Part shown: positions 1 through 64,000 of the stretch, piece after piece
Layout of the letters: each line of letters begins with the position of its first letter
Numbering within the stretch: position 1 is the stretch's first letter
Source: Escherichia phage PSa2
Reading direction: 5' to 3' (one strand)
Sequence record: OL770310
Length of the DNA: 64,000 nt
Translations under genes and position numbers: made by a program
The notes under the pieces: generated by a model
What the model saw: the letters and a program-made list of their open reading frames with translations, nothing else
The model's database searches: none
What the model was told of the DNA's origin: nothing

Positions 1-209
1 AGAGCTGTCTCTTTAATAGACTCCCACTGTTTGGGGTCTTTCAGAGGAAGTTCCTCTTCTTCAAACAGGTCTGTTCCATTTTCACTAACATCCCAGTTTT
101 CTTCCATGATTTCTTCTAGAAGCTCATGTTTAGAAAGACGAGTGTAGTCTCTAGCAGACTTGTGAGTGCTAGCACGGTTAAAATCATTCTTTGCAACGAA
201 GTTACGCAT
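1..209 (-). CDS. hypothetical protein, partial (N-terminus in window, continues past left edge)
   Basis: Manual reverse translation from ATG (complement of 207..209) gives MRNFVAKNDFNRASTHKSARDYTRLSKHELLEEIMEENWDV... with no stop to position 1; GGAG Shine-Dalgarno (SD) upstream at 213..216. Confidence 0.4.
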   Translation of the reverse strand, partial: MRNFVAKNDFNRASTHKSARDYTRLSKHELLEEIMEENWDVSENGTDLFEEEELPLKDPKQWESIKETA

Positions 210-250
210 AGTTTCTCCAAATAAGAGGGGCTTTCGCCCCCTGATTTAAA

Positions 251-466
251 TTACTTGCCAAGCAGTTTAAGGATATTTTCCTTAATAGTTTGAGCAGATT
301 TTTCACTCTTATTGGTTTCAGCCAGTTTCAGAGCGAGTTCTTCCTGCTGTTTCTGAATATCAGCAGCAGTTTTCTGATCAGCTTCAATACGAGCTTGAAG
401 TTCGTCAGTAATAGTGGTAAAGGAAGCAACGATTTCAGTAACGGAACGTGGTTTCTTAGAGAACAT
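251..466 (-). CDS. hypothetical small protein (ORF track 251..523; likely start at internal Met MFSKKPRS)
   Basis: ORF track; the first 19 codons overlap the hairpin at 505..518, so the internal ATG is preferred. Confidence 0.45.
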   Translation of the reverse strand: MFSKKPRSVTEIVASFTTITDELQARIEADQKTAADIQKQQEELALKLAETNKSEKSAQTIKENILKLLGK

Positions 467-526
467 AAAATATCCTTGATTAGTCAGAGAAAGAGTTAGT
501 ATATGGGGCTTTCGCCCCATCAATCA

Positions 527-1051
527 TTACTTCGCTTTACGCTTACGAGCAGGTTTAGCGGATTTAGCGGATTTACGATCAGAAGCACCAGTAAACTTAA
601 TACCGATACCATAGCACAGAGCGCGAACGTTGTCACGGCTATACTCTACCCCGAAGATATTCGGTTTAATGGAGCCAAACTGTCCACGGGATTCACGCAT
701 TACGTCGGCCATTGGCTTACGCTTCTGATTGACTGCTTTTTCGTAGTCTTTCAGAGCCATACCGTTGCGGGCGAACATCTCAGCACCGCCGTTAAAGCTC
801 AGAGTTACCGGTACAGACTTATGACCTTCACCCTTGATGAACACAACCTGCTTAGCAGTTGCGCGAGTAGAGTTCTTGGCCTTCGGCTTCTGGCGAACCG
901 GAGCCGCAGACTTCAGGGCAGTCTGAGCCTGAGCATCAGTAGGATGCTTACGCAGATGACGTTCCAGACGAGCCTTACGATTGGCTTCGGTCTGAGCGAA
1001 AGTTTTAACTGCCGGAGCTGCCTGAGTTTTTGCGTTTTTCTGCTTAGCCAT
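527..1051 (-). CDS. hypothetical basic Lys/Ala-rich protein
   Basis: 174 aa ORF with lysine-rich tails (KAKNSTRATAK, SAKSAKPARKRKAK); no recognisable catalytic motif. Confidence 0.55.
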   Translation of the reverse strand: MAKQKNAKTQAAPAVKTFAQTEANRKARLERHLRKHPTDAQAQTALKSAAPVRQKPKAKNSTRATAKQVVFIKGEGHKSVPVTLSFNGGAEMFARNGMALKDYEKAVNQKRKPMADVMRESRGQFGSIKPNIFGVEYSRDNVRALCYGIGIKFTGASDRKSAKSAKPARKRKAK

Positions 1052-1134
1052 TATTTGTTTTCCTTTTTGTTGATCAATTTATGAGATATATTATACGAAA
1101 TTTTGAAGCGTTTAGCAAATGAATTTTTTAAAAA

Positions 1135-1413
1135 TTATCTGCCGATCATCTTAGCTTGTTCCTCACTGAAAACGTACTGATAACCACCCTTGTTATATGC
1201 AGGAGCAGTACACAGTTTCTTGCGCTCAATTTCTTCTTGAGCTTTGCGTTCCCTTTCGGCTAATTCTTCATCTAGGTAAACTAGACGTTGCTCCGGAGGT
1301 GGTGGAAGCCTAGTTTCTGGCTCACCAATATTTGCCTTTCTGATCTGACGCGGAGATTGTGCGCGTTTTCTCAAAGGTTTAAATCCTAATGAATTTGAGT
1401 TGTAAATTCGCAT
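1135..1413 (-). CDS. hypothetical protein
   Basis: 92 aa ORF in a co-oriented gene string. Confidence 0.45.
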   Translation of the reverse strand: MRIYNSNSLGFKPLRKRAQSPRQIRKANIGEPETRLPPPPEQRLVYLDEELAERERKAQEEIERKKLCTAPAYNKGGYQYVFSEEQAKMIGR

Positions 1414-1489
1414 AAAGCCCTCCTCACTTTCAATACGAATATTATACTAAATTCGAGGGCTTTAAGCAAGTGAATTTTTAAATTATTTA

Positions 1490-1978
1490 TTACATCTCAG
1501 CAAGTTCTTGCTCAGTAATTACAGTATTGCATAGAGCATCAACTTCTTCATTACCACGAATACCTGAGTGACCTTTAACCTTAACAAAGGTTGGATTGGT
1601 ATCATGGAAGTTAATATACTGTTGAGTTAGTTTAAATGCTTCTTGCCAGAGTTCTAGATTAAGAGGAGTTTCACCATCTCCCTTCTTCCAGCCTTTCTTC
1701 TGCCAAGACCACATCCAGCTTTCCATACCATTTTTGCAGTAAGCAGAATCAGTATAGATAATTACTGGACGATTATCTTTCTTAGTAGACCAACGAAGAA
1801 CTTCTACAATTGCAGTGAGTTCCATTTCGTTATTAGTAGTTTTAGGACTGAAGCCGGATTTAGATCCGATACGATCATCATTATCATTATAGACAACGAA
1901 TCCCCATGCACCTAACCCAGGATTGCCTTTACATGCACCATCTGTATATATGTGGAAAACTGACATTATTTGCTCCAA
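1490..1978 (-). CDS. rnh: ribonuclease H (RNase HI family)
   Basis: HIYTDGACKGNPG...GAWGFVV, ELTAIVEVL, IYTDSAY, KGHSG...EEVDALC: the RNase HI carboxylate/His signature. Confidence 0.85.
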   Translation of the reverse strand: MEQIMSVFHIYTDGACKGNPGLGAWGFVVYNDNDDRIGSKSGFSPKTTNNEMELTAIVEVLRWSTKKDNRPVIIYTDSAYCKNGMESWMWSWQKKGWKKGDGETPLNLELWQEAFKLTQQYINFHDTNPTFVKVKGHSGIRGNEEVDALCNTVITEQELAEM

Positions 1979-2235
1979 TCAATTTCAAGCCAAAAACCTT
2001 CACGCTGCTCATACTTAGCTTCCACAACATAACCTAGTTTACTAAGTTTTTGCATGACGCTATTTCTAGCGTTTTCTGAGTATTCAGTCAGTCCCTGGAT
2101 GTGGCAATTAAATTCTTTATCTTTGATGGCTTTGTCAATCTCTACGGCAATAAGTGACTCTAAGTCAATTACTTCCTTTTTAATACTAGCAATAGTATTT
2201 TGTTTTGCTTCTAAAGCAGATAAAAGAATAGACAT
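1966..2235 (-). CDS. hypothetical protein
   Basis: 89 aa ORF, start/stop coupled to neighbours. Confidence 0.45.
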   Translation of the reverse strand: MSILLSALEAKQNTIASIKKEVIDLESLIAVEIDKAIKDKEFNCHIQGLTEYSENARNSVMQKLSKLGYVVEAKYEQREGFWLEIDWSK

Positions 2236-2237
2236 AT

Positions 2238-2816
2238 TTATTCTCCAATTACTAAAACATCATGTTGGGAAGATACACCACACATATAATCTGCACAATG
2301 CGTAAAAGCCAGATCAATGATTTCAAATATATCATCTACATCTAAATCTGTGGCTCGACAATCCGCAATAGCTAAACCTGTACGAATACTGGAAAGTACA
2401 TCTTCTCCTCCACAGCCTACACCGGCATATTCAACTTCTAGAATAGAAGCATTAGATTGGAAAATAAAGATTCTTCCTTTGTAGAGCATAATAAATTGTC
2501 CCAGATTAGGTTCAGCATATTTTTCATTTTTCTTTTCGCCAAAGTCTTTCTGGTTAAACATATCACGTAATTTAGGTACTATTTCCGTATATAAATATTT
2601 ATCATCGGAAATATCTGCTAAACGTGGTGGTACAGTAAAGCTATGCTCTAGTAATTGTCCCATGTAGAAGGAACTAGTGTATCCGAAGTACAAATCATCA
2701 GAGATTTTGAATACTTTCGGATTTTTAACCAGCAGTTTCGTATAGCCATTAGAACCCATACGATCACCAGCTAAGTATACTTTATCTTTATATTTAAATG
2801 CTACTATGGCTGTCAT
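2238..2816 (-). CDS. HslV/proteasome-like Ntn-hydrolase fold protein
   Basis: N-terminus MTAIVAFKYKDKVYLAGDRMGSNGYT...KVFKISDDLYFGYTSS resembles HslV (TTIVSVRRNG.VVIAGDGQ...KVRRLYNDKVIAGFAGG) with Thr at position 2 as candidate nucleophile. Pattern match only. Confidence 0.45.
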   Translation of the reverse strand: MTAIVAFKYKDKVYLAGDRMGSNGYTKLLVKNPKVFKISDDLYFGYTSSFYMGQLLEHSFTVPPRLADISDDKYLYTEIVPKLRDMFNQKDFGEKKNEKYAEPNLGQFIMLYKGRIFIFQSNASILEVEYAGVGCGGEDVLSSIRTGLAIADCRATDLDVDDIFEIIDLAFTHCADYMCGVSSQHDVLVIGE

Positions 2817-2914
2817 TATTAAATCCTTCTGTCAAATTAGAAGTATATTATATTTGAATTTCACTCAGTAAGCAAATGAAATTTAAATATAATAGCCCCG
2901 AAGGGCTATTTGAA

Positions 2915-3268
2915 TTAGATTATAATCAAGATTATTAGAGCGTATGTCAGATAATGCAGTAACTGATCAAATCCTAAAGCTATCCAAAACTTAGCATCGC
3001 TTATAGCGTATTTACAGCGTTGTGCTTTCCAATAATCTATAATAAAGTGTAGAATTAATTCCATAATAGCTAAAGCTATAGACATTCCTGGTGATGTGAA
3101 TAGGATTAGAATTGCAAATGTTAATCCAGCATGTACTAGCGAATGGGTTAATAATGGAAGTTTCCACCCTATTTTATGCGTCTTTCTTAGCATATATGGT
3201 GTTTGGAGTGGATAATCGGCCATAAAATGTTTTAGAAAGAATATGACAAATAATAGTATAATTAACAT
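2915..3268 (-). CDS. small integral membrane protein
   Basis: 117 aa, strongly hydrophobic with 3-4 predicted transmembrane (TM) helices. Confidence 0.5.
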   Translation of the reverse strand: MLIILLFVIFFLKHFMADYPLQTPYMLRKTHKIGWKLPLLTHSLVHAGLTFAILILFTSPGMSIALAIMELILHFIIDYWKAQRCKYAISDAKFWIALGFDQLLHYLTYALIILIII

Positions 3269-3271
3269 ATG

Positions 3272-4126
3272 CTACACCGTAAATGGATATGCAATAGCAG
3301 GATGGTGTTCATAGCCACGAACAGTAAAATCATCCTTACTTACCCACGTTAATACATCATCCAAAGTTCTAATATTTGGATTGATTTCTAAAGTAGGAGG
3401 TGCAAAAGGTTCACGATCGAATTGCTTGTGCTCCATCAGAACATTATACTGATCTTCATAGATATGAAGATTGATAATCTTTTGACGAGCAATACCTGGC
3501 TTAAGACCTGTAATCTGTGCCATAATAGCTAGAAGTGCATAGCATTGTACCATATTAAATACTTGGCCCAGCAAGAAATCATTAGACCTCTGGAAAGAGT
3601 TTAGGTATAGTGTATCACCTAAAATAGAGAATTGATGGGTATGCATACACGGACGTAGGCATCCTTTACGAAATTCCCCAGGGTTCCAAAAAGTTAAAAT
3701 TTCTCCACGATCGTCAATCCCTCTTTTCAAATTATGATAGACTTTGGCTAACTGATCAAATACCATACCATCAGAATTAGTCCAATGACGTCCTTGAACA
3801 CCATAGACTCGTCCCATATCATCTTCGCCTTTACGGAATGGATTACCTAGCCAGGCAATATTTTCATTTGCATTAGCATTCCATGTATTAACACCAATAG
3901 CGCGGAATTGTGCTGCTGAGTCGTACCCACGGAGATATCCGATCATTTCCATTATTGCTTGTTTAGCAAATGCTTTACGAGTAGTTACTAGCGGCAGTTC
4001 TCCTGCTCCTACGTTAAAGGTAAAGTCTGCATCAATAATGGTTAGGCAACGAACCCCCGTTCTAGGATTCGTTACCCATACACCCTCTTCTAGAATACGT
4101 TTTCCAGTTTCAATATATTGCTTCAT
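3272..4126 (-). CDS. thyA: thymidylate synthase
   Basis: Conserved ThyA motifs including active-site region [10 protein letters not shown] and [20 protein letters not shown]; ATGA overlap with the downstream gene. Confidence 0.9.
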
Positions 4127-4653
4127 TTAAATATCACCAATTCTTGTAAGAAAGAAAGTGTTTTATCTGCATTCTGTCCTGCTACATAGTCCATTCTAGT
4201 TGCCATTGAATTAGTTAAAGTAATGTGATGATGCAGATGTACATCAGCAGATAATGGTGTAGCTGAAGTAATAGTAGAGATATACGCCATATCTAGATGA
4301 TTTTTGACATACATTTCAAGAAGCAGAGTTGCTCCCCCTAATACTACAGTTACTTCTTCCTTGAGGAAATCAGGTAGACTGTATCCAATGTTACTTATGC
4401 GTGTGGCTGATCCTACAGAGTTAGGTAGTGGTCTATTTGCATAAATAAATAGGTCAGAATCTCCTAGTATTCTTTTTTGCAGAGTCTCAGGGAATGCTAA
4501 CCAAGTTCCTGCTCCTACAATAATATTGTCAGGTGCTAGAGAATCCAAAGTAGCATAGAAGATATCTAGTTCTTCTTTGAAAGAACCCCAAGGGAGCTTA
4601 CCATTGAGGCCGAACTCCCCATTCGGCCCAGTTGCATAGATTGCTGCTATCAT
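4123..4653 (-). CDS. frd: dihydrofolate reductase
   Basis: 176 aa between thyA and nrdB; N-terminal [22 protein letters not shown] resembles the DHFR NADPH/folate-binding start. Confidence 0.7.
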
Positions 4654-5798
4654 TAGAACATATCCTCAAATTCGTTGCCAAGATCTTTCAGAGTATCAGC
4701 AGAGGTTTCAGTTACTTGACCTACACGGTACGCTGCACCAATCTGAATCTCTTGCGGAGCAGGTTGTAAAGATGTAGTATCCAACCAGTTCATAATCCAC
4801 GGAATAGGGTTCTTAGTAATTACAGGTAAGTGGCTTGGCCATTCTACACCAATGTGCATAAATGCGTTACGTCCTACAAAGTAAAGGTATTCTTCAAGCA
4901 GTTCTGCATTCAAACCAATCAGACTGCGGCCTTTAAAAATAAAGTGACCCCATTCAATCTCAGTTTTCAGAGTTTTCAGGAGTTGTGCTGGTGCTTTAGC
5001 TAATGCTTCATCTACCAGATCTTTATCAAACTGCTGGAACATAATCTGGATGATAGCTTTAGACATTTGAGTATGCAGAGCTTCATCTTTAGCGATTAAT
5101 TGCAGGTTCTTAGCAATACCTTGCAGAATATCGTTCTCTGCTAGAGCAAAGGTACATGCAAAAGATGCGTAGAACTGCATTGCTTCCAGACCGTAGATTG
5201 CAAAGTAAGCATCTAACAGCTTAGCCTGAGTTTCACGTTTAACTTCAGGGAACTCAGTTTCTGGATAAGTATTATCACCCTGATGATCACGTACTGCAAG
5301 GAAATACTGACCTAACAGATACAATTCATCAAACAGTTCAACAGAATCTGCGATACGTGCAAATGCTTCTTGGTTTTTAGTTACAGAATCAATAAATTCT
5401 GCTGGGTCAGTCAGAACGTTACGAATAATGTTACTATACGCACGGCTATGTAGATCTTCGAAGTAGCTCCACTGCTTGAGCATACCTTCCAATTCAGGAC
5501 GGCTTACAAGTGGCATAATAGCTGCCTCAGGAGCACGACTAATGAAAGAATCTGTTTGAGTTTGCCACGCTAAGTTCAGGAGAGTAATTTCCTGGATATC
5601 ACGCGGAAGGTTTGGCCATTGTTTCTTATCAGCTTCCAGACTGATTTCAGTTTCAGTCCAAAATTGAGAACGTTGCAGAAGTGCTAGACGCTCAAGTTCA
5701 GGATGTGCTACACGAACGTAATCTGCGATACCAAGAGAATCGCCCAGGAAAAGGTCAGCGTTAGTATGATCCCAATTCAGGTTTAGTAAAGTAGTCAT
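4653..5798 (-). CDS. nrdB: ribonucleotide reductase class Ia small subunit
   Basis: 381 aa ferritin-like protein immediately downstream of nrdA; typical NrdB length and helix-rich sequence. Confidence 0.85.
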   Translation of the reverse strand: MTTLLNLNWDHTNADLFLGDSLGIADYVRVAHPELERLALLQRSQFWTETEISLEADKKQWPNLPRDIQEITLLNLAWQTQTDSFISRAPEAAIMPLVSRPELEGMLKQWSYFEDLHSRAYSNIIRNVLTDPAEFIDSVTKNQEAFARIADSVELFDELYLLGQYFLAVRDHQGDNTYPETEFPEVKRETQAKLLDAYFAIYGLEAMQFYASFACTFALAENDILQGIAKNLQLIAKDEALHTQMSKAIIQIMFQQFDKDLVDEALAKAPAQLLKTLKTEIEWGHFIFKGRSLIGLNAELLEEYLYFVGRNAFMHIGVEWPSHLPVITKNPIPWIMNWLDTTSLQPAPQEIQIGAAYRVGQVTETSADTLKDLGNEFEDMF

Positions 5799-5904
5799 TG
5801 ATTTTCCTCTTTCTCACTATTTCAGGAATATTATAGCAAATCTGGTAGCGATTAGCAAGTAAAATTTCAAAGAAAAAGGAGACCCGAAGATCTCCTTGTT
5901 TTTA

Positions 5905-8235
5905 TTACAGGTTACAACCACCTGATGCACAACCTGCTGCTTCTTCACCAGCTCCACCACCATTTTCAGTGTTGAAGTTAGCGTAGTACCAAGTTTTCCA
6001 ACCGTACTTAACAGCAGTCATGAAATCACGAACTACTACTGGACCAGGAATGATTTCATTCTCAAACTTGGTGTAGTCATAGTACATATTTGTACTGATA
6101 GACTGACTGAAAAATTTCTGCATGGTTGCTACCCATTTGATCCACTCGATACGATCTACATCATAAGCCAGTTTATAGCTCATTAATGTATCCCAATTAG
6201 TTGCACCTGGAGCAATTGCAATTACTTTATTCACTGCACTACCCTTGATAGATACGATCTTACGAGGCGGTTCGATAGAGTTAGTAACACCTAGCAGTAC
6301 AGAGGAACTTTCACCTGGCATCTGAGCAGTCAGAACAGAGTTACGCATACCATATTTCAGAATATCTGCACGCAGAGATTCCCAATCCATTTCTAGACCT
6401 ACAGTTACCAGTTCATCAACAGTTTTCTTATACGTGTCGATTACCAGAGTTCCTTGTGAAGGCTTAGTACGATTAAACCAGTCACATGCACCCTGTTCTT
6501 TGGCCAGACGTACAGAGGCTTTGTGCAGGAAGTAGGACAGCTTTTCAGCTTCACGGTGAATCCAGTTACGTGCTTCAACACCTTCGTAAGCCAAACCTTC
6601 TGCTGCCATTGCACCTGCTGCGTTCATCAGACCAATACCAACGTTACGACGTTTCTTAGCCGTGTATTCCATAGTTGGGAATGGATAATCCTGAATCTCA
6701 ATGATTGTATCAACGAATTTCAGAAGGATGTAGCAAGTTTTCTCCCATTCAGCCAGAGATTCCATGCGGCCTAGTACAACACCACCTAAGTTACACAGAG
6801 ATACTTCACCAATATCTTCTGGACGCATATCGTCTAACTGATCTTGGGTTTTATACAGTTCCGTAACGTGATGGAATGGACGGGTTGGCTGAGTAATTTC
6901 AACACAAAGGTTGGTCATACGAATCGGGTCAAGGAAGTTACCATGACGGTTAGATTCACCAATGTGATGAGCATACATACGCCCTGTTTCCATACGGATA
7001 CGTAACCAAGTATCTAGGATTTCTTTTGCAGAGATTCTAGGAGCTGCTGGAATTGTTTTTCCTTCGTGGTCGATCTTTGTAAGAGATGCCACACGTTTCT
7101 CCGCTGCCACGTAGATTTCTTCAAACTTAGCCTCATCTTCACCATAAAACGCTTCATGAACTTCTGGTGCGTAGAAGTAGGACATTAGCGTAATATCTTC
7201 GTTTTTCAGGTAACGTTTTAACAGAAGGTTGTTAAAGCTCAGAGAATAATCCATCTTATCGATTTTATTCTCGTCTGTAGCACGTTGCTGCTTAACCTGC
7301 ATCAACTGAATGATTTCAGGATCGAAGTATGGATAAGACACAGTAGCAGAACCGCCACGGGTTTGCTGAGTGTTAGCTTTTACTGAACGGTCAATGTGTC
7401 GATAATATGGCAGTTTTCCGGAATGCGGGAATGCCCCATTTCGCACCGGATCAGCAATTGATCGGCTTTCAAGATGATACCCGATTCCCGCTCTGGCTGC
7501 GACCATTTTGAAGACGATATGCTCGGCTGTGTCGATTGAATCGAGGGTATCAGTACTATCAACAAGACAACAAGAAGCAAAACCGCGGTCGCTGCTCCTA
7601 AGACCCACGAGAGGTGGAGTCGGCACGTTGATTTTATGGAGTGACATTGCGTTGTAGAGGTCGATTGCATCGAGAATTGTCCAGTTAGGTTGAGATAACA
7701 TCGCCATTGCCATACCCATATAGGCAAACTGCGGGGTTTCATAAATTTCACCAGTTGCAATATTACGACGAGAATACTTGTCGAAGAACTGTTTCAGTCC
7801 ACCACTGGTGAATAAACGATCACGATCATGATCAATAACTTGGTTCAGAGCGTCAAACTGATCATCGCTAATCCATGCACTCATGTCTTCCCAAGCGCCT
7901 GCACGAACCATATGATCGTGGAAGAAACGCAGAGAAGGAGGTTCAAAGGAATCATATAGGCGTTTACGCATCTGCGCAAGACGTAATTCCTTTGCTACAG
8001 TATCATATGCTGGGTTGTCTTTGATAAGACCTTCAGCGGCTTTAATTAACACATCTTGGAGTGTATCGGAGTCTACAACACCTTTGGGTAGATTTTTCAG
8101 GGCAGCCATAACTACGGCAGACCAACTTACGTCAGTATCTTTACATGCCCATGCAGCCCAATCATTGAGTTTTTCAGGAGCAAAGTCCTGAACAGTACCG
8201 TCACGTTTAATTACTTTTTCGATGCGATGGCTCAT
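5905..8235 (-). CDS. nrdA: ribonucleotide reductase class Ia large subunit (ORF track start 8295; SD-supported start 8235)
   Basis: ATP-cone-like N-terminus (VIKRDGTVQDFAPEKLNDW), barrel motifs, C-terminal Cys pair (CASGGCNL). AAGGAAA SD precedes the Met at 8235. Confidence 0.9.
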   Translation of the reverse strand: MSHRIEKVIKRDGTVQDFAPEKLNDWAAWACKDTDVSWSAVVMAALKNLPKGVVDSDTLQDVLIKAAEGLIKDNPAYDTVAKELRLAQMRKRLYDSFEPPSLRFFHDHMVRAGAWEDMSAWISDDQFDALNQVIDHDRDRLFTSGGLKQFFDKYSRRNIATGEIYETPQFAYMGMAMAMLSQPNWTILDAIDLYNAMSLHKINVPTPPLVGLRSSDRGFASCCLVDSTDTLDSIDTAEHIVFKMVAARAGIGYHLESRSIADPVRNGAFPHSGKLPYYRHIDRSVKANTQQTRGGSATVSYPYFDPEIIQLMQVKQQRATDENKIDKMDYSLSFNNLLLKRYLKNEDITLMSYFYAPEVHEAFYGEDEAKFEEIYVAAEKRVASLTKIDHEGKTIPAAPRISAKEILDTWLRIRMETGRMYAHHIGESNRHGNFLDPIRMTNLCVEITQPTRPFHHVTELYKTQDQLDDMRPEDIGEVSLCNLGGVVLGRMESLAEWEKTCYILLKFVDTIIEIQDYPFPTMEYTAKKRRNVGIGLMNAAGAMAAEGLAYEGVEARNWIHREAEKLSYFLHKASVRLAKEQGACDWFNRTKPSQGTLVIDTYKKTVDELVTVGLEMDWESLRADILKYGMRNSVLTAQMPGESSSVLLGVTNSIEPPRKIVSIKGSAVNKVIAIAPGATNWDTLMSYKLAYDVDRIEWIKWVATMQKFFSQSISTNMYYDYTKFENEIIPGPVVVRDFMTAVKYGWKTWYYANFNTENGGGAGEEAAGCASGGCNL

Positions 8236-8358
8236 TTGGCTTTCCTTTTTGTAGTTATCAGGATTTAGGAAATATTCTACTTTGTTTTGGGTCATTTTGC
8301 AAGTACAATTTTACAGATAAAAAGAGCCCGGATATTTTCATACCCAGGCTCGTCTGTC

Positions 8359-8601
8359 TTACCATTTAAGTTTATCGGCTTGATCAAGTAACTGCTGTCG
8401 TATTTCTCGGTTAAAGAGAATATCTACAGAAGTACTTAGTTCATTATAGTTGAAAGGCCGATTTGGATTAGAGGCTACAATTTTCCACGCTAGGGTAGTC
8501 TTAGGACTTTCTTCCCCTTCCTTACGTGTAATCATATTAGCAGCACTCAATGAAGTACGGTGGATCTTAGTTTTGCGGTGCAGATGTACGACGTTTCCCA
8601 T
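8359..8601 (-). CDS. hypothetical protein
   Basis: 80 aa ORF between phoH and nrdA; no CxxC, so not an obvious glutaredoxin. Confidence 0.4.
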   Translation of the reverse strand: MGNVVHLHRKTKIHRTSLSAANMITRKEGEESPKTTLAWKIVASNPNRPFNYNELSTSVDILFNREIRQQLLDQADKLKW

Positions 8602-8602
8602 A

Positions 8603-9355
8603 TTACACCTTCCCCATATCCTTAAAGATATCGTAGAATGCTTTAGACTCTGGTGAGCGAACGTTGTCGATCAGTTCGATCATAGAGAAAGGAGAGTTTT
8701 CGTACTTCTCATAGACTTCCATAAGAAGTGCTAGACCTGAATCACCCTTGATGTCTTTCTGAGCTATATCCCCACAGATAATTAAACGACAATCTTGTCC
8801 TACACGAGTCAGGAGACAGATCATTGCTTCAACGGAGATATTCTGAGCTTCATCGACAATAACATAGGAGTTGTTGAAAGTTCGGCCACGGGCATGTTCG
8901 ATAGCCAGGAATTTGATTTTCTGACGTTCGACATATCCTTTGTAGGCGTGATCACCGATTGCCCATTTCATGCCATCGGCTATTGGTTCCAACCAAGGCT
9001 CTAGCTTTTCTGCTAGATCACCTGGGAGCATACCAAGAGATTTACCTAGAGGTTCGTTCGGACGCACGAGGATCACTTGCTCAATATCTGAGTGAATGTC
9101 TACGAGTTCCTGAGCTGCAATAACGGATGGAATAAAGGTTTTACCAGTACCTGGTTCACCAATACCCACAGTCACTGTGTTGTTCTTGATCATATTGATA
9201 TATGATTTTTGCTCACGGTTTTTACCAACTAGGGATTTAGCAACTGGATTGGCGTAATCACCAGAGAAATCTGCTTGAATTACGTTACTCTCATACTTGT
9301 TGCCACGCTTTCTTGAACCATTGCGGTTCTCTCTTTTTTGACGTGCTTTTCCCAT
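8603..9355 (-). CDS. phoH: PhoH-like ATPase
   Basis: Walker A GEPGTGKT, Walker B IVDEAQN. The ATG at 9355 is preceded by AGGAG; the track start at 9364 is a GTG. Confidence 0.85.
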   Translation of the reverse strand: MGKARQKRENRNGSRKRGNKYESNVIQADFSGDYANPVAKSLVGKNREQKSYINMIKNNTVTVGIGEPGTGKTFIPSVIAAQELVDIHSDIEQVILVRPNEPLGKSLGMLPGDLAEKLEPWLEPIADGMKWAIGDHAYKGYVERQKIKFLAIEHARGRTFNNSYVIVDEAQNISVEAMICLLTRVGQDCRLIICGDIAQKDIKGDSGLALLMEVYEKYENSPFSMIELIDNVRSPESKAFYDIFKDMGKV

Positions 9356-9428
9356 AAATAACACTCCTATAGTGTACTTCGCTAACAGAGGATCAACAAA
9401 AAGATCTTGTTTATCAACTTACAAATAT

Positions 9429-9457
9429 ATTATACCAATATATGCGGGAGAAAGCAA
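9429..9457 (-). promoter_or_regulatory. sigma70-type promoter for phoH operon (TTGCTT-N17-TATAAT)
   Basis: Reverse complement reads TTGCTT, 17 nt spacer, TATAAT, then ATATATTTGTAAGTTGATAAACAAG resembling the plus-strand leader module. Confidence 0.55.
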
Positions 9458-9649
9458 CTACAATTTTAAATAAGCCTATGATATTGCATTTAAATAAAAA
9501 ATTTGCTTGCTTTTATTGGGAGATGTATGGTACTAGATAATCATTTTATATCGCGTACACGGGCGCGTGATTATACTATTTTTAATAGAGGTTGGCAAAT
9601 AAAATTTTTTGACTCAGATCAATTTACAGAATGTTATAGTAAAATATTG

Positions 9650-9678
9650 TTGACATCCGCCTTCGAATGAGTTATAAT
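9650..9678 (+). promoter_or_regulatory. consensus sigma70 promoter upstream of nrdD (TTGACA-N17-TATAAT)
   Basis: Perfect -35 and -10 hexamers with 17 nt spacer; AGGAGGG SD at 9697..9703, ATG at 9708. Confidence 0.65.
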
Positions 9679-9707
9679 AGTAGTCTTAGTTAGAGAAGGA
9701 GGGTATA

Positions 9708-11582
9708 ATGAATCGCAATGAAGAACTAAAGTATAAAGGAATGCAGTCCTTGATTCGAAACTGCAAAGAAATTATCGAAGGTTCAGCAGATGAAGAACTG
9801 CTGTTTAATAATGCCAATAAGCCCTCAGAACGTTTCCCTACACAAAGGGACATGCTTGCAGGGGAATTGAGTAAATATCTGATTCTGGAAGAAATGCCAA
9901 TCCAGATTCGAAATGCTCACATGATTGGTGATATTCACTTCCATGATGCTGATTACGCTGCGTTAGGTATGACTAACTGTTGCCTGGTTGCTTTGGAAGA
10001 TATGTTGAAAAACGGTATGAAGGTTGGTAATGCTGAAATCAGTACGCCAAACTCCATTACTACTGCGGCTGCTATTACAGCTCAGATTATTACTCAGGTT
10101 AGCTCCCATCAATATGGTGGTACTTCTGTAGACCGATTAGATGAAGTACTGGCTCCTTATGTTCGTAAGTCTTATGATAAGAATCATGCGTTTGCAAAGC
10201 GTTGGACTAAGGATGAAGCCAAAGCATCTGTAATGGCTACGGAAATGACTGAGAAAGAAGTTTACGATGCCTGTCAAGGTCTAGAGTATGAAATCAATAC
10301 GATGTTCAACTCTAATGGTCAGAGTCCATTTATTACCTTTGGTTTTGGTCTAGGAACTTCCTGGGAAGCACGTCTTGTACAGAAAGCAATCTTAGAAGTG
10401 CGTATGGATGGTTTGGGTATCAATAAACGTACAGCTATCTTCCCTAAACTGGTATTTGTTTTGCGTGATGGCGTAAACATGAAACCTGGTGATGTTAACT
10501 ATGATATCAAGAAGTTAGCTATGAAATGTACTGCTGAACGTATGTATCCTGACTACATCAGTTATGATAAGGTTGTAGAAGTTACGGGAGACTACAAAGT
10601 CTCTATGGGCTGTCGTTCATTCCTGGCTGCTGCGGAAGATGGTGAAACTTCTGGTCGTAACAACTTAGGCGTTGTTTCCGTAAACCTTCCTCGAATCGCT
10701 ATCGAAGCGGAAGGAAATATTGATCTATTCTTCGATCTGCTTGAGCTGCGTGTGGATACCGCGTTAAAAGCATTGGAGTGGAGGGTTGATCGCTTAAAAT
10801 ACATTCAAGCTAAAGCTGCGCCCATCCTCTATATGTCAGGAGCCTTTGGATTACGTCTGGGACCCGATGAATATGTATTTGATCATTTCTACAAGCGTGC
10901 TTCTGTATCTCTAGGATATATTGGTTGCCACGAAATGTTGCAGCTCATGTTTGGTAAAGATGTAGATACAATGTCTGAGTCTTGTATCAAGTTCGTTCAA
11001 CGTGTGCTACAATATATGCGTGATCGTGCTGATCAGAAGAAGGAAGAGACTCAATTAGGTTATAGTCTGTATGCTACACCATCTGAATCTCTATGTGATC
11101 GCTTTTGTCGCCTAGACCGTGAGTATTTCCCAGAGCATGAAGATATTCTGGCTAAAGGATATTACACTAACTCCCATCACCTTGATGTAGAACGTAAGGT
11201 TGCTCCAAACGTGAAGTTTGATTATGAGTCTAACTTTACCCCTATTGCTTCTGGTGGGTGCATTTCCTATGTGGAACTACCGGATATGAAACGATTCCCA
11301 GATGCGCTGGAATGGGTTATTAACTATGCCGCAAGTAAAGTTCATTACTTCGGTATTAATACTCCAGTAGACTCTTGTGGGGAATGTGGGTTCTTGGGTG
11401 AAACTATAGCTTCTGAGGATGGTTTCAAATGCCCTATTTGTGGCAACCATGATCCTGAGACTCTTGAGGTAACTCGTCGAGTTTGTGGCTATCTTGGAAA
11501 TCCAGGTGCTCGTCCGTTTAACCCAGGTAAACAACATGAGGTTATGGGTCGAGTGAAACATCAGGACATTCGCGCTAAATAA
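9708..11582 (+). CDS. nrdD: anaerobic ribonucleoside-triphosphate reductase (class III)
   Basis: 624 aa; C-terminal glycyl-radical motif (RVCGYLG) and zinc-ribbon cysteines (CGECG...CPICG). Confidence 0.9.
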   Translation: MNRNEELKYKGMQSLIRNCKEIIEGSADEELLFNNANKPSERFPTQRDMLAGELSKYLILEEMPIQIRNAHMIGDIHFHDADYAALGMTNCCLVALEDMLKNGMKVGNAEISTPNSITTAAAITAQIITQVSSHQYGGTSVDRLDEVLAPYVRKSYDKNHAFAKRWTKDEAKASVMATEMTEKEVYDACQGLEYEINTMFNSNGQSPFITFGFGLGTSWEARLVQKAILEVRMDGLGINKRTAIFPKLVFVLRDGVNMKPGDVNYDIKKLAMKCTAERMYPDYISYDKVVEVTGDYKVSMGCRSFLAAAEDGETSGRNNLGVVSVNLPRIAIEAEGNIDLFFDLLELRVDTALKALEWRVDRLKYIQAKAAPILYMSGAFGLRLGPDEYVFDHFYKRASVSLGYIGCHEMLQLMFGKDVDTMSESCIKFVQRVLQYMRDRADQKKEETQLGYSLYATPSESLCDRFCRLDREYFPEHEDILAKGYYTNSHHLDVERKVAPNVKFDYESNFTPIASGGCISYVELPDMKRFPDALEWVINYAASKVHYFGINTPVDSCGECGFLGETIASEDGFKCPICGNHDPETLEVTRRVCGYLGNPGARPFNPGKQHEVMGRVKHQDIRAK

Positions 11583-11589
11583 TGAATCA

Positions 11590-11625
11590 GCCAGGTTGCT
11601 AGTCGACCTGGCTTTTATTTTATTT
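11590..11625 (+). terminator. rho-independent terminator after nrdD
   Basis: Stem GCCAGGT/ACCTGGC with 9 nt loop, followed by TTTTATTTTATTT. Confidence 0.7.
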
Positions 11626-11652
11626 GCTTTCTAGCTAAAACTTATGTATAAT
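11624..11652 (+). promoter_or_regulatory. early promoter module (TTGCTT-N17-TATAAT)
   Basis: -35 TTGCTT 11624..11629, -10 TATAAT 11647..11652, then TGATTTATAAATTTGAGAGGAG leader and ATG at 11681. Confidence 0.65.
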
Positions 11653-11680
11653 TGATTTATAAATTTGAGAGGAGAAAGCT

Positions 11681-11962
11681 ATGAGTGAATTGCTTCCTAA
11701 AGTAGATGTTTCCCATCTTGGAGAGCCTAGTGAAGAACGTAAGGCTCTAGATTGGTTGGGCGGATTTGATTATCGTCGTGTTGTTGCAACATGGAATGAT
11801 AAGAAAGTTAAGAAGTTTCGGGTACATTATGTAGGTAAAGACAAGTGGCTCTGGATTGATTATGAAGAATCGAAGGGGTCTACTAAGGCTGTGAAAATTT
11901 ATCGTATGTATGGGTATTATTATGCTCACTGTGATAAGAATGAATTTACAGTACAGAACTAA
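11681..11962 (+). CDS. hypothetical protein
   Basis: 93 aa ORF directly behind a promoter/leader module. Confidence 0.5.
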   Translation: MSELLPKVDVSHLGEPSEERKALDWLGGFDYRRVVATWNDKKVKKFRVHYVGKDKWLWIDYEESKGSTKAVKIYRMYGYYYAHCDKNEFTVQN

Positions 11963-11971
11963 GGAACAAGA

Positions 11972-12175
11972 ATGAAAAACGTAAAACATCTCAAATATCG
12001 CTTAATTTACAACGGACGTATGGAAACAGAAGATCTAGCTCAGCTAGCGATCAATTCAGATGAAGTTACAGTTCGTGCTTTGTCCATCGAGAAGCTGCGT
12101 GCTTCTTACGAAAATCGTATTATGGAATTGGAGGAAAAACTTTATGGACTTCTTGAATCAGAATCTAAAAAGTAA
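11972..12175 (+). CDS. hypothetical small protein
   Basis: 67 aa ORF with SD-like AAGGAACAAG upstream. Confidence 0.35.
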   Translation: MKNVKHLKYRLIYNGRMETEDLAQLAINSDEVTVRALSIEKLRASYENRIMELEEKLYGLLESESKK

Positions 12176-12338
12176 TTTAGAAAATATGCTCATGGAGCAG
12201 TGGAATGCTGGGTATAATGCTGGAGTAGCTACCTGTATTGCTGGTTTGGATATGCTTATTAAGCAAGAGAAGGTTCGCCCAGAAGAAGCAATTCTGCTCC
12301 AAAATATCATCGAAGGATTCAAGCAAGGAATCGTATAA
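12144..12338 (+). CDS. hypothetical small protein (ORF track 12060..12338; internal Met with GGAGGAAAA SD preferred)
   Basis: ORF track; SD GGAGGAAAA 7 nt upstream of the ATG at 12144. Confidence 0.35.
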   Translation: MDFLNQNLKSNLENMLMEQWNAGYNAGVATCIAGLDMLIKQEKVRPEEAILLQNIIEGFKQGIV

Positions 12339-13152
12339 TGCGTAGACTAATCGTTGTTAGTGGTGCAGGTTTGAGTGTAGATAGTGGTGTTCGTGCTTTC
12401 CGTACTGATACTGCTAGTGGGAAATCCTTGTGGGATGAGTACGATCTAGAGGAAGTATGTAATATTCATGCCTTTCGTGGTAATTTTACCATAAAACTCA
12501 TATGTTTTACAACAAACGTCGTGAAGAGTTACAAACTGTTGAACCTAACCTAGCTCATTTGCGTATTGGTGAATGGTATAAACGGTATCCAAATCAAGTG
12601 GTAAACCTTACTACCAATGTTGATGATCTAATCGAACGTGCTGGAGTGCCGAGAGAAGATATACTCCATATTCATGGATATCTGAAAGAAATTATTGTAG
12701 AGCATGCGTTCGACCAGACACGTGATGTTATTGATATTGGGTATAGTTCTATTGATCCAGATGACTTTGATTGGGTTAAACCTAACGTTATCTTCTTTGG
12801 TGAGGTTGCTCCTGCCTATAAAACAATGTATGAGGTTTTTGATGGTATCACCAGTCATGATATGATCATCATTGTTGGGTGCTCTAACCAAGTAATTAAC
12901 TTCTACTGGGAGCTATTTCCTGTTCTGAATCTTACTGCTGCAAAACTTATGGTAGTTAACTATTACGATAGTGCAGTAGCTATGGAACCAGGCTATCAGG
13001 GCATGACTCGTAGTGAAATGTATCAGTTAGAAGAACGTGGTATTCCTTACTGGAGTAAAGGTGCTGTGGATGCCTTTAGTGATCCCGATTTTATTGCTCG
13101 TGTGGAAGCTCATCTAGAAGGTAAACCCTATGTTCAACAAAAGCATGTGTGA
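12338..13152 (+). CDS. Sir2-family (sirtuin-like) NAD-dependent protein, reading frame interrupted near 12484..12505
   Basis: Frame-2 ORF 12338..12553 carries VVSGAGLSVDSGVRAFR...SLW (sirtuin NAD-binding signature); frame-1 ORF 12502..13152 carries FYNKRRE..PNLAHL, TTNVDDLIERAG, HIHG, VIFFGE, IIVGCS. Halves overlap in different frames. Confidence 0.6.
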
Positions 13153-13312
13153 TCTTTTAGTGTGGCCGGATGGTAGTTGGTGCTACCGTTTCGAATTTGC
13201 TACCGATGATTTCTCATGGAAGAGTGATGATTTCTGTGTTATCTATGAAGATACAGCAGAATGGAAAGAGTTCCTTATTAAGGAGGGAGAATATGGTGAA
13301 GAAGATTTTTAA
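13130..13312 (+). CDS. hypothetical small acidic protein
   Basis: 60 aa ORF ending EYGEEDF; overlaps the Sir2-like stop. Confidence 0.35.
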   Translation: MFNKSMCDLLVWPDGSWCYRFEFATDDFSWKSDDFCVIYEDTAEWKEFLIKEGEYGEEDF

Positions 13313-13478
13313 GGGTATCTGGAAAGGTCTAGTATGGTTTGTCAACCTAATCGGTATGATTACCATTTATTCTCTGTTCCTATCTGTTATGTGGGGTAAA
13401 GGTGAGCTGAAGGTTCCAGTTCCTTTTACTGATGAAGTTAAAGTCTGGACGTGGGATGCTACTGGTGGAAATAAGTAA
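13293..13478 (+). CDS. small membrane protein (track ORF 13170..13478; SD-supported start 13293)
   Basis: AAGGAGGG SD then ATG; MVKKIFKGIWKGLVWFVNLIGMITIYSLFLSVMW has one clear TM helix. Confidence 0.4.
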   Translation: MVKKIFKGIWKGLVWFVNLIGMITIYSLFLSVMWGKGELKVPVPFTDEVKVWTWDATGGNK

Positions 13479-13971
13479 TACTCCTATAATTTTCCTGGAT
13501 ATTGATGGGGTGCTCAATTCGAGCATCTCTCACCATCATGCTCCAGATAGTGAAAAGCTATTCTTTGGTAGTGATTGGGTTTATAAGCCATTACTCCAGG
13601 CTTTTCAGAACTTCCTTAAACCTTCTCCAATAATGATTGTTGGGGTATCTTCATGGTTTTCTGTACGAAACGAGATGGAGAACGTCCAGATTATGACCGG
13701 ACTCGGTTTGATCGATCGTTTCCTTGGTACAACAGATTTTACTGGAGGTGGTTTATCTCGAGGTAATTCTGTCTTACGTTTCGTAGAAAAACATAAGCTC
13801 AAGCATTGGTGCGTCCTAGATGATGCTGGTGCTATGATGTACCAATTTCCTACTGTTATTGTAAATGGCAGGACTGGAATAAACCTTCAAGATTTAAATA
13901 CTATCAGCTATATGCTGGAATTTAGTCCAGATCTTGAAATGTGTAAGGCTCTTCAGAAACTCAAGGTGTAA
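13432..13971 (+). CDS. HAD-superfamily phosphatase (possible nucleotidase)
   Basis: HAD motif I IIFLDIDGVLN near the N-terminus; alternative start at 13456. Confidence 0.6.
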   Translation: MKLKSGRGMLLVEISNTPIIFLDIDGVLNSSISHHHAPDSEKLFFGSDWVYKPLLQAFQNFLKPSPIMIVGVSSWFSVRNEMENVQIMTGLGLIDRFLGTTDFTGGGLSRGNSVLRFVEKHKLKHWCVLDDAGAMMYQFPTVIVNGRTGINLQDLNTISYMLEFSPDLEMCKALQKLKV

Positions 13972-13973
13972 AT

Positions 13974-14402
13974 ATGTTCGATAATCTTTTCATGAAAGAG
14001 GTAAATCCTATGCTCCTCAACTTCTGGCGTTCTCTCCCTAATGGTATGTATAATGAAACCATCAATCTGCTCAAGATTTGGTGTGAGAATAACGATATCT
14101 TCTTATCCTTTAAAGGCCCACTAGAGGAAGCTCCGTGTATTGGAGTTAGCGTGGATTTAGGGGAGGGAGTAGAAGAGATTGTAGACTGGAAAGAACTCGA
14201 TGAAATGGGTCTGGTTTTTGCCTTGAACCATAAGCTGTTTATGCCTGCAAATCACCGTCTTATTGTAAATTATCGCACTGGTGAAGCTCCTGCTTTCCAG
14301 GTAAATGAACGTGAGGGCTGGTCATATTCGCCCGAGGAAGTAAATGAGGGGATTCAGAAACTTCGTCGTTTCGGGTATATGATCCCAGGTTTAACTGCTT
14401 AA
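13974..14402 (+). CDS. hypothetical acidic protein, paralogue A
   Basis: 142 aa; shares W.ELDEMGLVFALN...TGEAP.FQV...GYMIPGL with the next ORF. Confidence 0.6.
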   Translation: MFDNLFMKEVNPMLLNFWRSLPNGMYNETINLLKIWCENNDIFLSFKGPLEEAPCIGVSVDLGEGVEEIVDWKELDEMGLVFALNHKLFMPANHRLIVNYRTGEAPAFQVNEREGWSYSPEEVNEGIQKLRRFGYMIPGLTA

Positions 14403-14411
14403 GGAGGCAGA

Positions 14412-14807
14412 ATGGAACAAGTATTTTGGCGTCAGATAGATCCTAGTTTGGTAGAGCGTGCTGAGGGGCTCCTTGCACGTTGGTTGGGGGTTGACAAGGT
14501 TAGTGTAACATTTCCGTTTACTTCTGTAACAGACCCTAGTGTAGGTGTCTTTGTGGACGAAGATGAAGATGATGGTTGGGAAGCTGACTGGAATGAATTG
14601 TCCAGCATGGGCTTGATTGTTGCCCTCAACTTCTCTATATTCCACCCACGTGGTTTAGCTATTACACGTGATCCCGAAACCGGTGAATCCCCTTATCTTT
14701 TGCAAGTAGAAGATGATATTTGGGAGTACACCGAAGGTATTCTCGAAGAAGCTAAAGGTCAATTAAATCGTATTGGGATCTATGTCCCGGGCCTAAATGA
14801 TGATTGA
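14412..14807 (+). CDS. hypothetical acidic protein, paralogue B
   Basis: 131 aa, net charge about -19 by hand count; WNELSSMGLIVALN...TGESPYLLQV...GIYVPGL. Confidence 0.6.
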   Translation: MEQVFWRQIDPSLVERAEGLLARWLGVDKVSVTFPFTSVTDPSVGVFVDEDEDDGWEADWNELSSMGLIVALNFSIFHPRGLAITRDPETGESPYLLQVEDDIWEYTEGILEEAKGQLNRIGIYVPGLNDD

Positions 14808-14898
14808 TTTTCATTAGCTCAATCCTGATTACCGAGTCATTTTGGCTCGGTTTTCTCTGTGCTCAAAGACACTGATAGCACCTTCGGAAAAATTTTAC

Positions 14899-14927
14899 TT
14901 GCAGGATGCTCAAAATCTTGATATAAT
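14899..14927 (+). promoter_or_regulatory. early promoter module with no ORF behind it (TTGCAG-N17-TATAAT)
   Basis: -35 TTGCAG 14899..14904, -10 TATAAT 14922..14927, leader ATTTATATTGAATTGAGAGACATT; no start codon in the expected position. Confidence 0.5.
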
Positions 14928-15423
14928 ATTTATATTGAATTGAGAGACATTAGTAAAAATTGATTTTGCTAATTTTTCTTGTTTACAATCCGCAATACGG
15001 AACAGTTAGGCTGCCCCATTAAGGGTTGTTTTAACTATTACTAGTGTTTATACTGCATTAGTTAATTATCAATTAAGTGATCTGCGTACCCTGAATTCGG
15101 AAAGGTAAATCCAAACCGTGCATATTTAGCTCGTTATATAGGCAGAGCTTTATATGGGGGTGCGAACGAAAAGAGCAGCGAATGGTGACACGTCCAGTAG
15201 CCACCTACCAATAGGATAGTGAGGGCAATCAGAATCGGCTTAGCGGCCAATGACCTAGGTTCTGATCTGGATAAGAGTTAAGAGAGCGCAGCACTGAGGT
15301 ATGATAACTTATTCATACTGCTTGATGATGATTAATGTTTGTGTAAATGGTAGTAATAGTTGTTCTATTCTTTTGAATAGTCCTAAAGAAAGATATTCGA
15401 ATAACCAACATAGGAGTATTGTT

Positions 15424-18213
15424 GTGTTCTCAATCCTACAAGGCCACGCAGGATTTTCCAGAGATAAAGCTACTGGCATCTGGAAAGAGATCAAAGTGGA
15501 AGATTATACCTTTGCAAAGCGATTCTCTAAAGAGCATCCAGAAGGTAAACCAGCTTCCATGCCCTTCAAATTTGATGTACTTGAAGAACTTGACCCGCAA
15601 AACCTTGCTGAAATGTTACCTATCATGCGTCGTCTTACCAAAGACCCGCATATTGTAGCTATTCGGGGTAAATGTCTAGCTCCAAAAGATAATGTGCGTC
15701 GTACCAGGGGAAACTTTAACGTATCCAATCCTAGTCATATTATTGCTATGGACGTGGATGGTATTGTAGATACTGGTGGCTATGACAAGTTTAATCTTGT
15801 TGGCATGGCACGTCATATTATTAAGATGTTGAATAGTATTAGTGAGGATATGTTTCCTCTTGATGCAGGGTTTATTGCCCATGCATCGTCTTCGGCTGGG
15901 TTAAAACCAGGTATCCGAATGCACTTAATGCTAGAATCTAATGTCAAGGTAACGCAGGGACAGTTAAAGTTCTTATTTACATCTATCAATGATAGTAGTA
16001 AGCAAAAGTACGGCTTTGATATTGCTGACTTAGCTTATTATTCTTCTGTTCAGCTTCACTATTTCGCAGATCCCTTATTTGATGATGGTATAGTCGATCC
16101 GTTTAAAGCGGAGAATAAACCACGTCTTGTGTATGTTAAGGGTTCGAAGGTAAATCTACCTAATAACCTAGTTGACTTTGAAACAACTAGAGGTGAGTTT
16201 AAAGAAGAGTTCTACTCCTTACTTGACCAAATTAAAGGCAAGAAGGCTGCATCTGATAAAGTGGAAGAAACCATCAGCGAACTAGAAGAAGCTGAGGATG
16301 GAGTGTACCTGCGTATTATTCCAAAACTTTATCACAGAGCGTTAGAAGATGGTGTTGACTTTACGTGGTTAGAACGTGAGATTAAACCAGCTTTATCTGA
16401 GTATATTGCGACTAAAGATAATAGTCGTAATATTCAAGATTACTTTAATAACGGTCGTAAGCAGGCTCTCAAAGCCTTTGTAAATAACTCCAAACGTGAG
16501 ATTCCACCAAACTTAAAAGGTGTACCATTAAAACGTCTAGACACAGATTCTCCACCAGAAGTTCCATACCTGAAAATTAACATTGTACCACCAAAAGGAC
16601 ATTTAACATTTGTTAAGGCAAGTCTTGGTACGGGTAAAACTACAGCAGTAACTAAGTGGCTAGATGCAGGTGTTCTTCCAGGGAACTTTATTGCAATCAC
16701 AAATACTAGAGCACTTGTATCTTCTAACGCGAAGAAATTCGGTGCTGGCCAGTATGATAAGTCAGTTGATATGCTGAACTTCAAACGTGGTGCTATTGAT
16801 CGTATGTCTTCAACTATTCACTCTATCCATAAGTTCAAGAGCTTTGTGGGTCAGATTGATACGATCTTTATTGATGAATGTGACGCAGTAATGAATGATC
16901 TGTTATTCGCTCCGGTTGTTAAAAACCGTCGTGAATGTATTCAGGTTCTTCGTGATATCCTTATTACTGCTAAAACTGTTATCTTATCTGATGGTGATAT
17001 CAGTGCAGAAACGATTGAAGCCTATGGTTCTTTGATTGATTTTGATAAACCAGTTGCATTCTATAATCATCACCGTAAAATGCTGGCGAAAGCTCACGCT
17101 TATGAATTCCCTGACGAATCCAGTATTTGGGTTGCACTTCAAACATCTCTAGAGATGGGTGAGAAGTCAATCCTAGTATCTGACTGTGGACCAGATGAAC
17201 TGAATGAAAAGGGAATGGCGTTACGTCGTAATACTGGTGCGTTAGTTAAAGAAATTCACTCAAACTCTACGTCTGATATAGATATCCGACGTATTCTGGA
17301 TTATACAACTAATGAGCTAATTGATCAACAGATTGATTGTTTGTTATGTAGTCCATCTGTAACGAGTGGTGTTGACTTTAACTATTTTGATAACGTATTC
17401 GTAATCACTAGAACCTCAAACCAAGCGCCAAACATGCGTTTTCAAGCAATCAGGCGCGACCGTGGTGCTCAGAACATTTATTATTTTATTGATAAATCTA
17501 CGAGTGGATTCTCTGCGGGTTCCGAGCAATATAATATTGACGAGGGTTGGATTGAGTTAGCTCAGCAACTGTACGCACGCCGTCGTGAGCTGGAATCTAG
17601 AAACTATACTAGTACTTTGCGCTATTATCTGCTTGATCAGGGTGCAACTATCGATATTTTCAGCGAAAGCTGGGGAACTATCGAAGGTGCAGGAAAAGAG
17701 TATACAGAAGAGCGAATCAAAGCTATTTTGCACTCAACTCCTGAATATTGTGCACCACGTCATGCAGATGCCTATGAAGCCAAGTTACTTCTGGTTCGCT
17801 ATTATCATCTGGATTCTATTAAAGATGTAACAGTGGAACACGTTGAACAGTATATCAAGGATAAACCAAACGATAGAGCTGCATTCTTCCATAAGATGCA
17901 CGAGATGTTCTGGGAAGATATTAAGAAGTGTTCAAATGTAACAATCAAACCGTTTATTGAAGCTCTTAAGAATAAGAAGAAGGATTTCTTCCTTAAGACA
18001 GGTCAGAGCGCTAACCCAAAATATGCTCGTATGTATCTTGGCATGATGGGTATCGGTAAAGATCTGGATACGGAAAAGATTGTGGACTGGTACAGAACTT
18101 ACTGTAAGATCGAATGTATGCCGATTCCAGTTAAGTTTATGACAGATGAAGAACGTCAGATGCATGAGGAAGCTCTTGCTGAATTGGGGGCTAGAAATGA
18201 CAGCGAAGAATAA
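15424..18213 (+). CDS. SF2 helicase, replication-origin-binding-protein type (ORF track start 15301; GTG 15424 with TAGGAG SD preferred)
   Basis: Walker A KASLGTGKTTAV, Walker B IFIDECDAV; ~930-970 aa. First ~40 track codons are low complexity. Confidence 0.7.
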   Translation: MFSILQGHAGFSRDKATGIWKEIKVEDYTFAKRFSKEHPEGKPASMPFKFDVLEELDPQNLAEMLPIMRRLTKDPHIVAIRGKCLAPKDNVRRTRGNFNVSNPSHIIAMDVDGIVDTGGYDKFNLVGMARHIIKMLNSISEDMFPLDAGFIAHASSSAGLKPGIRMHLMLESNVKVTQGQLKFLFTSINDSSKQKYGFDIADLAYYSSVQLHYFADPLFDDGIVDPFKAENKPRLVYVKGSKVNLPNNLVDFETTRGEFKEEFYSLLDQIKGKKAASDKVEETISELEEAEDGVYLRIIPKLYHRALEDGVDFTWLEREIKPALSEYIATKDNSRNIQDYFNNGRKQALKAFVNNSKREIPPNLKGVPLKRLDTDSPPEVPYLKINIVPPKGHLTFVKASLGTGKTTAVTKWLDAGVLPGNFIAITNTRALVSSNAKKFGAGQYDKSVDMLNFKRGAIDRMSSTIHSIHKFKSFVGQIDTIFIDECDAVMNDLLFAPVVKNRRECIQVLRDILITAKTVILSDGDISAETIEAYGSLIDFDKPVAFYNHHRKMLAKAHAYEFPDESSIWVALQTSLEMGEKSILVSDCGPDELNEKGMALRRNTGALVKEIHSNSTSDIDIRRILDYTTNELIDQQIDCLLCSPSVTSGVDFNYFDNVFVITRTSNQAPNMRFQAIRRDRGAQNIYYFIDKSTSGFSAGSEQYNIDEGWIELAQQLYARRRELESRNYTSTLRYYLLDQGATIDIFSESWGTIEGAGKEYTEERIKAILHSTPEYCAPRHADAYEAKLLLVRYYHLDSIKDVTVEHVEQYIKDKPNDRAAFFHKMHEMFWEDIKKCSNVTIKPFIEALKNKKKDFFLKTGQSANPKYARMYLGMMGIGKDLDTEKIVDWYRTYCKIECMPIPVKFMTDEERQMHEEALAELGARNDSEE

Positions 18214-18430
18214 AAAGTGGGAAACAAGGAAGTTTCCCGTAAAAGAACGTAAAACTTCTGTTTACGATACTGCGGAGAAACTATGTAGGGTTGTACCACC
18301 TCGTCTCGCTGGCATCCCTAACGTCTCCATATGGTTACTTAAACAACGGAAGACTCGTGTGTCTCTTCGCATTGGCTTTGAGTTAGATAAAGTCTATGCT
18401 GAACTTGCTTCTTTGCTCAAAGAATCATAA
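18197..18430 (+). CDS. hypothetical small basic protein (track ORF 18146..18430)
   Basis: ORF overlapping the helicase stop; MTAKNKKWETRKFPVKERK... Confidence 0.3.
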   Translation: MTAKNKKWETRKFPVKERKTSVYDTAEKLCRVVPPRLAGIPNVSIWLLKQRKTRVSLRIGFELDKVYAELASLLKES

Positions 18431-18439
18431 AAATTTTAT

Positions 18440-18468
18440 TTGCTTTCAGGAAAAATTTTCTGTATAAT
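18440..18468 (+). promoter_or_regulatory. early promoter module (TTGCTT-N17-TATAAT)
   Basis: -35 18440..18445, -10 18463..18468, leader AGATTCATAAATTTGAGAGAGGAG, ATG 18500. Confidence 0.65.
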
Positions 18469-18499
18469 AGATTCATAAATTTGAGAGAGGAGTTTAAAT

Positions 18500-19204
18500 A
18501 TGGCTGGTTCTCGTAGAAAGAAACTTATCCATGAAATCCCTGATGAAACCTTTAAAAAGGTTATTGAACATTTGGAGAATGGTGGTACTAAGAAAGCAGC
18601 ATGTGAAATGCTCGGTGTTTCTTCTAACCCAACTATGGAACGAATGATTGAAGAATGGAGAGATCGTCAGGTTCAGGTTGCGGAAATGAAAAAGAAGAAG
18701 CGTGGAACACTGATTGAAGGTGTTGAGCTTGCAAACGTAATTGAACAGTATCTTTCTGGTGATTCTTTTGAAGAAATCGCAGATCGTAATTATCGTTCTG
18801 TAGCGATGATTAAATCTGTTCTGGAACGTTATGGTGCTCTGCTTCGTTTAAACGATATTGTTGATCCATTGAATCCACCGCTGATTCCTGATGATGCAAT
18901 GGCAGAAGAATTTGAAGTTGGAGAACTTGTTTGGGTTCCTGGCTATCAGTGTATTGGTGAAATCAAGAAAGCAATGACTAATCCAGTTGGCTGCTATCGT
19001 GTTTGGTTGTTATCAGAAGGTAAACAACAGAACGTTCACTATATGCACTACGAATTAGCTTCTGTTAAACATCTGGAAAAGCTGGGTGTTGATGTTAAGG
19101 CTCTGGGCTTTAAGTGGAGTCGTGAAGAAGTTATCACGTTGGTTAATGAAGCTGTTAAAGCTGCCCTGAAACTAGATAAAGAGAAAGGAAAACGTCGTGA
19201 GTAA
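18500..19204 (+). CDS. putative HTH DNA-binding protein
   Basis: 234 aa; N-terminal helix-turn-helix (HTH)-like segment GGTKKAACEMLGVSSNPTMERMIEEW. Confidence 0.55.
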   Translation: MAGSRRKKLIHEIPDETFKKVIEHLENGGTKKAACEMLGVSSNPTMERMIEEWRDRQVQVAEMKKKKRGTLIEGVELANVIEQYLSGDSFEEIADRNYRSVAMIKSVLERYGALLRLNDIVDPLNPPLIPDDAMAEEFEVGELVWVPGYQCIGEIKKAMTNPVGCYRVWLLSEGKQQNVHYMHYELASVKHLEKLGVDVKALGFKWSREEVITLVNEAVKAALKLDKEKGKRRE

Positions 19205-19451
19205 ACTAACTGATCTGTTAAAAGCTGGAGACGTAAAATATCTCCAGCGAGATAGCTGGGAAAATAATGCCTATTCTACCACTATTATCAAAGTAGATGT
19301 TGATAATAATGACATCATAGAATTTACTTGGTGGTGGTCTAAAGATGGGCGTACTAAACTCACGCTAGACGATGCATCGTGGAAAACCACTGAGCTAACT
19401 CTAGACGAAGCTCTGGCCGACGATTGGGAGATCGTTGAACTAGATGTGTAG
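19197..19451 (+). CDS. hypothetical protein
   Basis: 84 aa ORF, start overlapping upstream stop. Confidence 0.45.
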   Translation: MSKLTDLLKAGDVKYLQRDSWENNAYSTTIIKVDVDNNDIIEFTWWWSKDGRTKLTLDDASWKTTELTLDEALADDWEIVELDV

Positions 19452-19471
19452 CAGTTACTGAAAAATTTCAG

Positions 19472-19500
19472 TTGCTTAATCCTGTAATTCTTGATATAAT
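19472..19500 (+). promoter_or_regulatory. early promoter (TTGCTT-N17-TATAAT)
   Basis: -35 19472..19477, -10 19495..19500; ATG at 19559. Confidence 0.6.
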
Positions 19501-19558
19501 ATTCTCATAGTTTGAAAGAACTATTCTGTTTAATTCTTAATTAAGGAAATCGAAAAAT

Positions 19559-19969
19559 ATGACTACTCCAACTCAGTGGACTGATGAACTGTTCGAAAAA
19601 ATGTCTTCCGACTACGTTGCTCGTATGGAGCAATTCCCAGAAGATGAGCGTCCGGGCGTTAGCATGGAAATTGTTAGCGAAATTGCTCAGGAAAATGGTG
19701 TAACTCCGAACGGTTTCCGTATGAAGCTGACCAAAGCAGGTCTGTATATCAAGAAAGCTGCTGGCTCTACTTCTAAATCAAGCGCATCTACTGGAGAAAA
19801 AGCTTCTGGTGGTTCTCGTACTTCCAAAGCTCAGGCTCACTCCGATCTTCGCTCTGCATTCTCTGATGCTGGCTTAGCCCCGGACTTCCTGGACGACGCA
19901 ATCATCGACAAGCTGACCGGTAAAGCAGCTGCTCATCTGGCAGAAGCTATCCGAGCTATCACTAAGTAA
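19559..19969 (+). CDS. hypothetical protein with one HTH-like repeat, host-like codon usage
   Basis: SEIAQENGVTPNGFRMKLTKAG matches the repeat unit of the 22695..23462 protein; CTG/CGT/GGT-rich codons. Confidence 0.55.
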   Translation: MTTPTQWTDELFEKMSSDYVARMEQFPEDERPGVSMEIVSEIAQENGVTPNGFRMKLTKAGLYIKKAAGSTSKSSASTGEKASGGSRTSKAQAHSDLRSAFSDAGLAPDFLDDAIIDKLTGKAAAHLAEAIRAITK

Positions 19970-20005
19970 TTCTTAGATAAATCCACCAACACAAGGAATA
20001 CAGTT

Positions 20006-20302
20006 ATGAATAAAGCTGAAATTATTGCTCAATGCGAAAAATTTGGTGAGTTTTATCTTCATTACGAAAAACTTCGTCAGAAAGGAACCACGTACCTTCA
20101 GGGTACGATGGAATTTGATCCAGCTCAGGATAAATACCTGGCTGAGCGTATTAAACGTGAGCGCATCCGTAAGCCGAAAGAAGATGAAATCCTCGTTTTC
20201 TCTCGTACTAACGATAGCTTCCGTTTCATTCCTGTTGCGAAAGTTCGCCGTGTGACGAGCCTCCAGTCAGAGTTAGATCGTGCTTCTCCAGTAGGCCGAT
20301 AA
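20006..20302 (+). CDS. hypothetical protein
   Basis: 98 aa ORF followed by a terminator hairpin. Confidence 0.5.
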   Translation: MNKAEIIAQCEKFGEFYLHYEKLRQKGTTYLQGTMEFDPAQDKYLAERIKRERIRKPKEDEILVFSRTNDSFRFIPVAKVRRVTSLQSELDRASPVGR

Positions 20303-20312
20303 GAAACCAATT

Positions 20313-20340
20313 AGCCCCTATATGGGGCTTTTTGTGTATT
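20313..20340 (+). terminator. rho-independent terminator
   Basis: AGCCCC-TATAT-GGGGCT hairpin followed by TTTTGTGTATTT. Confidence 0.6.
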
Positions 20341-20352
20341 TGGGATATGTAA

Positions 20353-20661
20353 ATGAGCGATCAGGTAAATCAAAACTATGAAGGACACATTGACGACCAG
20401 TCCATCATGCTTTGGGAGAAGGACGGGGAACAAGTAAGACTAACCGTATCTGAATTTCGTGGGAATCTATACATGGGAATTCGTTACTGGCTCCAAGATA
20501 TTACTGGAGAGTGGTTTCCAACGAAATCCGGCTTCTCTTTTCCTTATACCCTAGAAACTACATCACATCTATTTTACGCTTTTACGCAAATCCTCAGTGA
20601 ATCCGAGGTCTTGCATGAAGTACAGAAACGAGCTAAAGAACTCAAAGCCAAGAATGCCTAG
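20353..20661 (+). CDS. hypothetical protein
   Basis: 102 aa ORF. Confidence 0.5.
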   Translation: MSDQVNQNYEGHIDDQSIMLWEKDGEQVRLTVSEFRGNLYMGIRYWLQDITGEWFPTKSGFSFPYTLETTSHLFYAFTQILSESEVLHEVQKRAKELKAKNA

Positions 20662-20680
20662 TTCTTGGCTTTTTCTTTAT
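20646..20680 (+). terminator. rho-independent terminator overlapping stop codon
   Basis: AGCCAAGAA...TTCTTGGCT stem followed by TTTTTCTTT. Confidence 0.6.
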
Positions 20681-20688
20681 AAATGTAC

Positions 20689-20717
20689 TTGCTTTAGACT
20701 CAGTTTTGTTATATAAT
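20689..20717 (+). promoter_or_regulatory. early promoter module (TTGCTT-N17-TATAAT)
   Basis: -35 20689..20694, -10 20712..20717, leader ATTTATATAAATTGATGAGAGAT, ATG 20749. Confidence 0.65.
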
Positions 20718-20748
20718 ATTTATATAAATTGATGAGAGATATAAATAA

Positions 20749-21720
20749 ATGACTAATGTAAAAGAATTTATTAAACGCTGTCAAGAAGCATATTATCAAG
20801 GTATGTCTTTAATCTCTGACGAAGAATATGATCGTCTGATTAAAAGATTCCCACTAGAGGAAGAAATCGGACCGAAAGGTGATATTCCTCATTTGTATCG
20901 TATGTATTCTTTGCAGAAAGTCTATTACGGTCGCGGTGATAAAGCTCCATTCAATCCATTAGGTCAGGTTGAAACTGATAAGTTAGATGGTTGTGCGATT
21001 TCTCTATTATATATTAATGGTGAATTTGTTCAAGCGTTAACTCGTGGTAACGGTATTCTAGGGAATGATGTAACGCATAATGTTAAAATGCTGAACATCC
21101 CCAAAACTATTTCCCAAAAAGTACCAACTCAAATCACTGGTGAAGTTCTCATTACTAAAGAAGTAGAGAACAAACGTAACTACGCTTCGGGTGCTATTAA
21201 CCTGAAAGACAGCGATGATTTCATCCAACGTATTGGTGAAGGTGGTTTAATCTTCGTTGCATACGGTATCCAGTGTTCAGCGGAAACAGTCGGTATTACA
21301 GAAGCCTATTTAAAAGATATGCTTTGGCTAGAGAATGAGAACTTCTTGACAGTTGTTAATGTTCGTTCCTTTTTTAAATGGATTCCGACGGACGGTAAAG
21401 TTGTTCGTATTAACGACAACAATAAATTCTTCCGTGAAGGTTGGACTAATAAATTTCCTCGTGGTGCATTTGCTATTAAAGAGGATGAAGAAGGCGAAAT
21501 TACCACACTTGTTAAAGTTGAATGGCAAGTAGGGGCTTCTGGTAAAGTAACTCCAGTTGGTTATTTCGAACCGGTGATTATTGATGATGCCACAATCGTT
21601 AAAGCAACTCTTAATAACGTTGATTATATTAACGCTCTCGATTTAGAGATCGGTTGCCAGATTCGAGTGATTCGTGCTGGTGGTGTAATCCCTTGTATAG
21701 TAGAGCGAGTATACGACTAA
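20749..21720 (+). CDS. NAD-dependent DNA ligase, N-terminal adenylation half
   Basis: Adenylation motif ETDKLDGCAISLLY (KxDG) and NAD-ligase Ia-like N-terminus. Confidence 0.8.
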   Translation: MTNVKEFIKRCQEAYYQGMSLISDEEYDRLIKRFPLEEEIGPKGDIPHLYRMYSLQKVYYGRGDKAPFNPLGQVETDKLDGCAISLLYINGEFVQALTRGNGILGNDVTHNVKMLNIPKTISQKVPTQITGEVLITKEVENKRNYASGAINLKDSDDFIQRIGEGGLIFVAYGIQCSAETVGITEAYLKDMLWLENENFLTVVNVRSFFKWIPTDGKVVRINDNNKFFREGWTNKFPRGAFAIKEDEEGEITTLVKVEWQVGASGKVTPVGYFEPVIIDDATIVKATLNNVDYINALDLEIGCQIRVIRAGGVIPCIVERVYD

Positions 21721-21770
21721 TTCGTAACCCTTTGCTACCCGTTTACCATGTCGGAATTATAAAGTGGTTA

Positions 21771-21799
21771 TTGACATTTTCGCCGCTTAGGTATATACT
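21771..21799 (+). promoter_or_regulatory. promoter between ligase halves (TTGACA-N17-TATACT)
   Basis: -35 TTGACA 21771..21776, -10 TATACT 21794..21799; only an 8-codon ORF downstream. Confidence 0.45.
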
Positions 21800-21863
21800 A
21801 TTATCATTCAGTTGAGGGATAGAAAGTTATGGCGAGGGTAAGCAAAGTTAGTTAAAATTGTAG

Positions 21864-21892
21864 TTGCTAAATGCTTAAATACTTGCTATAAT
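21864..21892 (+). promoter_or_regulatory. early promoter module (TTGCTA-N17-TATAAT)
   Basis: -35 21864..21869, -10 21887..21892, leader ATTTATATAAATTGATAAGGAAG, ATG 21920. Confidence 0.6.
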
Positions 21893-21919
21893 ATTTATAT
21901 AAATTGATAAGGAAGAAAT

Positions 21920-22702
21920 TTGATGAAAATCGAAATTCCAACACAATGTCCCTCTTGTGGTTCTAAGCTAGATCTTGTCAACGGGCAATTATTCTGTAGG
22001 AATAAGTCCAACTGTCCAGCGCAATCAAGTAAGTTAATCGAGAACTTCTGCACAAAAATGAAGTTAAAGGGCTTTGGCCCGAAAACTATTGAGAAGCTGG
22101 AGCTGACTAAGATCTCAGAACTGTTTTACCTGACCGAAGAAGATTTGGTAGGAGCTGTGGGTAGCAAGGTTGCCGCTAAATTGATTAGCGAGTTAAATAC
22201 TAAGGTTCGCGGAGACATTGACTTTGGTTCAGTTCTCGGTTCTTTAGGAATTCCTCTTATTGGAGAGGTTGCAGCAAAGAAACTGTCCCAAAATTGCACT
22301 AGCTTCCACGATGTGAAGGCTGACGGCAAGGCTGGAGAAAATTACAAAACCTGGCTAAATTCCCCACAAGGCAAGGATGTTATTGAATTACCGTGGAAAT
22401 TCTCAACTGGTATCCGAGGTGCTAAAGCTGACATCATCATTACAGATGATTTAGTTGCCCAGCCAAATGGAATCACGGTCTGTATTACCGGATCTTTGCA
22501 AGATTTTGCAAATCGAACGGATGCAACAAACTATTTAGAAAGTCTAGGGTATACGGTTAAGAAGTCCGTTACCAAAGACGTCAAATACCTAATCTGTGAG
22601 GATGAATCAAAACGTTCTTCCTCATCTTATAAGAAAGCCGAAACGAATGGGATAGAAATCCTGTCGATTAAAGAACTATTGGAGAAAAATAATAATGTCT
22701 AA
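21920..22702 (+). CDS. NAD-dependent DNA ligase, C-terminal half (Zn finger / HhH / BRCT-like)
   Basis: Cys4 zinc finger CPSCGSKLD...CRNKSNCPAQ typical of LigA, in a separate ORF from the adenylation domain. Confidence 0.8.
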   Translation: MMKIEIPTQCPSCGSKLDLVNGQLFCRNKSNCPAQSSKLIENFCTKMKLKGFGPKTIEKLELTKISELFYLTEEDLVGAVGSKVAAKLISELNTKVRGDIDFGSVLGSLGIPLIGEVAAKKLSQNCTSFHDVKADGKAGENYKTWLNSPQGKDVIELPWKFSTGIRGAKADIIITDDLVAQPNGITVCITGSLQDFANRTDATNYLESLGYTVKKSVTKDVKYLICEDESKRSSSSYKKAETNGIEILSIKELLEKNNNV

Positions 22703-23462
22703 ACTGAACTGGAACGTAGAAGGTGTAACCGAGTCTCTGAAAGCAAAAGCCACTGCTCTGGGTGTTGCTGTAATCTCTCAAGAACAAGTAGCTGCTATCG
22801 CTGCTGAACTGGCTACCGAGACTGGTAAAGACGTTACCGCTCGCTCTGTTGGCTCTAAGCTGCGTAAAGAAGGTTTCGAAGTACAGAAAGCTAACGAAGT
22901 ACAGAAATCCCCGTGGACTCCTGAGCAGGAAGCTGAACTGGTTGATTTCCTGAACGCTCATGCGGGTCAGTATACTTACGCTGAAATCGCTGCTGCTGTA
23001 GCTGGTGGTCAGTTCGGTGCTAAGCAGGTTCAGGGTAAGATCCTGAGTCTGGAAATGACTGCTTCTGTTAAGCCAACCGAAAAAGCTGCTGCTGTTCGTT
23101 CCTTCACTCCTGACGAAGAAACTGATTTCGTTAATCAGGTTGTTGCTGGTGCTACTATTGAAGCTATCGCTGCTCACTTTGGTCGCAATATTAAGCAGAT
23201 CCGTGGTAAAGCTCTGAGTCTGCTTCGTGAAGGTCGTATCGCTGCTATGCCGGTACAGGAAACTTCAAGTGCTAAAACTCGTGAAGATCTGTTAGAAGGT
23301 CTGGATCTGGCTAACATGACTGTTGCTGAGATCGCTGAGAAAACTGGTAAGTCTGAGCGCGGTGTTAAATCTATGCTGTCTCGTCGTGGTCTGGTTGCTA
23401 AGGACTATGATGGTGCCGCTAAGCGTGCTAAACTGGATGCAAAAGCTGCGGCTGCTGAATAA
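22695..23462 (+). CDS. protein with four tandem HTH-like repeats, host-like codon usage
   Basis: Four ~35 aa repeats (AAIAAELATETGKDVTARSVGSKLRKEG / AEIAAAVAGGQFGAKQVQGKILSL / EAIAAHFGRNIKQIRGKALSLLREG / AEIAEKTGKSERGVKSMLSRRG). Confidence 0.6.
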   Translation: MSKLNWNVEGVTESLKAKATALGVAVISQEQVAAIAAELATETGKDVTARSVGSKLRKEGFEVQKANEVQKSPWTPEQEAELVDFLNAHAGQYTYAEIAAAVAGGQFGAKQVQGKILSLEMTASVKPTEKAAAVRSFTPDEETDFVNQVVAGATIEAIAAHFGRNIKQIRGKALSLLREGRIAAMPVQETSSAKTREDLLEGLDLANMTVAEIAEKTGKSERGVKSMLSRRGLVAKDYDGAAKRAKLDAKAAAAE

Positions 23463-23479
23463 TCTGGTAAATTAAACCT

Positions 23480-23511
23480 AAGGGGAGGGGGCTATGCTCC
23501 TTCCCCTTTTT
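23480..23511 (+). terminator. rho-independent terminator (imperfect stem)
   Basis: AAGGGGA...TCCCCTT stem followed by TTTTT; a second GAAA-loop hairpin GCACGAAAGCGTGC at 23521..23534. Confidence 0.5.
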
Positions 23512-23544
23512 GCATTTAGAAGGCACGAAAGCGTGCAAAGGAGA

Positions 23545-25017
23545 ATGACCTTGTTTAACGTGCAAGCTGTAGTGTTGAAGATGCTTCTCGCTTCTGAACA
23601 GAAGCAAATAGCATTGGAAACATTCTCAAAACTGCATAAAGATCATTTTAATGACGCTTTCTCCTCAATTTACCAAGCCGTCCAGAATTATTATAAGAAA
23701 TATAACGCAATGCCGTCCATTGACGCACTGATGCTTGAGGCCAATAGGAACGCCCGCCTTTCTCAAGCTCTTGTCGTCTTAGCTAACACTCAAATTCCAG
23801 AAGTGAGCATGGAACAGGCGCTTGAAGTCCTAGAAGCCGAATATACACAGGATCTATTCCTGAAACTTCTAGAAACAGACGTGCTTCAAGATTTAACAAT
23901 GCTGGATCAGGGAGAAATTCTCAACCGAGTTGCCTCCCTTCACTTAAAATTAGAAGAGAAAGTAACGAATACTGGAAAGGTATTCAACGCAGACACAATG
24001 CGTATTTTCCAGAGAGAAGAAGATACCAAACTGAACTTGATCGCTCTTGGTATTTGTAATGAGTTCGACGCTCAAATTGGTTTAGCTCGCACAGAAACGT
24101 TACTGCTTGGTGGTTGGCGTGGTACTGGTAAATCCATTATCTGTTCAAACATACAGGTTCAGCAATATTTGAATGGAGACATTGCTCCATATTTCTCAAT
24201 TGAGATGAAGGAGCACGAAGTGTTTAGACGTAATCTGGCTATGTTAGCTGGAGTATCTGCATTAGCAATGCGTAATAACACTCTTGAAGGTGCTGCTCTG
24301 TTGAGATTAGCCAGAACTAGGGCTAGAATGTTTAATGGTGGTGAAGAGCTTTTCGATAACTTCGTTAAGCAATACACTATGGCTAAAATGAGTGACTTCT
24401 ATGATATGGAAAGTAAACTCCTTGAAGGCTATGAGCTTCACACTCCTATGATCATCATTTACGATCCTGAACTGTCTATTACGACGGTTGACGTAGAATT
24501 AAATAAACTAGTTGCTAAATATGGTGATAAGGTTACTGTAGCTCTTCTAGACTATATTAACCAAACAAGACTTCCAGATTCAAAGACCATTGACATGTAT
24601 GACTGGAAAGAACAGATGGTTGTTAGTTCATCTTTCAAATCTATCTGCCAGAAACATAACGTGGCTGGTGTTGCCCCTTACCAGATTGACCAAGATGGTA
24701 GAACGCGTATGTCTAAAGGGATTCTTGATTCCGCAGATATGGCTGCTAATCTTAACGCTGCAAAAGCTGATAATGGTCAAGGTGCTATTATGTTTGATTT
24801 CGTTAAGACTCGTTCCTCTGATAGTGTGAAGTTTATGCCTAAGATGAACTGGGAAACTCTACGAATGGATAACACTACCAACCTAGCAATGGAAGATATT
24901 GCGCAAATGGAAGCTGAGTTCGTTATTCCTATTGAAAAGGATAAACCAGCTCAACCTAAACGTGCTAAGAAAGACAAAGCTGAAAATTCAACAGGTGAAC
25001 AGGCCAGCGATATATGA
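23545..25017 (+). CDS. DnaB-like replicative helicase (track start 23494; AAGGAG-supported start 23545)
   Basis: RecA-fold P-loop GGWRGTGKS; track N-terminus overlaps terminator hairpins. Confidence 0.75.
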   Translation: MTLFNVQAVVLKMLLASEQKQIALETFSKLHKDHFNDAFSSIYQAVQNYYKKYNAMPSIDALMLEANRNARLSQALVVLANTQIPEVSMEQALEVLEAEYTQDLFLKLLETDVLQDLTMLDQGEILNRVASLHLKLEEKVTNTGKVFNADTMRIFQREEDTKLNLIALGICNEFDAQIGLARTETLLLGGWRGTGKSIICSNIQVQQYLNGDIAPYFSIEMKEHEVFRRNLAMLAGVSALAMRNNTLEGAALLRLARTRARMFNGGEELFDNFVKQYTMAKMSDFYDMESKLLEGYELHTPMIIIYDPELSITTVDVELNKLVAKYGDKVTVALLDYINQTRLPDSKTIDMYDWKEQMVVSSSFKSICQKHNVAGVAPYQIDQDGRTRMSKGILDSADMAANLNAAKADNGQGAIMFDFVKTRSSDSVKFMPKMNWETLRMDNTTNLAMEDIAQMEAEFVIPIEKDKPAQPKRAKKDKAENSTGEQASDI

Positions 25018-25904
25018 GTAGAATAACAGAACTACTTGATCTGAAAGGCATTGAATACAAAGACACAGGTGGGGATATCCTCATCTGTTGTCTCAATCCA
25101 GATCATGATGATAAACACCCAAGCTTGCGTATTGACCCTGAATCAGGTATTATGCATTGCTTGAGCTGTGGCTTCGGTAGAGGAATACCGAGCATTTACC
25201 ATTATTTTAATGAGACTCAGTACAGACAGTCACCAAGATTGTCTCAAGTACGTAAAAAGATTTCAGAGATTAGGAATGGATCTACGAATCTTGCAATTCC
25301 TGAATCTGCTTACCTTTTCGAAGGTGATTTCCGAGGTATCAGTTCTAAGACCTTGAAGAAATATTTTGCTTTCCAACATCAAGCAGACTGGGAAGGCAGA
25401 ATTGTATTCCCAATAACAGATGCTGTTGGACGCAATATCCTATTCTTGGGACGTTCTATAAACAGTTCTGCCCCTCCTAAATACTTAGTAAAACCAAAAC
25501 AAGTTTCACCACCGATTTTCCCTGTACGATATAATACACCAGTTCTTATTCTAGTTGAAGGTATCTTTGATATGTTAAATCTAGAAGATAACGGTGTAGA
25601 TTATGCTTCTTGCTGCTTTGGTACACATCAGTTTACATCTGATAACATTGCCGATAAGTTCAGTCCTTACATTATTGCTGGAGTAAGAGTAGTAGTTATC
25701 CTATTAGATAATGATGCCTCTGGTAATAAAGCTGCGCAAGCATTGGCGAAGCTAATTCGTACAAAAACACGTTTAACACCTGTAATTGGTAACTTCCTTC
25801 TTCCAGAAGGCAAAGACCCAGGTGATTTAAATAAAGAAGAGATCGATATGTTGGCTCAACGTATTGAAATTTTAGTTGCCGAATCGCTCAAAGATTTGGT
25901 ATAA
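25014..25904 (+). CDS. DNA primase (zinc-finger/TOPRIM type)
   Basis: Zn-binding CCLNPDHDDKHPS...HCLSCG, TOPRIM-like LILVEGIFDM and VVILLDNDASG; ATGA overlap with the helicase. Confidence 0.8.
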   Translation: MSRITELLDLKGIEYKDTGGDILICCLNPDHDDKHPSLRIDPESGIMHCLSCGFGRGIPSIYHYFNETQYRQSPRLSQVRKKISEIRNGSTNLAIPESAYLFEGDFRGISSKTLKKYFAFQHQADWEGRIVFPITDAVGRNILFLGRSINSSAPPKYLVKPKQVSPPIFPVRYNTPVLILVEGIFDMLNLEDNGVDYASCCFGTHQFTSDNIADKFSPYIIAGVRVVVILLDNDASGNKAAQALAKLIRTKTRLTPVIGNFLLPEGKDPGDLNKEEIDMLAQRIEILVAESLKDLV

Positions 25905-25966
25905 TATATTGGTAAGTTAGAGAAGAAACACTGAAGTTATACTTACTTACCAAAAGGAGACTAAAT

Positions 25967-28534
25967 TTGAAAATTGCAGTAGTTGATAAAGCTCTAAATA
26001 ACACTCGTTATGATAAACACTTCCAGCTTTATGGTGAGGAAGTTGATGTATTCCATATGTGTAACGAGAAGTTATCTGGCCGTTTGCTGAAAAAGCATAT
26101 TACAATCGGAACTCCAGATAACCCGTTCGATCCGAACGATTACGATTTTGTTGTACTAGTTGGTGCTGAACCTTTCCTGTATTTCGCAGGTAAGAAAGGT
26201 ATCGGTGATTATACTGGTAAACGTGTAGAGCATGGCGGCTATGCCAATTGGATTGCAAGTATTAGTCCAGCTCAGTTACACTTTAAACCTGAAATGAAAC
26301 CAGTTTTCGATGCAACTGTAGGAAGTATTCACGATATTATTAATGGTCGTGAGAAGATTGCAAAAGCTGGTGATTATCGTCCTATTACTGATCCAGATGA
26401 AGCTGAAGAATACATCAAGATGGTATATAACATGGTTATCGGTCCTATCGCATTCGACTCCGAAACCTCAGCTTTGTACGCTCGTGATGGTTATCTGCTT
26501 GGTGTTTCTATGTCTCACCAAGAGTACCAGGGTGTTTATATTGACTCTGACAGCATCACCGAAGTAGCTGTACATTATCTCCAGAAAATTCTGGATAGCA
26601 AGAATCATCAGATCGTTTTTCATAACTTGAAGTTTGATATGCACTTTTATTCCTATCATCTAGGACTTTCCTTTGAGAAAGCACATAAAGAGCGTAGACT
26701 TCACGATACCATGTTACAACACTATGTTCTTGATGAACGTCGTGGTACTCACGGCCTGAAATCTCTGGCTATGAAGTATACTGACATGGGTGATTATGAC
26801 TTTGAACTGGATAAGTTCAAGGAGGATTATTGCAAAGCACATAAGATCAAGAAAGAAGATTTCAGCTATGATCTGATTCCATTTGATATTATGTGGCCTT
26901 ATGCTGCAAAAGATACCGATGCTACTCTGCGTCTGCATAACTTCTTCTTACCGAAAATTGAGAAGAATGAAAAGCTTTGCAGTCTATACTATGACGTTCT
27001 GATGCCTGGTTGTGTATTCTTGCAACGTGTTGAAGATCGTGGTGTACCAATTTCTGTTGATCGCTTGAAAGAAGCTCAGTATCAGTTAACTCACAACCTG
27101 AACAAGGCTCGTGAAAAGCTGTATACTTATCCAGAAGTCGTTCAGCTAGAGAAAGACCAGAACGAAGCATTTAACCCTAACTCTGTTAAGCAGCTCCGTG
27201 TTCTTTTATTTGATTATGTTGGTCTGACTCCAACTGGTAAGCTGACAGATACAGGTGCAGATTCTACAAACGCAGAAGCTCTGAACGAACTGGCTACTCA
27301 GCATCCAATTGCTAAGACTCTGCTAGAGATTCGTAAGCTGACTAAGCTGATCTCTACTTATGTTGAGAAGATTCTTCTGAGCATTGATGCAGATGGTTGC
27401 ATTCGTACTGGTTTCCATGAACACATGACTACTTCTGGTCGTCTGAGTTCTTCTGGTAAGCTGAACCTGCAACAGTTACCACGTGATGAATCTATTATCA
27501 AGGGTTGTGTAGTAGCTCCCCCTGGATATCGTGTAATCGCATGGGACTTAACAACTGCGGAAGTTTATTACGCTGCTGTACTGTCTGGTGACAGAAACAT
27601 GCAACAAGTATTTATCAACATGAAGAATGAGCCAGATAAATATCCTGACTTCCACTCAAACATCGCACACATGGTATTTAAACTGACCTGTGAACCGCGT
27701 GATGTTAAGAAGTTGTTCCCAGCTCTGCGTCAGGCTGCTAAGGCAATTACCTTCGGTATTCTGTACGGTTCTGGCCCAGCTAAAGTAGCTCATTCTGTTA
27801 ACGAAGCTCTTCTGGAACAGGCCGCTAAGACAGGCGAACCGTTTGTTGAATGTACCGTTGCAGATGCGAAGGACTATATCGAAACTTACTTCGGTCAATT
27901 CCCTCAGCTTAAGCGTTGGATTGATAAGTGCCACGATCAGATCAAGAACTTTGGATTCATCTACAGTCACTTTGGTCGTAAGCGTCGTCTGCACAATATC
28001 CATTCTGAAGATCGTGGTGTTCAGGGTGAGGAAATCCGTTCTGGATTTAACGCAATCATTCAGTCTGCATCTTCGGATAGCCTGTTATTAGGTGCTATTG
28101 ATGCTGATGAAGAAATCCTGTCCCTGGGTCTAGGAAAAGAGATGAAGATCGTCATGTTGGTTCACGACTCCGTGGTTGCCATTGTACGTGAAGATCTGAT
28201 TGATCAGTATAATGAGATTCTGATTCGTAACATCCAGAAGGATCGTGGTATTAGTATCCCTGGCTGCCCAATCGGTATTGATTCTGATTCTGAGAAAGGG
28301 GGTTCTCGTGACTACTCTTGTGGTAAGATGAAGAAACAGCACCCATCAATCGCTTGTATTGATGATGATGAGTATACTCGTTATGTTAAAGGTGTATTAC
28401 TCGATGCAGATTTCGAGTATAAGAAGTTAGCTGCAATGGATAAAGAGCATCCAGACCACAGCAAATACAAGGATGATAAGTTTATTGCTGTATGTAAAGA
28501 TCTGGATAATGTGAAAAGGATTTTAGGTGCTTGA
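25967..28534 (+). CDS. DNA polymerase, family A, with 3'-5' exonuclease domain
   Basis: Exo I IAFDSETSALY, Pol A motif B RQAAKAITFGILYGSG, motif C LVHDSVV; 855 aa. Confidence 0.9.
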   Translation: MKIAVVDKALNNTRYDKHFQLYGEEVDVFHMCNEKLSGRLLKKHITIGTPDNPFDPNDYDFVVLVGAEPFLYFAGKKGIGDYTGKRVEHGGYANWIASISPAQLHFKPEMKPVFDATVGSIHDIINGREKIAKAGDYRPITDPDEAEEYIKMVYNMVIGPIAFDSETSALYARDGYLLGVSMSHQEYQGVYIDSDSITEVAVHYLQKILDSKNHQIVFHNLKFDMHFYSYHLGLSFEKAHKERRLHDTMLQHYVLDERRGTHGLKSLAMKYTDMGDYDFELDKFKEDYCKAHKIKKEDFSYDLIPFDIMWPYAAKDTDATLRLHNFFLPKIEKNEKLCSLYYDVLMPGCVFLQRVEDRGVPISVDRLKEAQYQLTHNLNKAREKLYTYPEVVQLEKDQNEAFNPNSVKQLRVLLFDYVGLTPTGKLTDTGADSTNAEALNELATQHPIAKTLLEIRKLTKLISTYVEKILLSIDADGCIRTGFHEHMTTSGRLSSSGKLNLQQLPRDESIIKGCVVAPPGYRVIAWDLTTAEVYYAAVLSGDRNMQQVFINMKNEPDKYPDFHSNIAHMVFKLTCEPRDVKKLFPALRQAAKAITFGILYGSGPAKVAHSVNEALLEQAAKTGEPFVECTVADAKDYIETYFGQFPQLKRWIDKCHDQIKNFGFIYSHFGRKRRLHNIHSEDRGVQGEEIRSGFNAIIQSASSDSLLLGAIDADEEILSLGLGKEMKIVMLVHDSVVAIVREDLIDQYNEILIRNIQKDRGISIPGCPIGIDSDSEKGGSRDYSCGKMKKQHPSIACIDDDEYTRYVKGVLLDADFEYKKLAAMDKEHPDHSKYKDDKFIAVCKDLDNVKRILGA

Positions 28535-29024
28535 TTTCAAATTGCCCGTATATGCTTTACGGGCATTTGTATCAATTGAGCAGGAAGGTGATTATTCCGT
28601 AATTACAACAAAATATAATAAATATGTGCTAGATAACAGGAAGTTGCCCGGCACATTCTCCCAACGTAGGTTAGCCCTATTTGAGAAGCGGAAAGAATTA
28701 CCGTATAAGCTCTATCCTATTCGTGGTAGAATATCAATGTTGTCCCAATTAGTAGGGTCAAAGCGTAGCCAGTTTATAGATTCTGATGGAAATCTTATTA
28801 ACTGGAAGAAAACTACGTTCTATGATGTTATCACATCTAAAGTTCTGCATTCTGCAAGAATTTATAATGGAAAGTATCAATGTTATGTGGCTAAAGTCCC
28901 ATATCCATTCGTGCTATCCTATGTTCCAGCTTATATAAGCTATATTCTGGTAAATAATAGCCCTGTTATTTATCAAGTCCATCAAGAGGAGCCTGAAATT
29001 CCTAGACTTAGAATAAAATTATGA
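28527..29024 (+). CDS. hypothetical protein
   Basis: 165 aa ORF coupled to flanking replication genes. Confidence 0.5.
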   Translation: MLDFKLPVYALRAFVSIEQEGDYSVITTKYNKYVLDNRKLPGTFSQRRLALFEKRKELPYKLYPIRGRISMLSQLVGSKRSQFIDSDGNLINWKKTTFYDVITSKVLHSARIYNGKYQCYVAKVPYPFVLSYVPAYISYILVNNSPVIYQVHQEEPEIPRLRIKL

Positions 29025-30373
29025 AGGTTGTTATATCTAATAAAGCCTATTTCAAGCCCGATGATGAACTCTGGGATTACTGTAGTAAGCAAACCACTTA
29101 TCACATCGAGACAATGACTAGTAAATACCCTATTATGTATAAGAATAGTGGTGTTGTTGCTAAAGAGATTAAGTGGATTCCTATTACGCGTCTGGATTTA
29201 CTAGATGCTAAGGGAGTAAAGTACGAATTAGTTGATAAACGTACGTTAGCTCCGGTAGAAATACCAGAACCTCAGTTCAAACTGCGTGAAGAAGATCAGC
29301 TTCCTATATATGAAGAGTGTGATGATACTTGTATTATCAATGGTAAGCCTGGGTTTGGTAAAACTATCCTAGCTCTTGCTCTTGCATATAAGTTTGGCCA
29401 GAAAACTCTGGTAATCTGCACCAACACATCCATTCGTGAAATGTGGGCTGCAGAAGTTCGTAAATGGTTTGGGTTTGAACCTGGTATTATTGGCTCTGGG
29501 AAGTATAATATTGATCCACCAATCGTGGTCAGTAATATACAAACAGTGAATAAACATGCGAATAATCTTTCTAAAGTGTTCGGTACTGTTATAGTTGATG
29601 AAGTACACCACTGTGTGGCTACAACTTTCACTAATTTCCTAGAGATCTCATGTGCTCGCTATAAGATTGGTCTATCTGGTACGTTAAAGCGTAAGGATGG
29701 CCTGCAAGTTATGTTCAAAGACTTCTTCGGATATAAGATCTTTAGTCCACCCGTTAATAATACTGTTCCACCTACAATCCATAGGTACTCCGTGCCTGTT
29801 GAGTTATCAGGTAACCAAAACGTACCCTGGGCATTACGTGCTAACGATGTGTATAATCATCCTGAATATCGAGAAACTATTATAAACCTAGCGCATTTAT
29901 ATGTGTCTATGGGACATAAGGTTCTCTTTGTAAGTGATAGGACGGAACTAATCCAAACAATACTAGAAGCTCTCGCACAACGTGGTGTTACAACCTATGA
30001 GATTATAGGTGCAACTCCTTTGGATGATCGATTGAGAATCCAGAAAGATGTAGCGGAGGGCGGACCTTGTGTACTTGCAGCAGCTCAGAGTATCTTCTCA
30101 GAAGGTATTTCTCTTAACGAGCTGTCTTGTTTAATAATGGGAAGTCTCATTAATAATGAATCTCTCATAGAACAGTTAGCAGGCCGCGTTCAACGTATTG
30201 TTGACGGAAAGCTAGATCCGATTGTTGTAGATTTAATTATGAAAGGAGGTACTGGTTTAAGACAGGCTTCTGGACGTATGGCCGTGTATCGCAATAATGC
30301 ATGGAAAACTATTACTATGACTCCGGAGAAAGCAGTACAATTAGCTAAAATTGCATTTGGCAACTGCTCATAA
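29021..30373 (+). CDS. SF2 DEAD/DEAH-box helicase
   Basis: Walker A NGKPGFGKT, DEAH-like box VIVDEVHH, motif III-like SGT. Confidence 0.8.
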   Translation: MKVVISNKAYFKPDDELWDYCSKQTTYHIETMTSKYPIMYKNSGVVAKEIKWIPITRLDLLDAKGVKYELVDKRTLAPVEIPEPQFKLREEDQLPIYEECDDTCIINGKPGFGKTILALALAYKFGQKTLVICTNTSIREMWAAEVRKWFGFEPGIIGSGKYNIDPPIVVSNIQTVNKHANNLSKVFGTVIVDEVHHCVATTFTNFLEISCARYKIGLSGTLKRKDGLQVMFKDFFGYKIFSPPVNNTVPPTIHRYSVPVELSGNQNVPWALRANDVYNHPEYRETIINLAHLYVSMGHKVLFVSDRTELIQTILEALAQRGVTTYEIIGATPLDDRLRIQKDVAEGGPCVLAAAQSIFSEGISLNELSCLIMGSLINNESLIEQLAGRVQRIVDGKLDPIVVDLIMKGGTGLRQASGRMAVYRNNAWKTITMTPEKAVQLAKIAFGNCS

Positions 30374-30456
30374 TTATTGTATAATATACACATAAATTTG
30401 AGAGAGAAAGTTTCGGATTGATAAGAAAGTCCGAAGCAGAAAAATAAAAATTGTAC

Positions 30457-30486
30457 TTGTCAAATCCTCCCGATTTAATGTATAAT
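30457..30486 (+). promoter_or_regulatory. early promoter module (TTGTCA-N18-TATAAT); a -10/leader copy without -35 sits at 30380..30410
   Basis: -10 TATAAT 30481..30486, leader ATATATACATAAATTGATGAGAGAC, ATG 30516. Confidence 0.55.
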
Positions 30487-30515
30487 ATATATACATAAAT
30501 TGATGAGAGACAAAA

Positions 30516-30878
30516 ATGAAATTCTTTGATTACGAGAGAATTTACCTCTTAGCTAGAGGAAACTCCGACCTGATTGTCAAGCTATTTAATAGAATGCTTG
30601 CAGAGCCTGATGCTCACCAGTTACTGGTCGGTTCTTCATTCATCTTGAATGAATCAACTATTGTTGATAACCCTTACAAATTGTCTAATAGACAACTGGC
30701 AGAATATCTAGGAATTCTAAGTCTACGAAATTATGCCGAATATAAGTTTACAAACGATCCGAGTTTGGACATGCAATATGTTCCCATATGGATACCACGT
30801 TCTGTAATCGACACTAACCCACTAATTGCAATCAATAAATCGAAGATAATCTTTAAAGAGGAAATAAAATATGGCTAA
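30516..30878 (+). CDS. hypothetical protein
   Basis: 120 aa ORF behind a promoter/leader module. Confidence 0.5.
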   Translation: MKFFDYERIYLLARGNSDLIVKLFNRMLAEPDAHQLLVGSSFILNESTIVDNPYKLSNRQLAEYLGILSLRNYAEYKFTNDPSLDMQYVPIWIPRSVIDTNPLIAINKSKIIFKEEIKYG

Positions 30879-31644
30879 GTCTTGGGGCGAAACTACTGGC
30901 GGTTCTAACGATAAAATCGACTTCCTGAAATTCAACAACGGTGTAACTCGTGTTCGTATCGTTTCTGGTGTTCTTCCACGTTATGTCTACTGGCTGACTA
31001 ACAAAGATGGTAATGCAGCTCCGTTTGAGTGCCTGCGTTTCAACCGTACTAAAGAGAGCTTCGTTCGCGGTAAAGCTGACCCGATTCACGAAATGGGCTT
31101 CTTCGAGAAAGAGCTGGACAAAGATGGTAATCGTGTTCCGCTGAAACCGAAGAAAAACTACATCGCTTTCGTTATCGACCGTTCTGATAACAAACTGAAA
31201 GTTATGGAAGTTAAAGCTACTATCCTGAAAGGCATCCAGTCTATCATGAAGCAGCTTGAATTGGCAGATCCATTCGATATCGATATTTCTATCGAGAAGA
31301 AAGGTAAAGGCTTCGATACTGAGTACGATGTACAGCAGATCGCAGCAATGCAGTTCCAGATGAAACTGAAAGATCCTACCAGTGCTGAATCAAAACTGCA
31401 CGCCGCAGATACTGATATTCTCGGTGAAGCACTGAGTGATGAAAATGGCGATTTCCTGAAGTTCGAAAAAGTTCCTTCTCTGGAAGAAACCTATCCGGTT
31501 CCGTCCTACGAAGAGCAGAAAGAAGCTATTCTCGCCTTCATGGAAGGTCGTGAGAAGCAAGACGGCGGTGACGCTAAGTCTGGTGGTGATGCTGGTTCTC
31601 AGAAAGGCATCGACGCTGAAGCTGCTAGCGATCTGGACGACTAA
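30871..31644 (+). CDS. hypothetical protein with acidic C-terminal tail (possible ssDNA-binding protein), host-like codon usage
   Basis: 257 aa; acidic terminus ...IDAEAASDLDD as in many SSBs. Weak inference. Confidence 0.45.
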   Translation: MAKSWGETTGGSNDKIDFLKFNNGVTRVRIVSGVLPRYVYWLTNKDGNAAPFECLRFNRTKESFVRGKADPIHEMGFFEKELDKDGNRVPLKPKKNYIAFVIDRSDNKLKVMEVKATILKGIQSIMKQLELADPFDIDISIEKKGKGFDTEYDVQQIAAMQFQMKLKDPTSAESKLHAADTDILGEALSDENGDFLKFEKVPSLEETYPVPSYEEQKEAILAFMEGREKQDGGDAKSGGDAGSQKGIDAEAASDLDD

Positions 31645-31652
31645 TAAACCAA

Positions 31653-31679
31653 GGGGAGCTACGGCTCCCTTTCTTTTTA
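31653..31679 (+). terminator. rho-independent terminator
   Basis: GGGAGC-TACG-GCTCCC hairpin followed by TTTCTTTTT. Confidence 0.65.
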
Positions 31680-31683
31680 ACTT

Positions 31684-32661
31684 ATGAGAATACTATTTAG
31701 TGCTGATCATCATATCAAACTAGGACAAGATAAAGTTCCAAAGGAATGGCAGAAGCGTCGCTTCCTGATGCTAGGAGAACGGTTAAATGACATATTCCAT
31801 AATCATAACTGTGATCTGCATATTGCTGGTGGTGATATTCTTGATGTTGCCGACCCATCGTCGGAAGAAATAGAACTTCTTGAGCAGTTCATGTCAATAC
31901 TTGATCATCCAGGCAAGATCTTCACTGGGAACCATGAAATGTTAACTAAAACTATTTCATGCCTGTATCATTATGCAGGGGTTATTAACAAAGTAACAAA
32001 CGGAAATTGGGAAGTCATTACTAAACCATATCGTTCTCCTGAATTTGATATTATCCCTTACGATGAAATTCACAAACCAAAGTGGAAACCCTCTGAATCA
32101 AAATTATGTTTCACGCATGTTCGTGGTGAAATCCCTCCACATGTAAAACCAGAGATTGATCTAACGAGGTATAACTGTTACGACACTGTAATTGCTGGCG
32201 ATTTACATTCTTATACTAATAGTCAAACTGTTGGTTCTACTAGACTTCTTTATCCAGGATCTCCATTAACTACATCGTTCCATAGAGAACGCACAAAAGG
32301 TACAAATGGTTGTTTTATCATTGATACCGACACATTAAAAGTAGAATGGATTGAACTTGGTGACTTACCACAACTGATTCGTAAAACAATAGGAGTCGGT
32401 GAGGAAATGGAGCCTAGTGACTATGACCGTGTAATTTATGAAGTCACTGGTGACGTCGTTCAGTTAAAGTCTATTAAAGATTCCGATCTCCTAGATAAAA
32501 AGATTAACCATCGAGTTACTAAAGATGCTAAGTTAAATCTTGTCGATCTTGATATGTTAGGCGAGCTTGAGCTTTACTTCCGTGAAGTTGAAAAGCTGTC
32601 TCAAGGCGACATTGATAGAATCTTAGCTAGAGCTGCTAAATATGTCAAAGATTACAATTAA
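31684..32661 (+). CDS. SbcD/Mre11-like nuclease (calcineurin-like phosphoesterase)
   Basis: N-terminal MRILFSADHH and downstream GNHE phosphoesterase motifs; followed by an SbcC-like ATPase. Confidence 0.8.
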   Translation: MRILFSADHHIKLGQDKVPKEWQKRRFLMLGERLNDIFHNHNCDLHIAGGDILDVADPSSEEIELLEQFMSILDHPGKIFTGNHEMLTKTISCLYHYAGVINKVTNGNWEVITKPYRSPEFDIIPYDEIHKPKWKPSESKLCFTHVRGEIPPHVKPEIDLTRYNCYDTVIAGDLHSYTNSQTVGSTRLLYPGSPLTTSFHRERTKGTNGCFIIDTDTLKVEWIELGDLPQLIRKTIGVGEEMEPSDYDRVIYEVTGDVVQLKSIKDSDLLDKKINHRVTKDAKLNLVDLDMLGELELYFREVEKLSQGDIDRILARAAKYVKDYN

Positions 32662-34480
32662 GACACTAAAATTCAGCAACGTTATGTCTTACGGTAAGGA
32701 TATCGTAATTCATTTCGATAAGAATCCAGTTACTCAGTTAATTGGAGGAAATGGTCTAGGGAAGTCCACTATTGCTACTGTTATTGAGGAATTGTTTTAT
32801 AACAAGAACTCACGTGGTATCAAGAAGGACGCCCTATTCTCTTGGGGTTCTCCGAAGAAAGAGTATGATATGCACGCTTACTTCTCGAAAGATGAAGATG
32901 AGTATGAATTGCATAAAGTAGTTAAATCAACTGCTAAGGTTACGCTGATTAAGAACGGGGAAGATATCAGTGGGCACACAGCAACTCAAACGTACAAGAT
33001 GATTGAAGAGATTATGGGTGGTGACTTCCAAACATTCACTAAACTGATCTATCAATCTGTTGGTTCCAATCTAGACTTCCTCAAAGCAACTGATGCAACA
33101 CGTAAAGCTTTTCTTGTTAATCTGTTCAATCAGGAACAGTATAAAGAGATGTCAGAAACTATTAAGGCTGATCGTAAAGAAGTGGCAAGTACGTTAAGTA
33201 ACTTGCAAGGCCAGATGGCCGTAATTACGAAGATCCTCAATGGAAAAGGTAATCTCGGAAGTTTACAAGAACCAGTTGAAGTTCCAGAGTTTGATGAAGA
33301 ACCGTTAGCACAAGAACTTACTGAATCGAAAATTAAGGCGGCATTAGCCAAGTCACAAGAGGCTAATATTACTAAACTCCGTAATTTGGACAAAGCTGTA
33401 CAAGTTGCCGAACAATCTTTCGAGCCTTTCAAAAATTTCCCTGCGCCCACTGACCAATCTGAAGAGATCTCAAGTGTTACGCGTGACCTAACGATCGTTA
33501 CCTCACGTGCGGGAGAAGTCAAGAAACGTTATCAGAAGTTCAAGCAAGAGGCTTCAAATACTGAATGTCCTACTTGTGGCACTCACCTTGATACAACTGC
33601 TGCTCAAAAAGCCATGGATATGGCTAGAACAGAATATGATCCTCTGTTTAAAGAGAAACAATCTCTTGAAGCTACATTGGAGCAGTTGAAGAAAGAACAA
33701 GTCGAGTACACTGCGTATACTAGAGCTAAGGATGCTTTGGATAAGGCAGTAGCAGCTAGAGACGAATTCAAAAATTCAATGAGTGATGCTTCTTTTGAAG
33801 AACTCAATGTGCAAATCCTACAGGTGCAAATCCGACAATTAGAACAGGAAATCGCAGATGGACGTTCTAAAGTTGCAATTGCCAAAGAACATAATGCAAA
33901 TGTCGAATTAGCCAATGCAAAGTATAAAGCGAAACTAGAACAGATTGAGAAAGCTGAGGCAGAAATGTCTGAGATAACGTCCAAACTGGAAGGAGTATCA
34001 GAAGCTGTTGCTGATCTTGATATTCTGATCGCTGCATTGAAAAATCTGGTAGGATATAAACTAGAGCATAGTGTGAAAGTATTTGAGGAATTAATTAATA
34101 AATATCTTTCTATTATGACTGGTGGTAAGTTCGCACTTGGATTTGAACTTGATGAAACTAAATTACAAGTAGTAATCTTCAATGATGGAAATCGTACTAG
34201 TATGGAGAACTGCTCCACTGGTCAGCAAAGTAGAATTAATTTAGCAACTCTGTTAGCTATTCGAATGCTGTTAACATCTATCAGCAAAGTTAATATTAAT
34301 CTTCTGTTCCTTGACGAAGTTATTAGCTTTATTGATACGAAAGGACTTGATACTCTCGTTGAATTATTAAATGAGGAAGATAGTCTAAACTCTATCATTG
34401 TTTCTCATGGGCATACGCATCCATTAGCCCATAAGATTACTGTCAAAAAAGATGCAGAAGGATTTTCCTACTTAGAATAA
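32642..34480 (+). CDS. SbcC/Rad50-like ATPase
   Basis: Walker A GGNGLGKST, central coiled coil with CPTCG zinc hook, signature STGQQSRINL, Walker B LLFLDEV. Confidence 0.8.
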   Translation: MSKITIKTLKFSNVMSYGKDIVIHFDKNPVTQLIGGNGLGKSTIATVIEELFYNKNSRGIKKDALFSWGSPKKEYDMHAYFSKDEDEYELHKVVKSTAKVTLIKNGEDISGHTATQTYKMIEEIMGGDFQTFTKLIYQSVGSNLDFLKATDATRKAFLVNLFNQEQYKEMSETIKADRKEVASTLSNLQGQMAVITKILNGKGNLGSLQEPVEVPEFDEEPLAQELTESKIKAALAKSQEANITKLRNLDKAVQVAEQSFEPFKNFPAPTDQSEEISSVTRDLTIVTSRAGEVKKRYQKFKQEASNTECPTCGTHLDTTAAQKAMDMARTEYDPLFKEKQSLEATLEQLKKEQVEYTAYTRAKDALDKAVAARDEFKNSMSDASFEELNVQILQVQIRQLEQEIADGRSKVAIAKEHNANVELANAKYKAKLEQIEKAEAEMSEITSKLEGVSEAVADLDILIAALKNLVGYKLEHSVKVFEELINKYLSIMTGGKFALGFELDETKLQVVIFNDGNRTSMENCSTGQQSRINLATLLAIRMLLTSISKVNINLLFLDEVISFIDTKGLDTLVELLNEEDSLNSIIVSHGHTHPLAHKITVKKDAEGFSYLE

Positions 34481-34483
34481 AAC

Positions 34484-34966
34484 ATGGCCGTAGATAGTAG
34501 AGAGAAAGGTAAACGTGGTGAATATCAGGTAAGAGATATACTGCGTGAACGTACAGGTCTTGAGTGGGAACGTGTTCCAGGCTCTGGTGCTTTTGGCCAG
34601 AGCCATGGACTGAAGGGTGACATCTACCTCCCACCACAAAGCGGACACATTAGTAAATACTGCTTCGAAGTTAAGTGGTATAAAGATGATAACATATCAA
34701 GTAATTTATTTAACGTTGGTGAATCCACTCTAGAGAAGTGGTGGCAGCAGTGTTCCCGTGAAGGTGAACAGATGAACTCCAAACCAGCCTTAATATTCAA
34801 GAAAGACAGAGGACAGTGGTTAATTGCTTTGGATAGCTCAGACCCGATGGTTGACAACTTAATGAGTCGTACCCATATGGTGTTAAATAAGAAAGACATG
34901 GAAATCGTAATAGGGTTATTCGAACCGTGGTTACATCACGCATCTGTTGAGGACTTAATTAAATAA
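34484..34966 (+). CDS. putative PD-(D/E)xK nuclease (Holliday-junction-resolvase-like)
   Basis: KGKRGEYQVRDIL...GSGAFG...GDIYL...FEVK resembles the Hjc-type G-E...D...E-x-K motif order. Confidence 0.45.
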   Translation: MAVDSREKGKRGEYQVRDILRERTGLEWERVPGSGAFGQSHGLKGDIYLPPQSGHISKYCFEVKWYKDDNISSNLFNVGESTLEKWWQQCSREGEQMNSKPALIFKKDRGQWLIALDSSDPMVDNLMSRTHMVLNKKDMEIVIGLFEPWLHHASVEDLIK

Positions 34967-35841
34967 TGAGTAAATCCTGGGGAAAATTTATTGAAGAGGA
35001 AGAAGCTGAGCTGGCTTCTCGTCGCAACCTAATGATTGTTGACGGAACTAACTTAGGCTTCCGCTTTAAGCATAATAACAGTAAGAAACCTTTTGCTTCT
35101 AGTTATGTATCAACGATTCAATCTTTAGCGAAATCTTACTCTGCTAGAACTACGATCGTCCTTGGTGATAAAGGGAAGTCTGTGTTCCGTCTTGAACATC
35201 TTCCTGATTATAAAGGCAATCGTGATGAAAAGTATGCACAACGTACAGAAGAAGAGAAAGCTCTAGATGAGCAGTTCTTTGAGTATCTTCGTGACGCTTT
35301 CGAGTTGTGTGAAACTACATTTCCAACCTTCACTATTCGCGGTGTAGAAGCAGATGATATGGCAGCTTATATTGTTAAGCTCATTGGTCACTTATATGAT
35401 CACGTTTGGCTGATCTCTACTGATGGTGACTGGGATACTTTATTAACTGATCGAGTTTCTCGCTTCTCCTTTACCACACGTCGTGAATACCATCTTCGTG
35501 ATATGTATGAATACCATAACGTTGATGATGTTGACCAGTTTATCTCTCTGAAAGCAATCATGGGAGATCTTGGTGATAACATTCGTGGTGTTGAGGGCAT
35601 TGGTGCAAAACGTGGTTATAATATTATACGTGAATTTGGTAATGTTCTGGATATTATTGATCAACTCCCGTTGCCTGGGAAACAGAAATATATACAGAAT
35701 CTGAACGCATCGGAGGAGTTGCTTTTCCGAAACTTGATTCTGGTTGATTTACCGACCTATTGTGTAGATGCTATTGCTGCTGTAGGTCAAGACGTATTAG
35801 ATAAGTTTACGAAAGATATTTTGGAGATCGCAGGACAATGA
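34966..35841 (+). CDS. D15: flap endonuclease / 5'-3' exonuclease
   Basis: N-terminus MSKSWGKFIEEEEAE...NLMIVDGTNLGFRF matches the T5 D15 exonuclease as recalled; carboxylate clusters and H3TH region AIMGDLGDNIRGVEGIG. Confidence 0.9.
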   Translation: MSKSWGKFIEEEEAELASRRNLMIVDGTNLGFRFKHNNSKKPFASSYVSTIQSLAKSYSARTTIVLGDKGKSVFRLEHLPDYKGNRDEKYAQRTEEEKALDEQFFEYLRDAFELCETTFPTFTIRGVEADDMAAYIVKLIGHLYDHVWLISTDGDWDTLLTDRVSRFSFTTRREYHLRDMYEYHNVDDVDQFISLKAIMGDLGDNIRGVEGIGAKRGYNIIREFGNVLDIIDQLPLPGKQKYIQNLNASEELLFRNLILVDLPTYCVDAIAAVGQDVLDKFTKDILEIAGQ

Positions 35842-36284
35842 TTAAAATTAAACTAACTCATCCAGATTGCATGCCGAAGATTGGTTCTGATGATGCCGCA
35901 GGTATGGATCTGCGTGCATTCTTCGGTACTAACCTTGCAGCAGATTTACGTGCTATTGCACCAGGCAAATCCCTTATGATTGACACCGGTGTCGCGGTGG
36001 AAATTCCGCGAGGTTGGTTTGGTTTGGTAGTTCCTCGCAGCTCTTTAGGTAAGCGTAAACTGATGATCGCAAATACCGCAGGAGTAATCGACTCAGACTA
36101 CCGTGGTACTATTAAGATGAACCTGTTTAACTACGGTTCTGAAATGCAAACTCTGGAGAATTTCGAGAGACTTTGTCAGCTAGTGGTACTACCACACTAT
36201 TCAACCCATCATTTTGAAATCGTTGACGAACTAGAGGAGACTGATCGTGGAGAAGGCGGCTTTGGAAGCTCAGGAAGTAAGTAA
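35838..36284 (+). CDS. dut: dUTP diphosphatase
   Basis: dUTPase motifs GMDLRA, IDSDYRG, RGEGGFGSSG. Confidence 0.85.
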   Translation: MIKIKLTHPDCMPKIGSDDAAGMDLRAFFGTNLAADLRAIAPGKSLMIDTGVAVEIPRGWFGLVVPRSSLGKRKLMIANTAGVIDSDYRGTIKMNLFNYGSEMQTLENFERLCQLVVLPHYSTHHFEIVDELEETDRGEGGFGSSGSK

Positions 36285-36513
36285 TTTTGCAGATCCTAAT
36301 ATGATAGGAGTAGATGTAGATCAATCTAATTTTTACAAGATTGATGTTAAATACGTTGAACCTGAGAAAATAGTATTGAGAGTTGATGTATCTGGTGTAG
36401 TAGAACAGTGGGATGAAGAAGGGTTTATCGCACTTTGCACTGAATCTCAAGATCCTATGCTTAAAGCCATGCTAGCAGTATATAATTTAGGTATTATTGC
36501 AGGTAGTAGATAA
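36247..36513 (+). CDS. hypothetical protein
   Basis: 88 aa ORF overlapping the dut 3' end, followed by a strong terminator. Confidence 0.4.
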   Translation: MEKAALEAQEVSNFADPNMIGVDVDQSNFYKIDVKYVEPEKIVLRVDVSGVVEQWDEEGFIALCTESQDPMLKAMLAVYNLGIIAGSR

Positions 36514-36520
36514 CAATAAA

Positions 36521-36555
36521 CCCCAGTGGACAATCCACTGGGGTTTTCTTTTATT
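36521..36555. terminator. bidirectional rho-independent terminator at the early/late convergence point
   Basis: CCCCAGTGG-ACAAT-CCACTGGGG hairpin flanked by an A-run and TTTTCTTTTATTT. Confidence 0.75.
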
Positions 36556-36596
36556 TAGTAAGGAGTTGTTTTACTAATTCCTTTATTTTATTAATC

Positions 36597-36611
36597 TTTT
36601 TTTTTTTTTTT
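36597..36611. repeat. T15 homopolymer followed by TGCATTTTGCATTTTGCGTTTT repeat
   Basis: Direct count of 15 consecutive T at 36597..36611. Confidence 0.8.
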
Positions 36612-36792
36612 GAGAGGGTGCAAAACGAACCTCTTGCATTTTGCATTTTGCGTTTTCATATTGTACATAAGAACAGCCTAAGAATCAGTGAACTGTTAAC
36701 ATAGCAGAACACGCGTTGCGTTGCTAGGATAATCAATGTTCAGGCTTGTTTCGCAGCAATATTTTTCAGTGACAGATTGCACTCCACTTATA

Positions 36793-39744
36793 TTACGGTA
36801 GTTCTGTAATTGTTGGAGCATTTCCGTTAAGCATTGATTTTACAAGGTTTTTCAGTTCATATAACTCATTGCGTAATACGTTAATTTCCTCCTGTTGATT
36901 ATCAATCTTTGCTTTTTGCTCTTTGAATGCGTTAACAAGAAGTGCGACAACACCATTATAGTTAATGCCTTTGATTGCCTCGCCTTTTGGGTCTAGCTGA
37001 CCATCGTTATTCAAAGAATGAACCGCTTCCGGCAAAACCCTTTCAACATCTTGTGCGATCAATCCAGCCTCAATACTATAAACGCTGTTTTCATCTTCAA
37101 TTAGATTGTTGCGCTTGTAGTAAGTATAACCAGTTAGATAATCAATTTTGTCGGATGCCGTTTCGATCTCTTTTAGATGTGCTTTTAATCTAATGTCAGA
37201 CCTGCTAACCCAATTTGATGCGCTACCATTTCCAGCACTATCAAAAACAAATTCAGCGCCATTAACATAAAGATGTGTTTCAGCGCCGCCAGAAGTCCAC
37301 GGAACAACATCCATGCCAGCTATCCAATCTTTCCCCCAATAAACAGATTTAAATATGGCAACCGCAGAATCAAATCCAGTGTGCTCAACAAGCAATCCAG
37401 ACGCACGACTACGCCAGTCGGCAAATAAACCACCCTCAACTTGACCAGCAATAAGAGCGTTTGGATAACCGCGCCTAACTCCATTTACATACATACCCCT
37501 TGCGTTATCATCAACATAAGATGATATGACCCTGTAAGTGTTTATTCCTGATGGAGTCCATGCAAATATTCTCGCTGAATCAGCAAACGCGCTTATGTGA
37601 CCATCACGATCCCATTTAAGACCTGAATCATGATCCCCAATTGCTATAGAGTAATCACCAAGAGCCGATTGAGCATCCGGACTTAATAACATCAATTGCC
37701 TATCAGATCTTGCTATCCTGTACCATCCACCCCAAGAGCCAGCACTACAAATGATACCCCATTTATTACCGTTCATTGCGGTTGCAACAATATTTCCATA
37801 CTCAACATGACCGTTTGCATTTTTACCGTGAACATGCAATTCATACATCCACCAACCAGAGGCTTCAGGTGGTTGATATGTAACAAGTTCTCCGCTTGAG
37901 TAATAACCGCTTTCTGCGTATGTTGACATAAACCCAAGAATGTTTGAATTATTAGGAATAATAATTGCTTGACCACCAACAGGAGTATTTAAGTTCTTTC
38001 TTGCTCCAACTTCAGTATTAGATCCAGTGCCGCCAGCATCAATTGAAAGAGGAATCCATCTTTCAGTTTCATCAGTCCAAACACCCCACGCCGCATCAGG
38101 TCTAATTGTGATTCGATAAGGTGAGTTACTCCCTGGTGCATACATCATAGTTTCTGTTTCTGTTTGCTTTAAACGATCAATGCCAAAGTTTATTTTTGCG
38201 CCCTCAACGTTTTCAGCACCAGTACCGCCAGCACCAATAGAAAGCGCAGATGTGCTGTTATTGTCATTACGCGCAACGCGCCATTCCCCATTGTTAGCGA
38301 TCCGTAATTCATAAGTCCATGCAGGATTACGAAAAGAATTATAAGCGCCAGCATATTGATCTTTTACAGAATTAACAGCCTCAACTTTTAGCGCCTCCCT
38401 TGCAAGGTCTTTGTTTGCAAGATCATTAAGATTCTGATCCTTCTTTAACGACGCTTGCATAACCTGTTCTGCTGATGCAGCCGCTGTCTCCGCTCTATCT
38501 GCTGCACTGGTGGCATTAGTAGCTTTCTCTCCTGCTATTGTAGCGCTACCAGCGGCCTCCAGGGCCTTGTCTGTTGCTGTCGTTGCAGCAGTAGTGGCGG
38601 TATTTTTAAATACCTCTGCTTCGTCTCTGTAGCCTTTGGTTGTGGTCATCGCTTGCGTAGCTGTATTCGCACTACCTGATGCACTTTGCTGAGCTAGCTT
38701 AGCAGCGTCTTCACTAGCTTTTGAGTTAATTTCACTAGTCTTTGTATTAGTTTCTGAGTTTTTTGCTGCTAATGCTGATGTGGAGGCTTGTGCAGCGAAT
38801 GCTTCTGCTTCATCCCTGAATCCTTTGGAGTCAGAAGCAGAGGCAGCGGAATCAGCAGCATTAGTCTCACTAGTTTTTGCTGCTGCTGCATATGCTGCTG
38901 CATTAGTCTCACTAGTTTTTGCATTAGTCTCACTAGTTTTTGCATTAATCTCACTAGTTTTTGCTGCAGCTGATGATTCTATAGCAGTAGTTTCACTAAT
39001 TTTTGCTGCAGCTGATGATTCTGCAGCTTTAGTAGCGGATGCAGCAGATTGAGAAGCAGAAATAGCAGACTGAGAAGCAGAAGCTTCAGAAGCTTCAGCA
39101 GAAATAGCAGATTCATTCTCAGAATTCTTAGCATTAAGTTCTGAAGTCTTAGCAGCTATCTCGGAGTCTTTTGCAGTAGTAGCGTATTCTCCCGCCTCTG
39201 TAGCAGAACCAGCAGCAGCAATAGCCTGATTGGTAGATTCAGTAGCAGATGTAGCAGCATTTTGCTCAGAAGTAGCAGCAGCAGTCTTAGCAGCCTCAGC
39301 GTCCTTCTTAGCTTGTTCAGCTAATAGACGACTCTGTTCAGCATTTTGTGCAGCAAGTTCAGCAGAATCACGGAATCCTTTGGATTCCTCAGCTGACGTA
39401 GCAGAGGCATCAGCACTATCTTTAGATAAACCAGCTTGTCTCTCCGCTTCAGTAGCAGAAGCAGCAGATTGAGTTGCAGAAGTTTCTGAAGAGTTAGCGT
39501 AAATTGCAGCTAGGTTCTCCGAGTCCTTAGCATTTGTTTCAGATTCTTTTGCTGCAATTTCAGAATCTTTTGCTGCTGCGGCAGAAGCAGCAGAGGCCTC
39601 AACAGCCCCTGTTAGTTCACTAGCAGTAATAGAACTAATAGAAGTACCTAAAACTACCGTATACTTAGGATATTTACTAGCAGTAGTTGTAGTGTCATCT
39701 ATGTTCAGAATCTGCTGTACAATAATTTTAGTTTTAAGTGCCAT
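36793..39744 (-). CDS. side (L-shaped-type) tail fibre with C-terminal intramolecular chaperone domain
   Basis: 983 aa; Ala/Ser/Thr-rich repeats (SETNAKTSETNAK), then SRSDIRLKAHL...chaperone-like C-terminus (S74-type SDxRxK motif). Confidence 0.75.
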   Translation of the reverse strand: MALKTKIIVQQILNIDDTTTTASKYPKYTVVLGTSISSITASELTGAVEASAASAAAAKDSEIAAKESETNAKDSENLAAIYANSSETSATQSAASATEAERQAGLSKDSADASATSAEESKGFRDSAELAAQNAEQSRLLAEQAKKDAEAAKTAAATSEQNAATSATESTNQAIAAAGSATEAGEYATTAKDSEIAAKTSELNAKNSENESAISAEASEASASQSAISASQSAASATKAAESSAAAKISETTAIESSAAAKTSEINAKTSETNAKTSETNAAAYAAAAKTSETNAADSAASASDSKGFRDEAEAFAAQASTSALAAKNSETNTKTSEINSKASEDAAKLAQQSASGSANTATQAMTTTKGYRDEAEVFKNTATTAATTATDKALEAAGSATIAGEKATNATSAADRAETAAASAEQVMQASLKKDQNLNDLANKDLAREALKVEAVNSVKDQYAGAYNSFRNPAWTYELRIANNGEWRVARNDNNSTSALSIGAGGTGAENVEGAKINFGIDRLKQTETETMMYAPGSNSPYRITIRPDAAWGVWTDETERWIPLSIDAGGTGSNTEVGARKNLNTPVGGQAIIIPNNSNILGFMSTYAESGYYSSGELVTYQPPEASGWWMYELHVHGKNANGHVEYGNIVATAMNGNKWGIICSAGSWGGWYRIARSDRQLMLLSPDAQSALGDYSIAIGDHDSGLKWDRDGHISAFADSARIFAWTPSGINTYRVISSYVDDNARGMYVNGVRRGYPNALIAGQVEGGLFADWRSRASGLLVEHTGFDSAVAIFKSVYWGKDWIAGMDVVPWTSGGAETHLYVNGAEFVFDSAGNGSASNWVSRSDIRLKAHLKEIETASDKIDYLTGYTYYKRNNLIEDENSVYSIEAGLIAQDVERVLPEAVHSLNNDGQLDPKGEAIKGINYNGVVALLVNAFKEQKAKIDNQQEEINVLRNELYELKNLVKSMLNGNAPTITELP
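38858..39027. repeat. tandem 21-bp coding repeats inside tail-fibre gene
   Basis: GCATTAGTCTCACTAGTTTTT at 38858, 38900, 38921, variant 38942; adjacent duplicated TTTTGCTGCAGCTGATGATTCT. Confidence 0.8.
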
Positions 39745-40166
39745 TATTGAGTTACTCCATCGCTGATGTATACTTTACCTTCCATAATACGGAAAGAATT
39801 GACTTCAGAGCCAATTACATCACGAGTCATTAGGATATCATAATAACCAGCAAAACGTTGTCTTGGGTTATACTTATCACGTTCTTTAGATGCTTTTTCA
39901 CCAATATTAGTAGTGTCTGCAATGGAAAGACTAATTGCAGCAGCACCTTGAGCAGCATCAATAACATGAGTTTTAAAATTAGCTAGAACCTCGGCGTTCT
40001 CATCTAAACTAGATTTAATAGTTCCTCTGAGTGAATACCCTGTCAAGTTAACAGGAAATTCTGTTGGCGGATATACGCTATCATCAACATCCATAAATTG
40101 CATGATAAGACTATAAGGCACTTTCTCATCAACAACAATATCAATAACTCGGTTTTCTGTACTCAT
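39744..40166 (-). CDS. small tail structural protein (collar-type by position)
   Basis: 140 aa ORF between the fibre and baseplate genes. Confidence 0.45.
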
Positions 40167-40171
40167 TATAA

Positions 40172-42229
40172 TTACCTTATATGGATATAGCCACTATTTA
40201 GGTCTATCTTCATCTTGTAGTATGCTTCAGGGTTTCCTGATAACGCAGCATTTCTATCGTAGATTATATTAACACCTATTTGTGATAAGAAGGCATTTCC
40301 TGCCACAATCTTATCAGCAGTTACAGTTCCATTAACAATCATGTTGCCATGAAGAACCATTGCAGGGTTAATCCATCCAGCCCCGTTCCATTGACGGGTA
40401 AATGCTGTTTGTGGAGCATTACTGTTAAATTGTGTTAGAACATCGTATTTAACCGGAGGTTTTCCAAAGTTATTTTGAAAGAATGCGTTAGCTTGTCCAT
40501 CATCCCAACCGCCTAATCCAGGAATACCCATGGAGTACATCCCAGGACCACGCTGTCCATCATGTCCTATAGTACCTTCAGTACCACTCCATTGAACTAC
40601 ATCAGACCAGCTAGTACCTTCAAGAAGTTTGTTAGTAACTGGATCAAGTGTACCTGTAGTCGCATAGATATTTTGTGTCATATCTGTACGATTAGGTGGA
40701 GTTTTTGACCAACCAGGAGGTGGATAATCTTGTTCTAACGGTTTGGCCGGTAAAGATGTTGCTAACTTATAAACAAATACTGTTTGCTTACCTTGTAAAC
40801 CAGTTCCAATATCTACGTCACCATTTGGTGTTCCAATTACTACACCACTAGAAATACGCAGAGTAGTACCATCATAACGTATCCATTGTGTAGCATTACC
40901 AATATCTAACTTAGCTTTGGCAGAGGTATTATCCATACCCATCCAAATACCAGAGTTATTATCTCCCCAAGATTTACCTTGAGTATAAATTGCTGGATTA
41001 TCTTTACCAGATAAGTTAGTCATGATAAAGTTCGCAGCATTAATATCTCTAGTAATTACTTTACCATCGACGTTAACAACACGATTTATAGGGTCGAAAG
41101 AAATAGGTGCTTTTCCTTCTTCATCTAGCAGACCAATGTTAATAGCACCAGTAGCTGCATCAATTAAGAATGTCTGTCTCCAGATTTCTCCATCTTTCAT
41201 ACTACCCTTAATAAAGGCATAGTTAACATCAATACCAGTCTCATTGACAAAACTATTATCTAGAGGAGTATCTTCATTCAATATAAATGTTACAGGAGCT
41301 GATTCTGTTATATCTTGCTTATTTGGTCCCCAGGCAATTGATGAAACCTTAAAGGTATGTTCAACTTTCCATGGGAATGATATAATCGTTGCAGCTCTAG
41401 CAGCACCCACGTTTATCTTTTGAGCTTTAGCCCATCCGGTTTTAGCGTATTCCTCGGAGTTTATATAAGTAACCAAGAACTCACGAACGTTAGCACCAGC
41501 ACCACGTTCCCAGTCCCACTCAATTCTAACATCATATCGTTCTTTACCATCAGCAATTCGTGCAGCTTTAAAAACAATATCGATAGGTGCAGTAGGAGGA
41601 ACAAAATTATAAGCTACAGTTAGAATATTAGGGAACTCATAGTACCCAGAAGAATCAACTGTAACACCATCAGGCATAGTTACTTGACCAGATATTCTGA
41701 TCTTATAGTCTCCGATAGGAACTCCACCAAATTTAATAGTAGAACCTAAAGCCCCAATATAATATTTAGTCCAAGGACTGTCTTCAGTGGCTGTACTTTT
41801 TAACTCAATAGTACAGTAACTTGCTTCACCAGTTGTTTCCACAACAACTATCGGTGCGCCCACCCCAACATCCACAGGTTCTGACTCAGATCTTGCTGCA
41901 ACAATTATTGGCTTCTCTTTTGTTTTAAAGTTAGTTTCATTAGAGAGGTTAATACCAATTTTTGCATTTAAAAGTTCTGAGTCAATAATTGAGTCATAAA
42001 AAGCTCCCTGAACCTGATAGGTAGTTGAGGGAGCTAAATTATTGATCATAACAAAGAAAGTGTCGATTCCAGTGAAATCTCTTCTATCCACTTCTTCGCC
42101 AAGTTTAAGCCAGAATGATCTACCGATAACATCGTAGTCGGTATAGATAGAATGCTGGATATACGCCATCGTATACCCAGTCATAATACTATTTAAGACC
42201 ATCTTGGCTGGTGCATTATTCGAAATCAT
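40172..42229 (-). CDS. baseplate/central fibre protein (pb4-like by size and position)
   Basis: 685 aa, Gly/Thr/Asn-rich, downstream of the hub gene. Confidence 0.55.
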
Positions 42230-45079
42230 TTAAATAGATGCCCAATCCACAGATTGCTCGCCATTATCACCTTCTGCTCTTATACGGAAGCGTAACTTCC
42301 TATTAATACCTAGAGCATCCTCATTATGAAGAGCATAGTCTGCCTTATTGTATATCAGTAGATAATCGTAGACATACTGATCTTCAATTCGTACACTTCT
42401 TAATAAACGATCTAGGTTATCGTAGATTTCGAGAGTGTAGAAGATTCCATCAATGATATCTTCTTCTGGAATTCTATCCCAGGCCAACTTAACGTCTGGT
42501 CCTACAAACTCCGAAGCATCTCCTGAAGCTGTATTAGTAACCCTGAAGTTACTAACGACGCTTAAGTTTTTAGCAGAGTTAAGTTCTACTGATAATGTTA
42601 CAGGGGAACTTCGTCTACCATTAATATCTACAGCTCTAATCTCAAAGACTGCTAAACCAGCAGGTTCTCCAATAATTTCTTGGATCATTCGTAGATTTGG
42701 ATTAGTTTCTAGTTGCTGTACGATATAAGGATCAGCATGTCCAGAATGAACGATGGAGTAATAAACAACGTTATTAGTTAAGCTAGGAAGCCAAGATAGC
42801 TCACCATTCTTACCAATAGACCCTACTTGTCCACCTGGTGTTGGTGTATACATAAAGTCTCTGGGAGGCAGTACGTTATTACTAACATCAGGGATATCGT
42901 TACCACTATTATCAACCTGCTCGGAGTTAATGAACACATCCTCACCATACTCTTGCAGTGTAATATTAATCTTACCTTCTCTAGAGTTTTCAACTTCATC
43001 AACTAGGAAGTATTTCTTGTCCCAACCATAACGACCATATGTAAAAGCAATCGGATCGTTAGGCTCAATGCCTATGAAATGATATGGTAATGAGAATGTG
43101 AGAGTTCGTGAGTAACGAGACTTTTTCAGTTCTCTATCTGCAAAGCTACGCGCAGTATAGTAGTTAGTGATGTTTGCAAAAGAAAGCTGAAGTTTTTTAT
43201 CTAACCCTTTATCTTGCTCCTTAAATATAGAGTTAAAGAATGTAATGGAGTTAGTTTTCCAGCTTAATGCGGGATCTAGTATAGAGGCCTGTACTGAGTT
43301 AAACTTATTTCTACCAGTAGTATCTGATAGCTCCAGATCACCATAGGTATCTAAGAAGTCAATCTCCAGTGGAGTATTCGAGAACTTCTCAACAGTTATT
43401 CTATACTGACCAGATAAGTTGTTGATAGCACCTCCATAAGACTCTATTAATCCCTGCACGTTTTTAAATACTGACTCAGAGGTATCGAGAATAGTGTTCA
43501 TTTGAACTATTTGTCTATTCTCCACTACAGCATCAGTCCATCCAACGTATCTCCAATAGGGTTGCCAAGAAACCTGATAGGATTCATCAATAATATCTAG
43601 AATAGCTGCTTCTTGTATAAGTTGCTGGAGAGGGAACTGGTCAATAGTGATATTAGCACCATAGCGATCAGAGGTTAGGTAGTCCAGAGTTTGCCAGATA
43701 CCATTTAAGCTAGTCTTATCAGCAGTTACCCTACCATCTGAATGATAGATCTTAATCTTCTTGCCTTGAACTTCAGCACTAACTTCTGGAATTTCTGTTC
43801 TGTTTTCATTAATAGTAAAGCGAACGATAGCATAAGCAGTATCTAATAGCTTATAACGAGAGTCCCAGTATTCCGGTCCATTCTCGTTTAGGTTCTGTAG
43901 GTAGAAACCTTTCTCTTTTGCAATGTTAACTAGAACATCCGCAGCAGATTGATCTGCTTTACCATGATAAGTCCAGATACGGATATCGCCATTACCATCA
44001 TTATACTTATATTCCTGTCCATGAACAGAAGGTTCAGAGCTTGGTTGACCAGAAGCAATACGTTGCATGGTATCGCCAGCTACTTTCTTAGTACCAAAGC
44101 AAGTTCGAGACTTACTATCATTAGGATCAATACAGATCATTGGTACATCACCAAAGTAGAAATCTAGGAATCCATCAATCTCACCCTCACAGAAAGCGTA
44201 TACTACATATACTATATTAGGGTTATGTAGTTCAGTATCTGCAAATACTGGGATTCCAGGAATTTTCTGAACTCCGTACACTACTGGAAGGAATTTAGCT
44301 GCTAAGTTAAAATCAAGATCGACTTCCTTAGTTACAGTCTCATAGTATTTCTTTAGGCTATAGCTTCTAGAAAGACCAAATAACTTTTTCTTAGATTGTA
44401 ACTTATAACGTTCTTCCTGAACCTGATACTTAGCAAGGATAGAAATACTCTTGTTAGCGTGGAAGAATCCGTAGTCCTCTTGGTATTCAGGTCGCTTAGC
44501 ACCATTAGATGGAACTAATTGTCCGGCAACAATCTCAAGCCCTCTATGGTCAGCATCATCTGTGAAACGTCCATTTACTCTATCAAAGTCATAGAATTGG
44601 TTTGAACAGTTCCATGTAATAACGGATGTACTAACTCCCGAAGTACCAATGTTATCCTTAATACCACCACCAGTGATTTTACCACGGAAGTAAAGTAAAG
44701 GACCATTAGTGTCTGGATCTACAGGAAGAATGTTACCTTCTTCATCAATAACCGCTTGATGGATTGAGATAGATCTATCCAGGAAGGATACACCATTTTG
44801 GACTAGTTTTAATACTTCATCCTCAGCAGTACCTGTGATAGTAAAAGAAAGGCTACCAATGGAAAGTTTTCTATTTTGTTTATGTGTTGTTATAGACTTA
44901 ACTTTACCGGATGTGTAAAGAATACCATTGTAAATTACATCCCTAAAATAGTCTGTAAGATAAATGTATGCAGAACTTGATCCGGTAGAGCTTGGCAATT
45001 CAAGAGTAATAAGGCGTGCAGTTTTTATTTTATTATTAGTTCTTAAATACTCTCTTGCACTGTCAAGAATTTTCTTCAT
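42230..45079 (-). CDS. baseplate hub / tail tip protein (pb3-like)
   Basis: 949 aa protein immediately after the distal tail protein and tape measure. Confidence 0.6.
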   Translation of the reverse strand: MKKILDSAREYLRTNNKIKTARLITLELPSSTGSSSAYIYLTDYFRDVIYNGILYTSGKVKSITTHKQNRKLSIGSLSFTITGTAEDEVLKLVQNGVSFLDRSISIHQAVIDEEGNILPVDPDTNGPLLYFRGKITGGGIKDNIGTSGVSTSVITWNCSNQFYDFDRVNGRFTDDADHRGLEIVAGQLVPSNGAKRPEYQEDYGFFHANKSISILAKYQVQEERYKLQSKKKLFGLSRSYSLKKYYETVTKEVDLDFNLAAKFLPVVYGVQKIPGIPVFADTELHNPNIVYVVYAFCEGEIDGFLDFYFGDVPMICIDPNDSKSRTCFGTKKVAGDTMQRIASGQPSSEPSVHGQEYKYNDGNGDIRIWTYHGKADQSAADVLVNIAKEKGFYLQNLNENGPEYWDSRYKLLDTAYAIVRFTINENRTEIPEVSAEVQGKKIKIYHSDGRVTADKTSLNGIWQTLDYLTSDRYGANITIDQFPLQQLIQEAAILDIIDESYQVSWQPYWRYVGWTDAVVENRQIVQMNTILDTSESVFKNVQGLIESYGGAINNLSGQYRITVEKFSNTPLEIDFLDTYGDLELSDTTGRNKFNSVQASILDPALSWKTNSITFFNSIFKEQDKGLDKKLQLSFANITNYYTARSFADRELKKSRYSRTLTFSLPYHFIGIEPNDPIAFTYGRYGWDKKYFLVDEVENSREGKINITLQEYGEDVFINSEQVDNSGNDIPDVSNNVLPPRDFMYTPTPGGQVGSIGKNGELSWLPSLTNNVVYYSIVHSGHADPYIVQQLETNPNLRMIQEIIGEPAGLAVFEIRAVDINGRRSSPVTLSVELNSAKNLSVVSNFRVTNTASGDASEFVGPDVKLAWDRIPEEDIIDGIFYTLEIYDNLDRLLRSVRIEDQYVYDYLLIYNKADYALHNEDALGINRKLRFRIRAEGDNGEQSVDWASI

Positions 45080-45690
45080 AGACTTTCCCTCAAGGAAAGT
45101 GAAATACCAGTATATGTACCATTACTATTTAACGTAGAGCCGAAGCTGTCTCCGTTCATTAATTTAGTTCTAAATAGAATACCATTAAATACCGGTTTCT
45201 CACTACCCGTAGTAGTAATGAATAGATCAGGGTAAACACTTATATTCCAAGTATTTCCTACTGTGTTGATAGAAGTGATTTTGTACACTTTTGGGTGGTT
45301 GGACAATTTAAATAAATCGCCTGGTTTAGGCAGTCCACGAAGTGTACCTTTAGTGTCCATAATAACTGTTGAACCTTTTTGTCCAGCAGGAATATTTACA
45401 GCACTAGTATCACCACGAACTCGGAAAGCTTCATATTGCGGTAATAACACATCAATATAGCTACCTGTTCTTTTGTAATCTAGAATGAATGAATCTAATT
45501 TAGCAAATTCATCTGGGAATAATTCTGGATAAGAGATATTAATACCCCAATATTGAGCAGACACCTTAACCTCCCTAACTTTACCATTAGGTAATTCATC
45601 ACGAATCATAGGGTCATTGTCTACTAAGTTAACGCTTTCAAAACCTAACCCTGATAGCTCTGGGTTCGTGTATGGGTCTGGTAGTCTCAT
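45076..45690 (-). CDS. distal tail protein (pb9-like)
   Basis: 204 aa ORF directly downstream of the tape measure gene; ATGA overlap with the hub gene. Confidence 0.55.
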   Translation of the reverse strand: MRLPDPYTNPELSGLGFESVNLVDNDPMIRDELPNGKVREVKVSAQYWGINISYPELFPDEFAKLDSFILDYKRTGSYIDVLLPQYEAFRVRGDTSAVNIPAGQKGSTVIMDTKGTLRGLPKPGDLFKLSNHPKVYKITSINTVGNTWNISVYPDLFITTTGSEKPVFNGILFRTKLMNGDSFGSTLNSNGTYTGISLSLRESL

Positions 45691-45716
45691 AGTTAATTTC
45701 TCCTCTTAATAACAAT

Positions 45717-45745
45717 ATTATAATAGGATTGGAAAATTTTATCAA
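45717..45745 (-). promoter_or_regulatory. sigma70-like promoter inside late region (TTGATA-N17-TATAAT)
   Basis: Reverse complement: TTGATA, 17 nt spacer, TATAAT, then AAGAGGAG SD and ATG at 45690. Confidence 0.45.
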
Positions 45746-45759
45746 GAAATTTTTATTTT

Positions 45760-45792
45760 TCCATAAAGAAAAGGAGGACATAAAGTCCTCCT
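45760..45792 (-). terminator. rho-independent terminator after tape measure gene
   Basis: AGGAGGAC/GTCCTCCT hairpin followed on the minus strand by TTTCTTTATGG. Confidence 0.6.
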
Positions 45793-45798
45793 CCAGTA

Positions 45799-48700
45799 TT
45801 AAGAATTACCAAGTGATTTCAGGGTGGTTCCATTCTCATTAAGAGCCTGTTCCACGGCATCCCTGAAAGCAGCACTATTGCTCGAAGCAAAATCTCGGAA
45901 GCTAGCCGCATCCATCGTACTAATGTTCAGCACAATAGGTCTACCCGATGTACCTTTTGAAGATCCTTTGAGTTCATCAGTAGGAGTAGCCTTCATTGGA
46001 ACCATAGGAGTGATTACTTCGGTACCGTGCTCACCCATCTGGTAACTAACTCCAGGATACATATTACCACCTTCTGCACGAGGTACGAAAGAGTTCGCAT
46101 TACCAATCCCTTGATCTCCTCGAATATAAGAAAGTTCACCTGCGTTAGCCGACATAGAAACGTCTACGTTCTTCTGGCGCTCTCCAAGAGTTAAGTAACC
46201 AGCCGTCTCAGCACCCGAGTCCCCAATAGAAGACATACCAGATGCAGAGGATGCTTGAGCAAGAGCCATAGCACCTGCTAAACCAGCTGCAACCATCAGA
46301 GGAATAGAGAATGGATATGGAACAGCTGTTGCTGCTTGCATCACCGCTACTGCCGTCTGGATAATGATTTGCTTCTTAGCTGCATCTTGCTGGATCTTGA
46401 GCTTTTCAGCCTCTAACTTCTTGATCTTAGCTTTGGATTGCTCAGATTTACCATCACGTTTCTGTTCTGCTGCAATAGCTGCATCAATAGCACTTACCTG
46501 TTGACCAACACTATACTGAATCATTGAAGATACAGTTTGCATACCAGCCGCTACTAGAGAGGTAGTATCCAGAGACCCTTGAGAGAACTGGATCATAGAG
46601 TTAGTTAAATTACCCATGCTTTGAGCTACAGCAGTTGCTTCGGAATTTAACTCAGATAGTTTAGAAATTGCTTGGTCATACGAAGACATCCTATTCTGCA
46701 TATCAGCAAAATCTTTATCTGCTCCAGATAGGCCAGTTGTAGGAGTATAAGTAGCTCCAACAGAAGAACCTACCTGTTGCTGCATCTGAGCATTACGTTG
46801 TGCTGTTAAAGCTGACATCTGAGCCCTTGTCTTAGCTATTTCAGCATTCCAGCGCATTTGCTCGTTAGCATTACCTTTGGTAAGTTCTTTCATCTGAGTA
46901 TAAAAATCTAACTGCATTTCCATTTTCTGCATTTCCCCTGCCAGAGGGAACAGGGAAGTTAGAGTATTTTCAAAGGCTTCTTGCCTTTTACTGGTCATTT
47001 CAGCTTGCTGGTCCTGACGGAATTTCCATATTTCACGTTCAATTTGGGCTTGAGAACGTCTAGACTGTTCAGCCTCTTTCTGTTTATCAGCTTGTTTTGT
47101 ATACCATTCGTACTTCTCTTTTTCAATGGTCAATTCAAGATTTAACTGTGCTAAACGATATTGAGTATCTGTCATAGTACGGTTATTCAGGAGAGCAATT
47201 TCACGATCAACACCAAGAATCTTATCGGTATAGTCCTTAACCTTCTTCTGAGCTTCCATACCCTGGTTAGTGATCTTAATACGTTCTAGCTGAATCTTAG
47301 CTATTTCACCTTCGATTGCTTTGTTACCTTTGTTAGTTTCTAGGACACGCTTAAGAGCTGCTTCCTGTTCTTCTAACTGTTGGATTTCCAGACGTCTACC
47401 AGCTTCCTGTGCTTTCTCTTTATCCTTAGTCTGGTTATACACTTCGGCAATCTTCTGCTGAACTTCTAACTGATTCTTAGTCTCATTACCAGTTAATTTT
47501 ACATAACCAGCAAGAGCTTGAGAAGCAGTCTTCATCTCACTAAGAGTATTATATCCTAAGTTCAGGCTCTTAACATACTCATCAGCATTTTTACCAGTAC
47601 CAGCAGAAAGAGACTCAATAGTCTTAATCGTATCTGATAGGGATGCACTAGTTTTAGCCGCAGTATTAGTATTCTGAGCGATGTTCTGGATATCGTTAGC
47701 TAAATCACTAGCAGTTTTCTTAGCCTGATCATATGCTTTCTGCTGTTCTGTCAGTCCTTTCAGAGTTGCAGAGTTGAAGTCATAAACCGCATCAGGGTCA
47801 TTTGCATCTTTCTGTAGGTTAATTTGCTTCTGGAATTCTGGATTAGCCTTAGCAGCTGCAGCACCAGCAGCTTGGTATGCCGATTTCCATGCATTAAGAT
47901 TGCCAGTTGAATCCTCTACTTCCTTATCAAGACGCTCTACCTGGAGAGCTAATGCAGCAGTATCTGCAATAAATTTCTGGTTTTCTTCAGAAGATCCTAT
48001 GCGAACTCCTCCTACTTCAAAACCTCCTGCAGCTAACCCTACCGGTGCACCTTGAGCAACTAAACGAATAGCCCCTGCTGTAGATGCATCTGCTTGCTGC
48101 ATACGCTTATCTAGATCAGCTTTTAACTTATTACGCTTTTCTAGAGATTCTTTGTACATATCAAGAGCTTTATTATATCCTTCCTCAGAAGCGGAAAGAC
48201 TTAAAGCTACAGCACCAACGTTAGTTGGATCAATCTGGCGGTTAGTTTCTTCCTGTGCTCTAGCAGCAGAAGCCGAGATAGACGCTTGAGAAGTATAGAA
48301 TACTGCGTTGATAGAATCAATTACCGGCCCTAAATACTTAGCAGCAGCCTGTTGAACTTTTCTCAGTGCAGCATCAGCGTTAGCAGCAAACTGTTCCCAC
48401 GGAGTTGCACGAAGTACGTCATCCAGATAGCCGAAACGTTTAGTAGATTCAGCGATTACTGCGTTAGCATATGCTTGTTGCTTTTGGAAAGTAGAAAGAC
48501 TATTGACGTTATACGTAATACCTGTGTTAGCAGCATTTAACTGTTTAACGTAGTCAGCATATGCATCGTTAAGACGAATAGTAACACCAAGTTCATCTAG
48601 AAGTTCGATTTCTTGCTTAGATACACCCTTGATTACACGGTTAAGTGCATCAGTCATATCAACACCAAGAACAGCAGCAGCACGACGAGCTACTAGACCA

Positions 48701-49509
48701 AATTTATTAAGTTGTTCAGCATCGAATCCATATGCAGAAGCAGAGGATGCCTGTCTCATTGCTTCTTCGAAGGAGATTGCATAACCAGCGGCCTCTTGTA
48801 GAGATCTAGCTAGGGTTTGTACAGGAGTACCTGTTTGAGTACCAACAATAGTACCAAACTTCTCAAGACGGTTTAACTGGTCACCCATCTTAAGTTGTTC
48901 GAATGCAGATTGTAGAACGAACACGTTAGATGCGATAGCAGCATACATAAGAGGTAAACTACCCCCCACTTTAGCCATTGCTGCGAAGTCACGAGTAGCA
49001 CCACGTGCTGAACCAGAAGTATTACCAATTGCACGACTAGCACGCCCTGCAGCGGTAGTTGTATCATTAAAGCCTCTAGCAGTATTACCTAGTGCTCGGT
49101 TAGTATCATATAATCTATCTTGAACTTTTTCAGTTGCAGCAGCTACATCATTACCAATCGCCTTAACAGATTTACCAACGTGTGTAAATCCAGATTCTAG
49201 CTTATCGGATACCTCGATCATAGCAATAGCAAGGTCATCTAACTTAGCACCAATACTATCCATAGATTTGGTGATGCCCATCATACCTCTGCTAGCCTGC
49301 ATTTTAGTTAGACTTTTAGCTGCTCTATCCGCCGCCCTCTCAATGGAGTAAAGAGTTTTGGGCATTTTTCCTAACTGTTCATTAGTCAGTTCGGAAGCGG
49401 CAGCAGCATTTTCTAACGCATCGGAAACGTTCTCAATAGATTTTGCAGTACGGGTTGCCCCTTTCTGCTTTACATCTATAAGTAGTTCTCGTATTAGCTT
49501 ATCAGTCAT
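45799..49509 (-). CDS. tail tape measure protein
   Basis: 1236 aa, coiled-coil Ala/Gln/Lys-rich; size and position typical of a tape measure protein. Confidence 0.85.
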   Translation of the reverse strand: MTDKLIRELLIDVKQKGATRTAKSIENVSDALENAAAASELTNEQLGKMPKTLYSIERAADRAAKSLTKMQASRGMMGITKSMDSIGAKLDDLAIAMIEVSDKLESGFTHVGKSVKAIGNDVAAATEKVQDRLYDTNRALGNTARGFNDTTTAAGRASRAIGNTSGSARGATRDFAAMAKVGGSLPLMYAAIASNVFVLQSAFEQLKMGDQLNRLEKFGTIVGTQTGTPVQTLARSLQEAAGYAISFEEAMRQASSASAYGFDAEQLNKFGLVARRAAAVLGVDMTDALNRVIKGVSKQEIELLDELGVTIRLNDAYADYVKQLNAANTGITYNVNSLSTFQKQQAYANAVIAESTKRFGYLDDVLRATPWEQFAANADAALRKVQQAAAKYLGPVIDSINAVFYTSQASISASAARAQEETNRQIDPTNVGAVALSLSASEEGYNKALDMYKESLEKRNKLKADLDKRMQQADASTAGAIRLVAQGAPVGLAAGGFEVGGVRIGSSEENQKFIADTAALALQVERLDKEVEDSTGNLNAWKSAYQAAGAAAAKANPEFQKQINLQKDANDPDAVYDFNSATLKGLTEQQKAYDQAKKTASDLANDIQNIAQNTNTAAKTSASLSDTIKTIESLSAGTGKNADEYVKSLNLGYNTLSEMKTASQALAGYVKLTGNETKNQLEVQQKIAEVYNQTKDKEKAQEAGRRLEIQQLEEQEAALKRVLETNKGNKAIEGEIAKIQLERIKITNQGMEAQKKVKDYTDKILGVDREIALLNNRTMTDTQYRLAQLNLELTIEKEKYEWYTKQADKQKEAEQSRRSQAQIEREIWKFRQDQQAEMTSKRQEAFENTLTSLFPLAGEMQKMEMQLDFYTQMKELTKGNANEQMRWNAEIAKTRAQMSALTAQRNAQMQQQVGSSVGATYTPTTGLSGADKDFADMQNRMSSYDQAISKLSELNSEATAVAQSMGNLTNSMIQFSQGSLDTTSLVAAGMQTVSSMIQYSVGQQVSAIDAAIAAEQKRDGKSEQSKAKIKKLEAEKLKIQQDAAKKQIIIQTAVAVMQAATAVPYPFSIPLMVAAGLAGAMALAQASSASGMSSIGDSGAETAGYLTLGERQKNVDVSMSANAGELSYIRGDQGIGNANSFVPRAEGGNMYPGVSYQMGEHGTEVITPMVPMKATPTDELKGSSKGTSGRPIVLNISTMDAASFRDFASSNSAAFRDAVEQALNENGTTLKSLGNS

Positions 49510-49520
49510 TTATTTTTCCC

Positions 49521-49554
49521 AATAAAAAAGGCTCTGGGCAAATCACCCAGAGCC
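49521..49554 (-). terminator. terminator plus conserved leader upstream of tape measure gene
   Basis: GGCTCTGGG/CCCAGAGCC hairpin then TTTTTTATTGGGAAAAATAA-ATG; the 25-mer is identical to the one at 54527..54551. Confidence 0.6.
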
Positions 49555-49589
49555 AAGCCTCATCGTGGAACGCCCATTGGAGGAAACTT

Positions 49590-49958
49590 TTACTGAGCTC
49601 GAGATCTAGCATGCGGTTTAATGTTCGGAGTACGACCATTAGGTTTACTATGCTTCTCGGCTCTCTTACGAGCTGCATCTACAGCTTTCGAATCAAATAT
49701 ATTGATGATGTGTAGAACAAACTCTTTTTCTATAGGATCAGTAATCCCATAGATATCAAATAAAACACCTAGTGCACTTTTATCTTTTCCTATAAAGATA
49801 GGAAAGTCACCTGGTATGAAACAGTCAATAAGGCTGTTATAAATATTCATACTAGTAGATACAATAGGTGGAAAATCTTCGAGTTCAACAGGCATTGCCT
49901 TAGGATCAGGTTCAATACCTAGTGAATCACAAAGCATTAAATATTGTTGTTTTGTCAT
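49590..49958 (-). CDS. hypothetical protein (possible tail assembly chaperone by position)
   Basis: 122 aa ORF between tail tube and tape measure genes. Confidence 0.4.
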   Translation of the reverse strand: MTKQQYLMLCDSLGIEPDPKAMPVELEDFPPIVSTSMNIYNSLIDCFIPGDFPIFIGKDKSALGVLFDIYGITDPIEKEFVLHIINIFDSKAVDAARKRAEKHSKPNGRTPNIKPHARSRAQ

Positions 49959-50019
49959 TTTAGATGCTGAGGATTTAATACATTTATCTGCAAAATCGGC
50001 AACAGCATCTAGTAACTGC

Positions 50020-50424
50020 TTACGCTTTTGAGCTACGAAAAGTATCTAAGTGGAACACTGTCTGGTTGATCCAAGAATCAAACGCAGCAGAGTTCTGCAT
50101 AAGCATGATAGCGTTATCGCGACTAAATGGAACTTCAGTAGTAGGATCAGCTTCAGTTTCGATAAGCATCAGCTTCTCAACATCTCCAATCGTCAAGCCA
50201 GTCCAGCCAGCAATTGCAGTGTCAACGAAAGCTTCAATAAACTTATCATCGTCCTGAACTTGAATCATAGTACCGTTAACCCACTCATCACGCTTAGCGG
50301 AAGAGATAACACGCTTAGATGCAGCACGAGACATGTAGTTTAGTTGCAGCTTGAAGTTAGGCATACCTGGGTAAGCCAGCTCAATAGTACGAGTTTCAAG
50401 GGTAATATCTTTTAAATTGATCAT
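50020..50424 (-). CDS. hypothetical protein (possible tail assembly chaperone by position)
   Basis: 134 aa ORF. Confidence 0.4.
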   Translation of the reverse strand: MINLKDITLETRTIELAYPGMPNFKLQLNYMSRAASKRVISSAKRDEWVNGTMIQVQDDDKFIEAFVDTAIAGWTGLTIGDVEKLMLIETEADPTTEVPFSRDNAIMLMQNSAAFDSWINQTVFHLDTFRSSKA

Positions 50425-51320
50425 TTCTTTATTTCTCCAAAGAAGTCGATTCTTACCGGATCAGAGTCTGCAGTAGGGATTACATCCCATTCAACTCTGT
50501 ATATATCCGAGAATTGTAGGCGTTTTGTTATACGTGCTGAAGGAAAATCAATAGAAATATGTTCATTTCGGATGGTTAATGGGATGTCAGTTTCGGGTTC
50601 AATATTATAAAACGTATCACCAGCAAATCGCTTGGTATAGTAAAATGCAATTGTTGCCGAAGCATTCATTTCATTAACATAAGCTCTCTTATTATTATAT
50701 ATTTTGTTTATGTCAAATACGCTTTTATCTTCTCTCCAAGAACATTGTTGCTGGAAGGACATAGAAGCAGATAAAAGAGCTGGTAAAACATTACTGTTGG
50801 TAGATACTCTAGGAGGACTATATGATATAACTTCACCCTGAACAATAGAACCAGCAGGAGTAAAAGTAGACACCTCAGAGAATTTACCGGATTCAATCCC
50901 TACGTTTAGGATAGGGACACTTTTATCTAGAGAAAAATCTACATTAGATACGTAGCAATTCTCGAAGTATACACAGTTATTATCTTTATTAACTATGTAT
51001 ATATTAAACATTGTTGGCTCAATATTTGTACTATAAAGTGGTAGTAAGAATGTGTTACCCTCTCTATCAAAGCCCATCCATTCAAAGAAGTTAGCTTCAG
51101 TAAGGGTATTACTAAAATTTATAGCCAGCGATATTGAAGATGGAGTTTGTGCATTAATAATAGAGTCAGCATAGTTGGTTCTACGATGGATAGTCCTACG
51201 AAGAGTTTTAAATTCCTCGTAGGAGGTATTAATATCATAATTTGACAGAGCGTCAAAGTGATACGCTCTGCCATCATACTCAACTATAATTTTTGACTCT
51301 CGCATTAGAGAGTAATACAT
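50421..51320 (-). CDS. tail structural protein, unassigned
   Basis: 299 aa ORF directly downstream of the tail tube gene. Confidence 0.4.
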   Translation of the reverse strand: MYYSLMRESKIIVEYDGRAYHFDALSNYDINTSYEEFKTLRRTIHRRTNYADSIINAQTPSSISLAINFSNTLTEANFFEWMGFDREGNTFLLPLYSTNIEPTMFNIYIVNKDNNCVYFENCYVSNVDFSLDKSVPILNVGIESGKFSEVSTFTPAGSIVQGEVISYSPPRVSTNSNVLPALLSASMSFQQQCSWREDKSVFDINKIYNNKRAYVNEMNASATIAFYYTKRFAGDTFYNIEPETDIPLTIRNEHISIDFPSARITKRLQFSDIYRVEWDVIPTADSDPVRIDFFGEIKK

Positions 51321-51324
51321 TTAA

Positions 51325-52734
51325 TTAGCCACCAGAAGCAGTAACTGTAATGCTCTTAGTACCTTCTACACCAGAACCGTCTTTAGCTACAGCTTTAACA
51401 GTAACTGCACCTACTTTGGTAACATCAGCAGTTAGCAGACCGGAATCAGCATCAATAGTAGCTGCTGTACCAGAAGAGATAGACCAAGTTACAGCCTTAT
51501 TAGTAGCTTCTGCAGGCAGAACATCTACTGTCATCTGGAGAGTTGCACTATTTTCAACTGTAGTTGCATCCCCAGCAGACTTAACAGTAATGCCAGTAAC
51601 TGGGACCGGAGCAGCTTGACCACCATCACCTGTAGCAATCAGGTTAGCAATAGTAGTTTTAGTATACTTATTAGAGAAACCAAGATAACCTTCATCACCA
51701 GTATCCAGATCAGTAGGAATTGCTTTGAACTCTACAGAAGTACCAAGTACATCGTCAGTCTCAATAGTTGGGATGTTTACGTGAGCTTGCTTAGCAACCA
51801 GAACAGCAGCAGGGCGCTCATCATCATATTCACCACCAAGTACTAGAGCGATTTCGAAACGGTTAACTACTTTCAGGGTCTTAATTAGATCTTTGTACAG
51901 ATCCATAGAACCTAGAGCTTTATCGTTAAGATAAGCAGTTAGAGAACCAGTTAATTCGAATGCACCAGTAAATGAACCGATTGGAATGTTTACACGAGAC
52001 ATAATATTCGGAGTCAGATAGGTGATGTTGTTGTTGATTGTGAAGCTACCACCAGTGATCGGAATATCGTATGCCTTACCACTATCCATATCCTTAATCT
52101 TCAGAATAGTCAGTTTGTTCTTGATGTAAGAACTTTGGATAGTCATGTAAGTTTCATCATCGATACCTACAATATCAGGATCAAATGGTTGTGAATCCAA
52201 TGGGATCAGCTGGTTACCATTACCTGACCAAGTTACACGACCGATATCTTCGATATCAACGTTTACTTCAGCTTGGTTGATCTGACAGGAATCAATATAG
52301 CTCCATGCTTTATCCGTAAGGATATAGATGTGCAGCATATCCAGTTCGTGGTATGCATTATCTTTAAAGTTAACCATGAAGTTAGTTTCGTTGGTATGAG
52401 CCCCAGTATCACCATCAAGATTGATACGCTTACCACTAGATAGCGCATGCCATAACATATAGTCTGGAACGATCTGCTTACTAGTAGTCTTATCTAAGTA
52501 AGGCAGGATGTAAGTAGAGAAACTCCACTCAGCTGCGTTCAGGGAGTCGTTGAAACGTTTTGAACCACGAGTTGGACGCGGACCAGCTTCGTTAACAGTA
52601 ATATCGGTTGAGTTACTGTCCTGACCCCAAGAAATATCATCTTGAACTAGAATCTCTTGCGTGTTGGTCTTATCGTGACCAGTCTTAACCGTAGACACGA
52701 AGATTCGAGTATTACGTAATAGTTGTAAAGACAT
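51325..52734 (-). CDS. major tail tube protein with C-terminal Ig-like domain
   Basis: 469 aa; C-terminal Ig-like segment (TGITVKSAGDATTVENSATLQMTVDVLPAEATNKAVTWSISSGTAATIDADSGLLTADV). Confidence 0.7.
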   Translation of the reverse strand: MSLQLLRNTRIFVSTVKTGHDKTNTQEILVQDDISWGQDSNSTDITVNEAGPRPTRGSKRFNDSLNAAEWSFSTYILPYLDKTTSKQIVPDYMLWHALSSGKRINLDGDTGAHTNETNFMVNFKDNAYHELDMLHIYILTDKAWSYIDSCQINQAEVNVDIEDIGRVTWSGNGNQLIPLDSQPFDPDIVGIDDETYMTIQSSYIKNKLTILKIKDMDSGKAYDIPITGGSFTINNNITYLTPNIMSRVNIPIGSFTGAFELTGSLTAYLNDKALGSMDLYKDLIKTLKVVNRFEIALVLGGEYDDERPAAVLVAKQAHVNIPTIETDDVLGTSVEFKAIPTDLDTGDEGYLGFSNKYTKTTIANLIATGDGGQAAPVPVTGITVKSAGDATTVENSATLQMTVDVLPAEATNKAVTWSISSGTAATIDADSGLLTADVTKVGAVTVKAVAKDGSGVEGTKSITVTASGG

Positions 52735-52760
52735 TTATTTATATTCTCCTAATCTGTAAC

Positions 52761-53246
52761 TTATCTGCGAAGTGCCCTACGAGGTGGCTGATACCTCACT
52801 GTTACATTTATTTCCGCTAAACCATATGGGGCCAGTAGACCTTCATCTGTAGCTACTGAGGTAATGCTCATATCAGTTGCCTCACATGGGAAGGTCGATC
52901 CATTAGGTTTACTAACAGTATATTCTAAATTTCCACCTGTGTCAATGACGGTTTTTATGTCAGCTACGAGTTTTTCAAGTTGCTCTTGAATATCTGTTTT
53001 CTCTTTGTCATACACGAAGATTGGAAGTTCTAAAAACATCCACTGTTGGCCTGAAGGAAGATACTGCCCAGTTTCAGTTCCGATATGGACTGCCACATAA
53101 GGAAATTCTCGGATTTCCTCAAATTTATAAGTTTGACGAGAAACGTTTCCATAAAGGTTATTGAAATACTCGTCAGGTTGTGAACCATCCATTTGTGTGG
53201 CGATTCGGTCAACCACTGCTTGTGCAATACTTGTTCTGTGATCCAT
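52761..53246 (-). CDS. tail terminator / neck protein (by position)
   Basis: 161 aa ORF between capsid-proximal genes and the tail tube. Confidence 0.4.
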   Translation of the reverse strand: MDHRTSIAQAVVDRIATQMDGSQPDEYFNNLYGNVSRQTYKFEEIREFPYVAVHIGTETGQYLPSGQQWMFLELPIFVYDKEKTDIQEQLEKLVADIKTVIDTGGNLEYTVSKPNGSTFPCEATDMSITSVATDEGLLAPYGLAEINVTVRYQPPRRALRR

Positions 53247-53249
53247 TTA

Positions 53250-54017
53250 TTAGGTTCCTTGATTAACCTTGATTTTATATCTAGAGTGAATCAGGTCTCT
53301 TGCAGCTTTTGCGATTGCTTCCCCAATAAGTTTTTGAGGGTTTCGAGCGCCAGGGTAAGGTCGTAGAGAAAGTCTTCGATATGTAGAAACTGCGGGGTTG
53401 AACACAGAATAAGGACGAACCATATAATTATACGTCACATTCAGCTCTGGAGCACCTTTACTAGTTTCTGCATCACGTAGCATAACGTCTTTAATCTTTA
53501 AGGAGTTAGCAAAGCGACCAGTTCTGAACTTCAATGGTGCTCCTGCTTTTTTCATATCCTTGATTAAGTATTCCTTAGCTACTATCTCAAGAATAGCACG
53601 CATGTTACTATTTGATACGAAACGACCGGAAGCACCTGTTACTGCACCAGAATAGCCATCTTCAGTATCTCTAGGATCTCCAAAGTTTACCTGAACTCTA
53701 CCGGTAGAACGTTTTTTACCAACAGCAGAACGTTTACCCGCGGTTGCTTGAATTAGATTCTCTAGAGCACCTAAATCACCAGAAAGATCTAAGTTAGAAG
53801 AGACGGCCTTCAATATAGATGCTGTCCTAACATTTAATAAGTCTTGAGATACTGGTTTTGAGAATTTGAAAGATACCTGTGCAACTGTACCATCTCTTGT
53901 AGGGTCTTTCAAACCTGTCTCAACTGTATACACAACAGTATTCTTATTATTCTCAGATCGTCCTGCAGTATCTAGCTGCTCTTTAATAATTTGTCTAGCT
54001 AGATCAGAAAGAGCCAT
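53250..54017 (-). CDS. neck / tail completion protein (by position)
   Basis: 255 aa ORF. Confidence 0.4.
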   Translation of the reverse strand: MALSDLARQIIKEQLDTAGRSENNKNTVVYTVETGLKDPTRDGTVAQVSFKFSKPVSQDLLNVRTASILKAVSSNLDLSGDLGALENLIQATAGKRSAVGKKRSTGRVQVNFGDPRDTEDGYSGAVTGASGRFVSNSNMRAILEIVAKEYLIKDMKKAGAPLKFRTGRFANSLKIKDVMLRDAETSKGAPELNVTYNYMVRPYSVFNPAVSTYRRLSLRPYPGARNPQKLIGEAIAKAARDLIHSRYKIKVNQGT

Positions 54018-54529
54018 TACACTCTCCTATAGACTTCGATGATTGTACGAATATGCTCTGGAATACCAGACTTAGTATTGTTAAACGTAACTGTCTCACC
54101 ACCAATAGTCTTGGCTTGACGATAATCTTGCTTATGCCAGTGATCTACTAACAGACATGCTGCCAGTTTAAGATCTTCAGGCATTGGATTGAAACCACCT
54201 TGAGTATACTCTACATCCATGTACCCTTCAGGAGGATTAAACTTAAGGAGAATAACACCATCAGGGTACAATTTAAACTGTTCCGGGTCTATTTCATTCT
54301 CGTTAATAGTCATCTTTGTAATAGATGTGGCTGAGGGAGAACTCAGAAAATATTTCCTACGGCTAGGTTTTGTAGTGATTAATTGATCTACCGCATCTGC
54401 ATCATCCATACCTAGAAGGCTCGTAATCAGCGTATTGGCAGCTTTAATCATCATCTCAACCTGAGTTTCCATATCAGGTCGCTTTGCGTTAGCATATAGT
54501 CTGTAGTCTTCAACAGTGATGATTTGCAT
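54017..54529 (-). CDS. head completion / head-tail adaptor protein (by position)
   Basis: 170 aa ORF immediately downstream of the major capsid gene. Confidence 0.4.
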   Translation of the reverse strand: MQIITVEDYRLYANAKRPDMETQVEMMIKAANTLITSLLGMDDADAVDQLITTKPSRRKYFLSSPSATSITKMTINENEIDPEQFKLYPDGVILLKFNPPEGYMDVEYTQGGFNPMPEDLKLAACLLVDHWHKQDYRQAKTIGGETVTFNNTKSGIPEHIRTIIEVYRRV

Positions 54530-54540
54530 TTATTTTTCCC

Positions 54541-54567
54541 AATAAAAAAGGAGAGCCGAAGCTCTCC
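54541..54567 (-). terminator. terminator after major capsid gene with UUCG-loop hairpin
   Basis: Minus strand GGAGAGC-TTCG-GCTCTCC then TTTTTTATTGGGAAAAATAA-ATG. Confidence 0.65.
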
Positions 54568-54588
54568 TTATCGGCTGAAAAGCCTGTA

Positions 54589-55965
54589 TTAAGATGCAGC
54601 GTAAGCACCAGATACAACGCCGTTTTCGAAGTAACGTTGCAGGTTAACACGCTGAGTAACGTAGTATGCGTCACGCTGTTTGCCAGCTTGGCGCTCACGT
54701 TCAACAGTAACAGCACGCTGACGCGGCATTACGAAGTTATCTTTGTAAACAATAACTGCGAATTCTGCAGAAGCAGCTTTAGCTGGGAAATACTCAGAAA
54801 CTACAACCGGCAGACCGTAAATACGACCAACCTGACCTTGCAGTTTAACAGCATCGTTACCAACCTGGGCAACATCCTGCCATTCTTCATCTTCCAGCAG
54901 ATCGTAGTAAGCATCCATAGATACGATCAGTACCAGTTTGCTCAGTTTCAGACCATGACGGCCCAGTTTACGACGCAGCTTGGAGATAGTCTTAGCAGTT
55001 ACCAGAACAGAACCGTCAGCTTTAGCTTCGGTAACAACCTTAGCACCATCATCAGCAGCCAGTTTCAGCAGACCCTTAGGCTGACCAGTACCATTACCAG
55101 ACATGAAAGCTTCTTCGATAGAAACAGCGTGTGCTTCGATCAGACGCTTACGCAGCAGAGGCAGCAGGGAGAAGATTGCATCTTCTTCAGTTTCATCAGT
55201 GATGAAGGATTTAGCAGCCAGCTTGTAAGTTTTGAAGCTGATTTCAGTCAGTTGACCTTTAACTTCGTCACCAACAGTTTCGTCAGTACCGAATTTGGAA
55301 GCATCTACCCAAGTAGCGCGACCAGCTTCTGGTTCAACGAGCATAGTAAGGATTTTGCTGGACATTGGCAGTTCATCGAACAGTGCACCAACTACCAGTT
55401 CCTTCTGCAGGTCACGAATAATACGGGTAGAGAAGATAGTTTCGTATGCTTCGCTAGACATGGAAACGGAAGAAGAACCGTTAACAGCTTTAATGTGAGC
55501 CTTACCATGTTCAGTTTCGAATACGTCTTTCTCCATCATATAAGACAGAAGAACCAGTTTCTCAACTTCATCTTCGAAAGCATCCTGAGTGCCATAAAGA
55601 GCTTTAGCTACGCTATCACCAACGAAGGAACGACCTTCACGAGCTGCCAACAGAGACTTGATTTCGTCCTGAAGACCAACGATGGTTTCCTGTTGCTTTT
55701 CTACAGTCTGTGCAAACAGTTCTGCGCTCTTCTTAGACTTCTCATCCAGGTTCTTAACCAGATCCAGAGCTTCTTCCAGACGCTTACGGTCTTCACCAAC
55801 AGCTTTAGATACTAGGTCGTTCATACGAGCCAGTTCTTTTTCTTCCTGCTCTTCACGCAGACGCTTAGCTTCCGCAGCTTTCTGAGCAGCGGTCAGACCT
55901 TCCAGAGATTTAGCCAGATCACCCAGACCAAGTTCTTCCTTCAGCTTATTAATATCAATAGTCAT
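54589..55965 (-). CDS. major capsid protein (HK97-fold type)
   Basis: 458 aa; N-terminal scaffold-like coiled coil; strongly host-like codon usage; followed by a strong terminator. Confidence 0.85.
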   Translation of the reverse strand: MTIDINKLKEELGLGDLAKSLEGLTAAQKAAEAKRLREEQEEKELARMNDLVSKAVGEDRKRLEEALDLVKNLDEKSKKSAELFAQTVEKQQETIVGLQDEIKSLLAAREGRSFVGDSVAKALYGTQDAFEDEVEKLVLLSYMMEKDVFETEHGKAHIKAVNGSSSVSMSSEAYETIFSTRIIRDLQKELVVGALFDELPMSSKILTMLVEPEAGRATWVDASKFGTDETVGDEVKGQLTEISFKTYKLAAKSFITDETEEDAIFSLLPLLRKRLIEAHAVSIEEAFMSGNGTGQPKGLLKLAADDGAKVVTEAKADGSVLVTAKTISKLRRKLGRHGLKLSKLVLIVSMDAYYDLLEDEEWQDVAQVGNDAVKLQGQVGRIYGLPVVVSEYFPAKAASAEFAVIVYKDNFVMPRQRAVTVERERQAGKQRDAYYVTQRVNLQRYFENGVVSGAYAAS

Positions 55966-55982
55966 TTTTAAATAATTCTCCG

Positions 55983-56615
55983 TTATTCTTTAACGTAGCC
56001 TAAAGCTATCGCAAGTTTTTCTAGTTCAGAAAGATTACGTTCTTGAGCTGGGACAGCCTTAGAACTTGTTGCAGTAAAAGATTTGCGCCATTCAGTGTAA
56101 TCGTGGCCATTCATACTCTTAGCGAGGTTGAACGTTGAGTCCTGATTACAAGGTACAGAAACTACCGAAACTTCATATAGTTCTAAATCTTTAATAATAA
56201 ATATGTCAGTAGCTTCATCCCATTCTGCGTCTAGGCAGCGGAATCCGATACTGAAGGTTTTCAGTACACCGTTTTTAATTAGTGAGAAGATAGCCGGATC
56301 AGAACTTTCATAAATCTCGCATTCAATTTCGAGACCCATTTCAGTAGGGTTAAGATCAATACACTTGCCGATTGGACGACGATGGTCGTGGCCGAAAAGA
56401 ATAATCGGGTTTTTCATGTAGTTAGCAAGTGCATTAGACGTTTTCCATGCCGAAGCAGGAATTACGTCACCAGCGCGATCTTTACTAATTGTATTAGCGA
56501 ATCCACGGATTTTTACAACACCCTCTTTGGATTCGCTATCAATAGACTTAATGTAAGCGTCTAAATGAACCGGTGCTGATTTTAACTTGTTATAGTCAAT
56601 AGCAGCATTTGTCAT
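55983..56615 (-). CDS. prohead maturation protease
   Basis: 210 aa ORF between portal/decoration and capsid genes. Confidence 0.6.
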   Translation of the reverse strand: MTNAAIDYNKLKSAPVHLDAYIKSIDSESKEGVVKIRGFANTISKDRAGDVIPASAWKTSNALANYMKNPIILFGHDHRRPIGKCIDLNPTEMGLEIECEIYESSDPAIFSLIKNGVLKTFSIGFRCLDAEWDEATDIFIIKDLELYEVSVVSVPCNQDSTFNLAKSMNGHDYTEWRKSFTATSSKAVPAQERNLSELEKLAIALGYVKE

Positions 56616-56618
56616 TTA

Positions 56619-57101
56619 TTAAGCCTCCGGCGCAGGGTTGATAGTTGTTACGCACTCATTAGAAGTAATGGAAGTAGATTTACTATCCGTTACAACAACT
56701 TTGTAAGTACCAGCATCTTCTGCAGCAGCTGTAGCTTTGTTGAAATTAGAGCCAGTAACACCACTAAGTGGAGAACCGTCTTTAGTCCAAGCATAAGTAT
56801 ATGGTGCAGTACCACCAGTAACTGTTACGCCCAGATTAATTGCTGCACCAGTATCAACAGCTAGAGTTTTAGCCAGATTCTTCGTGAAAGCTATAGCCGG
56901 AACAACCGGAGCAGTAACTTCGTATGCTTCTTTGAACTTATTCCAAACCTTGCGGTTGGTATGTGCAGTGGTCATTCCAAACTCTTTACGTAGAGTAGCA
57001 TAGTTTGGAACGAACTTGTGTGCTGCAACCGTAGCAAAGAAGATATGAGATTCTGGCAGCTTTTCACCAAAAATGGCCTTTAGACCATCATAATCAATCA
57101 T
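56619..57101 (-). CDS. capsid decoration protein with Ig-like domain
   Basis: C-terminal Ig-like segment TVTGGTAPYTYAWTKDGSPLSGV...GTYKVVVTD. Confidence 0.55.
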   Translation of the reverse strand: MIDYDGLKAIFGEKLPESHIFFATVAAHKFVPNYATLRKEFGMTTAHTNRKVWNKFKEAYEVTAPVVPAIAFTKNLAKTLAVDTGAAINLGVTVTGGTAPYTYAWTKDGSPLSGVTGSNFNKATAAAEDAGTYKVVVTDSKSTSITSNECVTTINPAPEA

Positions 57102-58315
57102 TCTTTATCCCCATCGGCAGTGCCTTGCGGTCTACCACCTTCTTGACCAGATACACCTGTTGCAGAACCAGCAACGTTAGCAGGAATACGAATCTTATTC
57201 ATCTGCTCATCATCTAAAGGTTCAAGGTTAAGCTCTTCACGAGCCTCGTTACCAGTCATGATACCGTTATTAACCAAAGAGGTTAAATGTTTAGCCTCAG
57301 CTTCTTTATCTGGCGTCAGTGCAGCTACTTCCTTAGTATTAGGAGTAACCTTGTAGCCAAAGAAGAAAGTAAGAGAACTAGTCAGCTTGTTCAGCATAGG
57401 AATGATAGTCATGTAATAGAACAATTCGATGTTTGGTCGAATGTTAGCATTATTACCACCATCAAGTAACACTTGCGGAACACCAAAGGCAAGACAGATG
57501 GATTTATTAAATCCTTCGATATCTTCCTTGAAGTCTAGATCTTTAAAAGAGGATATTTGGGAGTACGGTTTTGCTTTCATACCACCATCTAGAATCAGGA
57601 CAGTAGACTGACCCGTACTAGGATTATAATCGAGTTGTAATTCTTCTTGTTTACGCTCACGCAATTTCTTGTTCAGGATTTCATCCGTCTCAAGAATAAG
57701 ACCAATCACTGTGCCGTTATCGAGGAACTTCTCTTTAAAGTTAAGCATTTTAGAACGCTTCTCAAGAGAGTCAATAACTGTAGCAACACGAGATTGTCCA
57801 GAAATTTGGGAGTTTGTGCCACACACGTAACTGTTATCCTTTATAAAGATAATCTCATCTACGCGATAGTCTATCTGGTTATTAAATATAAATTTTTTGA
57901 TAAACTTATTGGCATCTGCCTCTACTTGCATTAGTGCAGCAGGGACATGGTAAAGTGCTGTGCCATCCCAATAGATGTATGCACAACCCTCAAAAAGTAG
58001 GTCAGTGACTACAAGTCTACGGAATGTGCTTATATCCATGAATGGATTAGGTCGTACATTTAAGAGAGTGTCTAGAGTCTTTGCCTTGACGCCGTTAGCG
58101 TACGTGACAATATTATATTTATCTCCGACAGTATAAGAACACTCCGCCGCACTATCTATAACCATGTTAGCAGTTCGGTTGAGAATCTCAATCTTACTGT
58201 AGGCTTGTCCAGTGGTAAATGGCTTACGGTTAGTGCGATGACTAACTGGTTCCATGTCTCTTATAATACGTTGACCCGGATTTAGCTTTTCAGTAATCCA
58301 GCTTTTTAAACCCAT
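57098..58315 (-). CDS. portal protein
   Basis: 405 aa ORF between terminase/HNH and protease. Confidence 0.7.
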   Translation of the reverse strand: MGLKSWITEKLNPGQRIIRDMEPVSHRTNRKPFTTGQAYSKIEILNRTANMVIDSAAECSYTVGDKYNIVTYANGVKAKTLDTLLNVRPNPFMDISTFRRLVVTDLLFEGCAYIYWDGTALYHVPAALMQVEADANKFIKKFIFNNQIDYRVDEIIFIKDNSYVCGTNSQISGQSRVATVIDSLEKRSKMLNFKEKFLDNGTVIGLILETDEILNKKLRERKQEELQLDYNPSTGQSTVLILDGGMKAKPYSQISSFKDLDFKEDIEGFNKSICLAFGVPQVLLDGGNNANIRPNIELFYYMTIIPMLNKLTSSLTFFFGYKVTPNTKEVAALTPDKEAEAKHLTSLVNNGIMTGNEAREELNLEPLDDEQMNKIRIPANVAGSATGVSGQEGGRPQGTADGDKE

Positions 58316-58839
58316 TATAAGAACCTTGCGAATCCTGATTTAGTTTCAGTCTTGACTTGTGTCTTTTCTTGAGGATTCTGTAGCTTTTCCTTTTGTTTAA
58401 GAACCCATGCCTTCTGCTTATTAGCAGAGAAAAGGGGAGGTTCTTTAGTGTACACCTTATGTAATAGTTGGTGATGGTGGACACAAAGGGTAACAGTGTC
58501 GTCTACTAGCTCATGCCTATATCTTTCATAGAATGCCGTCCTATTTGAGAGGACTGTTTCTTCGTTAGTGAAATCCAACTGGAGTTCTTTAGCAAATTTT
58601 TTAACTAGTAGAGACACTGTATGGTAATGATGAAGCTCTAATTCTTCACCACAACCACAGATTTCGCAGCGATCGGCTTTTTTATATTGACTTTTTATAC
58701 CGTCTCGCATGAGTGATATAGCATCACGTTTATATTTTACATTTCCTGCCACAGTATTCTCCTCAACTGTATGAATATAGTATACATAATCATGTCGAAT
58801 TTGTAAAGGGGATTTTAAAATGCAGGAATGGGATACCAA
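58315..58839 (-). CDS. HNH endonuclease-like protein
   Basis: CEICGCGEELELHHYH...N...LCVHHHQLLH: Cys/His pattern of the HNH motif. Confidence 0.6.
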   Translation of the reverse strand: MVSHSCILKSPLQIRHDYVYYIHTVEENTVAGNVKYKRDAISLMRDGIKSQYKKADRCEICGCGEELELHHYHTVSLLVKKFAKELQLDFTNEETVLSNRTAFYERYRHELVDDTVTLCVHHHQLLHKVYTKEPPLFSANKQKAWVLKQKEKLQNPQEKTQVKTETKSGFARFL

Positions 58840-58866
58840 CTGAGTAGTATCCCATCCTATACTTAT

Positions 58867-60183
58867 TTATTTCCCACGGGAAATTGAGTAAATTCCATAA
58901 CGCAGTGCGTCACAAAGGTGAGAGTTCGCATCATGACGTGGTTTTTCACGTGATAATTTCTCTTCGCCTTCCTGGAAGTCCCACTTGTAGTTCGCTAGGG
59001 CGTGGATCAATGAGGTACATGAAGCATCTACGATGATCTTGCCTTGCTGGAACAGTGCTTGCAGACATGCCAAACCATCTAGGACAGATTTCTTAGCAGG
59101 TGCAGAAGCGATTTCATGTTCATATGCTAAGTCCTGACGGAACTGAGCAGCAGCGGAGTCTACAAATATACGATCAACATTATAACGATCTATGCAGTGT
59201 TGGATATAAGCAGCGTGTTGAGCTGTAGTCTTTTCAGCTTGCTGATATTCTTCCAGTACGTAATAAACATCTTCATCGTAGTGATACTTAATAGTAAGAA
59301 CTGCTGTAGGATCACGATAACCAACGTCGATACCAAGTAATGTTTCGAATGCCTCATCATCTTTAAAGAAGTGACGCATACCTTTAAGGTCTTTAACATG
59401 CTCGATAGCATTGAAGGTATCAAAGATCTGACCTTCGAATACAGAGAAGTCAGCCTCATATTCTTGACGGAAGTAGTTTTTACTAACAGTACGACGAGCT
59501 TCCTCGATATCGTTTAGGTCAGCACGTGGGTTATCACGATACGTACCATGAATAGATACCCAGTTAGGTAACGTTTCATTAAATCCTTTTTCGTAGAACT
59601 CTTTGAACCAGTTACCACCACGAGGTGTAGAAATAAATAGAGCTTTAGAGTTTGGTTTATCTAGGGTAGGACGTAACTGAATATCGAAAGCTGCACCACC
59701 AACATCGGAAATAGCTGCTTCGTCAAAAATGATGAAGTCATAGGAACGACCAACCGCGGAGTCAGCCTGGGCCGCAGAAGCTAGTTTAAAGAGAGAACCA
59801 TTTGCTAGTTCAATCTCTTTATCTTTTGCGTTCTCACGTTCAGTCTGTAATCCATACTTCTTAATAAGACCACGAATCTGTGACCAACCTATGTTAGCCA
59901 GTGAGTAGTTAGGTGCAACTACTAGCACCTTCACATTGGGTTCCAGAAGTTTTAAGAACCCAAGAGTATATGCGATGAACGACTTACCTACACGACGTGA
60001 TACACATGCGGTCACGAAACGGTGTCTTGGGTCTTCCAATGCATTAATAATTGCAATTTGAGGGGCATTAGGTGTAATTCCCTCTTGTGCTAGGATGCTA
60101 GAGACTGGTAGACGAAAGAATCGTTTGTCAATACCAAAGTCAATAACATCTGTGGTGTTAATATAGTCTCTAGAGACTTTCAT
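58867..60183 (-). CDS. terminase large subunit
   Basis: ATPase Walker A-like ACVSRRVGKS and Walker B DFIIFDEAA; C-terminal nuclease-size region; 438 aa. Confidence 0.85.
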   Translation of the reverse strand: MKVSRDYINTTDVIDFGIDKRFFRLPVSSILAQEGITPNAPQIAIINALEDPRHRFVTACVSRRVGKSFIAYTLGFLKLLEPNVKVLVVAPNYSLANIGWSQIRGLIKKYGLQTERENAKDKEIELANGSLFKLASAAQADSAVGRSYDFIIFDEAAISDVGGAAFDIQLRPTLDKPNSKALFISTPRGGNWFKEFYEKGFNETLPNWVSIHGTYRDNPRADLNDIEEARRTVSKNYFRQEYEADFSVFEGQIFDTFNAIEHVKDLKGMRHFFKDDEAFETLLGIDVGYRDPTAVLTIKYHYDEDVYYVLEEYQQAEKTTAQHAAYIQHCIDRYNVDRIFVDSAAAQFRQDLAYEHEIASAPAKKSVLDGLACLQALFQQGKIIVDASCTSLIHALANYKWDFQEGEEKLSREKPRHDANSHLCDALRYGIYSISRGK

Positions 60184-60665
60184 TATCTCTTACCTCCTCC
60201 TGCTAGAGCAGTAATAAGATTCATATAGTTTTCGTCACCACTTCCAGCAATAATATTATTCTGAATGTTAGTCTGGTTAGCCGGAGTACGGGCTGCTGCC
60301 TTCACTTTCTCCAGTTCTACCATCATTTTCATTTCTTCCATTTTCATCTTGTGCGCCTTCCAGAGAATATCCATGATATCCTGGTCAGAGCCCATGCCAG
60401 TTTCTTCGAGTTCTTCCAACTTGCGCTTGATAACTTCATCAAGAACCCCAAACAAACGGTCGCGATTACGGAAGCCACTTTCCATAAAGATATCGTTAAG
60501 ATAGTTTTTAACTTCCCCACGATTCATTATATCACGAAATGCAATCTCGGACATCCCAAGACTACGAGCAGCGGCAGGAACATCACTACCACACTGTAAA
60601 TAGGCTTCAATAACATCCATGCCTTCGGGAGACATGAGATCAGGAACTAATACATCATTTGCCAT
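60183..60665 (-). CDS. putative terminase small subunit / DNA-binding protein
   Basis: 160 aa with HTH-like [17 protein letters not shown]; ATGA-coupled to the large subunit. Confidence 0.5.
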
Positions 60666-60675
60666 ATATCCTCCT

Positions 60676-62457
60676 TTAGGTTAGGCGTTGAACTGTTACA
60701 CGTAGTCTTGGTAAGAAGATAGCAGCTGCTTCGGCAGCATGGATAATAACGCCTAACTCAACGTTACCATTACCAAGGTTTTTTACTGTATAAATATACC
60801 CATTTCTACGAAAAGCCATCTCATCAGGTCTACTAGCCCACGTTTGGGTATAGCTATATGAAGTTGTACTGTGATATGGTACTAGATAGCCAGGTGGCAG
60901 AGTAAGAATCTGATGAAATACACCATCACCAGCTGTATAACTTTGTTGACGTCTACCTTGTACCTGCCAAGCACTACCCCCATAAGTACGCACAGGCATT
61001 CCAGCAGTATTAAGATTACCCATAATAACTTCAGTAGTTAATATAACAGTAGAGTGAGCATTTGGTAATCCCAACCAAACTGTGGCCAAAGGTGTGTAGA
61101 AGTCACCAGCACCAGGGTAGGATGGAGTTATATCATCCCCAACATAAGTACTCGCAACGTTGCCTGGGAATAATCTAAGTGGTACGGTACTAGGACTCCA
61201 TACAGGGCCATGCTCATTACCTATAGAGTTGGTATTAGTATCTACATACCACTGTTTACCAACACCAAATTTATAAAGGCTAATTTGAGAAGCAGCACCC
61301 CCATAGTTAACAGGAGACCACAAACCCCCATTACTAGAGCCGATAAATTCACATCGTGCAGTATTATCACCAAAAACTCCGGTATACGCGGTATTATTAC
61401 CAACATACTCCATATCAGGGCGATAACCTAAGTTTCCAAAAGCATTCTGGTTAATAAATTTATAGCCTGAGTTGGGTAAGCTAACACCTTTAATAGTAAA
61501 GTTAGATGGAGATATCAGGATATCTGAACCAGTAAATGGATTACCAGAAATCCCCATACTACCATTAGAATAGCGTAGATTTAGCACATACCAAATAACT
61601 TTAGTAGGTGTAACATTATACCAGTCTTGCACATATACCTTTCTAGCTGACTGAGCAGCCATATTAGAAGTAGAACCTCTACAAACATATATTTTTTCTG
61701 GATATGCAGGAGATTGGTAAAGAACGTTTACGTTATCTGGTAGTACACCTTTTTTACCGGCAAAGCCACGAATATTGGAACTACAAACGTAAAACCAATC
61801 ATGACCTCTACCAGCAGACCCGATAGGCGCTTGCCAGTTAGGCTCCCAATAGTCTGCATTACCACCATCTATAGGAACTGTAGATACACCCGTTGGAAAG
61901 CCCATTAATCTCCAGGCTCTGGAAATAGCTTCACCAGCAGAAACACCACCAGGTCTAAAGATCTGGAAACCGGAAGATTGTAGCAAAGTACCGCCAGTTC
62001 CTTGTCTAGCAATAGATTCCTCATGACCTAGGCTACCATTATAAATATAGGTACCATGAGCTAAACTATCCCCGATTGCAAAGGCAGATGTTATTGCCAA
62101 TTCAGCACCCGCACGTGGTTGGTCTTCAAAGAATGTTAAAAACTGGCCAACCTGAGATTGTGTACCATTAAGGAAACCCCTATGAGTACCATTTATCTCA
62201 ATAGCAGTTAATATAACTCTACCAGGATCATTGGATTTAATGTTTATAATATCCCAAGGCATCTGAGTAACAAAGTACCCATTACCTGCATCACCTAGGG
62301 CAGCCTCATAAGTCCCATCAACTAGGACGAAGGGCATATCTGAGTGGAAGATACTATTAGTATTTGGAGAGTAGTGCTGATTTATATCACCACCATTAGC
62401 AGCGTTTAGAGATAATACAGTTTTACCATCACTAAATTTTCCTGCGAAAAAACTCAT
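60676..62457 (-). CDS. receptor-binding protein (pb5-like), receptor unknown
   Basis: 593 aa Gly/Asn/Tyr-rich protein heading the late operon, divergent from a lipoprotein gene as for oad/llp in T5-like phages (recalled). Confidence 0.55.
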
Positions 62458-62482
62458 ACAATCTCCTTCTTTAAAAATGTAT

Positions 62483-62511
62483 TTGCTTAGATCCCTCTAT
62501 TTTGCTATAAT
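62483..62511 (+). promoter_or_regulatory. early promoter module for lipoprotein gene (TTGCTT-N17-TATAAT)
   Basis: -35 62483..62488, -10 62506..62511, leader ATATTTATAAATTAAACAGAGGAAC, ATG 62541. Confidence 0.65.
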
Positions 62512-62540
62512 ATATTTATAAATTAAACAGAGGAACAATT

Positions 62541-62807
62541 ATGAAAAAGTTACTAGCCATCGTAGTTGCAGCAGTAGTGTTGACGGGTTGTGTACCGGCT
62601 CCCGAGCCATTCTGTAAGGCATACGTGAAGTCTTATGGTCATGTTGGTGAAGAACACTATGCTTTAGATATTCGAGAAGCACGTACTGTAGGCTACCGAT
62701 TCCCTAAAACTCAGTTACGCACTAAGTTTGGGTGGTGGGATTTGTCACAGTTTGATCTCAAATATGGCGATTGCAAATTTAAACTAGAACAATCTGGTCA
62801 CTTGTAA
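62541..62807 (+). CDS. llp: lipoprotein, Llp-like (candidate receptor-blocking superinfection-exclusion protein)
   Basis: Signal peptide with lipobox MKKLLAIVVAAVVLTGC; divergent from the RBP gene. Confidence 0.6.
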   Translation: MKKLLAIVVAAVVLTGCVPAPEPFCKAYVKSYGHVGEEHYALDIREARTVGYRFPKTQLRTKFGWWDLSQFDLKYGDCKFKLEQSGHL

Positions 62808-62881
62808 TTAGTATAAAGTAAAAAGATCTCGAAGTAAACAAAAATTTTTATTTCTGGGATGAGGTACAGGTAGCAAACACA

Positions 62882-63196
62882 ATGCAAGATGTAGAAAAGT
62901 CCTTTCAGGAACCTGTTAACTTTGAAATAGATCCCAGAACTAAAGCAATACATAATGCGATTAACGAAATCATTCAAGACGTCATAGAAGATACAATAGA
63001 ATACGTGATGGGAACATCCTTCTTACTAGAAGAGTCCGGCTTCGATGAAGTAATGGATCTTATCGGGACAGTCATAATGGTTCGTGCAATTGCTAGGATA
63101 TTCCAAATACCAGGACTACAGGAGAAGCAAAGAGATGTCAGACGACAACAGAAGAAAGAACAGACGCGGGGAAGTGTACGAAAGTTGGATAAATAG
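62882..63196 (+). CDS. hypothetical protein
   Basis: 104 aa ORF; partly overlapped in another frame by ORF 63084..63269. Confidence 0.35.
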   Translation: MQDVEKSFQEPVNFEIDPRTKAIHNAINEIIQDVIEDTIEYVMGTSFLLEESGFDEVMDLIGTVIMVRAIARIFQIPGLQEKQRDVRRQQKKEQTRGSVRKLDK

Positions 63197-63269
63197 TTTC
63201 GGATTCGGAACTGTATTATTCTTTATCTTTGTACTCTTTTGGTTAGCAGCTATGGCGGGGTGGTTATAA
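63084..63269 (+). CDS. small membrane protein (alternative start 63135)
   Basis: C-terminal TM helix FGTVLFFIFVLFWLAAMAGWL. Confidence 0.3.
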   Translation: MQLLGYSKYQDYRRSKEMSDDNRRKNRRGEVYESWINSFGFGTVLFFIFVLFWLAAMAGWL

Positions 63270-63372
63270 TGGAAGTAGTAATTATTGCTTTACTAGTTGT
63301 GGTAATTATCGGGCAGTGCATTTTAGATAACCACCTAGCTCGTATCGAACGTAAGCTGCTGGGAGATAAATA

Positions 63373-63567
63373 ATGGATTGGTTAGGACTTATTACACTTG
63401 TAGTATGGATTGTCTGGATTGTTGGATACATGACGTCACATCGTAATCGTATACAGAAGCTAGAGGATAAAGTCACCCAACTAAACATTAATATGGATAA
63501 GTTACTGGACTCCCAACGTAATGATCGGGCACGTATTCACCAACTTGAGAGGGAATTAGATGTTTAG
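63373..63567 (+). CDS. small single-pass membrane protein
   Basis: N-terminal TM LGLITLVVWIVWIVGYM then coiled-coil-like charged tail. Confidence 0.45.
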   Translation: MDWLGLITLVVWIVWIVGYMTSHRNRIQKLEDKVTQLNINMDKLLDSQRNDRARIHQLERELDV

Positions 63568-63805
63568 CTTTGTAGCTATCTTCATTATCGGAGTGCTTGC
63601 TGGGATCTTCGGAACACTCGGGGCGATTAATAAGCATCGTGAATATATTGCGGGAGTATCGCGGGAGCTTTCGGAAAGGGAGCGGAAGTTTGCGGAGAAA
63701 CGTGCGGAGTTTGAGCGAGAGTGGTCGGAGGGATCTCGGGCGTCGCGGCGGAGATTTCGTATGTCAGAATCGGGAGATAAGCCAGTAGATAGGAGAAGTT
63801 CATGA
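63560..63805 (+). CDS. small single-pass membrane protein with Arg/Glu-rich tail
   Basis: TM FSFVAIFIIGVLAGIFGTLGAI then ERERKFAEKRAEFEREW..RRRF, encoded by a purine/GC-rich GCGGAG-like repeat. Confidence 0.45.
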   Translation: MFSFVAIFIIGVLAGIFGTLGAINKHREYIAGVSRELSERERKFAEKRAEFEREWSEGSRASRRRFRMSESGDKPVDRRSS

Positions 63806-64000
63806 TATTTAAGAAAATCCCTGATGAAATAGCTGGTAGTTTTTCATATGATCCAGATACGGGGCGATTCCTGCCTATTATAGGGTATACTAAGGAAAGT
63901 GAAGGTTATCTCATATATCGTCACCCACAGTTCGGAGAGTTTAGAGTGCATCGCCTAGCTTGGTGGTGCATCTACGGAGAAGATCCCGGAGAATCTCTCC
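63802..64000 (+). CDS. HNH-family homing-endonuclease-like protein, partial (runs off right edge)
   Basis: Manual translation MIFKKIPDEIAGSFSYDPDTGRFLPIIGYTKESEGYLIYRH...FRVHRLAWWCIYGEDPG resembles the HNH_3 N-terminal pattern (GYL..., VHRL...). Confidence 0.45.
   Translation, partial: MIFKKIPDEIAGSFSYDPDTGRFLPIIGYTKESEGYLIYRHPQFGEFRVHRLAWWCIYGEDPGESL

What the first reader, a model, noticed from the sequence alone, without database searches (positions are those of the whole stretch)
63084..63805. Cluster of small single-pass membrane proteins with a purine-rich GC repeat
Three or four consecutive ORFs of 35-80 aa each have one TM helix plus a charged tail (including an unlisted ~34 aa ORF at 63269..63373, MEVVIIALLVVVIIGQCILDNH...). 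The region 63640..63780 is a degenerate GCGGAG-like purine-rich repeat, compositionally unlike the rest of the window, encoding ERERKFAEKRAEFEREW. Next to the llp-like gene these could be further membrane-acting exclusion, holin-like or anti-defence peptides.
Basis: seen in the sequence. Interest (0 to 1): 0.45.

Follow-up and report, generated by a model that had tools for sequence, protein, structure and literature searches.

The report
Small membrane genes with G-rich tract
Four tiny membrane-protein genes next to the receptor-blocking gene of a T5-like phage are real, but they are already catalogued, dispensable in the laboratory and of unknown function; the G-rich stretch in the last gene uses the phage's rarest codons and resembles G-rich tracts found beside both terminal-repeat boundaries of T5-like genomes, which suggests a DNA or RNA signal overlaid on the gene.

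Summary
The window is a T5-like phage (Epseptimavirus). Positions 63135-63805 carry four translationally coupled ORFs of 44, 34, 64 and 81 aa, each with one strong hydrophobic helix. They are orthologues of T5.159-T5.162, which are annotated in T5 and hundreds of other public genomes. They lie downstream of llp, at the right end of the unique genome, just before the right terminal repeat. The families are restricted to T5-like phages, scored "Not Fit" in a published T5 knock-down screen, and lie far from the T5 lysis cassette.

The "repeat" is mainly a compositional island covering codons 31-68 of the last gene. It has the highest GC, G and CpG content in the 64 kb. Third-position G is 0.63 against 0.18 expected, and third-position C is 0. 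It uses the rarest codons (CGG, TCG, GCG).

Amino-acid content, an overlapping ORF and RNA structure do not explain the island. G-rich, C-poor tracts on the same strand lie just left of both terminal-repeat boundaries in several Demerecviridae genera, in coding and non-coding DNA. I therefore read the island as a position-linked nucleic-acid signal overlaid on the gene. It is probably a Rho-loading insulator on the antisense transcript or a terminus-processing signal; neither is proven. The protein function remains inferred only.

The parts
62483..62511 (+). T5-type early sigma-70 promoter upstream of llp: -35 TTGCTT, 17-nt spacer, -10 TATAAT. Presumed promoter of the whole llp-to-HNH unit.
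   Evidence: Read directly from the sequence. T5 has the same TTGCTT-17-TATAAT arrangement inside its annotated llp promoter. The consensus scan finds no convincing terminator or promoter between llp and gene D.
62541..62807 (+). llp, the Cor/Llp-type receptor-blocking lipoprotein and first gene of the unit
   Evidence: PHROG 1119, E 1e-23; lipobox LTGC; annotated as such in relatives.
62882..63196 (+). 104-aa ORF (PHROG 16810). It is not a membrane protein, overlaps gene A by 62 nt, and is degenerate in T5.
63135..63269 (+). Gene A, orthologue of T5.159. 44 aa with a basic N-tail (5 K/R) and a C-terminal TM helix; predicted N-in, tail-anchored.
   Evidence: PHROG 8596, E 2e-28; hydrophobicity and charge; present in 18 of 18 genomes.
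63269..63373 (+). Gene B, orthologue of T5.160. 34 aa with an N-terminal TM helix and a short charged tail.
   Evidence: PHROG 6369, E 5e-23; present in 16 of 18 genomes.
63373..63567 (+). Gene C, orthologue of T5.161. 64 aa with an N-terminal TM helix and a coiled-coil-like charged helix ending in the invariant HQLERELDV; predicted N-out, C-in.
   Evidence: PHROG 5851, E 9e-36. Present in 14 of 18 genomes. An exhaustive profile search found no relatives outside T5-like phages.
63560..63805 (+). Gene D, orthologue of T5.162. 81 aa with an N-terminal TM helix (residues 1-23) continuing into a long Arg/Glu-rich helix, then a variable tail.
   Evidence: PHROG 6447, E 8e-46. AlphaFold2 gives a helix over residues 2-70, pLDDT 72. 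Found in 440 phage records. Only 53 protein clusters in 5.8 billion proteins, all from T5-like phages.
63650..63763 (+). G-rich, C-poor rare-codon island (codons 31-68 of D).
   Evidence: G3 is 0.63 against 0.18 +/- 0.05 expected, with 0 of 20,000 simulations reaching it. z = 8.8 against a maximum of 5.0 over 15,797 windows in 44 long ORFs. C3 = 0. The bias is retained in all 18 relatives. It is the top G-minus-C window of the 64 kb on either strand.
63802..64000 (+). 5' part of an HNH homing-endonuclease gene, cut by the window end. It is inserted between D and the terminal-repeat boundary.
   Evidence: PHROG 99, E 4e-7. The full 474-nt gene is present in atrejo. It is absent in T5 and phiR201, and a different HNH sits there in Shivani and ESCO40.

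Best explanation
SHOWN. The finding is the T5.159-T5.162 cassette of a T5-like (Epseptimavirus) phage. It consists of four translationally coupled genes for very small single-pass membrane proteins. They lie downstream of llp on the same strand, at the extreme right end of the unique genome. In the closest relative the right terminal repeat begins about 500 nt beyond gene D, after an inserted HNH gene, so it lies just outside the window.

INFERRED, about 0.7. The genes are transcribed with llp from the T5-type early promoter at 62483-62511. The transcript ends at a hairpin-plus-U-tract terminator inside the terminal repeat, next to the convergent dmp gene.

INFERRED, about 0.35. A is anchored N-in. 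B, C and D are anchored N-out, C-in, so the charged helices of C and D face the cytoplasm. The proteins act together at the inner membrane of the infected cell as dispensable accessory factors. Possible roles are exclusion of superinfecting T5-like DNA or other envelope or host take-over functions. They are not the lysis machinery.

The 'purine-rich GC repeat' is codons 31-68 of D, which encode the Arg/Glu-rich helix. Its composition comes from codon choice, not from the protein: almost every synonymous position that can be G is G, and none is C.

INFERRED, about 0.6. This is a nucleotide-level element overlaid on the coding sequence and tied to its genomic position. G-rich, C-poor tracts of the same polarity lie immediately left of both terminal-repeat boundaries in T5, Shivani, phiR201, My1 and, at the left boundary, Kamaji. 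They occur in coding and in non-coding DNA.

PREFERRED MECHANISM, about 0.3. Leftward transcripts that cross a repeat boundary become C-rich, G-poor, unstructured and untranslated RNA. Here that means read-through from dmp, whose hairpin lacks a U-tract on that strand. Such RNA is an ideal Rho loading (rut) site, which would insulate the temporal transcription classes. A role in terminase cutting or repeat duplication is nearly as likely, at about 0.25.

The overall confidence of 0.45 refers to the composite statement. The identity part alone is about 0.95.
For: Identity and synteny:
- 96-97% DNA identity to atrejo and other phages, with 261 matching records.
- T5 annotation of T5.159-162, each noted 'contains single transmembrane domain', with the repeat starting 41 nt after T5.162.
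- PHROG matches and overlapping stop/start codons.

Topology and fold: and the AlphaFold2 model.

Transcription unit:
- Promoter hexamers and no terminator between llp and D.
- A strong hairpin after dmp (z -4.4 to -7), different in sequence between T5 and the Epseptimavirus relative but at the same place. It has a U-tract only on the llp strand.

Accessory nature:
- 'Not Fit' in the CRISPRi-ART screen.
- B or C missing in some genomes, and mosaic alleles.
- Lysis genes elsewhere.
- Analogous tiny TM ORFs at the same position in Providencia PSTCR5, Klebsiella Sugarlandvirus and Pectobacterium My1.

Island:
- Top GC, G and CpG window.
- G3 0.63 against 0.18 expected, 0 of 20,000 simulations; z 8.8 against a maximum of 5.0.
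- The bias is kept in all 18 relatives, with C3 at most 0.08.

Position link:
- My1 has a non-coding 20-nt x3.3 G-rich repeat (G 0.43, C 0.08) 66-132 nt left of its repeat boundary. Its best match in the 64 kb is the island (P 0.012).
- The unrelated last genes of Kamaji and the Klebsiella phage show G3 excess (P about 0.001).
- The last 250-280 nt inside the repeat's right end are G 0.36-0.47 and C 0.04-0.09 in T5, Shivani, phiR201 and My1. In T5 this is the top G-minus-C window of positions 1-50 kb (z 6.6), as the island is for the window.
- The antisense RNA is C 43%, G 15% and barely folds (-12 to -19.5 kcal/mol per roughly 140 nt).
Against: - No experiment bears on expression timing, topology or function of A-D. 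The exclusion or host take-over role is guilt by association, and three genomes without llp keep A-D.
- Synonymous-site diversity in the island is not clearly lower than in flanking codons (0.19 against 0.24, P 0.09-0.26). Ongoing selection on the nucleotides is therefore not proven, and an old bias that is slowly decaying (G3 0.45-0.50 in Shivani, ESCO40 and phiR201) is possible.
- In this phage lineage an HNH gene separates the island from the repeat boundary by about 550 nt.
- Providencia PSTCR5 has no G-rich tract, and the Klebsiella signal is weak.
- The left and right tracts share composition but no motif (P 0.04-0.9).
- In this AT-rich phage the rarest codons are the G-ending ones, so 'rare-codon cluster' and 'G-rich tract' are confounded within D alone.
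- The one full-text search for T5 and Rho-dependent termination returned nothing.
Confidence: 0.45

Rival explanations
1. Terminus-processing signal. The G-rich tracts left of each terminal-repeat boundary are cis elements used when concatemers are cut or the repeat is duplicated. They could be terminase or small-terminase loading sites (cosB- or pac-like) or strand-specific nick and strand-displacement signals. The D island is the copy serving the left boundary.
For: - Both boundaries are preceded on the same side and strand by the most extreme G-minus-C tracts of the genome.
- In T5 and My1 the left tract ends 40-85 nt from the conserved terminus motif TTACACATG.
- Tandem repeats abut the predicted terminus in My1 (20 nt x3.3) and PSTCR5 (68 nt x2.5).
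- The right-end tract is the first DNA packaged if the left end is injected first and packaged last (established T5 biology, my inference).
Against: - The left and right tracts share no motif beyond composition, which is unusual for one sequence-specific DNA-binding protein.
- HNH insertions move the island about 550 nt from the cut site without apparent harm.
- The PSTCR5 repeats are not G-rich.
- The papers I opened report no T5 terminase recognition site.
Confidence: 0.25
2. Translation-level signal. The island is a cluster of the rarest codons placed 30-68 codons into an 81-codon signal-anchor protein. It slows ribosomes just as the N-terminal TM helix leaves the exit tunnel. This would give SRP or YidC time to capture a very short nascent chain, or would simply throttle a potentially toxic membrane protein.
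For: - CGG (1% of Arg codons), TCG (3% of Ser) and GCG (8% of Ala) dominate the island.
- The island starts 8 codons after the TM helix ends.
- T5's annotated tRNA set has no Ser or Ala tRNA with an anticodon specific for TCG or GCG; the anticodon of its single tRNA-Arg is not given in the record, so CGG decoding is unresolved.
- Nine SD-like GGAG motifs lie in 160 nt.
- Rare-codon and SD-like pauses downstream of signal anchors have been proposed in yeast and E. coli (my recollection, not checked here).
Against: - Genes A, B and C, which are also small TM proteins, show no such bias.
- This model does not explain the non-coding G-rich tract at the same position in My1, the G3 excess in the non-membrane last gene of Kamaji, or the tract at the repeat's right end.
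- GGAG is not enriched once the amino-acid sequence and codon counts are fixed (P 0.05-0.3).
- C-ending rare codons are never used.
Confidence: 0.1
3. No nucleotide-level function. The island is a relic of internal duplication of a short G-rich unit (21 nt, one heptad) that built the charged helix of D. Its G-ending codons are inherited and are decaying slowly. The similarity to tracts at the repeat boundaries is coincidence.
For: - Heptad (21-nt) indels occur in relatives, and phiR201 has 21-nt tandem units.
- T5 has an internal 35-nt repeat family inside D.
- Synonymous diversity is not significantly reduced.
- G3 is lower (0.45-0.50) in some lineages.
Against: - The bias is still z = 8.8 although about 35% of synonymous codons have turned over between this phage and T5 elsewhere in the genome.
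- C3 is 0-0.08 in every lineage.
- The two most extreme G-minus-C tracts found in T5 positions 1-50 kb and in this 64-kb window both lie within about 300 nt left of a repeat boundary. I estimate the chance of that at roughly 1e-4 or less.
- The same compositional tract occurs in non-coding DNA of My1.
Confidence: 0.2
4. The four proteins are lysis-timing or envelope-disruption factors (holin, antiholin, pinholin-like or spanin-like) rather than exclusion or host take-over factors.
For: - Each has one TM helix plus a highly charged tail, as in many holins.
- C has a weak hit to a 'holin' PHROG (phrog_1296, E 0.0086).
- C and D resemble an i-spanin in having a TM helix followed by a coiled coil.
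Against: - T5 has a complete lysis cassette elsewhere: endolysin T5.040, holin T5.041 and Rz-like spanins T5.044/045 (PMC4342426).
- The genes follow what looks like an early promoter.
- The positive-inside rule puts the C and D tails in the cytoplasm, the opposite of an i-spanin.
- No cognate outer-membrane partner lies in or next to C or D other than Llp, whose function is known.
- The genes are dispensable in the T5 screen.
Confidence: 0.1

Closest known systems
T5.159-T5.162 of phage T5 (PHROGs 8596, 6369, 5851, 6447)
   Same: Orthologous genes in the same order, with the same overlapping starts and the same position between llp and the right terminal repeat. Each T5 gene is annotated as containing a single transmembrane domain. 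The G-ending codon island is present in T5.162.
   Different: This phage has window-type alleles of A-C (40-81% identity to T5), an intact 104-aa ORF upstream, a different C-terminal tail on D, and an HNH gene inserted after D.
Llp / Cor-type superinfection exclusion (lytic conversion) of T5
   Same: Same strand, immediately upstream, with the same presumed early promoter. Both are small envelope proteins that are dispensable in the laboratory.
   Different: Llp is an outer-membrane lipoprotein that co-varies with the receptor type. A and D are inner-membrane-type helices that are conserved regardless of receptor type and persist in genomes without llp. There is no sequence relationship.
PspB / CcmD-like bitopic inner-membrane proteins
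   Same: C has the same architecture: an N-terminal TM helix followed by a cytoplasmic amphipathic helix. It gives full-length sub-threshold hits to two PspB models (E 0.006 and 0.009).
   Different: The hits fall below curated cut-offs. The profile comparison gives 12% probability over 20 residues. This is not a membership.
Rho-dependent terminators (rut sites such as lambda tR1)
   Same: The antisense RNA of the island is about 115-140 nt, C about 43%, G about 15%, nearly unstructured, and untranslated downstream of dmp.
   Different: It lies antisense inside a coding sequence and is paired with a second tract at the other repeat boundary. Rho dependence is untested, and nothing was found in the literature for T5.
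Terminase recognition regions next to cut sites (lambda cosB, pac sites, T7 concatemer junction)
   Same: It is a distinctive sequence tract immediately beside each genome-end cut site, with a fixed polarity, and tandem repeats are present in some relatives.
   Different: The two tracts share no motif. The spacing to the cut site varies from about 40 to about 550 nt. No binding data exist.

Membership tests
T5.159-T5.162 cassette (PHROG 8596/6369/5851/6447) | Significant sequence match of each ORF to the family | tested here: met
   E values 2e-28, 5e-23, 9e-36 and 8e-46, all full length; tblastn and BLAST to T5.
T5.159-T5.162 cassette (PHROG 8596/6369/5851/6447) | Synteny: downstream of the receptor-binding protein and llp, on the llp strand, as the last genes before the right terminal repeat and convergent dmp | tested here: met
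   The repeat boundary itself lies outside the window, predicted at about window coordinate 64,320 from atrejo.
T5.159-T5.162 cassette (PHROG 8596/6369/5851/6447) | One transmembrane helix per protein | tested here: met
   Hydrophobic spans of 17-24 residues with mean KD 2.3-3.3; AlphaFold2 helix for D. No dedicated TM predictor was available.
Holins | Gene adjacent to or within the lysis cassette (endolysin and spanins) | tested here: not met
   The T5 lysis cassette is at T5.040-T5.045, about 90 kb away; PMC4342426.
Holins | Match to a holin family model | tested here: inconclusive
   Only C hits phrog_1296 'holin', at E 0.0086. Nothing was found in Pfam or NCBIfam.
Holins | Lethal, timed membrane permeabilisation on expression | not testable with these tools
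   Needs inducible expression.
Two-component spanins (Rz/Rz1 type) | An i-spanin with an N-in TM helix and a periplasmic coiled coil, plus a cognate outer-membrane lipoprotein gene that is embedded, overlapping or adjacent | tested here: not met
   The positive-inside rule predicts that the C and D tails are cytoplasmic. No lipobox ORF lies in or next to C or D. T5 already has Rz-like spanins T5.044/045.
Known superinfection-exclusion or defence and anti-defence protein families | Sequence match to a described family | tested here: not met
   No hits in PADLOC and nothing above cut-off in Pfam or NCBIfam. Only llp itself matches Cor.
Known superinfection-exclusion or defence and anti-defence protein families | Protection of an expressing cell against superinfecting phage | not testable with these tools
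   Needs plating assays.
Rho utilisation (rut) site | At least about 80 nt of C-rich, G-poor, weakly structured RNA | tested here: met
   Antisense of 63641-63784: C about 43%, G about 15%, MFE -13.4 kcal/mol (z +2.2). Relatives give -12 to -19.5 kcal/mol.
Rho utilisation (rut) site | The RNA is untranslated and is reached by transcription that has no efficient intrinsic terminator upstream | tested here: inconclusive
   No conserved antisense ORF with a start codon. The hairpin after dmp lacks a U-tract on the dmp strand. No transcript data are available.
Rho utilisation (rut) site | Rho- or bicyclomycin-dependent 3' ends downstream | not testable with these tools
   Needs Term-seq with and without bicyclomycin.
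Terminase recognition (cos/pac-like) site | A fixed position beside the genome-end cut site | tested here: inconclusive
   The tract is 40-200 nt from the boundary in T5 and My1, but about 550-700 nt away in the window's lineage because of the HNH insertion.
Terminase recognition (cos/pac-like) site | A shared sequence motif at the sites cut by the same enzyme | tested here: not met
   The left and right tracts are similar in composition only (P 0.04-0.9 against shuffles).
Tandem DNA repeat | Head-to-tail copies detectable above chance | tested here: inconclusive
   In the window only an 11-nt x2 repeat is found (TRF score 37). The 21-nt periodicity is visible only through indels and units in relatives.
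Rfam RNA families | A covariance-model match | tested here: not met
   No match at E up to 1 in 62400-64000.

The most novel reading that the evidence does not exclude
T5-like phages mark both boundaries of their 10-kb terminal repeat with a strand-specific G-rich, C-poor tract placed just to the left of each boundary. At the left boundary of T5-like (Markadamsvirinae) genomes this tract has been written into the coding sequence of a membrane-protein gene (T5.162, or D here) by forcing nearly every synonymous site to G. The tracts would be cis-acting signals. They could be Rho-dependent insulators that stop leftward transcription from crossing between temporal gene classes, or signals for terminase cutting, repeat duplication or DNA-ejection pausing. 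The right-end tract lies next to the long-sought injection stop region.
Probability: 0.5. Interest if true: 0.65.

Novelty: already known. Interest (0 to 1): 0.4.

Why it matters
The gene cassette itself is ordinary. It is a conserved, annotated, laboratory-dispensable set of phage ORFan membrane proteins, and T5 annotates many small TM proteins of this kind. Its value is as a defined four-gene target for asking what T5-like phages do at the inner membrane early in infection.

The more useful result is the codon anomaly. It shows a strong nucleotide-level pattern inside a protein-coding gene, and it links that gene to a compositional signature at both terminal-repeat boundaries across Demerecviridae genera. 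How T5 terminase finds its cut sites, how the 10-kb repeat is duplicated, how pre-early, early and late transcription are insulated on a host-polymerase-only phage, and what the injection stop signal physically is are all open questions. The two tracts give short, precisely located and recodable targets for testing them.

Tried and rejected
- Overlapping gene in another frame. The +1 and antisense frames are open across the island, but none has a conserved start and several are interrupted in relatives. Rejected.
- Known RNA family or sense-strand RNA structure. There is no Rfam hit and the sense fold z is -0.1 to -0.6. Rejected.
- Selection for GGAG (SD-like) or GGA (CsrA-like) motifs as such. 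GGAG is 9 per 160 nt and beats mononucleotide shuffles. It is not enriched once the amino acids and codon counts are fixed (P 0.05-0.3), and individual motifs are not conserved (5-10 per genome). No independent support.
- prfB-like +1 frameshift at GGGAG-CUU-UCG. The site is ATT GCG in T5-type alleles. Rejected.
- G-quadruplex. The GGG runs are not conserved. Rejected.
- T5 nick consensus R/GCGCRGG (PMC3517423). The island has only a one-mismatch hit, and such hits are not enriched. Rejected.
- Extra purifying selection at synonymous sites. The test was not significant overall. Same-codon identity to T5 is 0.87 against 0.62-0.66 elsewhere, but on only 30 codons.
- Remote homology of C and D. 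5.8 billion proteins and 1.84 billion representatives with a profile for C gave only T5-like phages. PspB similarity was not significant. PADLOC and NCBIfam gave nothing usable.
- A shared motif between the left and right tracts. None was found.
- Vibrio and Aeromonas relatives have a different gene order and could not be used.
- The promoter/terminator scan gave only chance-level hits.
Full report
WHAT THE WINDOW IS

The last 1.6 kb of the window is 96-97% identical to Salmonella phage atrejo and matches 261 phage records, all T5-like Demerecviridae. The local gene order is as follows:
- the receptor-binding tail protein (60676-62457, minus strand);
- llp (62541-62807, plus strand);
- a 104-aa ORF;
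- four very small ORFs;
- an HNH endonuclease gene that is cut by the window end.

In phage T5 the four small ORFs are T5.159-T5.162. Each is annotated 'contains single transmembrane domain'. T5.162 ends 41 nt before the right terminal repeat. The repeat begins with the convergent pre-early gene dmp.

CHECK OF THE OBSERVATION

The four ORFs are:
- A, 63135-63269, 44 aa;
- B, 63269-63373, 34 aa;
- C, 63373-63567, 64 aa;
- D, 63560-63805, 81 aa.

The ATG at 63135 follows AGGAG and corresponds to the T5.159 start.

Successive genes overlap by 1, 1, 8 and 4 nt (TAATG, TAATG, ATGTTTAG, ATGA). This is typical of translational coupling.

Each protein has one hydrophobic span of 17-24 residues (mean Kyte-Doolittle 2.3-3.3). 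A has five K/R residues before a C-terminal helix, so it is predicted N-in. B, C and D have an acidic or absent N-tail and basic residues right after the helix, so they are predicted N-out, C-in. AlphaFold2 with 21 homologues models D as one helix over residues 2-70 with a disordered tail (pLDDT 72).

All four ORFs match PHROG families at E 1e-23 to 1e-46. Nothing reaches a curated cut-off in Pfam, NCBIfam or PADLOC.

CONSERVATION AND DISTRIBUTION

D is found in 440 phage records. In 5.8 billion proteins it forms only 53 clusters, all at least 67% identical and all from T5-like phages. C forms 8 clusters. An exhaustive profile search of 1.84 billion representatives finds only its own family.

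In 18 genomes examined, A and D are always present, B is present in 16 and C in 14. Window-type and T5-type alleles are mixed between genomes. Three of these genomes lack llp but keep the cassette.

More distant Demerecviridae have non-homologous genes of similar architecture at the same place:
- Providencia PSTCR5 has five ORFs of 29-46 aa, each with one TM helix.
- A Klebsiella Sugarlandvirus has a 74-aa protein (TM helix plus coiled coil) and a 151-aa protein (TM helix plus helix).
- Pectobacterium My1 has a 103-aa protein (TM helix plus coiled coil) as the last gene before its right repeat.

FUNCTIONAL EVIDENCE FROM THE LITERATURE

In the CRISPRi-ART knock-down screen of T5, T5.159-T5.162 are all listed as 'Not Fit' (PMC11879866, supplementary file 16). 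They are therefore dispensable on a laboratory host.

[quoted passage not shown] In the T5 record these are T5.040, T5.041 and T5.044/045. No paper mentioning T5.162 was found.

TRANSCRIPTION UNIT (INFERRED)

A T5-type early promoter lies 30 nt upstream of llp: TTGCTT, 17 nt, TATAAT at 62483-62511. The same arrangement lies inside T5's annotated llp promoter. No convincing promoter or terminator lies between llp and D.

In relatives, a strong hairpin lies inside the repeat just after the dmp stop. Its z-score is -4.4 to -7, and its sequence differs between T5 and the Epseptimavirus relative while its position is the same. It is followed by a U-tract only on the llp strand. It therefore looks like the terminator of the llp-to-D(-HNH) unit and a poor terminator for dmp.

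THE 'PURINE-RICH GC REPEAT'

As a repeat it is weak. TRF finds only TATYGCGGGAG x2, and GCGGAG occurs three times.

As a compositional island it is extreme. It is the top window of the whole 64 kb for GC (0.64), for G (0.43 over 140 nt) and for CpG (19 against a mean of 4.4).

The amino-acid sequence does not explain this. Given the protein and the window's codon usage, the expected third-position G content of codons 31-68 is 0.18 +/- 0.05. The observed value is 0.63, reached by 0 of 20,000 simulations. As a z-score this is 8.8, against a maximum of 5.0 over 15,797 windows in 44 long ORFs.

The codons used are the rarest in the phage: CGG (1% of Arg codons), TCG (3% of Ser) and GCG (8% of Ala). 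No codon in the island ends in C.

Genes A-C, llp and the TM part of D are unremarkable. The bias is present in all 18 relatives, with G3 0.45-0.63 and C3 at most 0.08.

EXPLANATIONS TESTED AND SET ASIDE

- Alternative frames have no conserved start and are interrupted in some relatives.
- There is no Rfam hit.
- The sense RNA is no more structured than shuffles.
- GGAG is very dense (9 per 160 nt), but it is a by-product of G3 plus Glu codons.
- A prfB-like shift site, G-quadruplex runs and the T5 nick consensus are not conserved or not enriched.
- Synonymous diversity is not clearly lower than in the flanks, so ongoing selection is not demonstrated directly.
- Heptad-sized (21-nt) indels and 21-nt tandem units in relatives show that the helix grew or shrinks by slippage.

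THE POSITION LINK

In My1, a different subfamily, the last gene before the repeat has no codon bias. However, the non-coding 160 nt between its stop and the repeat hold a perfect 20-nt x3.3 tandem repeat with G 0.43 and C 0.08. The best match of that repeat anywhere in the 64-kb window, on either strand, is the D island (P 0.012 against dinucleotide shuffles; phiR201 0.006; T5 0.076).

The unrelated last genes of Serratia phage Kamaji and of the Klebsiella phage also have a G3 excess in their 3' halves (P about 0.001).

I aligned genomes on the conserved left-terminus motif: AGCGCTAA, then about 30 nt, then TTAC(A/G)(C/T)A(T/C)G, with the annotated repeat start 13-14 nt later in T5 and My1. 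On this alignment the G-rich tract lies:
- at -200 to -40 in T5 and My1;
- at -400 to -40 in Kamaji;
- at -360 to -120 in phiR201.

It is weak in the Klebsiella phage and absent in PSTCR5.

In the window's lineage the HNH insertion pushes the tract to about -700 to -550. The boundary itself would then be near window coordinate 64,320, outside the window.

The other repeat boundary shows the same feature. The last 250-280 nt inside the repeat's right end are G 0.36-0.47 and C 0.04-0.09 in T5, Shivani, phiR201 and My1. Composition returns to normal exactly at the boundary. In T5 positions 1-50 kb that tract is the top G-minus-C window on either strand (z 6.6), just as the D island is the top one in this window (z 4.4). 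The two tracts share composition but no motif.

INTERPRETATION

Shown:
- the cassette is the T5.159-162 orthologue set;
- its products are small single-helix proteins;
- the island is a codon-choice anomaly.

Inferred:
- co-transcription with llp;
- the topologies;
- an accessory inner-membrane role.

For the island, the comparative data favour a nucleotide-level, strand-specific and position-linked element (about 0.6) over a translation-level rare-codon pause (about 0.1) or a neutral relic (about 0.2).

Both tracts are placed so that leftward transcripts crossing a repeat boundary become C-rich, G-poor, unstructured and untranslated RNA. At the left boundary the transcript is dmp read-through. 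At the right boundary it is read-through from the T5.018 operon. The antisense of the island is C 43% and G 15%, with MFE -12 to -19.5 kcal/mol per roughly 140 nt. That is the signature of a Rho loading site and needs only composition, which is what is conserved.

The same geometry equally fits a role in terminase cutting or repeat duplication.

I also note, as arithmetic only, that the first-step-transfer shear point (about 9.6 kb; bioRxiv 10.1101/866236) plus one tail length of DNA falls near the right-end tract.

None of these mechanisms can be decided with sequence alone.

VERDICT

The membrane-protein reading is right, but the proteins are already catalogued, and their proposed functions remain untested, with holin the least likely. 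The added value is the codon-level anomaly and its link to the terminal-repeat boundaries. I did not find that link described in the papers I could search.

Noticed in passing
window 63802-64000 (continues beyond the window); L001 5403-5876; L006 2706-3203: A homing-endonuclease insertion hotspot lies right after codon ~75 of D. Some relatives carry a full-length or truncated HNH of the window's type, others an AP2-type HNH, and T5 none. D has four alternative C-terminal tails after RR/KRF: RMSESGDKPVDRRSS, REFRPEHRFDDPSMR, RAKVSDEE and KIDGKS/KIDDKT.
   Followed up: partly
relatives only: L003 4533 (T5), L025 3172 (My1), L001 ~5912; predicted window coordinate ~64,320: The left genome terminus has a conserved context across Demerecviridae genera. 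In order: AGCGCTAA; about 30 nt; TTAC(A/G)(C/T)A(T/C)G; the repeat start 13-14 nt later; AGTCTnnTnACCGCCCCC; a strong hairpin; and the dmp stop. phiR201 carries a 66-nt duplication of this unit.
   Followed up: partly
T5 9,950-10,219 (L026 1450-1720); also L028, L029, L030: The last ~250 nt of the terminal repeat, next to the annotated injection stop region, are the most G-rich and C-poor DNA of T5 positions 1-50 kb. The feature is conserved in Shivani, phiR201 and My1.
   Followed up: partly
L025 3040-3106 (My1); L021 4635-4808 (Providencia PSTCR5): Tandem repeats abut the terminal-repeat left boundary. My1 has a perfect 20-nt x3.3 repeat (AGTTTGCGTGAGATGAGAGA), and PSTCR5 has a 68-nt x2.5 repeat (87% matches).
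   Followed up: partly
window 875-974, within overlapping ORFs 503-1084 (+) and 527-1051 (-): This is the second most GC-rich 100-nt window of the 64 kb (GC 0.60, no G/C skew). The plus-strand ORF has high G3 and C3 (z 5.0) and no PHROG match. The stretch may be foreign or mis-framed.
   Followed up: no
window 33440-33447 (-) and 56629-56636 (+): These are the only two exact matches to the published T5 major-nick consensus R/GCGCRGG (GGCGCAGG). They could mark single-chain interruption sites of this phage.
   Followed up: no
window 62882-63196: The 104-aa ORF (PHROG 16810) overlaps gene A by 62 nt. It ends earlier in atrejo's annotation and is reduced to a remnant in T5, so it appears to be decaying in some lineages.
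   Followed up: partly
T5 record NC_005859, 12.5-33 kb (L027): T5 annotates many other small one- or two-TM 'hypothetical' proteins in its early region (for example T5.020.021.027.029-.031.048.049.052.066). The cassette studied here is therefore one of several small-membrane-protein clusters.
   Followed up: no
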